NCBI GenBank assembly: GCA_963667785.2
Contig: CAXXMU010000006.1
Span: forward strand, 32,001 to 96,000
Reading direction: 5' to 3'
Source of the DNA: Alphaproteobacteria bacterium
Lineage (GTDB): Bacteria; Pseudomonadota; Alphaproteobacteria; UBA828
DNA length: 64,000 bases
Translations under genes and position numbers: made by a program
The notes under the pieces: model-generated
Database searches by the model: none
Told to the model about the DNA's origin: nothing
Seen by the model: only the letters and a program-made list of their open reading frames with translations
Shown: positions 1 to 64,000 of the stretch, in pieces
Layout: the number at the start of each line of letters is the position of its first letter
Numbering within the stretch: position 1 is the first letter of the stretch

Positions 1-1001
1 CCGGCGAGCTCCTTCACCTCGGCGGAGATCTCGGCAAGGCCCTTGTTGGCCGCATTGCGCACGATGGGCGTCACCAGCCCGTCCTCGATGGCGACGGCGA
101 CCGAGACATCGACGCTCGCGTAGCGCCTCAGCGCGCCGTCCACCCAGGAGGCGTTGGCCGCCGGCACCTTGCGCAGCGCCAGCGCCGCGGCGCGGATCAC
201 GAAGTCGTTGACCGAGAGCGAGTAGTCGTCGGAGCGGCCGTTGAGCTCGGCCCGGGTCTCCAGCAGCGCATCGACCGTGCAATCGACGGTGAGGTAGAAG
301 TGCGGTACGTCGCGCTTCGCCTCCTGCAGGCGCTGGGCGATGACCTTGCGCATGGTGCTCGCGGGCACGTCCTCCCAGGCGGCTGCGGCGGGCGCGGCAG
401 GCGCCGTCGGAGCGGCCGGGGCCGGCGCGGGCGCGGCAGCGGGAGCGGAAACGGCAGCGGGGGCCTCGGCAGTCGCTGCGATCGCCGCCTCGACATCGGC
501 CTTCACGATGCGTCCGCCGGGTCCGGTGCCGGCGATCGCCTCGAGCGCCAGGCCGGCTTGCTTAGCCATGCGGCGCGCCAGCGGGCTCGCGAAGATGCGC
601 GCACCGGGCTCGCGCGCGGGCGCGGGGGCTGCAGCGGCAGGCGCGGCTTCCGGCGTCGGCGCGGCGGGCGCGGCCTCGGGCGCAGGTTCGGCCGGAGCGG
701 GAGCGGGGCTTGCGGCCGGCGCGGCGGCCGCGGCACCGTCGAGCGCAGAGGCGTCCTCGTCCTCTTCCAGGATCAGCCCGATGACCGCGTTCACCGCCAC
801 GCCCTCGGTGCCGGCGGGGACGACGATCCGGCCGAGGGTTCCCTCGTCGGTCGCCTCCACCTCCATCGTCGCCTTGTCGGTCTCGATCTCGCACAGGATA
901 TCGCCGGCCGCGACCGGGTCGCCCTCGTTCTTGAACCAGCTCGCGACGTTGCCCTCGGTCATCGTCGGCGAGAGGGCCGGCATCAGAATCTGAATCGGCA
1001 T
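1..1001 (-). CDS. pdhC: Pyruvate dehydrogenase E2, dihydrolipoamide acetyltransferase (3' end runs off window)
   Basis: Reverse strand from ATG at 1001 reads MPIQILMPALSPTMTEGNVASW...EIETDKATMEVE (lipoyl domain), then ASPLARRMA binding domain; follows pdhA-pdhB. Not in ORF track because it is truncated. Confidence 0.95.
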   Translation of the reverse strand, partial: MPIQILMPALSPTMTEGNVASWFKNEGDPVAAGDILCEIETDKATMEVEATDEGTLGRIVVPAGTEGVAVNAVIGLILEEDEDASALDGAAAAAPAASPAPAPAEPAPEAAPAAPTPEAAPAAAAPAPAREPGARIFASPLARRMAKQAGLALEAIAGTGPGGRIVKADVEAAIAATAEAPAAVSAPAAAPAPAPAAPTAPAAPAAAAWEDVPASTMRKVIAQRLQEAKRDVPHFYLTVDCTVDALLETRAELNGRSDDYSLSVNDFVIRAAALALRKVPAANASWVDGALRRYASVDVSVAVAIEDGLVTPIVRNAANKGLAEISAEVKELA

Positions 1002-1010
1002 GATGACTCC

Positions 1011-1994
1011 CTAGGTTCGGTAGCAGGCGCGGCGGGCCGCATCCGCTATGTCGGCGGCGCCGGGCAGGCTCGCGGCCTCCAGGCTGGCGGCATAGGGCAT
1101 CGGCACGTCGGCGCCCGAGACCCGCTCGACCGGCGCGTCGAGCGCATCGAAGGCGCGCTCCATGACCATCGCGGCAAGCTCGGCGCCGATGCCGGCGAAC
1201 GGCCAGCCCTCCTCCACCGTGACCAGCCGGTTGGTCTTCTCTACCGAGGCCAGCACGGCCGCGCCGTCGAGTGGCCGGAGCGAGCGCAGGTCGACGACCT
1301 CGGCCTCGATGCCCTCTCCCGCCAGCGTCTCCGCCGCCTCCAGCGCGTTCCCCACCATGATCGAGAAGGCGGCGATGGTGACGTCGCCGCCGGCGCGCGC
1401 GATCGCGGCCTTGCCGATCGGCACCACGTGCTCGCCCTCGGCCGGGACCTCGAAGCTCTGGCCGTAGAGAAGCTCGTTCTCCAGGAAGACGACGGGGTTG
1501 GGATCGCGGATGGCGGCCTTGAGCAGCCCCTTGGCGTCGGCCGCCGAATAGGGGGCGATCACCCGCCAGCCCGGCACGTGGGCGAACCAGCTCGCGTAGC
1601 ACTGCGAGTGCTGCGCCGCGACCCGCGCGGCCGCGCCGTTGGGGCCGCGAAAGACCACGGGCACCGGCAGCAGGCCGCCGGACATGTAGAGCGTCTTCGC
1701 GGCCGAGTTGATCAGGTGATCCATCGCCTGCATGGCGAAGTTGAAGGTCATGAACTCGACGATGGGCTTGAGCCCGCCCATGGCGGCGCCCACGCCGATG
1801 CCGGCGAAGCCCGCCTCGGTGATCGGCGTATCGATCACGCGGCCGGCGCCGAACTCGTCGAGCAGGCCCTGGCTCACCTTGTAGGCGCCCTGGTATTCCG
1901 CGACCTCCTCCCCCATCAGGAAGACGTCGGGATCGGCCCGCATCTCCTCCGCCATCGCGTCGCGGAGCGCCTCGCGAACGGTCTGCTGCACCAT
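1011..1994 (-). CDS. pdhB: Pyruvate dehydrogenase E1 beta subunit
   Basis: [45 protein letters not shown] motifs. Confidence 0.97.
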
Positions 1995-2019
1995 GGCCGG
2001 CCGGCGTCCCCTGCGTCTC

Positions 2020-3039
2020 TCAGGCGCCGGCGACGACGTGGGACGCGAGCGCGGCTGGGTCGGGCTCGGGCGCTCCTTGCGCGAAGTCGGCGGCGTCGTT
2101 GACCACCGCCCTCACCTCCTTGTCGATCTCCTTGAGCGCCGCCTCGTCCGCATGGCCGCCGTCGACCAGCGCCTCCCGCGCCTGGGCGATCGGGTCGCGC
2201 TCCTCGCGCACCTTGCTCACCTCCTCACGGCTCCTGTACTTCGCCGGATCGGACATCGAGTGGCCACGATAGCGGTAGGTCATCATCTCCAGCAGGCGCG
2301 GCCCCTTGCCCGCCCTGAGCGCGGCGACCGCCTCCTGCGCCGCATGGAGCACGGCGCCCACGGCCATCCCGTCGACCCGCCCGCCCGGAATGCCGAACGC
2401 GCTGCCGCGCTCGTGCAGGTCGGAGACCGCCGCCGAGCGCTCCACCGAGGTGCCCATGGCGTACTGGTTGTTCTCGATCACGAAGAGCACGGGCAGCTGC
2501 CACAGAGCCGCCATGTTGAAGGCCTCGAACACCTGGCCCTGATTGGCCGCGCCGTCGCCGAAATAGGTGACGGAGATGCGGTCCGAGGCGCGGTACTTGT
2601 GGGCGAAGCCGAGGCCGACCCCGAGCGGCACCTGGGCGCCGACGATGCCGTGGCCGCCGTAGAAGCCGCGCTCGGGCGCGAACAGGTGCATCGAGCCGCC
2701 CCTGCCCTGCGATGCGCCGGCCGCGCGCCCGGTGAGCTCCGCCATGACGTCGCGGGGCGGGACGCCGGCGACCAGCATGTGGGCGTGGCAGCGGTAGCCG
2801 GTGATCACCGAATCGCCGGGCTCGAGCGCGTACTGCACGCCGGTGACGACGGCCTCCTGCCCGATATAGAGGTGGCAGAAGCCGCCGATCAGGCCCATGC
2901 CGTAGAGCTGGCTGGCCTTCTCCTCGAAGCGCCGGAGCAGCAGCATGTCGCGGTACGAGCGATGGAGCGCGTCGGGCTCCATCGCGGCCGCCTGCGCGGG
3001 CGCGGCGCCGCCACGGGCTCTCTTCTTGGCGGTCGCCAT
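2020..3039 (-). CDS. pdhA: Pyruvate dehydrogenase E1 alpha subunit
   Basis: [24 protein letters not shown] motif, [12 protein letters not shown]. Confidence 0.97.
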
Positions 3040-3171
3040 CTCCCCCTCTGCCCGATGCCGGTGCCGGCCGCAACGCCGCGGGCCGGCACGGAAACAGCCG
3101 CACGCTAGGTCAAACGACGCAGGCTGACAAGGGCAAGGCGGCTATTGCTTGCCATGACAAGAGATTTTCCG

Positions 3172-3498
3172 TCAGCGCGAGGGCGACGGATCCTGGTGAA
3201 GCACCACCTCTTCGTCGGGATGGCCCAGATTGAGCAGACGGCGGGCCTCCTGGTCGAGCAGGTCGAGGTCGAGATTGTCGGTCCGGAGCTGCGAGACGCG
3301 GCGCTCGAGCCTGCTGCGCTCGGCGGCGAGCGCAGCGACCTCGGCGCGGGTCCGCTCCAGCTCGGCGGAACGCTGCATCCAGCCGAGCAGCCCGCGCTCG
3401 CCATGCACGCTCTGATAGCCGACATAGAGCAGACCGAGCGCGCAGGTGAGCAGCACGACGATCATCCGGTAGCGAATCCGCGCGAATCGCTCGGCCAT
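3172..3498 (-). CDS. ftsB: Septum formation initiator FtsB/DivIC family
   Basis: N-terminal TM, GERGL, coiled coil, DLLDQEARRLL; usual position between eno and pdhA. Confidence 0.85.
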   Translation of the reverse strand: MAERFARIRYRMIVVLLTCALGLLYVGYQSVHGERGLLGWMQRSAELERTRAEVAALAAERSRLERRVSQLRTDNLDLDLLDQEARRLLNLGHPDEEVVLHQDPSPSR

Positions 3499-3587
3499 GG
3501 CGGGAAGACATCACCCCCGGCGCCGCCGGCTGTCAAGACAGCAGTGCTGGCCTGAATTGACGGGACACGGCGTGCCCGGCCGCCGAC

Positions 3588-5618
<2,031 letters not shown>

Positions 5619-5622
<4 letters not shown>

Positions 5623-7703
5623 CCCACGTCGAGCACGATGCAGCCGGCGTCGTTGAGCCGGGCGCGCACGCCGGGCGGGACGACGCAGGTCGCGTCGTAT
5701 TCCTCGACGATCAGCGGCCCCTCCCTCTCGCGGGCCAGGTCGGCGCGGCCGATGACGGCGGCCTCGCACCAGCCGCCTTCCGGGCCGAAGTAGGCGCTGC
5801 GGGCGCGGGGCGTCTCCGTCGTGCCGGCCCGTGGCGCGATGCGGGGCGGCGGCGCGGCGGGCCGCACGCCCCGGCCGAGCACCCTGAGCGTGACCAGCTC
5901 GACCGGCTCCTCCGGGCCGGCGCGGTGGCCGTAGGTGCGCTCGTGCTCGGCGCCGAACGCTTCCTCGAGGGCGGCGAGCGCCGCGTCGTCGAGGGGGCCG
6001 TCGGGCACCGGGACCGTGAGCTCGTAGATCTGGCCCTGGTAGTGGAGGCTGGCATGACGCTCGATCCGGGCCGCCGGCCCGTCGTAGCCGTCCGCCGCGA
6101 GCCGCCCCGCCGCATCCGCCGCCAGCGCATCCCAGGCCGCGGCGAGCGCTTCCTTGTCGAGGCCGCGCAGCAGGGCGCGGAAGGTGCGCGAGAGGTGATG
6201 CTCGACGTCCGCCGTGAGCAGGCCGAAGGAGGAGAAGAGGCCCGGCGCCGGCGGCACCACCACGCGCCGGATATCGAGCGCCTGCGCCATGGCGGCGCCG
6301 AACACCGGGCCGTTGCCGCCGAAGGCGACGAGGGTGTAGCCGCGCGGATCGCGGCCGCGCTCGGTCGAGACCGCCCGGATCGCCCGGATCATGTTGGAGG
6401 CGACGATGCGGTGGGCGCCGTGGGCCGCCTCCTCGACCGGGACGCCGAGCGGCGCGGCGATCTCTCGCTCCAGGGCGCGGATCGCGCTGGCGGCGTCGAT
6501 GGGCAGTGCACCGCCCACGAGATAGTCCGGATTGAGATAGCCCAGCGCCACGTTGGCGTCCGTGATCGTGGGCGCGCTCCCGCCCTTGCCGTAGCAGACG
6601 GGTCCGGGCTCGGCGCCGGCGCTCTCGGGCCCCACCTGCAGGGAGCCGCCGGCATCGATGGTGATCAGCGAGCCGCCGCCGGCGCCGACCTCGGCGAGGT
6701 CGATGGCCGGCATCCGCACCAGATAGCCCGCGCCGGTCATCAGGCGCGAGCCGGCAAGGATGCCGCCGCCCACCTGGAACTCGCTGGAGCGGCTGATCTC
6801 GCCGCCCTCGATCAGCGCCGCCTTGGCGGTGGTGCCGCCCATGTCGAAGGTGACGAGATTGTCCTGACCGAGACCGTCCGCCATGGCGAGCGCGCCGACC
6901 ACGCCGCCCGCCGGCCCCGATTCGACGATGTTCACGGGGCGTCGCGCCGCCTCGTCAGCCGAGGTGAGGCCGCCGTTCGACTGCATGATGAGCAGAGGGG
7001 CGCCGGCGCAGCGCTCGCCGACGGCCTGCCGCAGGCGCGCGAGATAGCTCTGCACGATCGGGCTGATGTAGGTGTTGATCACCGTGGTGGACGTGCGCTC
7101 GTACTCCTTGATCTCGGGCAGCACGTCGTAGCTGACGCAGACAGTGCAGCCCGGCGCGCGCTCCTTGACGATCGCCTCCAGCGCCCGCTCGTGGACCGGG
7201 TTGGCGAACGAGTTGATGAGGCAGACGGCGATCGCGTCCACCCCCTCGGCAAGCAGCCTCTCCACCGCGGCCTTCGCGTCGTCCTCGTCGAGCGCCGTCT
7301 GCACGCGACCCGACGCATCGATCCGCTCGTCGACGACCGCGCGCAGGTAGCGCTCGACCAGCGGCGGCGGCTTCTCCCAGGCGAGGTCGTAGAGCCGCGG
7401 CATCCTGAGGTTGCGGATCTCCAGCACGTCGCGGAAGCCGCGCGTGCCGATGAGGCCGGTGCGGGCGCCCTTGCGCTCCAGCAGCGCGTTGCTCGCCACC
7501 GTCGTGCCGTGCACGACCTCGGCGATGGTGGCCGCCTCGAGCCCGTGCTCGGCAACCAGCGACGCGATCCCCTCCATGATGGCGCGGGCATAGTCGTCAA
7601 CGCTGGAGGAGACCTTCCGCGTCGCCACCGTGCCGTCGTCGGCGAGCAGAACGATATCGGTGAAAGTGCCGCCGATATCGACGCCGATACGCCAGGTGCT
7701 CAC
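5619..7703 (-). CDS. Hydantoinase/oxoprolinase family, A (ATP-binding) subunit
   Basis: GVDIGGTFTD, HGTTVASNALLERKG, ESGPAGG, DMGGTT, GPESAGAEPGP; GTG start overlaps upstream stop. Confidence 0.92.
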
Positions 7704-9562
7704 GCCCCGCTCTCGGGCGGGCGGCCCTGAGTCACCGGCATTGTGCCGCGCGAGACCGCCGGCGGCGCGTCCCACCCGCGCGCGGCCCTGAGCGCCGCCC
7801 GGCGTTCCTCGGTCGCGGCATGGTCCACCCGCCAGGAGGCGCGGTCGACGATCACGCCGTAGTCGTCGCGCGCGGCATCCTCGCCGATCAGCTCGTTGCG
7901 GAGGTCGCGCAGCACGGCGTCGGGCTCGCGCTCCAGCGGATCGCCCCAGCCGCCGGCGCCGGCAAGCTCGTGTCGGAAGATGTCGCCGCGCACGATGGTC
8001 TCGGTGAGCTTGCTCGGCAGCGGACGCTCCTCCGGCCCGGGGTTCATCGCGTTGCGCGAGGGCTGGCCGGGGCTGCCGCCGTAGAGCCCGTAGGGCCGGA
8101 AGGTGCGGCGGTCGGCCCGCACCTGGAGCAGGCCCTCGGCCTCGAGGAAGCGGTAGTCGCGGCGGAAGGGCGTGCCGCCCCGGTAGCGGCCGGCGCCGGC
8201 GCGGTCGGGCACGAACTCGTAGGAGAGGATCTGCAGCGGGTACTCGGCCTCCGTCACCTCGACCGACTGGGAGGCCATGTTCGCGAAGATGTTCGAGTTG
8301 CCGTCCAGGCCGTCGGCCCAGGGCCGGGCGCCCCAGGTGCCGCAGGTGAAATCGACGTAGACGAAGGGCTTTCGCTGATCGTCGTAGCCGCCGATGGTGA
8401 TGCCGGTGTTGCCGCCGTCGGAGGCGGCGAAGACCTTCTCCGGCAGCATCATCGCGAGCGCGCCGAAGGCACAGTCGACCATGCGGAACCCGGTGAGCCC
8501 GCGCGCCGCGCAGGCCGCCGGCAGCACCGCGTTGGTGATGGTGCCCGGCGGCGCCGAGACGGTGATGGCGCGGAAGACGCCCTCGTTGTTGGGGATGCCC
8601 GGCGGCAGCACCGAGCGGATCGCCGTGTAGGTGGCGGCCTTGGTCCAGGACAGCGTGCTGTTGATCGCGCCCTTCACCTGCGGCGACGACCCCGCCCAGT
8701 CCGCATGCAGGCTGTCGCCCTCCTTGCGGAGCGTCACGTGGAGCCTGATGGGCCTGCCACGGTCCACGCCGTCGTCGTCGATCCAGTCCTCGAAGCTGGT
8801 CTCCCCGTCCGGCAGCTCGCTGAGCGCAGCCCGGGTCAGGCGCTCGGCATAGTCGATGATCTCCTGCAGGTAGAAGCGCGTGGCGGCGGCGCCGTGCTGG
8901 CGCACGAGATCGACGATCTGGCGCTCGGCGATGTGGCAGGCGGCGAGCTGGGCGCGCAGATCGCCGAAGAGCTTGACCGGCAGACGCACGTTCTTCTCCA
9001 GCAGCGCGAACAGCGTCTCGTTGCGCTCGCCCCTGTCGTAGAGCCGCAGCGGCGGGATGCGCACGCCCTCCTGGTAGATCTCGGTGGAATCGGAGGCATT
9101 GGAGCCGGCGACCCGGCCGCCGACGTCGGCGTGGTGGCAGACGGTCGCGGCGAAGGCGATGCGCTCCGCCCCGTCGAAGACCGGCTTGAAGACGAAGATG
9201 TCCGGCAGGTGCATGCCGCCGTCGAAGGGGTCGTTCATGATGAAGACGTCGCCGGGATGGATGGCGTCGCCATAGTGGCGCAGCACCGCCTCGATCGCCG
9301 TCGGCACCGAGCCGAGATGACCCGGCAGCGTCAGCCCCTGCGCGATCAGGCGGCCGGCGCCGTCGGTCAGCGCCGTGGAGAAATCCATGTTGTCGCGCAG
9401 CACGCCCGAATAGGTGGTGCGGCAGACGGTGAGCGCCATCTCGTCGGCGATGGCGAAAACGGCGTTGCGGAAGAGCTCGAAGCCGAAGGGATCGGCGCCG
9501 CCCGCGCCTTGCGCCCCGGCCGCGCCCGTCGCCGCCTCGCCCTGACCTGCAATCGCCTCCAT
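7700..9562 (-). CDS. Hydantoinase B/oxoprolinase family subunit
   Basis: DFSTAL, NDPFDGGMHLPD, HHADVGG, EIYQEG, GAGGWGDPLER. Confidence 0.92.
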   Translation of the reverse strand: MEAIAGQGEAATGAAGAQGAGGADPFGFELFRNAVFAIADEMALTVCRTTYSGVLRDNMDFSTALTDGAGRLIAQGLTLPGHLGSVPTAIEAVLRHYGDAIHPGDVFIMNDPFDGGMHLPDIFVFKPVFDGAERIAFAATVCHHADVGGRVAGSNASDSTEIYQEGVRIPPLRLYDRGERNETLFALLEKNVRLPVKLFGDLRAQLAACHIAERQIVDLVRQHGAAATRFYLQEIIDYAERLTRAALSELPDGETSFEDWIDDDGVDRGRPIRLHVTLRKEGDSLHADWAGSSPQVKGAINSTLSWTKAATYTAIRSVLPPGIPNNEGVFRAITVSAPPGTITNAVLPAACAARGLTGFRMVDCAFGALAMMLPEKVFAASDGGNTGITIGGYDDQRKPFVYVDFTCGTWGARPWADGLDGNSNIFANMASQSVEVTEAEYPLQILSYEFVPDRAGAGRYRGGTPFRRDYRFLEAEGLLQVRADRRTFRPYGLYGGSPGQPSRNAMNPGPEERPLPSKLTETIVRGDIFRHELAGAGGWGDPLEREPDAVLRDLRNELIGEDAARDDYGVIVDRASWRVDHAATEERRAALRAARGWDAPPAVSRGTMPVTQGRPPESGA

Positions 9563-9818
9563 GCACCCCTCCCCGGCCGGCCGCGATGATAGGAGGGAGC
9601 CAGCGCCGCGTCGACTCTGGCCGCCCAATCAGAGGAGCTCCGACTGGATTGCCGGGGGGCTGGCTTCTTCGTCCGGCCGGACTTTGGCCGTACGTTGCTG
9701 CTATCTAGCTCAGCGCAACCCAACTTTCCCGCAACACCCGTTCTGCTGTCTGCTCACCCCTAACGTACTTTAAAGTGCAGGAGGGACTTGACGATTTCAC
9801 AGTCGTTTCAGTGCTGGC

Positions 9819-12404
9819 CTATCTGGTTCCACCGAAGCCTGCGAGGAGATCGACTGCGGGGGTCCGATCGTTGAGAATTCCCGCCATCTCCTCGTGAGCA
9901 GGACCGAAGAAGGAGCCTGCAAGATGGCCATCCGCGTCAGAGAACGAATTCCCGGTGACCTCAACGTCGTAGGAAAGCGTAGGCGATCGGAAGTCAACCG
10001 CTTCGCCATCGGTATGGACAGTGAGGTTATCAAATTGCGCGGTGCCATCGAGGGTCTCCAAGTCAACACCAAGCTCGGCGTCGCCAAAGACTGGCGGCAA
10101 ATGTGCGCTGCCGAGGTCGACGCCGATGAGCGACCCTGCCCATGTTGCGTTTCCTAAAGACTCAGGCGTGTGCAGCTCGGCGAGGCTAATGCTCGGAGCC
10201 ACACCGAATGCGTCGACACCGACGCGCAGTTGGTCTTGTGCTACGACGTCCAATCCATCGTCTACGTACGTTAGGACACGCTCCGCACCTGCCCCCCAAG
10301 CGCTGTACTGGCCCCAGGCCCCGTAACCGTAAAGTTCCGGCTCCGATGCCGTGTCCGCGCCGAGAATCTCGTAGCCAATGTCATCAAGATACGCAAAGTC
10401 GATCTGGGCAGGTTCGTACACTTCTCTCGGCTCGTTGCAGTACGCCATGAGAGATGAGCAAACACCCAAATGAGCGTAATCCACGGTTGCTCCAGGGGTG
10501 AAAGGGGCCACCACATTCCTGTTTGAATCGAGCCACTGAAACGGAACGGGATTGCCACCGTTGGCCCTTTGAGATTCCGGCCCTTCGAAGGTGGCATCCT
10601 GGCGATTTATATATTGTTCGATGACCGGAACGTTCCATCCGCTTTCATGATTTACCACACCGATTATGTGTCCAATCTCATGTCCTAATACGTGGACAAA
10701 CCACCAATTTCCTATTGATCCTCGTTCATTGATGTTGCTCTGCGACAGGGTCAGCACTCCGTGCCACGGTTGATAATCGTTCGGCGTTATATCAGCGCTA
10801 ATTGGTCCACCCGAAGACAGCGGATCGGTGGTAGCGTGCAGTACGGTAACCAATACCCCATTCGTTTCGAAATCTCTTGCATAGGTCACGGTGATCGGTA
10901 CTGCGCCTGCATGTGCGGGAGCCGCTTGAATTGTTGTCCCTGCCGTCACTGTGTGCGTACCCAAGTCGTCAAGAATTCGATGCGACCAGAATTTACCGGC
11001 CCGTTCCATCTGCGCACGCGTCTTGGAATCGATATTCGGCGCAAACTGCCAGTCGAACCCTATGTTGAGCGTTCCAGCGGGACCGCCCTTCCATTGCCCA
11101 TACGTGATTCCGTCGCGCTCACCGATAATCTCAATTTCATCAGGGTTGACATTGCGGAAGACGGTTCCTGAAGTTGTAGGGTCAGACCCGGCAGCGTCAA
11201 TCAAGTCCCTTATCACCGTTCTTCGACTTTCAATATCTGTTTGGTTTAGCGGACTCAGGGCGAGTACGGTCCTCAACGCCTCCGAATCGTTCCAGTGGTC
11301 TAGAAGGTCTTCGGCCGTGGTGTTGTTGCGCCACTCGGTTGCAAGCGGTCGCTGGTATCCGGGGGCATTCACGGCGGTCACCATGCCGCCGGTCGACGTG
11401 GCGGTGACTGCACCGTTCGCGTCCACCATCACCGTGACCTCGCAATCGCGACCGCCGGCCGCGCAGGAGAACGCGATGCCGCCGTGCTCTTCCGATTGGC
11501 CCGCCTCAATCGTGACGGTGCCCGCATCAGCCATGAAGCCCGCCGTCACACCGGCCAGATCGACGTTCATCGGCGTAACTGCGTTTTGGTAGTCAGCGGA
11601 GTTCATGGCGGTCACCATGCCACCGGTCGACGTGGCGGTGACTGCACCGTTCACGTCCACCATCACCGTGACCTCGCAGTCGCGACCGCCGGCCGCGCAG
11701 GCGAAGCTGATGTCGCCGTGATCCTCCGATTGGCCCGCAGCAACCGTCACCGTGCCGGAACCGGCCATGAAGCCCGCCGTCACACCGGCCAGATCGACGT
11801 TCATCGGCGTAACTGCGTTCTGGTAGTCAGCGGAGTTCATGGCAGTGACGGTGCCGCCGGTCGATGTGGCGGTGATGTCGCCGCTCGCGTCCACCATCAC
11901 CGTGACCTCGCAATCGCGCCCGCCGGCCGCGCAGGCGAAGCTGATGTCGCCGTGATCCTCCGATTGGCCCGCAGCAACCGTCACCGTGCCGGAACCGGCC
12001 ACGAAGCCGGGCGTCACGCTTGACAGACTGACCATCGTCGGTGTGACGGCCGTGTTGTAATCGGCGGAGTTCATGGCGGTGACGGTGCCGCCGGTCGATG
12101 TGGCGGTGATGTCGCCGCTCGCGTCCACCATCACCGTGACCTCGCAATCGCGCCCGCCGGCCGCGCAGGCGAAGCTGATGTCGCCGTGATCCTCCGATTG
12201 GCCCGCAGCAACCGTCACCGTGCCGGAACCGGCCATGAAGCCGGGCGTCACGTTGGAGAGGTCGACAGCCTCGGGCTGGGGCATGGTTGTCCCCCCGCCG
12301 TCGGTCCCGCCGCTGCTGCCACCGCCGCCGCAGCCGTACAGTCCCAGCGCAAGCACCAAGGCTGCCGCGAGGCCCGTCGCGTAGTTCATGGGTGTCGTTT
12401 TCAT
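9819..12404 (-). CDS. Putative surface lipoprotein: tandem repeats, zinc metallopeptidase domain, TbpB-like C-terminal barrel
   Basis: Lipobox LYG|C followed by Gly/Ser linker; four 78-aa repeats; HEIGHIIG zincin motif; C-terminus GSFFGPAHEEMAG...AGFGGTR; visibly lower GC in 3' half. Confidence 0.8.
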   Translation of the reverse strand: MKTTPMNYATGLAAALVLALGLYGCGGGGSSGGTDGGGTTMPQPEAVDLSNVTPGFMAGSGTVTVAAGQSEDHGDISFACAAGGRDCEVTVMVDASGDITATSTGGTVTAMNSADYNTAVTPTMVSLSSVTPGFVAGSGTVTVAAGQSEDHGDISFACAAGGRDCEVTVMVDASGDITATSTGGTVTAMNSADYQNAVTPMNVDLAGVTAGFMAGSGTVTVAAGQSEDHGDISFACAAGGRDCEVTVMVDVNGAVTATSTGGMVTAMNSADYQNAVTPMNVDLAGVTAGFMADAGTVTIEAGQSEEHGGIAFSCAAGGRDCEVTVMVDANGAVTATSTGGMVTAVNAPGYQRPLATEWRNNTTAEDLLDHWNDSEALRTVLALSPLNQTDIESRRTVIRDLIDAAGSDPTTSGTVFRNVNPDEIEIIGERDGITYGQWKGGPAGTLNIGFDWQFAPNIDSKTRAQMERAGKFWSHRILDDLGTHTVTAGTTIQAAPAHAGAVPITVTYARDFETNGVLVTVLHATTDPLSSGGPISADITPNDYQPWHGVLTLSQSNINERGSIGNWWFVHVLGHEIGHIIGVVNHESGWNVPVIEQYINRQDATFEGPESQRANGGNPVPFQWLDSNRNVVAPFTPGATVDYAHLGVCSSLMAYCNEPREVYEPAQIDFAYLDDIGYEILGADTASEPELYGYGAWGQYSAWGAGAERVLTYVDDGLDVVAQDQLRVGVDAFGVAPSISLAELHTPESLGNATWAGSLIGVDLGSAHLPPVFGDAELGVDLETLDGTAQFDNLTVHTDGEAVDFRSPTLSYDVEVTGNSFSDADGHLAGSFFGPAHEEMAGILNDRTPAVDLLAGFGGTR
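11370..12270 (-). repeat. Intragenic tandem repeat, 234-bp unit, about 4 copies
   Basis: Equivalent positions at 11467, 11701, 11935, 12169 (exact 234-bp spacing); each unit encodes ...HGDISFACAAGGRDCEVTVMVD...; outer boundaries approximate. Confidence 0.95.
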
Positions 12405-12579
12405 CGAAGCCTCCCTGGCATTGCCGAGGCTCGCTTGCGGGCCGGCACGAAGCCTCTGCATCCCCGCCTTCGCGACCCGTCCTCGCGCTGCTGCCCCCAC
12501 TACTGCGCGGATGGACCGGGGCAGACTCTCGACAGCCGACCAGGAGGGTCCTCGGCAGAGAGTCATTATCCGCCTTAGT

Positions 12580-12607
12580 ATAGATATATCAATATAGTTA
12601 TATCTAT
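12580..12607. promoter_or_regulatory. AT-rich inverted repeat, candidate operator
   Basis: ATAGATATA-N10-TATATCTAT between divergent genes in otherwise very GC-rich DNA. Confidence 0.5.
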
Positions 12608-12719
12608 GTGGCCACTAGAAACGAGCGCCCTGCTGCTCTCGGAACAGGCTGGCCGCGGCCCTGGCCGCTCCCTAGAATGACGGCTCGGAACGACGGCCGG
12701 GCAACGGTCAGGCTGGCAG

Positions 12720-13811
12720 ATGCCTGCAGAAGCGACCCCAGAAGCAGCGCCGGAAGCGGCCCCAGGAACGGCGACCACGCCCCCGCGCGCGGCGCACCGC
12801 ATCGACCGGGCGGCGCTGGAGCGCTATCTCGGGGAACACGTGCCGGCGGCCGCGCCGATCCGCGCCATCAGCCAGTTCGCGGCCGGGCAGTCCAACCCGA
12901 CCTATCTGATCGAGGGGCCGGAGCGCCGCTTCGTGCTGCGCAAGAAGCCGCCGGGCACGCTGCTGCCCTCGGCCCATCTGGTCGAGCGCGAATACCGCAT
13001 CCTCGCGGCGCTGGCGGAGACCGACGTGCCCGTGCCGCGGGTCCACCACCTCTGCGAGGACCCGGGTATCATCGGCACGGCGTTCTACGTGATGGACCAT
13101 GTGGAAGGCGCGGTCGATCAGGACCCGGCGTGGCCCGCGCTCGCGCCCGAGCGGCGCCGGGCGCTCTACGCCTCGATGGCGGACGTGCTGGCGCGCCTGC
13201 ACCGGGTCGACTGGCGGGCGCTCGGGCTCGCCGACTACGGCCGCGAAGGCAACTACATCGCGCGCCAGATCCGCCGCTGGAGCGGCCAGTACGAGGCCTC
13301 GCAGACCGGTGAGATCGCGGAGATGGACCGCCTGATCGCCTGGCTGCCCGATCACATCCCCGAGAACGACGAGACCACCATCGTCCACGGCGACTACCGG
13401 CCCGGCAACCTGATCGTGCACCCCACGGAGCCCCGCATCGCCGCGGTGCTGGACTGGGAGCTCAGCACCCTCGGCCACCCGCTGAGCGACCTCGCCCACA
13501 ACTGCCTGGCCTTCTCGATCCCGCGCGGCGCCAGCGCCTTGCCGGGGCTGGGCGGGGCCGATTTCGCCGCGCTCGGGCTGCCGGCAGAAGAGGACTATCG
13601 CGACGCCTATTGCGAACGCGCGGGCCGCGGGCCGATCGCCGACTGGCGCTTCTACATGGCCTTCGCCTTCTTCCGCATGGCGGCGATCTGCCAGGGGGTC
13701 TACGCGCGCGGCCTCAAGGGCAATGCGAGCGCGGCCAACGCCCACGAATATGGCGACCGCGCACGGGCGCTCGCCGCGCTCGGCTGGGAGAAGGCCTCGG
13801 GCCCGGCCTGA
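12720..13811 (+). CDS. Phosphotransferase (APH/ACAD10-N-like) family protein
   Basis: GQSNPTY, VLRKKPPG, HGDYRPGN, AVLDWELSTLGHP. Confidence 0.9.
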   Translation: MPAEATPEAAPEAAPGTATTPPRAAHRIDRAALERYLGEHVPAAAPIRAISQFAAGQSNPTYLIEGPERRFVLRKKPPGTLLPSAHLVEREYRILAALAETDVPVPRVHHLCEDPGIIGTAFYVMDHVEGAVDQDPAWPALAPERRRALYASMADVLARLHRVDWRALGLADYGREGNYIARQIRRWSGQYEASQTGEIAEMDRLIAWLPDHIPENDETTIVHGDYRPGNLIVHPTEPRIAAVLDWELSTLGHPLSDLAHNCLAFSIPRGASALPGLGGADFAALGLPAEEDYRDAYCERAGRGPIADWRFYMAFAFFRMAAICQGVYARGLKGNASAANAHEYGDRARALAALGWEKASGPA

Positions 13812-13815
13812 GTTC

Positions 13816-13991
13816 GGGAGCGTGTCCGCTTTACACGGATACGCTCCCGCTCTTTATCGCTCACGGCAGCCGGCCTGCGGCCGGCGCCGTCGCGCGTCCA
13901 CGCGCGCGGAGCGCACGATGCGAGGGCGCCGCATAAGCGGCGGGCCGCGGTCGCGGCCTGTCGCGTATCCGTCAAAGACGGAAACGCTCTA
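13816..13991. repeat. Intergenic palindromic MITE-like repeat, family 1 copy 1
   Basis: Highly similar to 17914-18064; hairpin GAGCGT.TCCG...CGGA.ACGCTC at both ends. Confidence 0.85.
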
Positions 13992-14210
13992 ATTGCCTTC
14001 GGAGGACGCCGCGGCGCCGGCCAGGAAGACGCTCAGGATCGCGGCAGCGGCGATCAGCGCCTCGGTCCGGGCCGACTGGCCGGGAGCGTTCGCATCGCCG
14101 CCGGCGTCGCGGCTGACGCAGCCCGCCACCTGGCTGCCCGCGAGCAGCAGGACCACGGCGAGCGCGGCCACTTTCGTTCTCAGGCCCGCACGTCTCGGAC
14201 GATGTGCCAT
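13989..14210 (-). CDS. Small hypothetical membrane lipoprotein
   Basis: Basic N-terminus, hydrophobic stretch, VAG|C lipobox, second hydrophobic segment. Confidence 0.45.
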   Translation of the reverse strand: MAHRPRRAGLRTKVAALAVVLLLAGSQVAGCVSRDAGGDANAPGQSARTEALIAAAAILSVFLAGAAASSEGN

Positions 14211-14389
14211 CGCCCTTCGTGTTATCGCCTCGCCCGGCAGGCCGCAAGGGCCGCGAGGGACGCGGACGCCGAGCCGGCGGTTGCGCGCACAGGCCCGGAT
14301 CGGCGATAGAGTGATGCGCCTGCAGCCGGCCGGACGCCGGCGGCGCGCAGGCGCGGGCGCGTCCCGCTCATCGTCTCGGGCATCGATCC

Positions 14390-15650
14390 ATGCGCATTGC
14401 GGTCATCGGTCTCGGCTATGTCGGCCTGCCACTGGCAGCCGCGCTCAGCCACCACTTCGAGACGCTGGGCTTCGACATCAGCGAACTCCCGCATCGACGA
14501 GCTGAGGACGGGCCTGGACCGCACCGGCGAGCTCTCGCCCGAGCGACTCGCCGCCGCCCCGCTGGGGCTCACCGCAGAGGCGGACGACATCGCCGGCGCG
14601 GACGTCTTCATCGTGACCGTGCCGACGCCGCTCGACGAGGAGAAGCGCCCCGATCTCGGCGCCGTGCTGGCCGCCTCGCGCACCATCGGCGCGCGCCTCG
14701 GCAGGGGCGCGCTCGTGGTCTACGAGAGCACGGTATGGCCCGGGGTCACCGAGGACATCTGCGTGCCGGAGCTGGAGCGCGCGTCCTCGCTCGCCGCCGG
14801 CACGGACTTCCACGTCGGCTATGCGCCGGAGCGGATGAACCCCGGCGATCCGGCGCACGGGCTGGAGCACATCGCCAGGGTGGTGGCCGGCCAGACGCCG
14901 GAGATCGCCGAGCGGCTGGCCGCGCTCTACGGCACGGTCAACGGCGGCAACGTCTTCATCGCCCGCGACATCCGCACCGCCGAGGCCGCCAAGGTGATCG
15001 AGAACGCCCAGCGCGACGTCAACATCGCCTTCATCAACGAGGTCGCGCAGGTCTTCTGCACGCTGGGGCTCTCGACCCACGACGTTCTCGACGCGGCCCG
15101 CACCAAGTGGAATTTTCTGGACTTCAGGCCGGGGCTCGTCGGCGGGCACTGCGTCGGCGTGGACCCCTACTATCTGGCGCACCGCGCGGAAGAGGTCGGC
15201 AGGGACCCGCTGATCGTCCTCGCCAGCCGGCGCACCAACGAGGCGATGGGGTCCTTCATCGTCGAGCAGATCGAGCGGCGGCTGGAAGGCGCGACGGGGC
15301 CGGTGCTCGTCCTCGGCATCACCTTCAAGGAGAACGTGCCGGACATCCGCAACACCCAGGTGCCGGAGATGGTCGCGGCGCTGGCTGCGCGCGGCATCGA
15401 GACCGCGGTGCACGACCCCTTCGCCGATCCGGACGAGGTGGAGAGACGCTACGGCATCCGCCTCCTGCCGGGGCTCGACGGCGCCGGCGGCTACGCCTGC
15501 GTGCTCGGCGTCGTGGCCCACGCCCCCTACCGGGCGTTCACCAGCGCCACCTTCGCCTCCCTGCTGGCGCCGGGCGGCCTCGTCGCGGACATCAAGAACA
15601 TGTGGCGCGACACGCCGCTGCCGGCGGGCCTCAGACGCTGGACCCTCTGA
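14390..15650 (+). pseudogene. Nucleotide-sugar (UDP-GlcNAc/UDP-glucose type) dehydrogenase with +1 frameshift
   Basis: MRIAVIGLGYVGLPLA in one frame; TVPTP, YESTVWPG, AKVIENAQRD, GGHCVGVDPYYL in the next frame; switch at about 14486-14490. Confidence 0.8.
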
Positions 15651-16327
15651 ACAGGCCGGCGCTTGCCGATGGCCGCCGGCAGCTCGGCGAAATCCTCGAT
15701 CACGGCATCGGCGCCGAGCGCGTGCGCGGGCGTCGGGCTGTAGCCGTAGGCCGTCACGATCGCGGGCATCCCGGCGCCCTGCGCCGCATCGACGTCGGCT
15801 GCGCTGTCGCCGACCATGACCGCGCGCGCGGGCGCAGCACCGAGCGCCGCCAGCGCCTCCCGCAGATGGCCGGGATCGGGCTTCATCTTCGCCACCGTGT
15901 CGCCCGCGAGCACCGCGCCTACGTGACGGTCGATCCCGAAATGGGCGAGCAGCCGGCGCGTGGAGCACTCCCCCCTGTTGGTGCAGACGGCGAGCGAGAC
16001 GCCGCCGTCGCGAAGCCGCTCCAGCGTCGCCGCCACCGAGGGAAACAGCCTGATCCTCTCGGTCTCGATCTCGAAGTAGTAGGCGATCAGCGTCTCGATC
16101 AGACGCCGCAGCGTCGCGTCGTCGGGGCGCTCCTGCCCCTGCGCGGCGAGGGCCGCGAGCAGCAGCCGCTTGGCGCCCTCGCCCGCCCGCTGGCGAAAGC
16201 CGGCGAACGCGACCGGCGCGTGGCCCATCTCCTCCAGAAGCCGGTTGAGCGCCGCGATGAGGTCGGGCGCGGAATCCGCGAGCGTCCCGTCGAAATCGAG
16301 CAGCACCGCGTCCACATGCTCTCGCAT
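15527..16327 (-). CDS. gph: HAD hydrolase, phosphoglycolate phosphatase-like
   Basis: LLDFDGTLADS, CTN, KPDP, MVGDSAAD; divergent from glmU as usual; stop lies inside the convergent gene. Confidence 0.82.
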   Translation of the reverse strand: MREHVDAVLLDFDGTLADSAPDLIAALNRLLEEMGHAPVAFAGFRQRAGEGAKRLLLAALAAQGQERPDDATLRRLIETLIAYYFEIETERIRLFPSVAATLERLRDGGVSLAVCTNRGECSTRRLLAHFGIDRHVGAVLAGDTVAKMKPDPGHLREALAALGAAPARAVMVGDSAADVDAAQGAGMPAIVTAYGYSPTPAHALGADAVIEDFAELPAAIGKRRPVQRVQRLRPAGSGVSRHMFLMSATRPPGASREAKVALVNAR

Positions 16328-16453
16328 CCCCGGCGATGGTGGGGGAAGGCGCCCGCATTGACAAGGAGCGCCGGCGGACATGCTATGATGACAGGACTCG
16401 CATGGCCCCACCGATCCGGCGCCGGACATCCCGAAACAGATGAGACATTGGGC

Positions 16454-17917
16454 GTGAGCCAGGCGGTCTCCCATCCCTCCCCTGCGGACCGGGCCTCCGA
16501 GCCCGAGAGCGCCAGCGGCGAGCCGCGCCCGCTGATCGCCGCGCTTGCCCCCGCCGTGCCGGTGGAAGGGCTCGCCTGCGTCGTGCTCGCGGCCGGCAAG
16601 GGGACGCGCATGCGCTCGGCCCGGCCCAAGGTGCTCCACCCCCTCGCCGGGCGGCCGATGGTGGGCCACGTGCTGGCCAACGTCCGGGCGCTCCGGCCCG
16701 AGCGCGTGGTCCTGGTGATCGGGCCCGAGCTCGAGGCCGAGACCGCCGCTCTGCGGGAAGCCGCAGGCCCATTCGACTGCGTGGTGCAGGCGGAGCCGCT
16801 CGGCACCGCCCACGCGGTGGCGCAGGCCCGCCCGCTGCTGGCGGACTATTGCGGCGACGTGCTGGTCATCTTCGCGGACACGCCGCTCGTGCGGGGCGAG
16901 ACCCTGGCCGGGCTCGTCCGCACCCGGCGCGAGAGCGCGGGCGCGGGCGCCGCGGTGCTGGGCTTCCGCCCGGCGGACCCGGGCGCCTACGGCCGGCTCA
17001 TCCTCGCGCCGGACGGGACGCTGGAACGAATCGTCGAGGCCGCAGGCGCGAGCGAGGCGGAGCGCGCGGTCACGCTCTGCAACGCAGGCCCCATGGCGAT
17101 CGACGGGCGCCGGCTCTTCCCCCTCATCGACGCGATCGGCAACGACAATGCGAAGGGCGAGTACTACGTGACCGACATCCCCGCCATCGTCTCAGGCGAA
17201 GGCGGCACCTGCACCGTCACGGAGGCGCCCGACGACGAGGTCATGGGAATCAACGACCGCATCCAGCTCGCCGCCGCCGAGCGCGTGGTCCAGGACAGGC
17301 TGCGCCGGGCGGCGATGGAGGCGGGCACGACCCTGGTAGAGCCCACGACGGTCTGGCTCAGCGCCGACACGCGGCTCGGCGCCGACGTGAACATCGGCCC
17401 CAACGTGGTGATCGGCCCGGGCGTCACCATCGGCGACGGCGCCGAGATCAGGCCCTTCAGCCATCTGGAAGGGGTGCGGGTGGGACGGCACGCCACGATC
17501 GGCCCGTTCGCCCGGCTCAGGCCCGGCAGCGACATCGGCGAGGGCGCGCGCGTCGGCAACTTCGTCGAGGTGAAGAACAGCACGGTCGCCGAGGGCGCGA
17601 AGATCAACCATCTGAGCTATGTCGGCGATGCGGGCGTCGGCGCGGGCGCGAACATCGGCGCCGGCACCATCACCTGCAACTATGACGGCTACGCCAAGTC
17701 CCGCACCGAGATCGGCGAAGGCGCCTTCATCGGCTCCAACTCGGCGCTGGTGGCGCCGGTCTCCGTCGGCTCCGGTGCGGTGGTGGGCGCCGGCAGCGTG
17801 ATCACCGAGGACGTGGAGGCGGATTCCATCGCAGTCGCGAGGGGTGAGCAGAGCGAGCGCAAGGGCGCCGCCGCGCGCAGGCGCGCCCGCCGCCGGACCA
17901 AGGCGACCGGAGACTAG
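16454..17917 (+). CDS. glmU: Bifunctional UDP-GlcNAc pyrophosphorylase/glucosamine-1-P acetyltransferase
   Basis: LAAGKGTRMRS, GEYYVTD, GPFARLRPG, NHLSYVGDA, GTITCNYDG; start codon uncertain. Confidence 0.95.
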   Translation: MSQAVSHPSPADRASEPESASGEPRPLIAALAPAVPVEGLACVVLAAGKGTRMRSARPKVLHPLAGRPMVGHVLANVRALRPERVVLVIGPELEAETAALREAAGPFDCVVQAEPLGTAHAVAQARPLLADYCGDVLVIFADTPLVRGETLAGLVRTRRESAGAGAAVLGFRPADPGAYGRLILAPDGTLERIVEAAGASEAERAVTLCNAGPMAIDGRRLFPLIDAIGNDNAKGEYYVTDIPAIVSGEGGTCTVTEAPDDEVMGINDRIQLAAAERVVQDRLRRAAMEAGTTLVEPTTVWLSADTRLGADVNIGPNVVIGPGVTIGDGAEIRPFSHLEGVRVGRHATIGPFARLRPGSDIGEGARVGNFVEVKNSTVAEGAKINHLSYVGDAGVGAGANIGAGTITCNYDGYAKSRTEIGEGAFIGSNSALVAPVSVGSGAVVGAGSVITEDVEADSIAVARGEQSERKGAAARRRARRRTKATGD

Positions 17918-18064
17918 AGCGTGTTCGCTTTACACGGAAACGCTCTAGCCTCTTTGTCGCTCACGGCAGCCGGCCTGCGGCCGGCGCCTGCGCGGGCGCG
18001 CCGCATAGGCGGCGGGCCGCAGTCGCGGCCTGTCGCGTATCCGTCAAAGACGGATACGCTCTAG
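17914..18064. repeat. Intergenic palindromic MITE-like repeat, family 1 copy 2
   Basis: CTAGAGCGT...ACGCTCTAG terminal inverted repeats; includes the glmU TAG. Confidence 0.85.
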
Positions 18065-18093
18065 GAGCGAACGGGAGAGGGAGCGCCGGCAGC

Positions 18094-19913
<1,820 letters not shown>

Positions 19914-19917
<4 letters not shown>

Positions 19918-21095
19918 GCGAGCGGGCGGCCCTGATCGACCTCGACGAGGATCATGCCGAGCTGCGCGAGCCGGTCCGCGCGCTGTGCGCACGCTATCCC
20001 GGCGAGTACTGGCGCGAGAAGGACCGCGAACGCGCCTATCCGGAGGAGTTCGTGCAGGCGCTCACCGAGGCGGGCTTCCTGGCGGCGCTGATCCCGGAGC
20101 GCTACGGCGGCAGCGGCCTCGGCATCGGCGCGGCGGCGGCGATCCTCGAGGAGATCCACGCATCCGGCTGCAACGGCGGCGCCTGCCACGCCCAGATGTA
20201 CACCATGGGCACGGTGCTCAGGCACGGCTCCGAGGCGCAGAAGGGGACTTACCTGCCGGAGATCGCGAGCGGCGCGCGCCGGCTCCAGGCCTTCGGCGTC
20301 ACCGAGCCCACCACCGGCTCCGACACCACCCAGCTTCGCACCACCGCCGAGCGCCGCGCCGACGGCGACTACACCGTGAACGGGCAGAAGGTGTGGATCT
20401 CGCGGGCCGAGCACTCGGACCTGCTGCTGCTGCTGGCCCGCACCACGCCGGCGGCGGAGACGACGAAGCGCACGGACGGGCTCTCGGTCTTCCTGATCGA
20501 GCTGGAGAACGCGGTCGGCAAGGGGCTGGAGATCAGGCCGATCCGCACCATGATCAACCACGCCACCACCGAGCTCTTCTTCGACGATCTGGTGATCCCG
20601 GCGGCGAGCCTCGTCGGCGAGGAGGGCAAGGGCTTCCGCTACATCCTCGACGGCATGAACGCCGAGCGCATCCTGATCGCGGCCGAGTGCATCGGCGACA
20701 GCCGCTGGTTCATCGAGAAGGCGAGCGCCTACGCCGCCGAGCGCCGCGTCTTCGGCCGCCCCATCGGCGCCAACCAGGGGGTGCAGTTCCCCATCGCCGA
20801 GGCCTACGCGCGGATGGAGGCCGCGCGCCTCATGGTGAGCAAGGCCGCAGCCCTCTTCGATGCCGGCCGCGCCTGCGGGCCCGAGGCCAACATGGCGAAG
20901 CTGCTCGCGTCGGAAGCCTCGTGGAAGGCCGGCGACACCTGCCTCCAGACCCACGGCGGCTTCGGCTTCGCCGAGGAGTACGACGTCGAGCGCAAGTTCC
21001 GCGAGACCCGGCTCTACCGCATAGCGCCCATCTCGACCAACCTCATCCTCGCCTATCTCGGCCAGCATGTGCTCGGCATGCCGCGCTCCTACTGA
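19914..21095 (+). CDS. Acyl-CoA dehydrogenase family
   Basis: FGVTEPTTGSDT, NGQKVWIS, VFGRPIGANQGVQF, QTHGGFG; ATGA overlap with glmS. Confidence 0.92.
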
Positions 21096-21128
21096 GAGAG
21101 GCCGGGCGGGCGCACCGGGGAGCGGCTA

Positions 21129-21908
21129 GTGGCGCAGCTCCCGGCCTATGTCATCAATCTGGATCGCCGGCCGGATCGCCTGGAGGCGATCATGGCCAAC
21201 CTGGAGCGCATCGGCGTGACGGCGGAGCGCATCGCCGCGATCGACGGCGAACGGCTCGATAGCCGCCAGGCGCCCATCACCGCGCTCAGCCCGAGCGAGC
21301 GGGCCTGCGTGCTGAGCCACTGCGAGGCGCTGCGCCGCCTGCTGGCGACATCCCATCCCGCGGCGCTGGTGCTGGAAGACGATGCCGAGATTTCCGCCGA
21401 TACGGCGGCGCTGCTGCAGGCGACCGACTGGTGGCCCGCCGGCACCCGGCTGGTGAAGCTCGACACCATGCGCGACAAGCCCCGGCTCATGGGCCGGCAT
21501 CGCGGCGCCACCCCCAACGGGCGCGCGCTCCGGGCGCTGGTGATCGGCAACCCCGGCGCTGCCGGCTACCTCATCGACCGGGACGCTGCGGCGGCGGTGC
21601 TCGACGCCTGCGCGGCGCAGGACCTGCAGATCGACCTCGCCCTCTTCGACCTCCGGGTCTCCGGCACGGCGAAGCGCCTGCGCCCGGTCCAGGTCCTCCC
21701 CGCCCTGGTGAGGCAGCGGGGTGGCGCGTCTGACATCGACCAGGGGCGGCGGACCGCGCGGCCGGGCGGGCTGCGGGGCCGGGTCAGCCGGCTGGTGCGC
21801 GGCCCGCGCAAGCTGCCCCACCGGGTCTGCGTCCTGGGCTTGCGCATGGTCGGCCGGGTGCGGCGGCACCGGCTGCACTATGTCGACCGGCTGGCCGACG
21901 GGGCCTGA
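21129..21908 (+). CDS. Glycosyltransferase family 25
   Basis: YVINLDRRPDR, ACVLSH, LVLEDDA, AAGYLI. Confidence 0.85.
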   Translation: MAQLPAYVINLDRRPDRLEAIMANLERIGVTAERIAAIDGERLDSRQAPITALSPSERACVLSHCEALRRLLATSHPAALVLEDDAEISADTAALLQATDWWPAGTRLVKLDTMRDKPRLMGRHRGATPNGRALRALVIGNPGAAGYLIDRDAAAAVLDACAAQDLQIDLALFDLRVSGTAKRLRPVQVLPALVRQRGGASDIDQGRRTARPGGLRGRVSRLVRGPRKLPHRVCVLGLRMVGRVRRHRLHYVDRLADGA

Positions 21909-21911
21909 GCC

Positions 21912-23060
21912 GTGAGCACGGACGCAGACGGCCCCCTCGCCGGCCTCCTGGTGGTCTCGGTGGAGCAGGCCGTCGCCGCCCCCTTCGCCACCAGCCGGCT
22001 GGCGGACGCCGGCGCGCGCGTCATCAAGATCGAGCGGCCGGAGGGCGACTTCGCCCGCGCCTACGACCACGTGGTGGGCGGCGAGTGCGCCTGGTTCGTC
22101 TGGCTCAACCGCGGCAAGGAATCGGTCGTCCTCGACATCAAGGACGCAGGCGACAACGCCCTGCTGCAACGCATGATCGCGCGGGCCGACGTCTTCGTGC
22201 AGAACCTCGCGCCGGGCGCCGCAGGCCGCGCCGGCCTCGACTCGGCCGAACTGCGGCGGCGGAATCCCCGGCTCGTCACCTGCGACATCAGCGGCTATGG
22301 CGAGAGCGGCCCCTACGCCGCGATGAAGGCCTACGACTTCCTCATCCAGTGCGAATCGGGCATCGCGTCGGTCACCGGCACGCCGGAATCCGCGAGCCGC
22401 GTCGGCGTCTCGGTGTGCGACATCGGCGCGGGCCTCAACGCCTACGGCGCGATCCTAGAGGCCGTGCTCGCACGCCACCGCACCGGCCGGGGCGGCGGCA
22501 TCGCGATCTCGCTCTTCGACGGCATGGCGGACTGGATGACCGTGCCGCTGCTGCACCTGGAGCATGGCGGCAAGGCGCCGGCGCGCACCGGCCTCCGCCA
22601 CGCCATGATCGCGCCTTACGGCGCCTACCCCGTGGGCTGCGGCGGGCAGATGGTGATCGCCATCCAGAACGAGCGCGAGTGGGCGCGCTTCTGCGAGGCC
22701 ATCCTGGGCGATGCGTCGCTCGCGACCGACGCGCGCTTCGCCGGCCATCCGGCGAGGCTCGCCAACCGGGCCGAGATGGACGCGCTCATCGCCGCCGCCT
22801 TCGCCCGGCATGACATGGAGTCGCTCGCGGCCGCGCTCGGCGCGGCGCAGATCGCCTTCGGCCGGCTCAACGAGGTATCCGGGCTCTCGGCGCACCCGCA
22901 GCTTCGCCGGACGGCGGTCGAAACATCCGCCGGCACGGTCGAGATCGTCGCCCCACCGGCCCGTCACGACGATGCCGACCGCCCCCTCCGCCCGGTGCCT
23001 GCGCTGGGCGAACACAGCGCGGCGATCAGAGCGGAGTTCGGCGAGGGTGACGATCTCTGA
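21912..23060 (+). CDS. CaiB/BaiF family III CoA-transferase
   Basis: AAPFATSRLADAGARVIKIE, NRGKES, ISGYG, AYD, PALGEHS. Confidence 0.92.
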   Translation: MSTDADGPLAGLLVVSVEQAVAAPFATSRLADAGARVIKIERPEGDFARAYDHVVGGECAWFVWLNRGKESVVLDIKDAGDNALLQRMIARADVFVQNLAPGAAGRAGLDSAELRRRNPRLVTCDISGYGESGPYAAMKAYDFLIQCESGIASVTGTPESASRVGVSVCDIGAGLNAYGAILEAVLARHRTGRGGGIAISLFDGMADWMTVPLLHLEHGGKAPARTGLRHAMIAPYGAYPVGCGGQMVIAIQNEREWARFCEAILGDASLATDARFAGHPARLANRAEMDALIAAAFARHDMESLAAALGAAQIAFGRLNEVSGLSAHPQLRRTAVETSAGTVEIVAPPARHDDADRPLRPVPALGEHSAAIRAEFGEGDDL

Positions 23061-23077
23061 CTATGGGAGGGAGAGGA

Positions 23078-23395
23078 ATGCGAACGGCTCTATTGACGCT
23101 TGCCATTGTCCCAATGTGCCTGGGCTCGGCCCTCGCGTGCGACGATCACGTAGGCACGTGCGAAATCGAGGACTGGCGGTGGCAAATCGCAATGGGAATG
23201 CTGTCCATAGAAGCCAGCACAACCTGCGATTCCGGCCTCGCTAATATCCGCTTGTACGACGAGAGCGGGGACGAGCCGCGATTTCTCGGAATTGCACAGG
23301 GAATTGTCGAAGGTCACGCATTGACAGCCTTCGCCACCGACATAACTCGACCAGAGTCTTTATCAATCAAGTACAGCATTGATTCCGTTTTCTGA
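23078..23395 (+). CDS. Small secreted hypothetical protein, lower GC
   Basis: Purine-rich SD, signal peptide ending ALA, Cys residues in mature part. Confidence 0.6.
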   Translation: MRTALLTLAIVPMCLGSALACDDHVGTCEIEDWRWQIAMGMLSIEASTTCDSGLANIRLYDESGDEPRFLGIAQGIVEGHALTAFATDITRPESLSIKYSIDSVF

Positions 23396-23421
23396 GCGAG
23401 AGACTTAGCCGCCCCCAACAC

Positions 23422-23507
23422 CGTCATGCCCGGACTTGTTCCGGGCATCCATATGGGCCGGGTGCGACCGAGAGACGTGGATGGCCGGGACAAGCCCGGC
23501 CATGACG
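23422..23507. repeat. REP-like palindrome, family 2 copy 1
   Basis: CGTCATGCCCGGACTTGTTCCGGGCATCCA...TGGATGGCCGGGACAAGCCCGGCCATGACG; recurs at 26727 and 63508. Confidence 0.9.
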
Positions 23508-23535
23508 TGGCGGAGAGAGTCCTCCCCTCTCGAGT

Positions 23536-23588
23536 CCCCGGACCATGGTGCGGTTCACGGCGCGGGGTGCCGGTGCCAGGGTGGCGCC
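23536..23588 (+). promoter_or_regulatory. Conserved 53-bp leader of gp27-like cassette A (dyad plus -10-like hexamer)
   Basis: 49/53 identical to reverse complement of 51869-51921; dyad CCGGACCATGGTGCGG at 23538-23553. Confidence 0.7.
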
Positions 23589-24146
23589 ATGACGAGCACG
23601 AGCGACCAAGCCACGAAAGACCGCTGCGACCCACGCTCCTCGCTGAGGAGCCTGCCGCCTGCGCTGCTCGATTCCGTCGACACCGCGATCGCCGACGGCG
23701 CCACCATCGACGAGATCACGGCCCTCATCCACGCCGAGGGCGGCACCTGCTCGCGCTCGGCCGTCGCCCGCTACGCCCGGCGGGTGCGCGGCATGGTCGG
23801 CCGGAAGCACGAGGCCGGCCGCATCGTGCAAGGATTGGCTCGGGTGGAGGAGGCGTGCGACGGAGGCCCCGTCAGCGGGCCCGTGATCGAGACCCTGCGG
23901 GAGATGGCGCTGATCGCCCTGGCCGATCTCGACGAGAACGAGGAGCCCGTGCCGCCGGGGGTGATCGCCCGCCTCGCGCTTGCGGTGCACCGCCTGGAGA
24001 GCGCCGACAGGTTCCGCATCGAGCGCGAACGCGAGGCGGCCGAGGCCGAGGCCCGCGCCACCGGCGGGCCTCCCTACAGCCAGGGGCTCTCGGACGAGGC
24101 CGTCGCCATCATCCGCAGGGCGGTCGAATGCGAGTTCTCGCGGTGA
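23589..24146 (+). CDS. Phage Mu gp27 (DUF3486)-like protein, solo copy A
   Basis: RSSL..LPP...VD..I..G.TIDEI...SRSAVARY N-terminal HTH-like pattern and GLSDEAVAIIRR C-terminus; paralog at 51281-51868. Confidence 0.75.
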   Translation: MTSTSDQATKDRCDPRSSLRSLPPALLDSVDTAIADGATIDEITALIHAEGGTCSRSAVARYARRVRGMVGRKHEAGRIVQGLARVEEACDGGPVSGPVIETLREMALIALADLDENEEPVPPGVIARLALAVHRLESADRFRIEREREAAEAEARATGGPPYSQGLSDEAVAIIRRAVECEFSR

Positions 24147-24178
24147 GCGCGCCGCGCCGCCGCCATTCGACCCCCGCT

Positions 24179-24274
24179 GTGCCGCATAGAGTGCCGCTTG
24201 TGCCGGGTTGTCCCGGGATATCCCGCATAAAAAACGAGGGGGGCCGTGTCACTTCGCGCCCCCGCCGTCCGGCC
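24179..24274 (+). repeat. About 10-bp-phased GTGCC/GTCCC array and conserved tail of cassette A
   Basis: Cores at 24179, 24191, 24200, 24210, 24220, then A-tract, G-tract and GTGTCACTTCGCG; same layout as 51179-51265. Confidence 0.7.
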
Positions 24275-24413
24275 ATGACGAAGGGGAGATCGGGCGGCAG
24301 GGACCCGTTGCCGCGAACGACACCATGTGCGCCGCGCTCACGACCGACTCAGGCGCGGACTCTCTTTCCGCGCTCGCGACCTTTCAGGCGCGAGCGACCC
24401 GGGCTCGCGTGAC

Positions 24414-24638
24414 TTAGTTCAGGCCGAAGTCGCCGAAGCGCTTGTTGAAGCGCGAGACCTGGCCGCCGCGGTCGACCAGCCGCTGGGCGCCGCCGGTCCA
24501 GACCGGGTGCGACAGCGGGTCGATGTCGAGCGTCAGCGTGTCGCCGGCCTTGCCCCACGTGGACCGCGTGGTAAAGGTGCTGCCGTCTGTGCGGACGACG
24601 GTGATCTCGTGATAGTCGGGATGAATGTCTTTCTTCAT
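24414..24638 (-). CDS. rpmE: 50S ribosomal protein L31
   Basis: [14 protein letters not shown]...[13 protein letters not shown]...[10 protein letters not shown]. Confidence 0.96.
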
Positions 24639-24663
24639 CGGGGGCCCCGCTTGCCGAGCGGGC

Positions 24664-24692
24664 TTCATACAGAGACGGCGGCCCCGACGCAA
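24664..24692 (-). promoter_or_regulatory. Putative sigma70 promoter of rpmE
   Basis: TTGCGT-N17-TATGAA on minus strand. Confidence 0.45.
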
Positions 24693-24754
24693 GCGTTGAC
24701 GCAAGCGCCTCCGCGCTCCTGCGCGCAAGCCGCGCACGCGACGGGGCCAGCCGG

Positions 24755-26641
24755 GTGAGCCTGCTGGGCTCCACTGCTGCGCGGCGCCGGGCGGGCGAGA
24801 CGCCCTCGTCCGCGCTGCCGCCCCGCCGCGAGGTCCGCCAGATCCGCCACCTCTTCCGCTATCTCGGCCCCTACCGCTGGGTGATCGCCGCCGCCATCGT
24901 GGCGCTTTGCGTCAGCGCCGCGGCGGTGCTCGCGCTGGGCCAGGGGCTCCGCGTGCTGATCGACGACGGCCTCGGCGGCGAGGAGGCCACGCGCCTGCAC
25001 GAGGCGCTGATGTACATGGCGGGCATGGTGGGGCTGCTCGCGGCTGGCACCTTCACCCGCTTCTACCTCGTCTCCTGGCTCGGCGAGCGGGTGATCGCCG
25101 ACCTCAGGCGCGCGGTCTTCCGCCGCCTCGTCTCCCTGAGCCCGGCCTTCTTCGAGATCAACAAGGTGGGCGAGCTGCTCTCGCGCATCACCACCGACAC
25201 CACCCTGCTGCAGACGGTGATCGGCCACCAGGCATCGTCGGCGATCCGCAACCTGCTGCTCCTCCTCGGCGCGAGCGCGATGCTGGTGGTGACGAGCCCG
25301 ACGCTCACCGGCTTCGTGGTGCTGATGGTGCCCGTGGTGGTGATCCCCATCGTCGTTCTCGGCCGCCGGGTGCGGCGCTACTCCCGCATCGCCCAGGACC
25401 GCGTGGGCGACGTCGCCGGCCACCTGGAGGAGGCGCTCGGCGGGATTCGCACCGTGCAGGCGTTCGGCCAGGAGGAGAGCAGCGGCGCGCGCTTCAGCGG
25501 CCATGTCGAGGCGGCCTTCCGGGCAGCGCTCAGCCGCGTGCGTGCGCGGGCGCTGCTGACCGCGATCGTCATCCTGCTCGTCTTCTGCGGCGTCGGCCTG
25601 GTGCTCTGGATCGCCGGCCGCACCGTGCTGCAGGGCGAGATGACCGGCGGCGAGATGACCGCCTTCATGTTCTACGCGGTGGTGGTCGCAGGCTCGGTGG
25701 GCTCGCTCAGCGAGGTCTACGGCGATCTGCAGCACGCCGCCGGCGCTGCCGAGCGGCTCGCCGAGCTGCTCGGGCAGGAGCCCGCGCTCGCGCCGCCGCC
25801 GCCGGTGGCCCGGCCGCTGCCGGAGCCGCAGCAGGGCGCGGTGCGCATCGACGATGCCACCTTCCGCTACCCCTCGCGACCTGACGCCGCGGCGCTGGCG
25901 AGCTTCTCGCTTTCCGTCCGGCCGGGCGAGACGGTAGCCCTGGTCGGCCCCTCCGGCGCGGGCAAGTCGACCGTGTTCAACCTCCTGCTCCGCTTCTACG
26001 ACCCCGATACGGGGCGGGTCGCCCTCGACGGAATCGACCTGCGCGAGGCGTCGCTCGAGGCGGTGCGCGGCTCGTTCGCCCTGGTGCCGCAGGACCCGGT
26101 GATCTTCGCCGCCAGCGCCTGGGAGAACATCCGCTTCGGCCGGCCCGACGCGGGCGACGACGAGGTGCGCGCCGCGGCCGAGGCTGCCGACGCCGCCGCC
26201 TTTCTCGACGCGCTGCCGGAGGGCTTCGACACCTTCCTGGGCGAGCGGGGAACGCGGCTCTCGGGCGGGCAGAAGCAGCGTATCGCGCTCGCCCGCGCTG
26301 TGCTGCGCAACCCGGCGGTGCTGCTGCTCGACGAGGCGACGAGCGCCCTCGATGCCGAGAGCGAGCGGGCGGTGCAGGAGGCGCTGGAGCGCCTCATGGC
26401 GGGGCGCACCACCATCGTCATCGCCCACCGCCTGGCGACGGTGCAGAAGGCCGACCGCATCGTGGTGATGGACGAGGGCCGCGTCGTCGCCGAGGGGACG
26501 CACCGGGCGCTCATGGCGCGCGGCGGGCTCTATGCCCGCCTCGCCGCGCTCCAGTTCGACGACGGGCGGGCACCGAGCGCGGACCCCTACGACGCGCCTG
26601 CGGACGCCCTCGGCACCACGCCCCGCAGCGCAGCGGGCTAG
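24755..26641 (+). CDS. ABC exporter, fused permease/ATPase (MsbA-like)
   Basis: TM domain, [33 protein letters not shown]. Confidence 0.92.
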
Positions 26642-26726
26642 CCCGCGCTAGTGTCCCGTTTCCGAGGTTTATGCGCACGCAGTCGGGCTGGTGGGTGACC
26701 TCGCCGACCGCGCCTCTCCCCCATGT

Positions 26727-26821
26727 CGTCATGCCCGGACTTGTTCCGGGCATCTCGTTCAGTAGGCACCCTCCGTCACCAAGAAGACTCGTGGATGGCC
26801 GGAATAAATCCGGCCATGACG
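26727..26821. repeat. REP-like palindrome, family 2 copy 2
   Basis: Same arms as 23422-23507; lies between convergent genes. Confidence 0.88.
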
Positions 26822-26867
26822 CGGAGAGAGCGCCGTGCAGATGGACGGGAACTGTTGGAGCGGGACG

Positions 26868-28403
26868 TTAGCGCTGGGTCAGCTTGAGCTCGATGCGGCG
26901 GTTGCGGCGGTAGGCGATCTCGTCCTCGCGCGCATCGAGGGGCTGGAACTCGCCGTAGCCGGTGGCGCTCAGGTGCCTGGGCGAGATGCCCCGGTCGATG
27001 AGGAAGTTCACCACCGAGATCGCGCGCGCCGACGAGAGCTCCCAGTTCGAGGGGAAGCGCGCCGTCTGGATCGGCCGGCTGTCGGTGTGGCCGTCGACCT
27101 GCAGGATCCACGGCAGGTCCGTCGGGATTCGGACCATCACCTCCTTGAGGATGTCCGCGAACTTGGCCAGCCGGTTCTGGCCTTCTTGCCCGAGCTCGTC
27201 GGACGCGGACGCGAACAGCACCTCGGACTGGAAGACGAAGCGATCGCCGATGATGGTGAAGTCGCGCCGGTCGCTCAGCACCTGCCTGAGCCGCCCGAAG
27301 AACTCGGAGCGGTAGGCGGCGAGCTCCTCGACCTTGGCGGCGAGCGCGAGATTGAGGCGTTCGCCCAGGTTGGCGATCGTCACCTGCTGCTCCTCGCTCT
27401 TGCGCTCGGAGATTTCGAGGGCCTGCTCGAGGCGCGCGAGCTGGGTCCTGAGCGCCAGGATCTGCTGGTTGAGCAGGGCGATCTGATCGCGCTGCCGGGC
27501 GCTGAGCTGGCGGTTCTCGCTCAGCGCGGATTCGCTGTCGGCGAGCGAGACCTGGGCCGCCAGGTGCAGCGCCTGCACCTCCGCGAGACGGATCTCCCGC
27601 TCCTCCAGCGAACGCTGGGCCAGCACCGTGCGCTCCTGCTCGTCCGAGAGGCGCTCCTCGAGCTCCGCCGTCGTGTCACGGAGCGCGGCGAGATCAGCGA
27701 GGATGAGATCTATCTGCTCCCGGCTGAGCCGAAGCTCGCCCCGGCTGGCCTCGAGCTCCTCCTGGCTCCGTGCGAACTCATCCCTGCTGCTGGCGAGCTC
27801 GTCTTGGCTCTTGGCGAGCTCGTCCCGACTTGCCGTCAGCGCCAGGGCGAGCGTCGCGACCTTGGCCTCGAGGTCGGCACGCACCGCCTGCAGCGCGTCG
27901 ATGTCGCGGCGAAGACGCTCGAGATCGGTGAGCAGGAGTTTGATCCTCTCCTCGCCGGCCTCGATCAGGAGCATTGCCTCGGCCTCGGCCTGCTGCGCGA
28001 TGGCGGCCTCGGCCAGCGCCGTCTGCCCCTCGCCGGTCATGTCCCGCAGCCGCAGCCGCAGCGTGTCGCGCTCGCCGCTCGCCGAGGCGAGCTCGGCGCC
28101 GAGCCGGTCGCGTTCGGAGAGCGAGGCCTGAAGCTGGGCCGAGAGCTGGGCGATGTTGAGCCGGAGCTCGGCGTTGGCCTGCTGCTCCAGCGACAGCATC
28201 TCGGCGAGGCTGCTGATCTGGGCCGACAGCTCGTTCAGCTGGTCGTTCGTGCCCGACAGCGTGCGCTGGAGGAAGTACTGCGCCAGCATGTAGACGACGA
28301 GCAGGAAAATCATGACCAGGAGCAGGGTCGACATGAGGTCGACGAATCCCGGCCAGTAGTCGGAGCGCTGACCCCTCCGTCTCAGGCGCGATGCGGCGTA
28401 CAC
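26868..28403 (-). CDS. MotB/OmpA-family peptidoglycan-binding protein with long coiled coil
   Basis: WPGFVDLMSTLL TM with Asp; coiled coil; VDGHTD, NWELSSARA, NRRIE. Confidence 0.88.
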   Translation of the reverse strand: MYAASRLRRRGQRSDYWPGFVDLMSTLLLVMIFLLVVYMLAQYFLQRTLSGTNDQLNELSAQISSLAEMLSLEQQANAELRLNIAQLSAQLQASLSERDRLGAELASASGERDTLRLRLRDMTGEGQTALAEAAIAQQAEAEAMLLIEAGEERIKLLLTDLERLRRDIDALQAVRADLEAKVATLALALTASRDELAKSQDELASSRDEFARSQEELEASRGELRLSREQIDLILADLAALRDTTAELEERLSDEQERTVLAQRSLEEREIRLAEVQALHLAAQVSLADSESALSENRQLSARQRDQIALLNQQILALRTQLARLEQALEISERKSEEQQVTIANLGERLNLALAAKVEELAAYRSEFFGRLRQVLSDRRDFTIIGDRFVFQSEVLFASASDELGQEGQNRLAKFADILKEVMVRIPTDLPWILQVDGHTDSRPIQTARFPSNWELSSARAISVVNFLIDRGISPRHLSATGYGEFQPLDAREDEIAYRRNRRIELKLTQR

Positions 28404-28427
28404 CGGGCGGGCCTCCGCGCCTGGCCC

Positions 28428-29573
28428 CTAGCGACGCTCGTTCTCGGCGACCGCCGCTATGGTCCGGGCGAGAAGCTTGATCTCGCCGCGCAGCTCAGCG
28501 ACCGTCTTCTCGCGCCCGGAGACCAGCTCCTCCAGGAGCCGCGTGACATAGACGTCCAGATTGCGCAGATGCGCGCGGCTCGGCTCGTCGAGCCCGCCCT
28601 GCCGGGCGGCGCCGGCCGCCAGACGCTCCAGCACCGGCCGCATCTCGAGCTGGTTCTCGGCCAGCTTGACCATCAGGTCCTGCTCGGAGCGCATGTGGTC
28701 CGTGAGCGAGGCCAGCCGCTCGGTCAGCGACATCAGGTTGGCCGAGGATGACGCGCGCTGCTCCTCGCCGCGCGCGAGCGTTCGCTGCAACTCGTCGAGG
28801 CTGTCGGCCGTCTTTTCCAGCAGTGCGCTGACGTAGGCCGGGACCGACTGGTCGCCGTCCATCGACAGCCCACCGCCGGAGAGCCGGGTGTAGGAGGACA
28901 GCCAGTCCTCCAGCTCGTTGTAGAACCGGTTCTGGGCCTGGCTCGCTTGCAGCTCGAGAAAGCCGAGGACGAGCGAGCCGGCAAGGCCGAAGAGCGACGA
29001 GCTGAAGGCCGTGCCCATGCCTTCGAGCGGCGCCTCGAGGCCGACCTTGAGGTCGTCGAACACGCCGATCAGGTCCTGGTTGGCCACCGACAGGTCGCCG
29101 ATCACGTCGCCCACCGAGGTCACCGTCTGAAGCAGCCCCCAGAACGTACCGAGCAGGCCGAGGAAGATCAGCAGGCCGATCATGTAGCGCGAGAGGTCGC
29201 GGGATTCGTCGAGCCTGGAGCTGATGCCGTCGAGCACGCTGCGGAACGAGACGGCAGAGAGCGTCATGCGCCCGTGCCTGTCGGCGAGCATCGTCGCGAG
29301 CGGCGCCAGCAGGCGCGGCTCGCGGGCGGGCGGCGGCGCCCCCGGCACGTCGTCCCTCTTCATCGCCGCGAGCCAGGCGGTATCGGGCTTGAGCAGGAGG
29401 ACCTGCCGGAAGTTGTAGACGATACCGATGATCAGGGCGCCGAGGATGACGCCGTTCAGCACCGCATTGGCGAAGAAGGCGGTGGCGAGCGTGTCGATCA
29501 GCACGACCACTACCCCGACCACCAGGGCCAGGAAGAGGCTCATGCGAAGCAGGAATGGCCGCTGTCCGCTCAT
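28428..29573 (-). CDS. MotA/TolQ/ExbB-like membrane protein
   Basis: LGLLGTFWGL and GMGTAFSSSLFGL TM motifs; directly upstream of MotB-like gene. Confidence 0.82.
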   Translation of the reverse strand: MSGQRPFLLRMSLFLALVVGVVVVLIDTLATAFFANAVLNGVILGALIIGIVYNFRQVLLLKPDTAWLAAMKRDDVPGAPPPAREPRLLAPLATMLADRHGRMTLSAVSFRSVLDGISSRLDESRDLSRYMIGLLIFLGLLGTFWGLLQTVTSVGDVIGDLSVANQDLIGVFDDLKVGLEAPLEGMGTAFSSSLFGLAGSLVLGFLELQASQAQNRFYNELEDWLSSYTRLSGGGLSMDGDQSVPAYVSALLEKTADSLDELQRTLARGEEQRASSSANLMSLTERLASLTDHMRSEQDLMVKLAENQLEMRPVLERLAAGAARQGGLDEPSRAHLRNLDVYVTRLLEELVSGREKTVAELRGEIKLLARTIAAVAENERR

Positions 29574-29693
29574 CGCCCGTCCGCTATTTCCGGAACGCTC
29601 GTGACCTTAGTACAGCGCGTCGCGGGCCGACAACCGGCGCCCCCCGCGTGCGCAATCCACGCCGCACCTGCCGCACCTGTCCGCCCGCCCCTC

Positions 29694-30695
29694 TCACGCC
29701 GCGCCTCCGGAGCGCGCCCGCCCGGTACCCGCGAGAGGATGCCCGGCCTGAACCAGGCGCCTGAGGCGCTCGTCGAGGACGTGGGTATAGATTTCCGTCG
29801 TCGCGATGTCGGCGTGGCCCAGCATCTTCTGCACCGCCCTCAGGTCCGCGCCGTTGGCGAGCAGGTGGCTGGCGAAGGCGTGGCGCAGCGCGTGCGGCGA
29901 GACCCGCCCCGGCTCGATGCCGGCCGCCCGCGCCAGCGCCTTGAGCATCTGCGCCAGGCGATGGCGCGTGAGATGGCCGCTCGCAGCGCGGGAGGGGAAC
30001 AGCCAGCGCGACGGCGCGCCGCCGGCGAGGTGGCGCTCGCGCACCGCGAGGTAGGCGTCGAGCGCACGGCGGGCCGGCGCTCCCAGCGGGACCAGCCGCT
30101 CCTTCCCACCCTTTCCCCGGACCAGCAGGGTGCGCGTCTCGGCCGAGACCGCATGGAGCGGCAGCGAGACCAGCTCCGAGACGCGCAGGCCGCCGCCGTA
30201 GAGCAGCTCGACCATGGCCCTGAGGCGCAGCCCGTCCGCCTCGCGCCGGGGCGAGAGCCCCGGACGGCCGGCCTCGGGCCATGCCGCCGCGAGCAACTTC
30301 CCGACCTCGTCTTCGCTCAGCACCCCGGGAAGCGTGCGGGGCAGCGCCGGCGACTCCACCGGGCCGGTGGGGTCGTCCTCGCGCCGGCCGTCGGTGAGCA
30401 GGAAGCGGTAGAACTGGCGCAGGCAAGAGAGCCGGCGCCCGGCGGTGCGGGCCGAGATGCCGGCGCGGCGCTGCGCCGCCACGAAGTCTCGGATCGATTC
30501 GGTTCCGGCCTCGGCGAGGGCGACGCCGGAGGGCGCAAGATGGGCGGCGAAGCAGGCGAGATCGCGCCGATAGGCATCGAGCGTGTTACGGGCGAGCCCG
30601 CGCTCCGCCGCCGCCATCTCGAGAAAGGCCTCGATGGCCGCGCCGTCGCCTGCGCGCAGCGTCGCCGCCACCGCCGTCCGCCCCCGGACCGTCAC
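29694..30695 (-). CDS. xerD: Tyrosine recombinase XerD
   Basis: ERGLARNTLDAYRRDL, GLRVSELV, GKGGKER, HALRHAFASHLL, LGHADIATTEIYTHV; GTG start coupled to upstream stop. Confidence 0.92.
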   Translation of the reverse strand: MTVRGRTAVAATLRAGDGAAIEAFLEMAAAERGLARNTLDAYRRDLACFAAHLAPSGVALAEAGTESIRDFVAAQRRAGISARTAGRRLSCLRQFYRFLLTDGRREDDPTGPVESPALPRTLPGVLSEDEVGKLLAAAWPEAGRPGLSPRREADGLRLRAMVELLYGGGLRVSELVSLPLHAVSAETRTLLVRGKGGKERLVPLGAPARRALDAYLAVRERHLAGGAPSRWLFPSRAASGHLTRHRLAQMLKALARAAGIEPGRVSPHALRHAFASHLLANGADLRAVQKMLGHADIATTEIYTHVLDERLRRLVQAGHPLAGTGRARSGGAA

Positions 30696-32563
30696 AGCCT
30701 CGCCGCGCGCGCCGCCTCCAGGGCGATCGCCCGCGCCTCCTCCTTCAGCCCGACCGAGACGAGGGCGGAGACGACCGTCTCGACGGCCGCAAGACCGGCA
30801 CGATCGGGGCCGCTCTCGCCCAGCAGCAGCAAAGCCATCAGAACGGTCTCGCCGAGCCGCCCCTCCCCAGCCGCCTCGCGCAAGGCCCGGTCGAGCACGG
30901 GGGCCGGCTCCCACGCGCCCTGCTCGACCTCGTAGGAGAGCGCGCGATCCCATATCTCCGGCTCGATCGGGGTCTCCAGCGCGTCGAGCAGAAGCAACAG
31001 CAGGTTCATCTGATCGATCAGGAAATCGGGGTCGCTGTCCTGCTCCCGGAACGCGAGCCACGCGTCGAAATCGGCCGCCGTCGGCGCTTCCGCATCGCCG
31101 CTCAGAAGCAGCGTCGGCCAGAGCTGCAGCGCGGCGCGCGCCGCCTCGGCATCGCGCGGCGCCTGCGCGCGAGCCAGCGCGTACCAGGCCGACGCCGCGT
31201 CCCCGTCGCCGGCCGCCATCAGGACGCGCCCGGCGACGCCGCTGAACCAGCCGTGCTCCGGCGCCGGCGGGATCGTCCGCACCAGGTCGGCGAGCGCGTG
31301 CGCCATGAGCGTCTCGGCGGCCTGTTCCCTGACTATGCCGATCGCGGCCGCCACCAGCTCCGCCCGCAGCGTGGGAACCGTCTGCGCCTCGACCGCCTGC
31401 AGCAGGAGGGCGCGGAGAAGCGGCGTCTCCAGTCCCACCCCCTGACTCAGCGGCTCGGCGCGCTCCTCCGGGGAGAACACCATCTCCCGATAGAGCCCGC
31501 GCAGGGTCTCGATGGGGAGCACGCCGGTGGCCCAGGCGCGTTCCGCCGCCAGCAGCCGGACCGCGGGCGAGACTTCCGGCGCACCGGCAATGGCCGGCAG
31601 CACGTCCGGCGCGGCCGCCGACACCGCCTCCGCGGGGATCGGGAACTGCGCCAGCCGCCACGCGGCGACCCGCAGGGGAGTGGGCTCCTCGAGCCCTTCC
31701 AGAACCGGCTCCGCCAGCCCCGCCATGGCGTAGATCGTCTCGTCGAACGGGTCATCGGGCGCCGCGTCGGATTCGTGCAGGAGCTCGAGGCCGAGCATCG
31801 CCGCCTCGATCAGCCCGCCCTGCGCGTGGCAGAGAATGCGCACGCGGCGCCAATAGCCGTCGCCGGCGGCGCTCGCCTTGCCGCGTGCCTGCTCGCAGGC
31901 CGATTCGAAGTCGAGCGACGCCAGATGGCGATCGCTTCCGATCCGCGCGATAGCCTCCTTGCCGCCGGGCGGGCCGGCCGTCTCCAGCAGGGCGATGGCA
32001 TACTCGCGCGCACCTATGGCGACGAGGCGCTTCGCCCGCGACAGCACGAGCGTCCCCGGCTCGCCCTCTCCGACCGGCGGATGCGCCCGCGAGGCGAGCA
32101 GCGCCAGCGCCAGCCGTCGCATGGCGGGGGAGCGGATGGCGCCCGGCAGGTGCGGCAGCAGGGCCTCGATCCTGACGCGGCGCGATCCCGCCCAGGCCTC
32201 GGCGGGGAACGGCTCGACCCCGGGCAGGATCACGCCGGCCGCGTCGGGATCGATCGCGTCGAGCGTCCCCACCACGATGCCGCCCTCGCCCGGCGAGCCG
32301 GCTCGGCCGCCCTCCTCTCCGCCCGCGTCCCCGCTTCCCTCGGAAAGCGCATCGGCGGCAGGCGTGGGGGAGGAGTCTCCGCCCGGCGCCGCGGCATCGG
32401 CATCGTCGAGTTCGATCTCCTGGACGGGCACCAGACGAAGCGGCTCGTCCTGGTTCTGGCCGAAGCCCTCGCCGGCGGATACGACCAGCAACCCGGCGGC
32501 GCCTGCGAGGGCGCCCGCGAGACCGCGGGGGAGCCGCCGACGCGCCTTCCGCGGCCCCGCCAT
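30692..32563 (-). CDS. Conserved hypothetical exported helical protein
   Basis: Signal-like N-terminus, acidic linker, Ala/Leu-rich helical body; coupled to xerD. Confidence 0.7.
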   Translation of the reverse strand: MAGPRKARRRLPRGLAGALAGAAGLLVVSAGEGFGQNQDEPLRLVPVQEIELDDADAAAPGGDSSPTPAADALSEGSGDAGGEEGGRAGSPGEGGIVVGTLDAIDPDAAGVILPGVEPFPAEAWAGSRRVRIEALLPHLPGAIRSPAMRRLALALLASRAHPPVGEGEPGTLVLSRAKRLVAIGAREYAIALLETAGPPGGKEAIARIGSDRHLASLDFESACEQARGKASAAGDGYWRRVRILCHAQGGLIEAAMLGLELLHESDAAPDDPFDETIYAMAGLAEPVLEGLEEPTPLRVAAWRLAQFPIPAEAVSAAAPDVLPAIAGAPEVSPAVRLLAAERAWATGVLPIETLRGLYREMVFSPEERAEPLSQGVGLETPLLRALLLQAVEAQTVPTLRAELVAAAIGIVREQAAETLMAHALADLVRTIPPAPEHGWFSGVAGRVLMAAGDGDAASAWYALARAQAPRDAEAARAALQLWPTLLLSGDAEAPTAADFDAWLAFREQDSDPDFLIDQMNLLLLLLDALETPIEPEIWDRALSYEVEQGAWEPAPVLDRALREAAGEGRLGETVLMALLLLGESGPDRAGLAAVETVVSALVSVGLKEEARAIALEAARAARL

Positions 32564-32583
32564 GCTACGACCCGAGCGTGCTC

Positions 32584-32712
32584 TCACGTGTCGAAGCGCT
32601 CACTGGACAGCACCTTTTCGACCGGGCCGGCCGGCGGCGGAATGTCCCAGGTCAGGAGAAAGCCGATCCCGCCACCGATAATGAGCAAGAGGACGATCAC
32701 GAGGATTTTCAA
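32584..32712 (-). CDS. Small single-pass membrane protein (42 aa)
   Basis: TTG start; (M)[41 protein letters not shown]; GAGGG upstream; below ORF-track cutoff. Confidence 0.65.
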
Positions 32713-32879
32713 CGGGGTATGCCCTCACTCCTGGCCGCCCACCGGGATGGAAACGGCCGGCGGGCAATCGTCGCTTGTGTGGTAGAATCGAATTATGGCG
32801 ACGGTGCGGCAGTCTATCGGCGCGCGCGCGGTGCTTCAACGACGCGCGGCCGGGCGCGGTGGCGCGCGTTGCTGAGCCG

Positions 32880-33473
32880 ATGACGGCAGGGTCGGGTTGT
32901 CCGCCGACGGACCGCACGATCGTTCTGGTCGGACTGATGGGGGCTGGCAAGAGCGCGATCGGCCGCCGCCTCGCCGCCCGGCTCGGCATGCCGTTCGTCG
33001 ACGCCGACACCGAGATCGAGCGGGCAGCGGGATGCACCATCACAGACATTTTCGAGCTGCACGGAGAGGCGGCGTTCCGCGACGGCGAGCGGCGCGTGAT
33101 CGCGCGGCTGCTGACCCGGCCCCCGCACGTGCTGGCAACCGGCGGCGGTGCGTTCATGGATCTCGCAACCCGCGCGGCGATTCGGGCCAGCGGGATCTCG
33201 ATTTGGCTGAAGGCCGACCTCGACCTGCTCCTCGCGCGGGTCTCGCGGCGCAGCAACCGCCCGCTGCTTGCCGGCGGCGACGCACGGGCCATCCTCACGC
33301 GGCTGATGGCGGAGCGTCATCCGGTCTACGCCGAAGCCGACATCACCGTCGAGAGCATGGACAGGCCGCACGAGCAGATGGTGCAGATGGTCGTGGACGC
33401 GCTCGCCGCGCATGCCGCGGCGGAGCGGAGCGAGCCGAACTCGCAATCGTCAAAGGCCGGCCTCGGGACCTGA
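32880..33473 (+). CDS. aroK: Shikimate kinase
   Basis: [24 protein letters not shown]. Confidence 0.95.
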
Positions 33474-33477
33474 CCCG

Positions 33478-34635
33478 GTGAACGCCGACCGACGACCGGG
33501 CCCGGAGCGGGAGACGGTGCGCGTCGAGCTCGGCGCGCGCAGCTACGACGTGCTGGTGGGCGCCGGCCTCCTGCGCGAGGCGGGCCAGCGCCTGGCGCCG
33601 CTCCTCCCCGGCCGCTCGGCGGTCGTGATCACCGACCGCGTCGTCGCGGACCTCCACCTCGACGCGACGCTCGGTGCCCTGCGAGAGGCCGGCTTCGCCT
33701 GCTCCACGCTGATCGTCGAGCCCGGCGAGCGCAGCAAGGACCTGGCGACGCTTGCCGGCGTGCTGGAGGAGATCCTCGGCCGCGGCATCGAGCGGACGAC
33801 CGCGCTGGTGGCGCTCGGCGGCGGTGTGGTGGGCGACCTCACCGGCTTCGCCGCCAGCGTTCTCCTGCGCGGCGTGCCCTTCGTTCAGATCCCGACGACG
33901 CTTCTCGCCCAGGTCGACAGCGGCGTCGGCGGCAAGACCGGCGTGAACAGCGGCCACGGCAAGAACCTGATCGGCACCTTCTACCAGCCCAGGCTGGTGC
34001 TCGCCGACGTGGCGACGCTGGGCACGCTGCCCGCGCGCGAGCGGCTCGCCGGCTACGCCGAGATCGTCAAGTACGGCCTCATCGACGATCCCGCCCTCTT
34101 CGACTGGCTCGAAGGCAACGGCCAGACCCTCGTCGACGGCGACCGGGACCTGCTGCGCACCGCCGTGGCCCATGCCTGCCGGGCAAAGGCACGCATCGTC
34201 GCCAGCGACGAGCGCGAGAGCGGCAGCCGCGCGCTCCTCAATCTGGGCCACACGTTCGCGCATGCGCTGGAGGCGGAGGCCGGCTACGACGGATCACTCC
34301 TGCACGGCGAAGCGGTGGCCTGCGGCATCGTGCTCGCCCACCGGCTCTCCGCCGAGCTCGGCCATTGCGGCGCGGACGATGCCGCCCGGGTGGCGGCGCA
34401 TTTCCGCGCCGTCGGGTTGCCGAGCGAGGCGGGCGACCTGCCCGCGCACCGCTGGCACGTGCCCGCGCTGATCGAGCGCATGAAGCGCGACAAGAAGGTG
34501 CAGGACGGACGGATGACGTTCGTGCTCACGCGTGGCATCGGACGCGCCTTCCTCAGCCGGGACGTCCCGCAGGAGGCGCTCCGCGCCCTGCTCGACCGGG
34601 CGTTCGCATCGCCCGGCCGCGCGGAGACCCGCTGA
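33478..34635 (+). CDS. aroB: 3-dehydroquinate synthase
   Basis: GGGVVGDL, PTTLLAQVDS, GKNLIG, LNLGHTFAH, LLHGEAV. Confidence 0.96.
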   Translation: MNADRRPGPERETVRVELGARSYDVLVGAGLLREAGQRLAPLLPGRSAVVITDRVVADLHLDATLGALREAGFACSTLIVEPGERSKDLATLAGVLEEILGRGIERTTALVALGGGVVGDLTGFAASVLLRGVPFVQIPTTLLAQVDSGVGGKTGVNSGHGKNLIGTFYQPRLVLADVATLGTLPARERLAGYAEIVKYGLIDDPALFDWLEGNGQTLVDGDRDLLRTAVAHACRAKARIVASDERESGSRALLNLGHTFAHALEAEAGYDGSLLHGEAVACGIVLAHRLSAELGHCGADDAARVAAHFRAVGLPSEAGDLPAHRWHVPALIERMKRDKKVQDGRMTFVLTRGIGRAFLSRDVPQEALRALLDRAFASPGRAETR

Positions 34636-34669
34636 CCCCACCGCAAACCCCAACCCCGACGACACGGCC

Positions 34670-35962
34670 ATGACCACCGAAACTGCCATCTCCATCGGCG
34701 CGATCGGACTCCTGATCGCGCTATCGGGCTTCTTCTCCGGCTCGGAGACCGCATTGACCGCGGCCTCCCGCCCGCGCATCCACCATCTCGCCGGTGGCGG
34801 CGACAAGCGCGCTCGCGCGGTCGCGCGGCTCACCGACGACCGCGAGCGGCTGATCGGCGCGATCCTGCTGGGCAACAACGCCGTCAACATCCTCGCCTCG
34901 GCGCTGGCCACCAGCGTGCTGATCTCGTTCGTGGGCGATGCCGGCGTGGCCTACGCGACGATCGGCATGACGCTGGTCATCGTGGTCTTCGCCGAGGTCC
35001 TGCCGAAGACCTACGCGATCCGCCACCCTGACCGCATGGCGCTCCGGGTGGCGCCGCTGCTCGGCCCCGTCGTGTGGCTGCTCTCGCCCGCCGTCGGCGC
35101 GGTGCGGCTGGTCGTCTCCGCCGCGCTCGGCGCTGCCGGTGTCTCCCCGGGGACGAGGACGCCAGACGCCGCCGAGGAGGAGCTACGCGGCACCATAACC
35201 CTGCAGGCGCAGGAAGGCGCCATGGTCAAGCACGAGCGCGACATGCTGCACAGCATCCTCGACCTCGACGAGGTCGACGTCGGCTCGGTGATGACCCACC
35301 GCAAGACCATGGAGATGATCGACGCCGATGCGGCGCCCGCCGCCATCCTCGACCAAGTCGTGCAAAGCCCGTTCACGCGCCTGCCGGTCTGGAAAGGCGA
35401 GCCCGACAACATCGTCGGCGTGCTGCACGCCAAGGACCTGCTGCGTGCGGTGCATGCCAACCTCGACGATCTCGATCAACTCGACGTTCTCTCGATCGTG
35501 ACGGAGCCCTGGTTCGTGCCCGAGACGACGCCGCTCGACGAGCAGCTCCACGCCTTCCGCGAGCGCCGGGCGCACTTCGCCCTCATCGTCGACGAGTACG
35601 GCTCGCTGATGGGGCTCGTGACCCTGGAAGACGTGATCGAGGAGATCGTGGGCGAGATCGTGGACGAACACGACGTCGCCGGCGGCGACGCGGTGGAGAG
35701 GCCCGACGGCTCGTTCCTGATTCCGGGCACCGCCGCGATCCGCGACCTCAACCGGGCCTACGACTGGGATCTCCCCGACGAGGAAGCCGCGACGATAGCG
35801 GGCCTGGTGCTGAACGAAGCGCAGGAGATCCCCGAGGTGGGTGAATCGTTCACGCTGTACGGCTTCACCTTCGAGATCCGCGCCCGCAAGCGCAACCAGA
35901 TCACCCGGCTGCGCGTGATCCCGCGCCCGCGCGGCGGTGCGGGCGGCGCAGGCGACGCCTGA
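34670..35962 (+). CDS. HlyC/CorC (CNNM) family membrane protein with CBS domains
   Basis: FFSGSETA, AEVLPKT, VDEYGSLMGLVTLEDVIEEIVGEI. Confidence 0.92.
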   Translation: MTTETAISIGAIGLLIALSGFFSGSETALTAASRPRIHHLAGGGDKRARAVARLTDDRERLIGAILLGNNAVNILASALATSVLISFVGDAGVAYATIGMTLVIVVFAEVLPKTYAIRHPDRMALRVAPLLGPVVWLLSPAVGAVRLVVSAALGAAGVSPGTRTPDAAEEELRGTITLQAQEGAMVKHERDMLHSILDLDEVDVGSVMTHRKTMEMIDADAAPAAILDQVVQSPFTRLPVWKGEPDNIVGVLHAKDLLRAVHANLDDLDQLDVLSIVTEPWFVPETTPLDEQLHAFRERRAHFALIVDEYGSLMGLVTLEDVIEEIVGEIVDEHDVAGGDAVERPDGSFLIPGTAAIRDLNRAYDWDLPDEEAATIAGLVLNEAQEIPEVGESFTLYGFTFEIRARKRNQITRLRVIPRPRGGAGGAGDA

Positions 35963-36155
35963 GGCCCCTCGGACCGGGGCCGGCGCAGGGCAGCACGCGG
36001 GTTGCGCCTCGCGCCCTGAGCCCCCATGTCCCGGCGGGAGAGCGGGCTGACGCGGCGGCGCGACGCCGGTGAACGACGACGCAAACGGAGACGAGGTTCC
36101 GATTGCCGGGGCCCTGCCTCATGCTATTAAGGAGGCGTTGCGAGCGGGCGAGTCG

Positions 36156-37112
36156 ATGAACAGTTATCTCGATTTCGAAAAGCCGATCGCGGAGATCGAG
36201 GGCAAGCTCCAGGAGCTTCGCCACCTCAGCGACGACAGCGGCGTCAACATGCTCGACGAGGTCACGCGCCTCGAGGGCAAGGTTGACCGCCTGCTCAAGC
36301 AGACCTACAGCCGCCTCACCCCCTGGCAGAAGACGCAGGTCGCCCGCCATCAGCTGCGCCCGCACGCGACCGACTACATCACCCGCCTCGTCACCGACTT
36401 CGTGCCGCTCGCGGGCGATCGCGCCTTCGGCGACGACCGCGCCGTGATCGGCGGGCTGGGGCGGCTGCGCGGCTACACGACCATGATCATCGGCCAGGAG
36501 AAGGGCGCCGACACGGAGGGCCGGGTCGCGCACAACTTCGGCATGGCCAATCCCGAAGGCTACCGCAAGGCGATACGCCTGCTGCGGCTGGCCGAGCGCT
36601 TCGACGTGCCGGTGCTGACCCTGATCGACACGCCCGGCGCCCATCCCGGCGTGGGCGCCGAGGAGCGCGGGCAGGCCGAGGCCATCGCCCGCTGCATCGA
36701 GGCCGGTCTCGACGTCAGGGTGCCCGTGGTAGCGCTGATCATCGGCGAGGGCGGCTCGGGCGGGGCGATCGCGCTTGGCGTCGCCAACAGCGTGCTGATG
36801 ATGGAGCACGCGATCTATTCGGTCATCTCGCCGGAGGGGTGCGCGTCGATCCTGTGGCGCGACGCCGCCCATGCCGAAGCGGCGGCGGAGGCGCTGCGGC
36901 TCACCGCCGAGGACCTGCAGGAGCTCGGCGTCGTCGACGGGATCGTGCCGGAGCCCGTGGGAGGCGCCCATCGCGATGCGGCGAGCGCCATCGACGCCGC
37001 AGGCGCCGCGCTCGAGGACGCGTTCGCCGGGCTGCGCGATCGAGACGGCCCGACGCTGCGCAGCCTCCGGCGCGAGAAGTTCCTGGCGCTCGGCGCCGTC
37101 GCCGCGACTTAG
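36156..37112 (+). CDS. accA: Acetyl-CoA carboxylase carboxyltransferase alpha
   Basis: YLDFEKPI, PEGYRKA, DTPGA, GEGGSGGA, YSVISPEGCASILW. Confidence 0.96.
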   Translation: MNSYLDFEKPIAEIEGKLQELRHLSDDSGVNMLDEVTRLEGKVDRLLKQTYSRLTPWQKTQVARHQLRPHATDYITRLVTDFVPLAGDRAFGDDRAVIGGLGRLRGYTTMIIGQEKGADTEGRVAHNFGMANPEGYRKAIRLLRLAERFDVPVLTLIDTPGAHPGVGAEERGQAEAIARCIEAGLDVRVPVVALIIGEGGSGGAIALGVANSVLMMEHAIYSVISPEGCASILWRDAAHAEAAAEALRLTAEDLQELGVVDGIVPEPVGGAHRDAASAIDAAGAALEDAFAGLRDRDGPTLRSLRREKFLALGAVAAT

Positions 37113-37161
37113 CCTCCCAGACGCACGAATCCGGCGTCGCGGCCGGCCTCGGCAGAGGCCG

Positions 37162-37935
37162 CTAGCGTGAGACCTGGGCCAAGCGCAGGTTGCGGATGCG
37201 GCGGCGCGCGATCTCGGCCCGCACCCGCGGGATCAGCACCGTCAGGTAATAGGCCATGAAGCCCGCCGCCATGAGCAGCAGCGGCGCCACCATGGAGCTG
37301 TCGATCGAGGGGCTGTCGATCTTCGAGATCGTCGCCGGCTGGTGCAGCGTGTTCCACCAGTCGACGGAGAACTTGACGATGGGGACGTTGACCACGCCCA
37401 CCAGCGCCAGGATCGCGGCGGCGCGGGCACCCTTGGCCGGATCGTCGAAAGCGGCGTGCAGCGCGATATAGCCGAGATAGAGGAAGAGCAGCACCAGCAT
37501 CGACGTGAGCCGCGCGTCCCACACCCACCAAGTGCCCCACATCGGCTGGCCCCAGAGCGAGCCGCTCAAGAGCGTGATGAGGGTAAAGGCCGCACCGACC
37601 GGCGCGCTCGACTTGGCCACCAGGTCCGCCAGCGGATGGCGCCAGACGAGGCCGGCCACGCTGCACAGCGCGATCACGACATAGACGAAGAGCGACATCC
37701 ACGCCGCCGGCACGTGAACGAAGATGATGCGGTAGGCGTCGCCCTGCTGGTAGTCGGGCGGCGCGACGTAGAGGCCGAGCACGAGACCGGCCGCGATCAG
37801 CGCCGCCGTCGCAGCCGCGGCCCAGGGATAGACCGCCCGCGCCGCACGCAGGAAGCGCGCGGGATTGGCGAAGAAGTGGATGCTCGTCCATCCGGCCTTC
37901 GCCCGCCTCGTGGCACCCGTCGCCCGCGTCGCCAT
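37162..37935 (-). CDS. ccmC: Heme exporter CcmC
   Basis: HVPAAW, WGQPMWGTWWVWDARLT, WWNTLHQ. Confidence 0.96.
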   Translation of the reverse strand: MATRATGATRRAKAGWTSIHFFANPARFLRAARAVYPWAAAATAALIAAGLVLGLYVAPPDYQQGDAYRIIFVHVPAAWMSLFVYVVIALCSVAGLVWRHPLADLVAKSSAPVGAAFTLITLLSGSLWGQPMWGTWWVWDARLTSMLVLLFLYLGYIALHAAFDDPAKGARAAAILALVGVVNVPIVKFSVDWWNTLHQPATISKIDSPSIDSSMVAPLLLMAAGFMAYYLTVLIPRVRAEIARRRIRNLRLAQVSR

Positions 37936-37948
37936 CGTCGCTTCCGAC

Positions 37949-38617
37949 CTATTCCACCGTCATGCGCAGCGCCGCCGCCGCCGCCAGCGGGCCGAGCACC
38001 AGCGCGCCCACCAGTCCGCCCGCGAGGATGGACAGGTTGGCGCGCACGCCGACATCGAGCACGGCGCCCTCGACCGCGCCCACGCCGAATATGAGAACCG
38101 GAACATAGAGCGGCAAGACCAGAAGCGCGATCAGCGCGCCGCCGCGTCGGAGGCCCACGGTCAGCGCCGCGCCGACGGCGCCGATGAGGCTGAGGAGCGG
38201 CGTGCCCAGCAGGAGCGAGACGACCAGGACGACGAGCCCGTCCACGCTCATGTTCAGCAGGATCGCCAGCACCGGCGCCGCGGCAGCCAGCGGCAGCCCG
38301 GTGGTGAGCCAGTGCGCGATGGTCTTGGCAAGCACCACGAATTCCAGCGGCAGCGCGCCGAGCATCAGCAGCTCGAGGCTGCCGTCCTCATGGTCGGCGA
38401 CGAAGAGGCGATCGAGCGAGAGCAGCGCCGCGAGCAGCGCCGCCACCCAGACGACGCCGGGCGCGATGCGGCTGAGCAGGCCGAGCTCGGGCCCGACGCC
38501 GAGAGGAAAGAGGGTCACGGCAAGGACGAAGAAGACGACCGCCATCAGGGAGCCGATGCCGCCCCGCACCGCGAGCGTGAGCTCGCGGCCCACGAGGCGG
38601 AAGAACACGCCTACCAC
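37949..38617 (-). CDS. ccmB: Heme exporter CcmB
   Basis: FPLGVGP, DHEDGSLE, LPLYVPVLIFG. Confidence 0.95.
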   Translation of the reverse strand: MVGVFFRLVGRELTLAVRGGIGSLMAVVFFVLAVTLFPLGVGPELGLLSRIAPGVVWVAALLAALLSLDRLFVADHEDGSLELLMLGALPLEFVVLAKTIAHWLTTGLPLAAAAPVLAILLNMSVDGLVVLVVSLLLGTPLLSLIGAVGAALTVGLRRGGALIALLVLPLYVPVLIFGVGAVEGAVLDVGVRANLSILAGGLVGALVLGPLAAAAALRMTVE

Positions 38618-39393
38618 GCCTCGTGCTCCGGCTCCGGCTCCGGCCCCGCTCCGGTCTTGTCGCCGCCGGCTAGCAGCGCATCGGCGGCGATCGCGTGGCG
38701 GTCGAGATCGAGGCGCCGGGCGCCCTCGAGCGCGAGCTCCCCGTGGGTGGCCACGACTGCCATGCCGCCCGCCGCCCGGTGCCGGTCGATCATGGCGGCG
38801 ACGCGCGCGGCCGCCTCGGCATCGAGCGTGACCGTGGGCTCGTCGAGGAGCCAGAGAGGCGCCGGTGTCGCCAGCAGGCGGGCGAGCGCGAGCCGCCGCC
38901 GCTGCCCCGCCGAGAGGTAGCGCCCCGGCACGTCGGCGAGGTCCTCGATCCCGAGCGCCGCGAGCGCGCCTGCGTCGGCCCGCGCGCGACCGCGGAGATG
39001 GGCCCAGCCGTCCAGGGTCTCGGTCGCGGTGAGCGTCGGCTTCACCGCGTCGAGATGGCCGATGTAGTGGAGCCGGCTGCGATGGGCAGGCCAGTCGTCG
39101 TCCAGCGGGGCGCCGTCCCAGCGGAGCGTGCCGCCGGCGCGCCCGAGGAGGCCCGCCAGGATGCGGAGCAGGCTCGACTTGCCCGCGCCGTTGGCGCCGA
39201 CGAGCGCGAGCGCGCCGCCGGGCTCCAGGCTGAACGAGACGCCGGAGAAGACCGGGCGCTCGCCGCGAATGCAGGCCACGTCCTGCGCCTCGAAGCGGGC
39301 CGCGCCGGGCGCGCCGTTATCCGGGCCGGGAATCTTGCACCCCTCTCCGGTCGGGCCTAGAAGGTCCGGGAACGCCGAGCCTATCGGCGGCAT
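38611..39393 (-). CDS. ccmA: Heme export ATPase CcmA
   Basis: [26 protein letters not shown]; start uncertain. Confidence 0.9.
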
Positions 39394-39452
39394 GCGTGCG
39401 CGGCAAGAAGGCCGCGCGCCCCGCTCGCGGCGCCGGAAGAAGGAGCAGCCCG

Positions 39453-42145
<2,693 letters not shown>

Positions 42146-42149
<4 letters not shown>

Positions 42150-43834
42150 CGAAGTGCCCCCTCGGCGGCCCGGCCGGACGCCGGCGCCGCATCCGCACCG
42201 GCCGTCGGATCGCCCAGCAGGTCGAGCGCGAGCGCGCGGAGCCTGTGCTTCTGCACCTTGCCGCTCGCGGTCATGGGGAAGGCATCGAGCGGGAGCGCGT
42301 GGCGCGGCGCCTTGAAGCTCGCGATCCGGCCCTTGCAGAAGGCGGCGACGTCTGCGCTCGTGACGGTCGCACCCGCCGCCGGGACGACGAAGGCGACGGC
42401 GACCTCCCCCAGCCGGGGATCCGGGTAGCCCACCACCGCCACCTGGTCGATCGCCTCGTGGGCCATGAGGAAGGCCTCGACCTCCGCCGGTGCCACGTTC
42501 TCGCCGCCGACCCTGAGCTGGTCCTTGAAGCGGCCGACGAAGCGGATGTGCCCGTCGGCGCGGAGCACCACAGTGTCCCCAGTATGGAGCCAGCCGTCGC
42601 CGTCGATGGCCTCGGCGGTCTCCTCGGGCTTTTCGTAGTAGCCCTGGGTGATCATGTAGCCGCGGATCAGGAGCTCGCCCTCCTGGCCCGCCGCCACGTC
42701 CCGGCCGCTCTCGGGATCGACGATCCTGATCTCGAAGCCCGGCGCGGGGAAGCCCGAGGCGTCCGAGCGCTGCTCGGGCGTCGACGTTCCGAAGGACATG
42801 GTGGCGAAGGTGAAGGTCTCGGTCATGCCCCAGCCGGTGAAGGTCGGCACCATCTCGGCCTGCACGCGCCGGGCGATGCGGGCCGAGCTTGTCATGCCGG
42901 ACGGGAAGGTGCCGAAGCGGAGGCTGGAGATGTCGCGCGGGGTGCGCGCGAGCGAATCCAGATACTCCTTGTAGTGGGTATCGAAGCCGTGGGTGACGGT
43001 GCCGTTCTCGGCCTCGACCAGGCGCATGCACTCGTCGGCGTCGAAGCGGTCCAGCAGCACGTGCCTGGCGCCCGCGATCACCGCGATCAGCCCGGCCTCG
43101 CTGAAGCCGTACATGTGGAAGAGCGGCAGCGGGTTGACGATCACGTCCTCGAAGGTGAGGCCGATCCGGTTGGCCCGCTCGCGCATGTTGCGGATCATCA
43201 CGTGGGTGTGCAGCACGCCCTTGGGATGCCCGGTGGTGCCCGAGGTGTAGCCGATCATCACGGGCTCGTCGGGATCGACCGCGCGCGCCCGCTCGCCGAG
43301 CGCGGCGTCGCTCACCGCCTCGCCCGCGGCCAGCATCGCCTCCCAGTCCAGCATGCCGGGCACGGCGCGCTCGCCGACCACGACGAGGCGACGCAGCCTG
43401 GGAAAGCCCTCGATGGCCGCCGCCCGCGGGTCCTGTGCAGCCAGCCCTGGCAGCACGTCCGCCAGCATGGCGGCGTAGTCCACCGGGCCGGAGCGGTCGA
43501 CGCTGATCCAGGTGCCGCTGTCGGACTGGCGCACGGTATAGGCCACGTCGTCGGTGCGGTAGCGGGTGTTGAGCGGCACCAGCACGGCGCCGACCTTGGC
43601 GATGGCGAAGGTGAGGAAGAGCCATTCCGCCCGGTTGTTCATCCAGAGCGCGACGTGTTCGCCCGGCTCCACGCCGAGCGCGATCAGGCCCTTGGCGACG
43701 CGGTCGACCTCCCTGTCGAAGGCGCCGTAGGTCCAGCGGCGGCCGTCGCAGACCAGCGCCTCGCGCGCGCCCCAGCGCCGGGCCGCCTCGGCCGGCAGGT
43801 CGCCCAGCCGCTCCTTCGGGTACCACTCGCCCAT
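42146..43834 (-). CDS. AMP-dependent acyl-CoA synthetase
   Basis: [30 protein letters not shown]. Confidence 0.9.
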
Positions 43835-43853
43835 GGTGCGTGCGTGCCCTCCC

Positions 43854-46301
43854 TCAGCCCCGGAGCCGCGCGCCGGCGGGATCGTAGAAGGGCCTGAGGG
43901 ACACCGTCGCCGGCACGCGCTCGCCGGCGATATCGACCTCGTAGGCGCCGTCGTCCAGCGCCTGCCAGGCACGCGGGCGCTCGCTCTCAAGATAGCCCAT
44001 GCCGACCGGCCGCCCGAGGCTGTAGCCGAAGGCGGCAGACGTGATGCGGCCCGCGACTCGGCCGTCCCGGTAGATCGTCTCGTCATGGAACATCAGCGGC
44101 TCGGGCGCATCGAGGCGGACGTGAACGAGGCGCTGGCGGAGGCCCTCCGCCCGCTGGCGCTCCAGTGCGTCCCGGCCGATGAAGGCGGCCTCCTTCCTGA
44201 ACGAGACGGCGAAGCCGAGGCCCGCCTCCAGCGGCGTCTCGGCCGGGGTGATGTCGTGACCCCAGTGGCGGTAGCCCTTCTCGCTCCTGAGCGAATCCAT
44301 CGCGTGCATGCCGCAGAGCCTGACGCCGAGATCGGCGCCCGCCTCCAGCAGCCGGTCGAACACCGGCACGACGAACTCGGTGGCGAGGTGCAGCTCCCAG
44401 CCGAGCTCGCCGACGTAGGAGACGCGCATGGCCCGGGCCGGGGCGTAGCCGACGTCGATCTCCCGGCTGGTGCCGAAGGGGAAGGCCTCGCCGGAGAGGT
44501 CGGCGTCGCTGAGGCGGGCGAGCAGCGCGCGGGCCTCCGGCCCCATCACGGCGAGGACGCCCGAGCCCGAGGTCACGTCGGTAAGATAGACCCGCGCGCC
44601 CTCGCTCAGGTTGCGCTCGATCCAGGTGAGGTCGCGCCGCTGCGAAGCGGTCGCCGTCACCACCAGGTAGCGATCCTCCGCGAGCCGGGTGACCGTCAGA
44701 TCGGCCTCGATCCCGCCCCGCCGGTTGAGGAGCTGGGTGTAGACGATCCGGCCCGCCGGCACCGCGACGTCGTTGGCGCAGATGCGCTGCAGCTCGCGCT
44801 CGGCATCGGGGCCCTGGACCAGGTACTTGGCGAAGGAGCTCATGTCGAGGATGCCGACGGCCTCGCGCACGGCGCGGTGCTCCTCGCCCACGCAGTCGAA
44901 CCAGTTCTGCTTCCCCCAGGCGTATTCGTAGGCCGGCTCGACGCCTTCGGGCGCGAACCAGTTGGCGCGCTCCCAGCCTGCGGTCTCGCCGAAGCAGGCG
45001 TTGTGGGCGGCAAGGCGGGCGTGCAGCGGGCTGAGCCGCACCGGACGCGCCGTCTCCACCTGGCGATGCGGCCAGTGCATGGCGAAGAGCAGGCCCAGGC
45101 TCTCCCGCGTGCGGTCGGCGAGATAGCGGCGGTTGTTCTGGAAACCGGCGAAGCGGGAGATGTCGAGCTCGGCGAGGTCCACGGTCGGCTGGCCCTCGAC
45201 GATCCACTCCGCCATCACCTTGCCGGCGCCGGGAGCGCTGAGAATGCCCTGCGAGTTGAAGCCGGCGGCAACGAAGAAGCGCGCGAGCTCCGGCGCCTCG
45301 CCGAGCACGAACCTGTTGTCGGGCGTGAAGCTCTCCGGCCCGTTCAGGAACTGGCGGATGGGCGCCTGCTCGAGCACCGGCAGGAGCTCGATGGCGTTGC
45401 TCATGGGCGCCTCGAAATGCTCCCAGTCCTCCGGCAGCTCGATGAACTCGGCGCCCGCCGGCAGCTTCTCCAGGGGCAGCGGCTTGGCCTCGGGCTCGAA
45501 GGAGCCGACGAGAAGGCGGCCTGCGTCCTCCTTCACGTAGATGAAGCCGTCGGTGTCGCGGACGATCGGCGTGTCGGGCGAGAGGCCCTCGATCGGCTCG
45601 GTGACGACGTACATGTGCTCGGCCGCATGGAGCGGCACGCCGACGCCCGCCATCAGGCCGATCTCGCGGGCCCAGATGCCGCCGCAGTTGACGACGGTCT
45701 CGCAGGCGATGGTGCCGCGTGCGGTGCGGACGCCCGCGACGGCCCCGTTGCGGCGCTCGAAGCCGGTGACCTCGGTCTCCTCGACGATGCGCGCGCCGCC
45801 CGTGCGCGCGCCCTTGGCGAGCGCCATGGCGGTATCGACCGGATTGGTCTGGCCGTCGCCGGGGATGTAGATGGCGCCCTTGATGCGGGAGACGTCCATC
45901 AGCGGATAGAGCGCCTTCACCTCGTTCAGCCCGACCTCGTAGGCCTCGACGCCGAAGCAGTCGCCAAGCGCCGCCATGCGCCTGATCTCGGTGAGCCGGG
46001 CGTCGGTCCGGGCGACGGGGAGGCTGCCCTTGCGGCGGAAGCCGGTCGCCTGGCCGGTCTCGGCCTCCAGCGATTCGTAGAGGCCGACGGCGTAGCGGGC
46101 GAGCTCCGTCAGCGTGGAGGTGGCGCGGAGCTGGTTGACCAGGCCGGCCGCGTGCCACGAGGTGCCGCCGGTGAGGTGCCCGCGCTCCAGCAGCACCACG
46201 TCCCGCCGCCCGAGCTTGGTCAGGTGATAGGCGATGCTGCAGCCGACGATGCCGCCGCCGACGATGACTGTCTCGGCCTGGGTGGGGAACGCCTCCGTCA
46301 T
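43854..46301 (-). CDS. GcvT-family FAD oxidoreductase (sarcosine/dimethylglycine dehydrogenase-like)
   Basis: GGGIVG, SWHAAG, NGPESFTPD, SYVGELGWE, LRSEKGY. Confidence 0.9.
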   Translation of the reverse strand: MTEAFPTQAETVIVGGGIVGCSIAYHLTKLGRRDVVLLERGHLTGGTSWHAAGLVNQLRATSTLTELARYAVGLYESLEAETGQATGFRRKGSLPVARTDARLTEIRRMAALGDCFGVEAYEVGLNEVKALYPLMDVSRIKGAIYIPGDGQTNPVDTAMALAKGARTGGARIVEETEVTGFERRNGAVAGVRTARGTIACETVVNCGGIWAREIGLMAGVGVPLHAAEHMYVVTEPIEGLSPDTPIVRDTDGFIYVKEDAGRLLVGSFEPEAKPLPLEKLPAGAEFIELPEDWEHFEAPMSNAIELLPVLEQAPIRQFLNGPESFTPDNRFVLGEAPELARFFVAAGFNSQGILSAPGAGKVMAEWIVEGQPTVDLAELDISRFAGFQNNRRYLADRTRESLGLLFAMHWPHRQVETARPVRLSPLHARLAAHNACFGETAGWERANWFAPEGVEPAYEYAWGKQNWFDCVGEEHRAVREAVGILDMSSFAKYLVQGPDAERELQRICANDVAVPAGRIVYTQLLNRRGGIEADLTVTRLAEDRYLVVTATASQRRDLTWIERNLSEGARVYLTDVTSGSGVLAVMGPEARALLARLSDADLSGEAFPFGTSREIDVGYAPARAMRVSYVGELGWELHLATEFVVPVFDRLLEAGADLGVRLCGMHAMDSLRSEKGYRHWGHDITPAETPLEAGLGFAVSFRKEAAFIGRDALERQRAEGLRQRLVHVRLDAPEPLMFHDETIYRDGRVAGRITSAAFGYSLGRPVGMGYLESERPRAWQALDDGAYEVDIAGERVPATVSLRPFYDPAGARLRG

Positions 46302-46438
46302 CGCCCGAGCGCCCGCACGGGGCCTCCTTCGTCGCGCCGCGTCATGCTGCGGGACTCCCTAGCACGGGCGCTCGCGGCGGAAAAAGGGAGCCGGGAGACG
46401 CGGCCCGGGCGCCGGCGCCCAGACAGGGACGCGGGGGT

Positions 46439-46467
46439 TTGCATTCCCGCCGCGCTCTTCGCATAGT
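46439..46467 (+). promoter_or_regulatory. Putative sigma70 promoter of peroxiredoxin
   Basis: TTGCAT-N17-CATAGT. Confidence 0.4.
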
Positions 46468-46521
46468 GCGCCGCAACCGGGCCCGGCCCGGCAACCGGAC
46501 ATCCGAGAGGAGAGGGAGATT

Positions 46522-47007
46522 ATGGCAATCAGCGCGGGCGACAAGGTGCCCTCTGTCAACTTCAAGCAGCTTACCGCAGACGGGCTCACGGACGTCTCGA
46601 GCGACGCGTACCTCGCGGGCAAGAAGACCGCGCTCTTCGCGGTCCCCGGCGCGTTCACGCCGACCTGCTCGGCCAAGCACGTGCCGAGCTTCCTGGCGCA
46701 GGCGGACGCGCTCAGGGCCAAGGGCGTCGACCAGATCGCCTGCGTCTCGGTCAACGACGCGTTCGTGATGAAGAAGTGGGGCGAGGACACCTCGGCGGCC
46801 GGCACCATCGACATGCTGGCGGACGGCAACGGCGAGTTCGCGCGGGCGACGGGGCTCACCCTCGACGGCACCGGCTTCGGCCTCGGCGAGCGGACGACCC
46901 GCTTCTCCATGATCATCGACGACGGCACGGTGACCGTCCTCAACGTGGAGGAGAACCCGGCGGAGATGGACGTGAGCAGCGCGGAGCACATGCTCTCGCA
47001 GCTCTGA
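46522..47007 (+). CDS. Peroxiredoxin, Prx5 type
   Basis: PGAFTPTCSAKH, SVNDAFVM, ADGNGEF. Confidence 0.93.
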   Translation: MAISAGDKVPSVNFKQLTADGLTDVSSDAYLAGKKTALFAVPGAFTPTCSAKHVPSFLAQADALRAKGVDQIACVSVNDAFVMKKWGEDTSAAGTIDMLADGNGEFARATGLTLDGTGFGLGERTTRFSMIIDDGTVTVLNVEENPAEMDVSSAEHMLSQL

Positions 47008-47184
47008 TCCGGCCATCCCCGACGCGGCCCCCGCAAAAGGCGCTTGCGCGGCGGGCCGCGCGCACCACATTGTCAGGCATCGGCGGCCGCACGGCGCGCG
47101 TGGGGCCGCTCGACCCCGTTTCGGAACGGCGGCCGGCCCGGATTCGCGGCCGGCGCGCGGAAGCTCAGGAGGAGACATAAGGCG

Positions 47185-47844
47185 ATGGCGCTGAGAATTG
47201 GCGACGAAGCACCCAACTTCACGGCGGAGACCACCGAAGGATCGATCGACTTCCACGACTGGATCGGCGACGGCTGGGCGATTCTCTTCTCCCATCCCAA
47301 GGACTTCACGCCGGTCTGCACCACCGAGCTCGGCTACATGGCCGGCCTCAAGTCGGAGTTCGAGAAGCGGAACTGCAAGGTCCTCGGGCTCAGCGTCGAC
47401 GGCGTGAGCGACCACCGCGCGTGGTCGAAGGACATCGAGGAGACCCAGGGCCACGCGGTCAACTATCCGCTGATCGGCGACCCGGAGCTGAAGATCGCGA
47501 CCCTCTACGAGATGCTGCCGGCTGGCGCGGGCACCACGTCCGAGGGGCGCACGGCGGTGGACAACCTCACCGTCCGCACCGTCTTCCTCGTCGGCCCGGA
47601 CAAGAAGATCAAGCTCTCCCTCACCTACCCCATGAGCACCGGCCGCAACTTCGACGAGGTGCTGCGGGTGCTCGATTCCTGCCAGCTCACGGCGAAGCAC
47701 AAGGTGGCGACGCCGGTGAACTGGAAGCAGGGCGAGGACGTGATCATCGTGCCGGCGGTCTCCGACGAGGACGCGAGGAAGGCCTTCCCCGGCGGCTGGA
47801 AGGCGCCCAAGCCCTATCTCCGGATCGTGCCGCAGCCCGAGTAG
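47185..47844 (+). CDS. Peroxiredoxin, 1-Cys Prx6 type
   Basis: FSHPKDFTPVCTTE, YPMSTGRNFDE, ATPVNW. Confidence 0.95.
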   Translation: MALRIGDEAPNFTAETTEGSIDFHDWIGDGWAILFSHPKDFTPVCTTELGYMAGLKSEFEKRNCKVLGLSVDGVSDHRAWSKDIEETQGHAVNYPLIGDPELKIATLYEMLPAGAGTTSEGRTAVDNLTVRTVFLVGPDKKIKLSLTYPMSTGRNFDEVLRVLDSCQLTAKHKVATPVNWKQGEDVIIVPAVSDEDARKAFPGGWKAPKPYLRIVPQPE

Positions 47845-47859
47845 GAGCGTAACCGGGTG

Positions 47860-48705
47860 TCACGCCGCGCCCTCCGCGCCGCGCGGCACCCGGTCCTCGA
47901 TGGCGAGCGGCGCCAGCGCCGCGCGCACGCGCACGAGGGCGGCGGCAAGGGTCGCCGCCCAGGCCTCCGCGCCCGCCCGCTCGCCGATCAGGTCCTGGCG
48001 CAGCTCGATCTCGATGTGCGGCAGGCCGCGGCCCTGGCCGTGCACCGGTATGGAGTAGTCCGACGGGCCGACGATGGCGTAGGGCTCGTTGTCGCCGACG
48101 GTGAGCCCCGGACGGAGCGCGCAGAGAGCCTCCCTCAGCGGCTCCACCAGCCGGTCGTCGTGCTCGTAGAGGAGTCCCACCTTCCACGGCCGGGCGACGC
48201 CGCCGAACACCGGCGTGAAGCTGTGGACCGCCACCAGCATCGGCACCGCGCCCGCCGCCACCGCGCGATCGAGGCAGGCGGCGATAGCGTCGTGATAGGG
48301 GCGGAAGAACGCCTCCGTCCGCGCCGCGGCCTCCTCCGGCGAGATCGCCCGGTTGGCGGGCACGGCCGTGCCGTCGCTCACCGCGGGCATGGCGGTGGGG
48401 CTGCCGGGCGGGCGGTTGCAGTCGACCACCAGGCGCGAATAGCCCGAGAGGAAGGCCGGCGCGTCGAGCCGGGCGCTGAGGGAGTCGGTGACCGTCGCCG
48501 CGCCGATGTCCCAGCCGATATGGCGGTCGAGCTCCGCCTGCTCGAGGCCGAGGCGCCTCATGTGGGCCGGCACCGCGTTGCTCGCGTGGTCGCACACCAG
48601 CACGAAGCGGGGGGCAGGGCGGTCGGGCCCGATGCGGGAGAAGGGCGGCGGATCGGCGCTCGTGAGCCGCGTCGGGTGGAACCAGGCCGTCGCAGGCGCG
48701 CTCAC
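47860..48705 (-). CDS. N-formylglutamate amidohydrolase family
   Basis: CDHASN, HIGWDIGA, SRLVVDCNR, HSFTP, GDNEPY, IELRQD. Confidence 0.9.
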   Translation of the reverse strand: MSAPATAWFHPTRLTSADPPPFSRIGPDRPAPRFVLVCDHASNAVPAHMRRLGLEQAELDRHIGWDIGAATVTDSLSARLDAPAFLSGYSRLVVDCNRPPGSPTAMPAVSDGTAVPANRAISPEEAAARTEAFFRPYHDAIAACLDRAVAAGAVPMLVAVHSFTPVFGGVARPWKVGLLYEHDDRLVEPLREALCALRPGLTVGDNEPYAIVGPSDYSIPVHGQGRGLPHIEIELRQDLIGERAGAEAWAATLAAALVRVRAALAPLAIEDRVPRGAEGAA

Positions 48706-49913
48706 GGGCGCTCCGCGGCGTCCCTGCGGTTGGCGCCACCACCCCCCGCGCCGTCGCAGGGGAGCAGACGCAGCGTGCCCCCTTCCACCGAGAGCGCGAG
48801 GCGCCCGTTCACCAGGTCGAGCGCGGCGTCGCCGAAGAGGGTGCGGCGCCAGCCCTGCAGCGCCGGCACGTCCGCCATCGCCCCGCGCGCGATCCGCTCC
48901 AGGTCGTCGGCGCTCGCGATCAGCTTGCGCGCCACGCCGCTCTCCTCGCTCTTGAAGGCGAGCAGCACCTTGAGCAGGTCGGTGAGGGCGCCGGGGGGCG
49001 CGGGCCCGTCGGGCTTGGACGGCGGGCGCGGGCACGCGTCGTCGGGGAGCGCGAGCGCGCGCTTGACCGCATCGAGGACGGCCGCGCCGGTGGCGCCCTC
49101 GGCGGTGCGCTGGCTCACCGAGCGCAGCTTGGCGAGCTCGGCCACCGTGCGCGGGCGCTGCGCCGCGATCTCGCTCAGCGCGGTGTCCTTCAGCACCCAG
49201 GCGCGCGGCTTGTCGCGACGCGCCGCCTCGACCTCGCGCCAGGCCGCGAGCTCGCGCAGCACCGCGAGGAAGCGCCGGTTGCCGCCCCGCACCTTGATCC
49301 GCCGCCACGCCTCCTCGGGCGGCGCCTCGTAGGTGGCGCGGTCGGTGAGCACCGCGAGCTCCTCGTCGAGCCAGGAGCGCCGCCCGGTGCGCTCCAGCTC
49401 CGCCGCGAGCTTCTCGTAGACGACGCGCAGGTGGCTCACGTCGGAGAGCGCGTAGCGCAACTGGCGCTCCGTCAGCGGCCGGCGCGACCAGTCGGTGAAG
49501 CGCTGGGTCTTGTCGATGCGCCCGCGCGCCAGCTTCGCCACCAGCGTCTCGTAGCCGACCGAGTCGCCGAAGCCGCAGACCATGGCCGCGATCTGCGTGT
49601 CGAAGAGGGGGCCGGGAATCCCGCCGGCGAGCGGCAGCAGCACTTCGACGTCCTGCCGCGCGGCGTGAAAGACCTTGAGCACCGGCGCCCGCGCCAGGAG
49701 GTCGTAGAGGGGGCCGAGGTCGATGCCGTCGGCGAGCGGGTCCACCGCCACCGGCTCGCCCTCGGGCGGGCCGATCTGCAGCAGGCAAAGGCGGGCGCGA
49801 TAGGTGTTCTCGCGCATGAACTCGGTATCGACGGTGAGGAAGTCCGCCTCGCGCCAGGCCGTGCAGAGGGCGGCCAGCGCCCCGCTCTCGGTGATCAGCC
49901 GGGGCTCGCTCAC
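48702..49913 (-). CDS. rnd: Ribonuclease D
   Basis: VDTEFMRENTY, KVFHAARQD, FDTQIAA, TDWSRRPL, YALSDV. Confidence 0.93.
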   Translation of the reverse strand: MSEPRLITESGALAALCTAWREADFLTVDTEFMRENTYRARLCLLQIGPPEGEPVAVDPLADGIDLGPLYDLLARAPVLKVFHAARQDVEVLLPLAGGIPGPLFDTQIAAMVCGFGDSVGYETLVAKLARGRIDKTQRFTDWSRRPLTERQLRYALSDVSHLRVVYEKLAAELERTGRRSWLDEELAVLTDRATYEAPPEEAWRRIKVRGGNRRFLAVLRELAAWREVEAARRDKPRAWVLKDTALSEIAAQRPRTVAELAKLRSVSQRTAEGATGAAVLDAVKRALALPDDACPRPPSKPDGPAPPGALTDLLKVLLAFKSEESGVARKLIASADDLERIARGAMADVPALQGWRRTLFGDAALDLVNGRLALSVEGGTLRLLPCDGAGGGGANRRDAAERP

Positions 49914-49932
49914 GGTGTGCCGCGGGCCGCTC

Positions 49933-51123
49933 TCAGGCGGCCGCCACCCGGTCCAACCGGGCGGCGTCGCGGCCTGCCGCTGTGAGCGCCGCGCTCCGGC
50001 CGGTGCCGGTGATCCAGCCGCCGCCCAGCATCCGCTCCGCGTCGTAGAGAACGCAGGCCTGGCCCGGCGCGGTCGCGGGCTCCGGCTCCTCCAGCACGAC
50101 CTCGGCGCCGCCGTCGGCGCTCGCGCGCAGCAGCGCCGGCGCGCCGGGATGGCCGGAGCGGAGCCGCGCCACCACCGACCGCTCCTCGCCGGGCGCCGGC
50201 GGATCGCCGCCGATCCAGGCGAGCGGGCCGGTGAAGACGCGGTCGCGCAGCAGCGCCTCATGCGGGCCGACGACCACCTCGCGGCGCGCGGCGTCGACCG
50301 AGAGCACATAGAGCGGCGCGGGCCCCGCGATGCCGAGACCGCGCCGCTGGCCCACGGTGAAGTGGATGATGCCCTCGTGGCGGCCGAGCACGCGGCCCTC
50401 CTCGTCCACGATGGCGCCGGGCTCGGCGGCGCCGGGGCGGAGCCGCTCGATCACGCCGGCATAGCGGCCTGCGGGCACGAAGCAGATGTCCTGGCTGTCG
50501 GGCTTGCCCGCGACCGCGAGGCCGAGGCGCGAGGCCTCCGCCCGCACCCGCTCCTTGGCGAGGTCGCCGAGGGGGAAGCGCAGGAACTCGAGCTGCGCCG
50601 GGGTGGTGGCGAAGAGGAAGTAGCTCTGGTCCCTGCCGCGATCGACCGCCCGGTGCAGCTCGGGTCCGGCCTTGCCCGCGATGCGCCGCGCATAGTGGCC
50701 GGTGGCGAGGGCGTCGGCGCCGAGATCGCGGGCGAGCGCCAGCAGGTCGCGGAACTTGACGCGCTCGTTGCAGCGCACGCAGGGGATGGGCGTCTCGCCG
50801 CGCAGGTAGGAATCGGCGAAGTCCTCGATCACCGCCTCGCGGAAGCGCGCCTCGTAGTCGAGGACGTAGTGGCGGATGCCGAGCCGGTCGGCGACCCGGC
50901 GGGCGTCGTAGATGTCCTGGCCGGCGCAGCAGGCGCCGGGCCGGGCGCGCGGCGCGGCGTCGGCATAGAGCCGGAGCGTGATGCCGACGACCTCGTAGCC
51001 CGCCTCGGCGAGCAGGGCCGCGGTGACCGACGAATCGACGCCGCCGGACATCGCCACCGCGACGCGCGTCTCGCGCCGCGGCCGGGCGATGCCGAGGTCA
51101 AGGTCGAGGCTGGATGAGGACAT
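49933..51123 (-). CDS. mnmA: tRNA 2-thiouridylase MnmA
   Basis: [42 protein letters not shown]. Confidence 0.95.
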
Positions 51124-51178
51124 GGCGCGCACTATAGGCGCGCGCCGGAGCGGCGCAAGACGCGCGCGGGCGGCGCGC

Positions 51179-51265
51179 GGCCGGGCGGCGGGGCCGCGAA
51201 GCGGCACAGACCCCAATTAATTTGTTAGGCGGCACAATCCGGCACAAAGCGGCACGAAGTGGCAC
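51179..51265 (-). repeat. 10-bp-phased GTGCC array and conserved tail of cassette B
   Basis: GGCAC on + strand at 51231, 51241, 51251, 51261 (exact 10-bp period) plus 51203, separated by an AT-rich tract. Confidence 0.8.
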
Positions 51266-51280
51266 AGTGCAGGGCGGGCA

Positions 51281-51868
51281 TCACCAATACACCTCCTCGC
51301 CCTGCTCGCGCCGCAGCTGAAGCCCGAACTCTCCCTCGACGGCCTTGCGGATGGTGGCGACCGCCTCCGGTGTGAGGGGCTTCAGCTTCTTGCCGCCGGC
51401 GGCACGGGCGGCTTCCTTCGCCGCGTGTTCCCGTGCGACGCGGGTCTGATCGGCGCTTTCGAGGCGACGCACCACGAGCGCGAGGCGGGCGATCTCCTCC
51501 GTCGGCACCGCGTCCTCCCTCTCACCGAGATCGGCCAGGGAGCGCAGCACCAGCGACCGCACGGCCTCGATCACGGGCGCGCTCGCGCCGCCCTCGACAC
51601 GCTCGGCCAGCGTCCGAACCCATCCCTCCGCCATGCGGTCGGCCTCGTGCTGCAAGCGGATCAGGCCGCGCAGCCGCCTGGCATAGCGCGCGATGGCCGA
51701 GCGCGAGCAGGTGCCGCCCTCGGCGCGGATGAGGGCCGCGATCTCGGTAAGGGTGGCGCCGTCGGCGATCGCCGTGTCGACAGTCTCGCGCAGCGCGGGC
51801 GGCAGCCGCTCGAGCGACGAGCGCCTGCCCCTCCTGACCGGCTTTGCCCAATCGCTCGTGTTCGTCAT
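51281..51868 (-). CDS. Phage Mu gp27 (DUF3486)-like protein, solo copy B
   Basis: RSSLERLPPALRETVDTAIADGAT...SRSAIARY...LTPEAVATIRKAV; colinear paralog of 23589-24146. Confidence 0.75.
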   Translation of the reverse strand: MTNTSDWAKPVRRGRRSSLERLPPALRETVDTAIADGATLTEIAALIRAEGGTCSRSAIARYARRLRGLIRLQHEADRMAEGWVRTLAERVEGGASAPVIEAVRSLVLRSLADLGEREDAVPTEEIARLALVVRRLESADQTRVAREHAAKEAARAAGGKKLKPLTPEAVATIRKAVEGEFGLQLRREQGEEVYW

Positions 51869-51921
51869 GGCGCCACCCTGGCACCCGCGCCAGGCGCCGT
51901 GAACCGCACCATGGTCCGGGG
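51869..51921 (-). promoter_or_regulatory. Conserved 53-bp leader of gp27-like cassette B
   Basis: 49/53 identical to 23536-23588; dyad at 51904-51919. Confidence 0.7.
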
Positions 51922-51960
51922 TCACCCCGGCCGTGACGTGAAAGGGGCCCGCGTGCGGCC

Positions 51961-52644
51961 TCAGGCCCCGGCCGCGTCGAGGCCGGCCTGCCAGAACGCG
52001 GTCTCCAGCCGCGTCGCGGCGCGGAAGGTGCCGGCGAGCGCGCCGAGGCGGGCCTGCCCGCCGCGCCGGGCCGCGAGCGCCTCGAGGGCGTCGACCTCCG
52101 CCCGGGCCAGCGCCTGGTATTCGCTTCCGGCATACATCTCGATCCAGGGCGCATAGAGATTGCCGTCCGTGCGGGTGGCGGGGTCGGCGGCGAGGCGCGC
52201 GCCGATCTCGCCATAGCCGACGACGCAGGGCGCGAGCGCCACCCGCAGGTCCAGCAGGTCGCCCGCGAGCCCGCGCTCCAGCACGTAGGAGGTATAGGCC
52301 AGCGTAGCGCCGTCGGCCTCGACCGCTTCGAGCGCTGCCTCGTCCAGCCCCCACTCGGCGCAGTAGGCGCGGTGCAGGTCCATCTCGACCTCGACGAGGG
52401 CCTTGAGGCCGGCCGAGGCCTCCCGGATCTCGGCCAGGCTGTCCGCCTTGTAGGCGGCGAGCCCGTAGGCGCGGGCGAACTGGATCAGGAAGAGGTAGTC
52501 CTGCACCAGGTAGTGGCGGAACGCGGCCTCCGGCAGGCTGCCGTCGGCGAGGCCCCGGACGAAGGGATGCTCGACATAGGCGCGCCACGCCTCGCCCGCG
52601 GCCTCGCGCAGGCCTGCGAAGAATCCCGCGTCGCCCGCCTGCAT
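51961..52644 (-). CDS. tenA: Thiaminase II / TenA family
   Basis: HPFV, YLVQDYLFL, EMDLH, PCVVGYGEIG, ETAFW. Confidence 0.88.
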   Translation of the reverse strand: MQAGDAGFFAGLREAAGEAWRAYVEHPFVRGLADGSLPEAAFRHYLVQDYLFLIQFARAYGLAAYKADSLAEIREASAGLKALVEVEMDLHRAYCAEWGLDEAALEAVEADGATLAYTSYVLERGLAGDLLDLRVALAPCVVGYGEIGARLAADPATRTDGNLYAPWIEMYAGSEYQALARAEVDALEALAARRGGQARLGALAGTFRAATRLETAFWQAGLDAAGA

Positions 52645-52691
52645 CGCCGTCCCTCCTCGCACATCTCTTTGGGGGCCGGGCGCGGGGCCCG

Positions 52692-53018
52692 TCACATCAT
52701 GTTGCTGGTCTCTTCCGGCAGCGTCACCACCAGCCCGTCGAGCGCCTCGGTGATGACGATCTGGCAGCCGAGCCGCGAGGTGCGCGTGAGGCCGAGGGCG
52801 AGGTCGAGCATGTCCTCCTCGTCCTCGCACATCTCCGCCAGCTTGCCGAACCAGGCGGGATCGACGATCACGTGGCAGGTGGAGCACGCCATCGCGCCTT
52901 CGCACGCGCCCTCGATGTCGATGCCGTGGCGGAAGGCGATGTCCAGCACCGAATCGCCCAGCGGCGCCTCGACCTCGTGGCGCGTGCCGCAGGCGTCGAT
53001 GAAGGTCATGGAGGGCAC
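52692..53018 (-). CDS. fdx: 2Fe-2S ferredoxin, adrenodoxin/ISC type
   Basis: GACEGAMACSTCHV, EEDMLD, SRLGCQI; start GTG 53018 or ATG 53009. Confidence 0.92.
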   Translation of the reverse strand: MPSMTFIDACGTRHEVEAPLGDSVLDIAFRHGIDIEGACEGAMACSTCHVIVDPAWFGKLAEMCEDEEDMLDLALGLTRTSRLGCQIVITEALDGLVVTLPEETSNMM

Positions 53019-53032
53019 GGGCCGGGTGCCGC

Positions 53033-54199
53033 CTATCCTGCAGCGGCCGAGACGCCGGCCTTCCAGCGGTTGGTGAGGCCGGCGTAGAGCGCCCGCCAGG
53101 CGCCGAGGAAGCGCTCGATCTCGTCCCCGGTCGTGGCCCATCCCGTGCTGACGCGGATGGCGCAGCCGCCGACGGCGTCCGACGCGCCGAGCGCGCGCAG
53201 CACGTGGCTCGCCTCGACCCTGCCGGACGAGCAGGCGGAGCCCGCGCTCACCGCGACGCCGGCGAGATCGAGGCCCATCACCTGGGTCTCGCTCTGCACG
53301 CCGGGCATGGTGACGCAGCTCGTGTTGGGCAGGCGCGCGGCGCCTTCGCTGAAGATGACGACGGCGGGCTCGGTCTCGCGCAGCCGCGCCTCCAGCCGGT
53401 CGCGCATGGCGGCGATCTCGCCGGCGCGCGCGAGGTCGTCATGGGCGAGCTGCGCCGCCCGGCCGAAGCCGACGATGCCGGCGGCGTTCTCCGTGCCGCC
53501 GCGCAGGCCCCGCTCCTGCCCGCCGCCGGTAACCAGCGGCGCGATCTCGAGCCCCGCCCGCACCACCAGCGCGCCGATCCCCTTGGGCCCGGCGAACTTG
53601 TGGGCGGCGACGCTCATCATGTCGATGCCGAGCCCGGCGAAGGAGAGCGGAATCCGCCCCGGCGCCTGCACCGCGTCGCAGTGGACCAGCGCACCGGCGG
53701 CTCTCGCCCGCGCCGCAATCTCGGCCACCGGCTGGATCACGCCGGTCTCGTTGTTGGCCAGCATCACCGAGACCAGCGCGTCTGCCCCGTGCGTAGCCAG
53801 CGCCGCATCGAGCGCAGCCATGTCGAGCCGGCCCTCGCCGTCCACCGGCAGGACCACGAGCTCGTCGGCGCAGGCCTCGGCGGTACGCAGCACGGCCGGA
53901 TGCTCGATGGCGCTGACGATGAGGGCCCGCCGGCCGGCGCCCCGGAGTGCGGTGTTGTTGGCCTCGGTGCCGCCTGCGGTGAAGACCAGCTCGGGCGGGG
54001 CGCAGCCCAGCAGCGCCGCGATCTCCTCGCGGGCGTCCTCGATGCGCTTGCGCACGTCGCGGCCGAAGCCGTGCACCGACGACGGGTTGCCGGCGAGCGC
54101 GAGCGCGTCCGCCACGGCCTCCACCACTGCGGGCTTCGCCGGCGCGGTGGCGTTGTAGTCGAGATAGATGGGGCCTGAGTCGCTCATCGCAGCGCTCAT
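53033..54199 (-). CDS. iscS: Cysteine desulfurase (IscS/NifS family)
   Basis: YLDYNAT, GNPSSVH, ANNETG, AHKFAGPKG, SAGSACSSG. Confidence 0.9.
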   Translation of the reverse strand: MSAAMSDSGPIYLDYNATAPAKPAVVEAVADALALAGNPSSVHGFGRDVRKRIEDAREEIAALLGCAPPELVFTAGGTEANNTALRGAGRRALIVSAIEHPAVLRTAEACADELVVLPVDGEGRLDMAALDAALATHGADALVSVMLANNETGVIQPVAEIAARARAAGALVHCDAVQAPGRIPLSFAGLGIDMMSVAAHKFAGPKGIGALVVRAGLEIAPLVTGGGQERGLRGGTENAAGIVGFGRAAQLAHDDLARAGEIAAMRDRLEARLRETEPAVVIFSEGAARLPNTSCVTMPGVQSETQVMGLDLAGVAVSAGSACSSGRVEASHVLRALGASDAVGGCAIRVSTGWATTGDEIERFLGAWRALYAGLTNRWKAGVSAAAG

Positions 54200-54684
54200 T
54201 CCGCCGCCTGCTCCGCCAACACGTGCGCGCCGCCGCGGCTGAGCCTGCCGCTCATGCCGAGAACCCGGCCGGCGCAGACGTCCTCGAGCGAGACGGCGTC
54301 GAGAAACTGGTGGATGTGGATGCCGAGCTCGTCCCAGAGATCGTGGGTGATGCAGCGGCTCGCGTCCTTCATGCAGCCGCTCTGGGCATCCGGCGGGCAG
54401 CGCGTGGCGCGCAGGTTCTCGTCGACCGCGACGACGATGTCGGCGATCCTGAGCTCCGCCGCAGGCCGCGCCAGGCGATAGCCGCCGCCCGGCCCGCGCG
54501 CGCTCCGCACCAGCCCCGCCCGGCGCAGGCGGCCGAAGAGCTGCTCCAGATAGGACTGCGAAATCTCTTGGCCGGCCGCGATCTCGGCAAGGGTGACGGG
54601 CCGGGCCCGGTCCGAGCCGCCGCTGCGGAGCGCGAGCTCCGCCATCGCCATGACCGCGTAGCGGCCCTTCGTGCCGAGCTTCAC
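54196..54684 (-). CDS. iscR: Rrf2-family Fe-S regulator IscR
   Basis: TKGRYAV, SYLEQLF, RGPGGGY, C-x7-C-x6-C-x2-H ligand set. Confidence 0.9.
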   Translation of the reverse strand: MKLGTKGRYAVMAMAELALRSGGSDRARPVTLAEIAAGQEISQSYLEQLFGRLRRAGLVRSARGPGGGYRLARPAAELRIADIVVAVDENLRATRCPPDAQSGCMKDASRCITHDLWDELGIHIHQFLDAVSLEDVCAGRVLGMSGRLSRGGAHVLAEQAAE

Positions 54685-54975
54685 AGGATGGCTCCGCCGG
54701 CGGCGCCTAGCCCGCAATTCTCACCATGGTCACGGCCTGCGTCGCGTCCAGGCGTTCGATCCGCCAGGAGCGGGCCGAAAAGCGTAGCGGGGACTACGGT
54801 TGAGGCCCGCGACGCCGCGGGCGGACGCCTGGGCGCGACCCGAAGGGCGGCGCTCTCCGGCCGACAGTGTGCGTCGAGACGCTTGCCCGATGTACCCGCA
54901 TCGCGCTGCGCGCCTCTCCTACCCTGTCGGCCGGACGGCGCCGCGCAGACCATGACCATGGTGAGAAATGCGGGC

Positions 54976-55764
54976 CTAACCGCTCGCGGCGCGGCGGCCG
55001 AGCGGCGTGGCGGACTCGGCGGCCTCGCCGGCCCCGTCGCCCGCCGTCTCTCCCCCGGCCTCGCCGTCCGCGCCGGCTGCCGGCGCGGCCGGCTCCTGCG
55101 GGGCGGCGACGGGGCGCTCCAGCTCGTCCACGCGCGTCCGCAGCGCCTCGACCTCGGCCAGCAGGCGGTCGACGGCGCGGGTCGTGGGGTCCGCGATGTC
55201 GGGGGACGGCGTGCCGTAGGCGTCGAAGCTGGAGGCGTCCGTCTTCGCCGCGGTGGGCCCCGCCGCCCGCGCCGGAATGCCGACCATGGTGGCGCCGGGC
55301 GGCACGTCCTTCAGCACCACGGCGTTGGCGCCGATGCGCGCGTCGCGCCCCACGGTGATCGGCCCCAGCACCTGGGCGCCCGCGCCGATGACCACGCCGT
55401 TGCCCAGCGTCGGATGCCGCTTGCCGGGCGACCAGGTGACGCCGCCGAGCGTGACCTGGTGATAGAGCGTCACGTCGTCGCCGATCACCGAGGTCTCGCC
55501 GATGACCACGCCCATGCCGTGGTCGATGAAGAGGCGGCGGCCGATCTGCGCGCCGGGATGGATCTCGATGCCCGTAAGCACGCGGCCGACATGGGAGACG
55601 AAGCGGCCGAGCAGCTTGAACCCGCTTTCCCACAGCCGGTGCGCCACATGGTAGAAGAGCAGCGCGTGGAAGCCGGGATAGCAGAAAAACACCTCGATCC
55701 GGGAGCGAACGGCCGGGTCGCGGCCGAACACGCAGCCGATATCTTCCCAAATACGCTTGAACAT
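54976..55764 (-). CDS. cysE: Serine O-acetyltransferase
   Basis: [27 protein letters not shown]. Confidence 0.95.
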
Positions 55765-55836
55765 GGCGCTGCCGTCCGTATATCAATGGCCGGCGCAGGG
55801 CGCCGCCGCGGGCCGGTCATCCCGGGTGTTCGACGG

Positions 55837-55869
55837 GATATAGAGTTCCCGACTCCCGGGGTCAAGTAT
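55837..55869 (-). promoter_or_regulatory. sigma70 promoter of cysE-iscR operon overlapped by IscR type-1-like site
   Basis: TTGACC-N17-TATATC; ATACTTGACCCCGGGAGTCGGGAAC (55869-55845) resembles IscR type-1 boxes. Confidence 0.7.
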
Positions 55870-55970
55870 ATGCGCAGCGCCCGGCGCGCCGCGGCGGAGG
55901 CTCGCCTCCCGCCATGCTATCGTCTGCGCCAGGATTCCGTGCCGAAGCGCCCCGAAACCGTGTCTTGCCC

Positions 55971-56624
55971 ATGCCGGAAGTGATGATCAGCGGGCCCGAG
56001 GGCCGTCTCCAGGCGCGCTACAACCAGGCCGAGGATCCGCGCGCGCCCATCGCGCTCATGCTGCACCCGCACCCGCAGCACGGCGGCACGATGAACAACA
56101 AGATCGTCCACGCGCTCTACCACACCTTCCGCCGCCAGTCGTTCTCGGTCATCCGGTTCAACTTCCGCGGCGTCGGCCGCTCGCAGGGCGAGTACGACCA
56201 CGGGCAGGGCGAGCTGAGCGACGCCGCCGCCGTGCTCGACTGGCTGCAGATCCAGAACCCGGGGGCCGACCGCTGCTGGATCGCCGGCTTCTCCTTCGGC
56301 GCCTGGATCGCCATGCAGCTCCTCATGCGCCGGCCGGAGATCGAGGGCTTCGTCGCGGTCTCGCCGCCGGCCAACAAGTTCGACTTCACCTTCCTCGCGC
56401 CGTGCCCGTCGTCGGGGCTGATCGTCCACGGCGGCGCCGACGAGCTGGTGCCCGAGCCCGAGGTGGCGGAGCTCGCCGGCCGGCTGCAGAGCCAGCGCCA
56501 GATCGAGATCGACTACGACATCATCGAGGGCGCCGGCCACTTCTACGAGAGCGAGCTGGGCGCGCTGTCGAAGCGGGTCGAAAGCTACGTCGTTGGCCGC
56601 CTGGAAGGCGCCGGCACGTCCTAG
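55971..56624 (+). CDS. Alpha/beta hydrolase
   Basis: GPEGRL, HPHPQHGGTMNN, FNFRGVG, GFSFG; usual divergent neighbour of cysE/iscR. Confidence 0.9.
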   Translation: MPEVMISGPEGRLQARYNQAEDPRAPIALMLHPHPQHGGTMNNKIVHALYHTFRRQSFSVIRFNFRGVGRSQGEYDHGQGELSDAAAVLDWLQIQNPGADRCWIAGFSFGAWIAMQLLMRRPEIEGFVAVSPPANKFDFTFLAPCPSSGLIVHGGADELVPEPEVAELAGRLQSQRQIEIDYDIIEGAGHFYESELGALSKRVESYVVGRLEGAGTS

Positions 56625-56698
56625 CGCACTATTCGTTCAGGCACGATCGCAGCGAGTTGCCGCGGGTGCCCACTCCTCGTGCAGTGCCGCTCGCGCTT

Positions 56699-56810
56699 CC
56701 CCCACCTCACCCCGGCCCTCTCCGCCCCCAGGGGCGGAGAGGGAGTAACGGGCGCGGCCGCCTGCGTTCCCCCTCCGCCTTTGGGGGAGGGGGACAGGGG
56801 GAGGTGGGAG
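56699..56810. repeat. GC-rich double-hairpin REP-like element, family 3
   Basis: CCCACCTCACCCC...CCCTCTCCGCCCC/GGGGCGGAGAGGG...GGGGGAGGTGGG; between convergent genes; single copy in window. Confidence 0.65.
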
Positions 56811-56849
56811 TCGTTCAAGCCTGGTGACCTCGTATGGTCGGGTACTGCC

Positions 56850-57974
56850 CTAGCCGCCGCTCTGCCCCGGCGGGGGGTGGAAGACGCCGCCCGTGAGGGG
56901 ACGGAGAACGCCGGTGGTGCGCGGCAGGCCGAGCGGAAGCCCGCGCCGGCTGCGCACGGCGAGGTAGCCGAAGGCCTGCGCCTCCAGCGCATCGCCCTGC
57001 CAGCCGACGCTCTCGACCGGGTCTGCATCTGCGCCGAGACGCGCGCCGAGCGCCGCCATCAGCGCCGGGTTGTGCCGCCCGCCGCCGGTGACCAGCCAGC
57101 GCAGCGGCGGCGCCGGCATGTGGGCGAGCGAGAGCCGCACGGCCTCGGCAGTAAAGGCGACCAGTGTCGCGGCGCCGTCTTCCGCCGCGAGCCCGGCGAC
57201 CGGCGCCGGGTCGAAGCTGCCGCGATCCAGCGACTTGGGCGGGGCCGCGCCGAAATGGGGATGCGCCAGCAGGGCATCGAGGGCGGCGCGGTCGACCCGG
57301 CCTGCGCGCGCGAGCCGGCCGTCGCGGTCGAGCGCTTCGCCGGTCCTCGCCAGCACCCAGTCGTCGAGCAGGGCGCAGCCCGGGCCGGTGTCGAAGGCCA
57401 GCAGGTCCGCGTCGGCCGGACCGCCGATCCAGGTGACGTTGGCGACGCCGCCGAGATTGAGCACCGCGAGCGGCGCAGCCAGCCCGCTCCGCCGGGCGAG
57501 CGCCGCGTGGAAGAGGGGTGCCAACGGCGCCCCCTGCCCGCCCGCGGCCACGTCGGCGCTGCGGAAATCGTTCACCACGCCGAGCCCGAGGCGGCGGGCC
57601 AGCGCCGCGCCGTCGCCGATCTGGTCGGTGCGCCCGGCGGCGGGCTCGTGGCTTACTGTGTGGCCGGGGAAGCCCACCAGCTCGACCGCCCGCCCCGCCC
57701 GGCGGGCGTCCGCCAGCAGGGCCTCGGCGCAATCGCCGTGGAAGGCGGTGAGCGCGCGCTCGGCGCCTTCCCGCCCGGCGCGCCCGCCTTCGCCCTCCAC
57801 CACCGCTCGCAGCCTTGCGCGCAGGGCGGGCGGATAGGGCGCGGTGCGCCACGGGCCGGTCGCGGCGACGCTCACACCGTCGGTCTCGATCAGCGCCGCG
57901 TCGACGCCATCGAGCGAGGTGCCGCTCATCAGGCCGAGCGCCCGGACCGGACCGGCCGCGTCCGTTCCGCTCAC
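56850..57974 (-). CDS. anmK: Anhydro-N-acetylmuramic acid kinase
   Basis: GLMSGTSLDGVD, GGQGAPL, NLGGVAN, FDTGPG, EAQAFGYLA. Confidence 0.95.
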   Translation of the reverse strand: MSGTDAAGPVRALGLMSGTSLDGVDAALIETDGVSVAATGPWRTAPYPPALRARLRAVVEGEGGRAGREGAERALTAFHGDCAEALLADARRAGRAVELVGFPGHTVSHEPAAGRTDQIGDGAALARRLGLGVVNDFRSADVAAGGQGAPLAPLFHAALARRSGLAAPLAVLNLGGVANVTWIGGPADADLLAFDTGPGCALLDDWVLARTGEALDRDGRLARAGRVDRAALDALLAHPHFGAAPPKSLDRGSFDPAPVAGLAAEDGAATLVAFTAEAVRLSLAHMPAPPLRWLVTGGGRHNPALMAALGARLGADADPVESVGWQGDALEAQAFGYLAVRSRRGLPLGLPRTTGVLRPLTGGVFHPPPGQSGG

Positions 57975-58027
57975 CGGAGGGCCGCCCGCAAGGGTGTCGC
58001 GTTGTCCACGGCCGGCCCCTGTGATAC

Positions 58028-59344
58028 ATGACCGCGCGCCCGGGCACCCGGCGTCCGCGCCACCGGGCGGAGCGACAGCCAGCGAGTGGAGCGACGGTGT
58101 TCTCCTCCGATTTCATGCGCGTGCTGTCGGAGCGCGGCTACATCCACCAGTGCACCGACGAGAAGGCGCTGGACGCGCTGGCCGCGAAGGGACGCCTCAG
58201 CGCCTATATCGGCTTCGACTGCACCGCCGACAGCCTGCATGTCGGCAGCCTGGTGCAGATCATGATGCTGCGTTGGCTCCAGACCACCGGCCACCGGCCG
58301 ATCGTGCTCTTGGGCGGCGGCACCACCAAGATCGGCGACCCGAGCGGGCGCGACGAATCGCGGGCGCTGCTCGGGGACGACGCCATCGCCGCCAACAAGG
58401 CGGGCATCCGCCGCTCCTTCGACCGCTTCCTCGCCTTCGGCGACGGCGCCACCGACGCGCTGCTGGTCGACAACGCGGACTGGCTCGACGCGCTCGGCTA
58501 CATCCCGCTGCTGCGCGACGTGGGCGCCCACTTCTCGATCAACCGGATGCTCACCTTCGACAGCGTGCGGCTCAGGCTCGACCGCGAGCAGCCGCTCACC
58601 TTCCTCGAGTTCAACTACATGATCCTCCAGGCCTACGACTTCCTGGAGCTTTCGCGGCGCGAGGACTGCCGCCTGCAGATGGGCGGCTCCGACCAGTGGG
58701 GCAACATCGTCAACGGGGTGGAGCTCGCCCGCCGCATCGACGGACGCGCGCTCTTCGGGCTGACCACGCCGCTCATCACGCTCGCCTCCGGCGCCAAGAT
58801 GGGGAAGACCGCCCAGGGCGCCGTCTGGCTCAACGCCGACCGCCTGTCGGCCTACGACTACTGGCAATACTGGCGCAACACCGCGGACGCGGACGTCGGC
58901 CGCTTCATGCGCCTCTTCACCGAGCTTCCCCTCGACGAGATCGCGCGCCACGAGGCGCTCGAAGGCGCCGAGCTGAACGAATCGAAGAAGCTGCTGGCGA
59001 GCGAGGCGACGCGGCTCTGCCACGGCGAGGACGCGGCCGCGGCGGCGGCCGAGACCGCGCGGCGCACCTTCGAGGAAGGCACGGCGGGCGCTGAGCTGCC
59101 CGTCATCGACGCAGCGCTGAGCGATCTCGAGGCCGGCATCCCCGCAGTCGCTCTCTTCCAGGCGGCGGGGCTCTGCGCCTCGGGCGGGGCGGCGCGGCGG
59201 CTCATCCGCGGCGGCGGCGCGCGCATCAACGGCGAGGTGATCGAGGAGGAGACCCGCGCGGTGGGGCCCGGCGACATCGGCGACGACGGCCGGATCAAGC
59301 TCTCGGCAGGCAAGAAGCGCCACGCCCTCGTCCGCCCGGCCTAG
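58028..59344 (+). CDS. tyrS: Tyrosine--tRNA ligase
   Basis: [29 protein letters not shown]4-like C-terminus; start may be GTG 58097. Confidence 0.96.
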
Positions 59345-59377
59345 CCCACGCCGTCCCCTGCGCCGGGCCGCCCGCTC

Positions 59378-59746
59378 CTACGCGTCGGGCTGCCAGGGCT
59401 CGTAGTCCCCGGTGGCGCGGTCGCGCCGGCCGCGGCCGAGGATGTGACCCGGCGGCCGGTACGCGGCGGCGGTGCCGGTGAGGTTGGGCTTGTGCGGCTT
59501 CTCCCAGGGCTGCGCCCGGAGCGGCGCCTCGGTCGGCGGCTCGTCGGTGCTGTGGTGGAGCCAGCGGTGCCACTCCGGCGGCACGCGCGAGGCCTCCACC
59601 TCGCCCTCGTAGACCACCCAGCGGCGCTCGCGCTCGCCGGGGCCGGGCCGCCCCCAGCGCTCGCGGTAGTAGCGGTTGCCCGCCTCGTCCTCGCCCACCA
59701 GCGCGCCGCAGAGCAGGGTGAAGAGCCGTGTGCCGATGGTCGCCAT
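59378..59746 (-). CDS. NADH:ubiquinone oxidoreductase NDUFA12-like subunit
   Basis: [39 protein letters not shown]. Confidence 0.9.
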
Positions 59747-59859
59747 GGTGTCCCGCCCGCGCTGCCGCTCTCGCCTCGCTCCAGCGTCGCCGCTTATGCC
59801 ACGCCGGCCCGCCGCCCGTCCAGAGAGCGCGCCGGGCGACCGGAGCGCAGCAGCCCGGC

Positions 59860-59874
59860 TTAACGGTTCTTTAC
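59860..59874. promoter_or_regulatory. Near-consensus CpxR/OmpR-type direct repeat
   Basis: TTAAC-N5-TTTAC, 70 bp upstream of methyltransferase ATG. Confidence 0.45.
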
Positions 59875-59943
59875 CTGTGCGACAATGACGCGAAACCGTG
59901 CGGCCGCATCGTGCACCGGGCGCCGCCATTGCGAGGACGGACC

Positions 59944-60402
59944 ATGCGCATCATCCCCCCGATACTGCTCTCGGCGGCGGCCGGCGTAATGGTCGGGGCG
60001 GACGAAGTTCTGCCCCTGATCCGGCTGGACGCGCCCGGCGTCCTCTGGGGCGGCGCGGCGCTCGTCGTCCTCGGCTGCTCCGTCGCGGGGCCGGCGATGC
60101 TGCGCTTCCGCCGCGCCCGGACCAACTTCCACACCTTCAAGGAGCCCGGCACGCTCGTCACCGGCGGGATCTACGCCATCAGCCGGAACCCGATGTACGT
60201 GGGCATGGTCCTGGCGGGCCTCGGCGCCGCGCTGATCACCGCGACGCTGGCGGGAGTGATCCTCGCCGGGGCTTACGCGCTGGTCGTCCGCTACTGGTAC
60301 ATCGCCTACGAGGAGAAGGCGCTGCGCCTCAAGTTCGGATCGGCCTACGACGCCTATTGCCGAAGGGTCGGGCGCTGGCTCGGACGGCGATGGTCCGCAT
60401 GA
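59944..60402 (+). CDS. Isoprenylcysteine carboxyl methyltransferase (PEMT-like) membrane protein
   Basis: [27 protein letters not shown]...V.RW. Confidence 0.85.
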
Positions 60403-60420
60403 ACGGCCCGCCGGCCCGGC

Positions 60421-60435
60421 TTTACAAATCTTTAC
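60421..60435. promoter_or_regulatory. CpxR-type box
   Basis: TTTAC-N5-TTTAC (reverse of GTAAA-N5-GTAAA), 80 bp upstream of Spy/CpxP-like gene. Confidence 0.6.
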
Positions 60436-60514
60436 CCGGCCGACAAGCGCGGGAAACCGCCCCGCCCCATCTTGAGTCGTGTCCAACCCACCCTTGCCAT
60501 CGAAAGGTGACGAC

Positions 60515-61021
60515 ATGACCGACGACAACAACACCGACAACACCTCCGGGCGGCGCCCCCGCCGCAGGCCGCGCACCCGCTGGATCCTCATGAGCATCGC
60601 CGGCGCGCTGGTCCTGGTGGTCGCCGGCACCGCGATCAGCACCGGCGGCTACTCCAAGCGCTACTGGGGCGAGGAGCGCTTCGACCGCTTCGTCGAATGG
60701 AAGATCGACGGCATGCTCGACGAGGTCGACGCCACGGACGACCAGCGCGAGCGCGTGCAGGCCATCGTGACCGCCACGCTCGCCGACCTCGAGGGCGCCC
60801 GCGACCTGAAGCGCGAGATGCGGCAGGACCTGGTCGCGGCGTTCACCGCCGAGACCATCGACCGGGGCGAGCTGGAGGCGCTGCGCCTGCGCAAGCTGGA
60901 GACGGTCGACAGCATGAGCCAGCGCGTGCTCACGGGGCTCGCCGATGCGGCCGAGGTGCTGACCCCCGCGCAGAGGGCCGAGCTCGCGGAGGAATGGACC
61001 GCGCGCGACTGGCACGACTGA
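60515..61021 (+). CDS. Spy/CpxP-family periplasmic protein
   Basis: N-terminal TM, ATDDQ and VLTPAQR (LTxxQ) motifs, helical. Confidence 0.8.
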   Translation: MTDDNNTDNTSGRRPRRRPRTRWILMSIAGALVLVVAGTAISTGGYSKRYWGEERFDRFVEWKIDGMLDEVDATDDQRERVQAIVTATLADLEGARDLKREMRQDLVAAFTAETIDRGELEALRLRKLETVDSMSQRVLTGLADAAEVLTPAQRAELAEEWTARDWHD

Positions 61022-61153
61022 GCGTGACAGTAGCCCGCGCGCCACGGGCCGCGGCCGGGCGGGGGTGCGCTGCGCCCCCGCTCCCGGCCCGTGCCTGTTT
61101 GGGCTGCGCCGGGTATCCCGTATAAGCCGCGCACGAGCTGACCGGAGGACCGC

Positions 61154-63436
61154 ATGCCGTTCCGCCTCTCCACCGTCGCCGCCGGGGTCGCCACCGGCAC
61201 GGCGGCGCTCCTGCTCTCGGCCTGCGCCCTGCTCGCGCCGCTGCCGGAGCAGAAGAGCGTCACCGAGCGCCTGGAGGCCTTCCCCACGAGGGACCTGCCG
61301 CTCGACGGGCCGGTGACGATCCATTGGAGCGAGCGGCAGATCCCCTTCATCGAGGCGGCGAGCGACGGCGACGCGGCGTTCGCGCTCGGACTCGTGCACG
61401 CCCACCTGCGGCTGGGGCAGATGGCGACCATGCGCATGATCGCGCGGGGGCGCGTGTCGGAGATGGTCGGCCCCCTCGGCGTCGATATCGACCACGGCCT
61501 GCGCACCCTGGCGTTCGGCCGCGCCGCGGCGGAGATCGAGCGCCGCCTGGACGAGCCCACGCGGCTCTGGGTCCGGCGCTTCGTGGACGGCATCAACCAC
61601 TACCAGGAGACCGCCGCCGCGCTGCCGCACGACTTCGACGTCCTCGGCCTGGAGCCCGAGCCCTGGACGGTCGCCGACGTGTTCGCCATGGGGCGGCTGG
61701 CCGGCACGGACGTGAACTGGCTGGTCTGGATGGACCTGCTCCCGCTGCGGGCTCGCGCCGGCTGGGACGAGCTCTGGGCGCGGCTGGTGGAGGGCGGCGC
61801 GGTCTCGGTCGCCGGTTCCGCCGGCACAGGCGACACCGCGCGGGCGCAGCGTTGGCTCGGCGGGCTGTCGAAATCCGGCAGCAACAGCGTCGCCGTGGCG
61901 GCCGGTCGCACCGATACGGGCGGCGCGCTCATGGCCAACGACCCGCACCTCGGCATTCTCGTGCCCAACGTCTGGCTGATCGCCGGTATCAAGTCGCCCT
62001 CCTATCACGCGGTGGGGCTGATGGCGCCGGGGCTGCCGATCTTCGCCATCGGCCGCAACCCGCACGTCGCCTGGGGCGGCACCAACATGCGCGCGGCCTC
62101 GAGCGACCTCTTCGACGTGAGCGACGTGCCGGCCGCGGAGATCGTCGAGCGGCGGGAGGAGATCGGCGTCCGCTGGTGGTTCGACAGCGACGTGACCGTG
62201 CGCGAGACGCGATGGGGGCCGATCGTCACCGACGTGCCGCTGCTTGCCGAGATGGGCCTGCCGCCGCTCGCGCTTAAGTGGACCGGCCACGACGCCAGCG
62301 ACGAGATCGGCGCCATGCTCGCGGTGAGCCGGGCGCAGAGCTTCGCGGAGTTCCGCGCGGCCTTCGACGACTTCGCCGTGCCGGGCCAGAACATGCTCTA
62401 TGCGGACAGCGACGGGAACATCGGCCGGGTCATGGCGGTGCGGCTCCCCGGCCGGGGCGGCCCGCCCGCCGACATCGCCGTCGAGACGGACCTCCACGAC
62501 GCCGCGTGGTCCGCCATGCGGGGCGCCGCGGACCTGCCCTACAGCTACAACCCGGAGGCGGGCTACCTGGTCTCCGCCAACGACCGGCCGCCGGCGACGG
62601 ACGTGCCGGTGGGCTTCTTCTTCTCGCGCGACGACCGGGTGGACCGCATGCACGCCCTCGTCGCGGCCGACGACGCCGTCGGCGTCGAGACCCTGAAGAC
62701 GCTGCAGCAGGACGTCCACATGGCGTCATCGGTGGCGCTGCGCGACCTACTCGTCTCCCGGCTCGATGCGCTCGGATTGGCCGAGGATGCCGATGCCGAC
62801 GCCAGGACGGCGATCGACCGGCTGCGCGCGTGGGACGGCGAATACCGGGCCGATTCGACCGGCGCGGTCACGTTCGAGCAGTTCCGCCACGCCTTCACCA
62901 CGCGCTTCTACGTCCTGCTCCACGGAGAGGACGACGGGGAGACCTTCGCCTCCATCGGCCGGCGCACGGCGCTGCTCGGCGAGGAGATCGCCGCGGCGGA
63001 CGAGGAGACGCTGCGCGCGGCCCTTGCCGCCGGGCTGGAGGCGGCCGCGGACGGCCTCGAGTCGTTCGCAAACTGGGGCGAGATGCACCGCCTCAGCCTC
63101 GCCCATCCCCTCGCCAACGTCCCGCTCCTCGGCGGGCGCTACGAGTTCGCCGAGGCCGGCGTCGGCGGCAGCTCGGAGACGCTGATGAAGACGGCGCACG
63201 ATGCCGCCGCCGGGCGCCATAGCGTGAACTACGGCTCCAACGCGCGCCACATCTCCGACATGACCGACCCGGACGAGAACTATTTCGTGCTGCTGGGCGG
63301 GCAGGACGGCTGGTTCAACAGCACGACCATCCTGGACCAGTGGGAGCTCTGGCAGCGCGGCGAGTACGTGCGCGTGCCGCTCACGCTTGCCGAGGTTCGC
63401 GCGCGCTTTCCCCACACGCTGTCCCTCGGGAATTGA
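61154..63436 (+). CDS. Penicillin acylase family Ntn-hydrolase lipoprotein
   Basis: LSA|C lipobox; GSNS nucleophile site, ANDPHL, QNMLYAD.DGNIG, SAND, WGEMH. Confidence 0.9.
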   Translation: MPFRLSTVAAGVATGTAALLLSACALLAPLPEQKSVTERLEAFPTRDLPLDGPVTIHWSERQIPFIEAASDGDAAFALGLVHAHLRLGQMATMRMIARGRVSEMVGPLGVDIDHGLRTLAFGRAAAEIERRLDEPTRLWVRRFVDGINHYQETAAALPHDFDVLGLEPEPWTVADVFAMGRLAGTDVNWLVWMDLLPLRARAGWDELWARLVEGGAVSVAGSAGTGDTARAQRWLGGLSKSGSNSVAVAAGRTDTGGALMANDPHLGILVPNVWLIAGIKSPSYHAVGLMAPGLPIFAIGRNPHVAWGGTNMRAASSDLFDVSDVPAAEIVERREEIGVRWWFDSDVTVRETRWGPIVTDVPLLAEMGLPPLALKWTGHDASDEIGAMLAVSRAQSFAEFRAAFDDFAVPGQNMLYADSDGNIGRVMAVRLPGRGGPPADIAVETDLHDAAWSAMRGAADLPYSYNPEAGYLVSANDRPPATDVPVGFFFSRDDRVDRMHALVAADDAVGVETLKTLQQDVHMASSVALRDLLVSRLDALGLAEDADADARTAIDRLRAWDGEYRADSTGAVTFEQFRHAFTTRFYVLLHGEDDGETFASIGRRTALLGEEIAAADEETLRAALAAGLEAAADGLESFANWGEMHRLSLAHPLANVPLLGGRYEFAEAGVGGSSETLMKTAHDAAAGRHSVNYGSNARHISDMTDPDENYFVLLGGQDGWFNSTTILDQWELWQRGEYVRVPLTLAEVRARFPHTLSLGN

Positions 63437-63507
63437 CCGGGGACGCCGGAGGCACCTGCTCTTGGAGTTCCGTCCCGGTACTGTGCATGAACGACTCCTT
63501 CCTCCAC

Positions 63508-63596
63508 CGTCATGCCCGGACTTGTTCCGGGCATCCACGTTTTTGCTCGTACTGCACGAACACTCGTGGATGGCCGGGACAAGCACGGCCATGACG
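63508..63596. repeat. REP-like palindrome, family 2 copy 3
   Basis: Same arms as 23422-23507. Confidence 0.9.
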
Positions 63597-63619
63597 AGGT
63601 AGGGGCGCCGCACTAGACC

Positions 63620-64000
63620 ATGTACGACGCGACCTGGCTCCTGCGCCTCTACGCCCGCCGCCGCCTCCGGCAGCTCGCGGCGCTGGACCCGGAGCGGGCG
63701 CAGCGCCGCGTGCTCTCCTCCCTCATCCGCCGCGCGCGGCGCACGCGGTTCGGGCGGGACCACGGGTTCTCCGCCGCGTGGTCCCTCGACGACTACCGCG
63801 CGCGCGTCCCCTTGCGCGATTACGACGGGTTCTGGGAGGCCTACTGGCGCGCGCCCTTCCCCCGGCTCGCCGACTGCACCTGGCCCGGCCTCGTCCCCTG
63901 GTTCGCCGTCTCGTCGGGAACGGCGACCGGCACCACGAAGTACATTCCCGTGAGCCGGGAGATGCACCGCGCCAACGTGCGGGCGGGCGCAGACCTGGTG
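63620..64000 (+). CDS. GH3 family acyl-acid amido synthetase-like protein (3' truncated)
   Basis: MYDATWLL...TRFGRDHGF...VPLRDY...FAVSSGTATGTTKYIP. Confidence 0.8.
   Translation, partial: MYDATWLLRLYARRRLRQLAALDPERAQRRVLSSLIRRARRTRFGRDHGFSAAWSLDDYRARVPLRDYDGFWEAYWRAPFPRLADCTWPGLVPWFAVSSGTATGTTKYIPVSREMHRANVRAGADLV

Follow-up and report, generated by a model that had tools for sequence, protein, structure and literature searches.

Dispersed small-terminase-like cassettes with putative Mu-type late promoters and phased repeats: possible packaging-start modules in an alphaproteobacterial genome

Two short units in a 64-kb window of alphaproteobacterial DNA (the window being the whole stretch that we analysed) each combine a putative phage-type late promoter, one gene for a small-terminase-like protein, and a phased repeat array. 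The reading that we favour, tentatively and from sequence, is that the protein is the sequence-specific small terminase (TerS) of a GTA-like system and that the arrays are its dispersed packaging-start sites. Whichever reading is correct, these units are a repeated element of a new kind, in which a phage late transcription unit has multiplied to tens of copies per genome without a visible transposase.

Layout and genomic distribution of the units

Both units are about 740 bp long (unit A, 23536-24274 on the + strand; unit B, 51179-51921 on the - strand), and both have the three-part layout that the original prediction described: a leader, an intact ORF, and a 3' GTGCC array with a conserved tail. 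Their parts are as follows.

23536-23588, + strand: unit A leader (aligned with the unit B leader).
23538..23553, + strand: unit A 16-bp dyad CCGGACCATGGTGCGG, proposed Mor/C-type late activator site (sequence read and motif recurrence).
23577..23591, + strand: unit A -10-like hexamer CAGGGT (A2, T6), 6-nt spacer, and ATG (sequence read).
23589..24146, + strand: unit A gene for a 185-aa DUF3486/Mu gp27-like small-terminase-like protein (PF11985, PHROG 426).
24179..24224, + strand: unit A array of five cores, GTGCC (three times), GTCCC, and ATCCC (read and TRF).
24225..24274, + strand: unit A A-rich spacer, G/C hairpin (GGGGGC...GCCCCC), and tail ending in CCGGCC (alignment with unit B).
51921-51869, - strand: unit B leader (aligned with the unit A leader).
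51904..51919, - strand: unit B 16-bp dyad CCGGACCATGGTGCGG, the same proposed site (motif scan).
51866..51880, - strand: unit B -10-like hexamer CAGGGT, 6-nt spacer, and ATG (sequence read).
51281..51868, - strand: unit B gene for a 195-aa DUF3486/Mu gp27-like small-terminase-like protein (PF11985, PHROG 426).
51231..51265, - strand: unit B array of four GTGCC cores with exact 10-bp spacing (TRF and pattern count).
51179..51230, - strand: unit B A/T-rich spacer, G/C hairpin (GGGGTC...GGCCCC), and tail ending in CCGGCC (alignment with unit A).

When recounted on the alignment, the two leaders are identical at 49 of 53 positions (four differences), as had been stated, and the proteins, described as a little over half identical, match at 108 of 184 positions (59%). 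Homology between the units stops at 24274 in unit A and at 51179 in unit B. The predicted phased 3' arrays are present in both units, with the period corrected to 10 bp, or about one helical turn. In unit A, the cores are 9-12 bp apart (exactly 10 bp for the last three) and TRF reports a period of 10 at 24198-24225; in unit B, TRF reports 3.7 copies with a period of 10. The hairpin loop contains one further repeat-like unit in unit A and a GTGCC unit in unit B. Across the window, GTGCC-N5-GTGCC occurs four times versus 0.39 expected from shuffles (0 of 100 shuffles had at least four), and three of the four matches belong to unit B.

Both units lie among housekeeping genes. Unit A is flanked by a CoA-transferase III gene with a small ORF on one side and by genes for ribosomal protein L31 and an ABC transporter on the other, and unit B is flanked by a TENA/THI-4 gene and a tRNA 2-thiouridylase gene. 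Annotation of the neighbours bore out the prediction that no phage gene adjoins either unit. Each unit contains one ORF (185 or 195 aa) and nothing else, and the integrase, replication, and excision functions of satellites are absent.

The original prediction that the cassette is present twice was too low. This genome has about 35 copies of the leader; the gene is found only in units A and B, and the other copies are gene-less "minis" of 250-450 bp with arrays. A 20-nt leader motif has 36 matches in the genome, while a reversed-pattern control has none. The conserved tail of units A and B is also present in the minis, whose bodies are 74-93% alike within this genome. About 24 of the minis bear ATCCC-type arrays, and the genome does not encode the matching protein lineage. 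Among the relatives there are hundreds of copies with the same borders, and intact ORFs of the TerS-like gene are found in many species. The dyad motif lies upstream of all 24 loci that we picked by their ATCCC-type arrays, in 22 cases with at most one mismatch in 20 nt. The leader motif has 8-63 matches in 14 of the 17 other genomes of the genus that were scanned and none in the other three (G011, G015, and G016); PF11985, this TerL (the terminase large subunit), the head protein, and the activator described below are missing from those three genomes too. The motif is also absent from 23 genomes from nine other genera. G018 has 26 motif matches, one partial match to the gene, and no major head protein.

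Could these copies be plain debris, that is, chance remnants of decayed Mu-like prophages? The solo family clearly descends from a Mu-like late operon; G002 retains lysis genes, a truncated gp27-like gene, and TerL in that order, and this much would suit debris. However, the borders are identical in the roughly 35 copies here and in the hundreds in relatives, there is no other phage DNA at the sites, orthologous sites are precisely empty, and ORFs are intact in many species. The recurring borders, the empty orthologous sites, and the intact ORFs already contradict this reading, to which we give almost no credence.

The dispersed copies with common ends, present or absent at orthologous sites, are what is expected of MITEs and insertion sequences. 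The site of unit B is empty in six genomes (G002, G006, G011, G019, G015, and G016), and metagenome contigs join across it. Some sub-families of minis share an internal deletion at different loci, so these minis were copied after the deletion. Hence, the units might be a non-autonomous, selfish, MITE-type element that arose from a phage TerS unit, with the dyad and the array-hairpin tail acting as the ends for a recombinase that is encoded elsewhere, and with the protein as a relic or an accessory DNA-binding factor without a role for the host. The number of copies (mostly gene-less and with sharp borders) and the weak selection on the gene (see below) also favour this reading, as does the tendency of copies to lie beside REP-like hairpins and at the contig ends of draft assemblies. 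(The hairpins end in ...GCGCGA right before CCCCGGACC; among the copies listed, 6 fit a strict pattern and about 10 do by eye.) As in MITEs and REPIN-RAYT systems, the copies are short, scattered, and number in the tens, their ends are conserved, a few are gene-bearing masters, and all are confined to one lineage. Unlike those systems, we saw no inverted terminal repeats or target duplication, the protein has no recognisable catalytic domain, and there is no Y1 transposase in the genus. The lack of terminal repeats and duplications, which the original prediction had noted, holds both at the borders of 29 copies from relatives and in the comparison of filled and empty sites, with the caveat that the flanks are only about 80% alike, which could hide a short duplication. 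The element encodes no transposase, the copies in this genome are old (as judged by their divergence), and the minis have kept the dyad with little change, as a dead relic would have no need to do. Also, the sites of both gene-bearing units hold minis at the same place in other species, so vertical descent with decay accounts for much of the pattern. Overall, we consider a MITE-type origin to be rather unlikely. It is compatible with a role in packaging.

Specific mobilisers were considered as well. Mobilisation by a Y1/HUH transposase was rejected, as Y1_Tnp is found in 0 of 21 genomes of the genus. Co-occurrence does not support mobilisation by IS110-family enzymes either: the element is present without any IS110-family gene in G002 and G005, and G011 has two such genes without the element. 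We also ruled out that GACTCAGGCGCGCGCTCCCAGCC is an independent target repeat, as four of four close matches precede the element.

The leader and the Mu-like particle genes

The leader reads as a Mor/C-type late promoter, in which the dyad is followed by a -10-like hexamer and then, at a set distance of 42 nt, by an ATG. In this genome, the ATG is 42 nt past the central T of the dyad for 33 of the 36 motif matches and 43 nt past it for one more; of 29 gene-bearing loci in relatives, 20 have a distance of 42 nt and 6 a distance of 43 nt. The dyad is centred 42.5 nt upstream of the ATG. The hexamers of the motif copies listed keep A2 and T6, and neither a -35 element nor a Shine-Dalgarno sequence is recognisable in the leader. 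The hexamer, the 6-nt spacer, and the ATG together suggest that the transcript is leaderless or nearly so.

The same motif, at the same spacing, is found upstream of late genes: TerL (G000:C1:6623), the head protease (C1:10153), the portal (C8:116243), and a DUF5675 and holin-like pair (C8:123095). In G018, G002, G003, and G013, it precedes TerL, portal, or lysis genes. Furthermore, the TerL locus encodes a Mor/C-family activator (PHROG 836, E = 3.5e-12; Pfam Mor, 28.3 bits versus a cut-off of 24.9). At the level of sequence features, then, this genome has the dyad, the -10, the lack of a -35, the repetition before late genes, and the activator gene that mark late promoters dependent on Mor or C. 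According to the available text of PMC2582627, the late promoters to which the C protein of phage Mu binds have a -10 and lack a typical -35, and its site in them is a 16-bp imperfect dyad with its centre at -43.5. The resemblance to the late promoters of Mu (Plys, PI, PP, and Pmom by C; Pm by Mor) includes a 16-bp dyad that lies some 43 nt before the start, a -10 hexamer without a typical -35, repetition of the motif before lysis, terminase, and head genes, and the presence of a Mor/C-family gene. However, the sequence of the dyad is not the same, the start appears to coincide with the ATG, and about 30 further copies of the motif precede gene-less relics. The original prediction was right that the leader is kept better than the protein (49 of 53 versus 59%) and missed the probable reason, which is an activator-dependent late promoter that is shared with TerL, portal, protease, and lysis genes.

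The region G000:C1:2994-26413 encodes the activator, a Gam-like protein, a repressor, TerL, the protease, a scaffold, the major head protein, a neck protein, a major tail protein, a 256-aa tape measure, and a J-like fibre. We found no transposase among the ORFs of G000:C1:1-28000. In each genome, the particle genes are spread over two or three loci. TerL is about 79% identical across five species and stop-free, with dN/dS of 0.24-0.34, and the lysis genes are 76-84% identical with dN/dS of 0.23-0.35; for the control gene mnmA, the values are 84-88% and 0.19-0.26. For the major head protein, 16 of the 17 other genomes in the genus that have the TerS-like gene contain one ortholog that is 91-94% identical (two of the 16 also have distant homologs, at 30-37% identity), and there was no match in G018, G011, G015, or G016. 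The activator is present as a single copy that is 77-85% identical in 14 genomes; G005 has a second match, which is 51% identical. Across genomes, the motif, the TerS-like gene, and the particle genes co-occur strictly.

As in GTAs, head, tail, terminase, and lysis genes are intact and conserved across species, although such conservation does not by itself establish that particles form or contain host DNA. In this genome, the Mu-like set may be non-functional, because the portal ORF is short (383 aa, versus 413 aa in G003 and 442 aa in G013) and because a host gene lies between TerL and the protease. Like RcGTA (Rhodobacter capsulatus, g1), as described in the available text of PMC6854486, this is a phage-derived gene set that is kept by the host at several loci, with a common activator and a TerS. 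The same text states that the RcGTA TerS lacks the N-terminal DNA-binding domain. In contrast, the TerS-like protein here keeps a predicted helix-turn-helix, is multi-copy and diversified, and has phased repeats alongside; also, the head and terminase genes are of the Mu type and particle production is only predicted.

Three further Mu-like prophage regions are present in the genome, and the gp27-like genes that they carry are 25-30% identical to the solo family. (For one of these prophages, in C1:188000-199300, we sought the ends for comparison with the arrays, and they could not be defined.) Their presence fits another explanation, in which the cassettes are anti-phage decoys: a Mu-like phage, on infection or induction, would switch them on through its late activator, the TerS-like protein would poison or misdirect the phage's terminase, and the dyads would soak up the activator. 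A promoter of the phage late type that drives a TerS homolog with no TerL beside it is what this predicts, and fast evolution of the protein would suit an arms race. TerS proteins of phage-inducible islands redirect packaging, which provides a precedent. On the other hand, we found no copy of the motif close to late genes in these three resident prophages, whose activator shares only 50% identity with the conserved one, so those phages may not trigger the cassettes. Moreover, cooperation accounts better for the strict co-occurrence of the cassettes with a TerL, a head protein, and an activator that are conserved. We view the decoy explanation as quite unlikely.

The small-terminase-like protein and the repeat arrays

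Mu gp27 is annotated as the putative small terminase subunit of Mu-like phages. The assignment of the two proteins to its family (DUF3486), which the original prediction had made from the sequence pattern, was upheld by profile searches. Unit A's protein matches PF11985 with E = 1.3e-16 (61.9 bits, profile positions 3-169 of 173) and unit B's with E = 4.6e-20 (73.1 bits, positions 2-171 of 173), relative to a cut-off of 28 bits; matches to PHROG 426 ("terminase small subunit") have E = 8.7e-18 and 2.3e-24, respectively. The proteins are colinear with the gp27-like proteins whose genes adjoin TerL in this genome's Mu-like prophages (25% identity), and a C-terminal GLSxE..IR..VEG stretch is common to both groups. 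As with Mu gp27, the profile match is full-length, the length class is the same, and a helix-turn-helix at the N-terminal end is followed by a helical body; known phage members of the family are 25-34% identical to the solo proteins. The genomic setting differs. In the phage, gp27 is directly upstream of the terminase large subunit, whereas the solo gene is multi-copy and lies between housekeeping genes with its own late promoter and 3' repeat array. In these genomes, only the distant prophage copies and the truncated relic in G002 are directly upstream of a gp28-type TerL.

In the predicted structure, residues 21-70 or so have pLDDT of at least 90 and a helix-turn-helix pattern by DSSP, and long helices follow at pLDDT of 57-79. 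A Foldseek search against the PDB gave no hit at E of 0.001 or better; the three highest-ranking rows are small terminases, at E = 0.74-0.94. When the complex with the conserved TerL was predicted, the median score was 0.43, compared to 0.00 for the best of three controls, which weakly suggests that the two proteins interact. In these predictions, the runs have at least 52% of their contacts in common, and pLDDT for the partner is 56 or higher. Of 157 solved complexes, 116 reach the mark that we used for complex scores, as do 2 of 215 mismatched pairs (a rough guide, since own alignments were used), and at scores of 0.60 or below it is reached by only 18 of the 157 solved complexes and by both of the passing mismatches.

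Selection on the TerS-like gene seems to be only weak to moderate, and less than on the other particle genes. Among close pairs, dN/dS is 0.20-0.67 for 14 and 1.14 for 2 more; for distant pairs it is 0.80-1.19 (0.80 for A versus B), with synonymous sites saturated. The original prediction of a selected, multi-copy, minimal element is right about the copies, which have sharp borders, empty orthologous sites, and a pattern unlike random debris, and too strong about selection.

The arrays vary by lineage. Units A and B have GTGCC cores, most relatives have ATCCC, L023 has GGGCC, and L024 has GTCTC. In a scan of the genome, arrays turned up at the TerS modules and the minis, and there were none where the other late genes lie. 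In G002, the only relative that keeps a gp27-like relic before TerL, there is no 10-bp array 3' of the relic, which implies that the array is not simply the inherited pac site of the phage. These phased arrays with lineage-specific cores are candidates for cognate packaging sites. The recognition helix (CSRSAVxRY) is nearly invariant across lineages whose cores differ, and in the alignment of lineages we could not identify residues for specificity that change along with the cores.

A predicted helix-turn-helix followed by long helices, next to repeats that are phased at one helical turn, could also belong to a regulator or a DNA organiser that acts on its own sites (similar to a centromere-binding protein, or an autoregulator), or the array could be transcribed and act as RNA. 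GTGCC-like words are present in the leader of unit A too, which also fits this reading. But there is no partner ATPase or regulated operon nearby; the orientation relative to neighbours is inconsistent, with unit A converging on the L31 gene and unit B pointing to the tRNA 2-thiouridylase gene; the 64-kb window contains no match to an Rfam family; and the link to the late promoter and the particle genes would be left unexplained. We regard this as very unlikely.

Packaging from dispersed start sites

The explanation that we prefer, packaging from dispersed start sites, could work as follows. Each unit would be a self-contained late transcription unit from a Mu-like phage that was domesticated in this genus. 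The resident Mor/C-like activator would bind the dyad and fire the promoter, so that the TerS-like protein is made. The protein would bind the phased repeats beside its own gene, as well as those in minis with the same core, and the array-bound protein would recruit the conserved Mu-type TerL. Headful packaging of chromosomal DNA would then begin at the dispersed modules, which would act as pac sites for a GTA-like particle system that is encoded at several loci. This keeps the TerS plus pac-like module of the original prediction as the best-fitting reading and changes its likely partner from a helper phage that arrives from outside to the conserved, Mu-derived gene set that the genome itself encodes. 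Several of the observations above weigh against this explanation: selection is weaker on the TerS-like gene than on the other particle genes, only 2 of about 35 modules here keep the gene, the ATCCC-type minis have no matching protein in this genome, no array follows the relic in G002, the recognition helix hardly varies with the cores, and the structure search gave no significant match. If a module that seeds packaging is over-represented in the particles, then it could spread through populations without a transposase.

As for known systems, the TerS/pac modules of PICIs and lateral transduction are similar in that a chromosomal TerS and its own site direct phage-type packaging into non-phage DNA, in place. 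The units described here differ in having no integrase, replication module, or excision; they are only about 740 bp, and their partner seems to be resident.

Known GTAs are thought to start packaging randomly, which for RcGTA is ascribed to a TerS without a DNA-binding domain (available text of PMC6854486), and packaging start sites are known for no GTA, as far as the available text of PMC6854486 and PMC7947584 goes. A Mu-derived, multi-locus GTA that packages non-randomly, with diversified TerS paralogs, tens of array modules as starts, and one late activator, would be an exception; we consider this stronger claim doubtful. If true, a host-kept system with a DNA-binding TerS and dispersed sites would be a different answer to the question of which DNA a cell exports. 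That question would then be directly testable, since the parts needed in a laboratory host are few: one promoter, a 40-bp array, and two short proteins, all of which can be transferred. Our literature searches, at the level of listed records, gave no description of solo DUF3486 cassettes, a Mu-type GTA, or dispersed TerS-pac modules.

Viral collections have no close relative of the family: IMG/VR has one locus at 27% identity, and GenBank phages have six records at 25-34%. A search for homologous proteins with a protein of the family gave six matches only. Scanning genomes with a narrow alignment of the solo family identified 26 loci, all from metagenome bins labelled as Alphaproteobacteria, Rhodospirillales, or Defluviicoccus, plus one bin labelled as Vicinamibacteria. 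The organism is known from metagenome bins only. The label of the lineage as sponge- and coral-associated comes from run records, and for most runs the share of query words was small. In this uncultured lineage, the module family probably shapes genome rearrangement. The array of unit B itself varies in length: a contig that is 97% alike, from public run X2, has one extra 10-bp unit in it.

Two gene-bearing units and their gene-less copies

Reading and aligning the two units bore out the layout first proposed for them, a leader followed by an open reading frame (ORF) and a 3' array:

Unit A, 23536-24274, + strand: leader, ORF, array, A-rich spacer, G/C hairpin, and tail ending in CCGGCC
Unit A leader, + strand: 53 nt
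Unit A ORF, 23589-24146, + strand: 185 amino acids
Unit A array, 24179-24224, + strand: five repeat cores
Unit B, 51921-51179, - strand: layout as in unit A
Unit B ORF, 51868-51281, - strand: 195 amino acids
Unit B array, 51265-51231, - strand: four GTGCC cores

The two leaders have 4 mismatches over 53 nt, and the proteins are identical at 108 of 184. Flanking unit A are a CoA-transferase gene with a small ORF on one side and the genes of ribosomal protein L31 and an ABC transporter on the other; unit B's neighbors are a TENA/THI-4 gene and a tRNA 2-thiouridylase gene. Both ORFs match PF11985 (Mu gp27, DUF3486) in Pfam, far over the curated score, and PHROG 426, annotated as terminase small subunit (TerS), so the assignment made in the original prediction stands. 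An AlphaFold model from ten family members (mean pLDDT 71.6) has a confident N-terminal helix-turn-helix and then long helices. Foldseek found nothing in the PDB at E = 0.001 or better, and its top three rows are small terminases (E = 0.74-0.94).

Known phage homologs are 25-34% identical to this solo family. Three more PF11985 genes in the source genome (G000) are 25-30% identical to it; the two that we read precede the large subunit gene (TerL) in Mu-like prophage regions, and the third directly adjoins a TerL match. There are three Mu-like prophage regions, at G000:C1:198000-213000 (L006), G000:C5:1-12000 (L005), and G000:C6 (about 494000-502000), each with a gp27-like gene and a TerL gene of its own. 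The C1 region ends after a gp30-like gene, followed by host genes. Beside such prophages the solo protein might act as an anti-phage decoy, which we consider rather unlikely.

The module had been described as present twice, which holds only for the gene. The leader motif (CCSSACCATGGTGCGGTGSA, 1 mismatch allowed) has 36 matches in the source genome (one of them being a perfect palindrome read in reverse), and the reversed pattern, as a control, has none there; among these copies, only units A and B have a TerS-like gene of the solo family. At least 10 of the others are minis of 250-450 bp, in which the leader is followed by the short relic of an ORF, in many cases an ATCCC-type array, and then a GTGCC-type array and a hairpin tail as in units A and B. 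Scanned for arrays, the genome yielded 12 element arrays of the GTGCC type and ATCCC-type ones at 24 loci. The minis group into sub-families, each with one internal structure at different loci and 74-93% alike, so they were copied after gene loss, long ago.

Protein matches (1-15 each) were found in 17 of the 20 genus genomes other than the source genome, in none of 4 genomes from other genera of the family or 5 of the order, and in 1 of 11 at the class level (26% identity). The leader motif has 8-63 matches in 14 of the 17 genus genomes scanned and none in 23 genomes from 9 other genera. The genus genomes that lack it (G011, G015, and G016) also lack the TerS-like gene. All of the related loci with record titles are from metagenome bins.

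A putative late promoter and the conserved particle genes

The leader contains a 16-bp dyad whose central T is exactly 42 nt upstream of the ATG in 33 of the 36 genome matches and 43 nt in one more; among 29 gene-bearing loci of relatives, the distance is 42 nt in 20 and 43 nt in 6. A hexamer with A2 and T6 ends 6 nt 5' of the ATG, and the leader has no Shine-Dalgarno sequence. The minis keep the dyad too: it lies upstream at all 24 loci found via ATCCC arrays, and at 22 of these no more than one of 20 nt is mismatched. With the same spacing, the motif precedes phage genes in the source genome:

G000:C1:6623: before TerL, with a short relic between
C1:10153: before the head protease
C8:116243: before the portal gene
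C8:123095: before a DUF5675 and holin-like pair

In four other genomes (G018, G002, G003, and G013), it precedes TerL, portal, or the lysis pair. The TerL-bearing C1 locus has a Mor/C-family activator gene. No leader motif was found near the late genes of the three Mu-like prophage regions. The late promoters of phage Mu possess a -10 element, lack a typical -35 element, and are bound by C at a 16-bp imperfect dyad centered at -43.5 (PMC2582627). The leader's architecture is close to this, provided that transcription begins at or beside the ATG, as we infer. Thus, the leader appears to be a phage-type late promoter, which would explain why it is better kept than the protein. At G000:C6:591842, a leader-like motif has no ATG at the usual distance, and a 293-aa ORF (VASRKQIRANRRNARRSTGPK...) starts at +90.

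The C1 genes form a Mu-derived cluster:

G000:C1:2994-26413: Mu-derived gene cluster, between dps and atpH

It encodes the activator, a Gam-like protein, a repressor, TerL, head protease, scaffold, and major head protein, along with neck and major tail proteins, a tape measure (256 aa), minor tail proteins, and a J-like fiber (2036 aa). No transposase was found among these genes. The portal, the lysis genes, and both TerS-like genes lie elsewhere, and by match coordinates the particle genes are spread over two or three loci per genome. In G018, the lysis pair and TerL are flanked by the same host genes as the C1 cluster; the order in G002 is lysis pair, truncated gp27-like gene, TerL; and in G003 and G013, TerL and portal lie between unrelated host genes. 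The source genome has a short portal ORF, and a host gene interrupts its particle cluster. A host-type gene on the opposite strand (G000:C1:9121-10047), which from its sequence we take to be homocysteine S-methyltransferase-like, sits between TerL and head protease at the expected portal place.

Most element-bearing genomes have one TerL of the conserved type (65-71% identical to the prophage TerL query), with no match in G011, G015, G016, or G006 (67% complete). Copies of this TerL from five species are about 79% identical and free of stops, with dN/dS of 0.24-0.34, as compared to 0.23-0.35 for the lysis genes and 0.19-0.26 for a housekeeping control (mnmA) by the same method, in which synonymous sites saturate near 0.3. 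For the major head protein, 16 genomes each have a single ortholog (91-94% identity), two of them with distant homologs besides, and G018, G011, G015, and G016 have no match. The activator is single-copy in 14 genomes (77-85% identity). This set has the pattern of a domesticated system like a gene transfer agent (GTA), not of a decaying prophage. As an explanation of the modules, we consider plain prophage debris very improbable. The TerS-like genes are under weaker selection than the particle genes: dN/dS is 0.20-0.67 in 14 close pairs, 1.14 in 2 others, and 0.80 for A versus B.

Repeat arrays and a possible role in packaging

The arrays have a period of 10 bp, and their lengths differ by full 10-bp units. 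The window has 4 matches to GTGCC-N5-GTGCC (3 of them in unit B), versus 0.39 expected from shuffles. Repeat cores vary by protein lineage (GTGCC, ATCCC, GGGCC, or GTCTC), and the recognition helix is nearly unchanged between lineages with different cores. The array scan located arrays in minis and 3' of TerS-like genes, with none where the other late genes lie; the gp27-like relic in the G002 operon has no array 3' of it. In many relatives, the ORF continues in frame into the array. In ATCCC lineages, a conserved motif 5' of the array (TVTSVPVDPWNP) varies mainly at third codon positions, so the C-terminal extension is probably translated. At L020 (G008:C6:507958-511509), the ATCCC-type array 3' of the TerS-like gene has grown to five 30-bp blocks, which are in frame and encode PPDPGESHFV peptide repeats.

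Complex prediction for protein B with the conserved TerL weakly suggests a contact: the median score was 0.43, and none of three controls exceeded 0.00. At least 52% of contacts agreed between runs, with partner pLDDT of at least 56. In the benchmark, 18 of 157 solved complexes reached the mark with scores of at most 0.60, as did both of the mismatches that passed (2 of 215).

Our favored, still tentative, explanation is that the protein serves the conserved Mu-derived system as a sequence-specific TerS. Expressed from the late promoter, it would bind the phased repeats and recruit the conserved TerL; headful packaging would then start at dispersed chromosomal sites. The small terminase of RcGTA has no DNA-binding domain, and packaging sites are not known for any GTA (PMC6854486, PMC7947584). 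Our literature search found no description of solo DUF3486 cassettes, a Mu-type GTA, or dispersed TerS-pac modules. The module could instead be a regulator or RNA, which seems quite unlikely; an Rfam search of the whole window gave no family matches.

Borders, insertion sites, and mobility

Among 29 copies taken from relatives, the dyad forms a sharp left border, and the upstream sequences are unrelated, often ending as a REP-like hairpin (...GCGCGA) immediately 5' of CCCCGGACC. Neither terminal inverted repeats nor target duplications were seen at element borders. The intergenic position that unit B occupies is vacant in six genomes (G002, G006, G011, G019, G015, and G016) and holds gene-less minis with ATCCC-type arrays in four (G001, G004, G005, and G012). 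In metagenome contigs from two runs, window position 51162 is joined to 51970 or 51974 through 27 or 31 nt of other sequence; another contig, 97% alike, has one additional 10-bp unit in the unit B array. The unit A site has a mini in G005 too. Because other species keep minis at both sites, units A and B sit at old sites with decayed copies elsewhere, and much of the site pattern is descent with decay. A selfish MITE-like element, which the copied minis and sharp borders bring to mind, is a less probable explanation that we still take seriously. No Y1 transposase was found in 21 genus genomes, and IS110-family genes do not track the element across genomes.

IS110-family transposases are expanded in G003, G012, and G010 (81, 68, and 54 matches, many of them arranged in tandem at intervals of about 1.7 kb), with 0-17 matches in most remaining genus genomes. 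REP-like hairpins (CGCGCTCGCGACC-N5-7-GGCGCGAGCGAC) populate intergenic regions (window 24352-24395 and about 100 genome places), and about 10 of 35 leader-bearing modules start immediately 3' of one. Just 5' of unit A lies a dispersed, palindromic repeat about 100 bp long (window 23407-23519), with similar sequence near 26671-26871. It has two hairpins (catgcccggac..gtccgggcatg and ggccggga..cccggcc), one frame reads MPGLVPGI, and each of five relatives has tens of copies at 76-91% identity.
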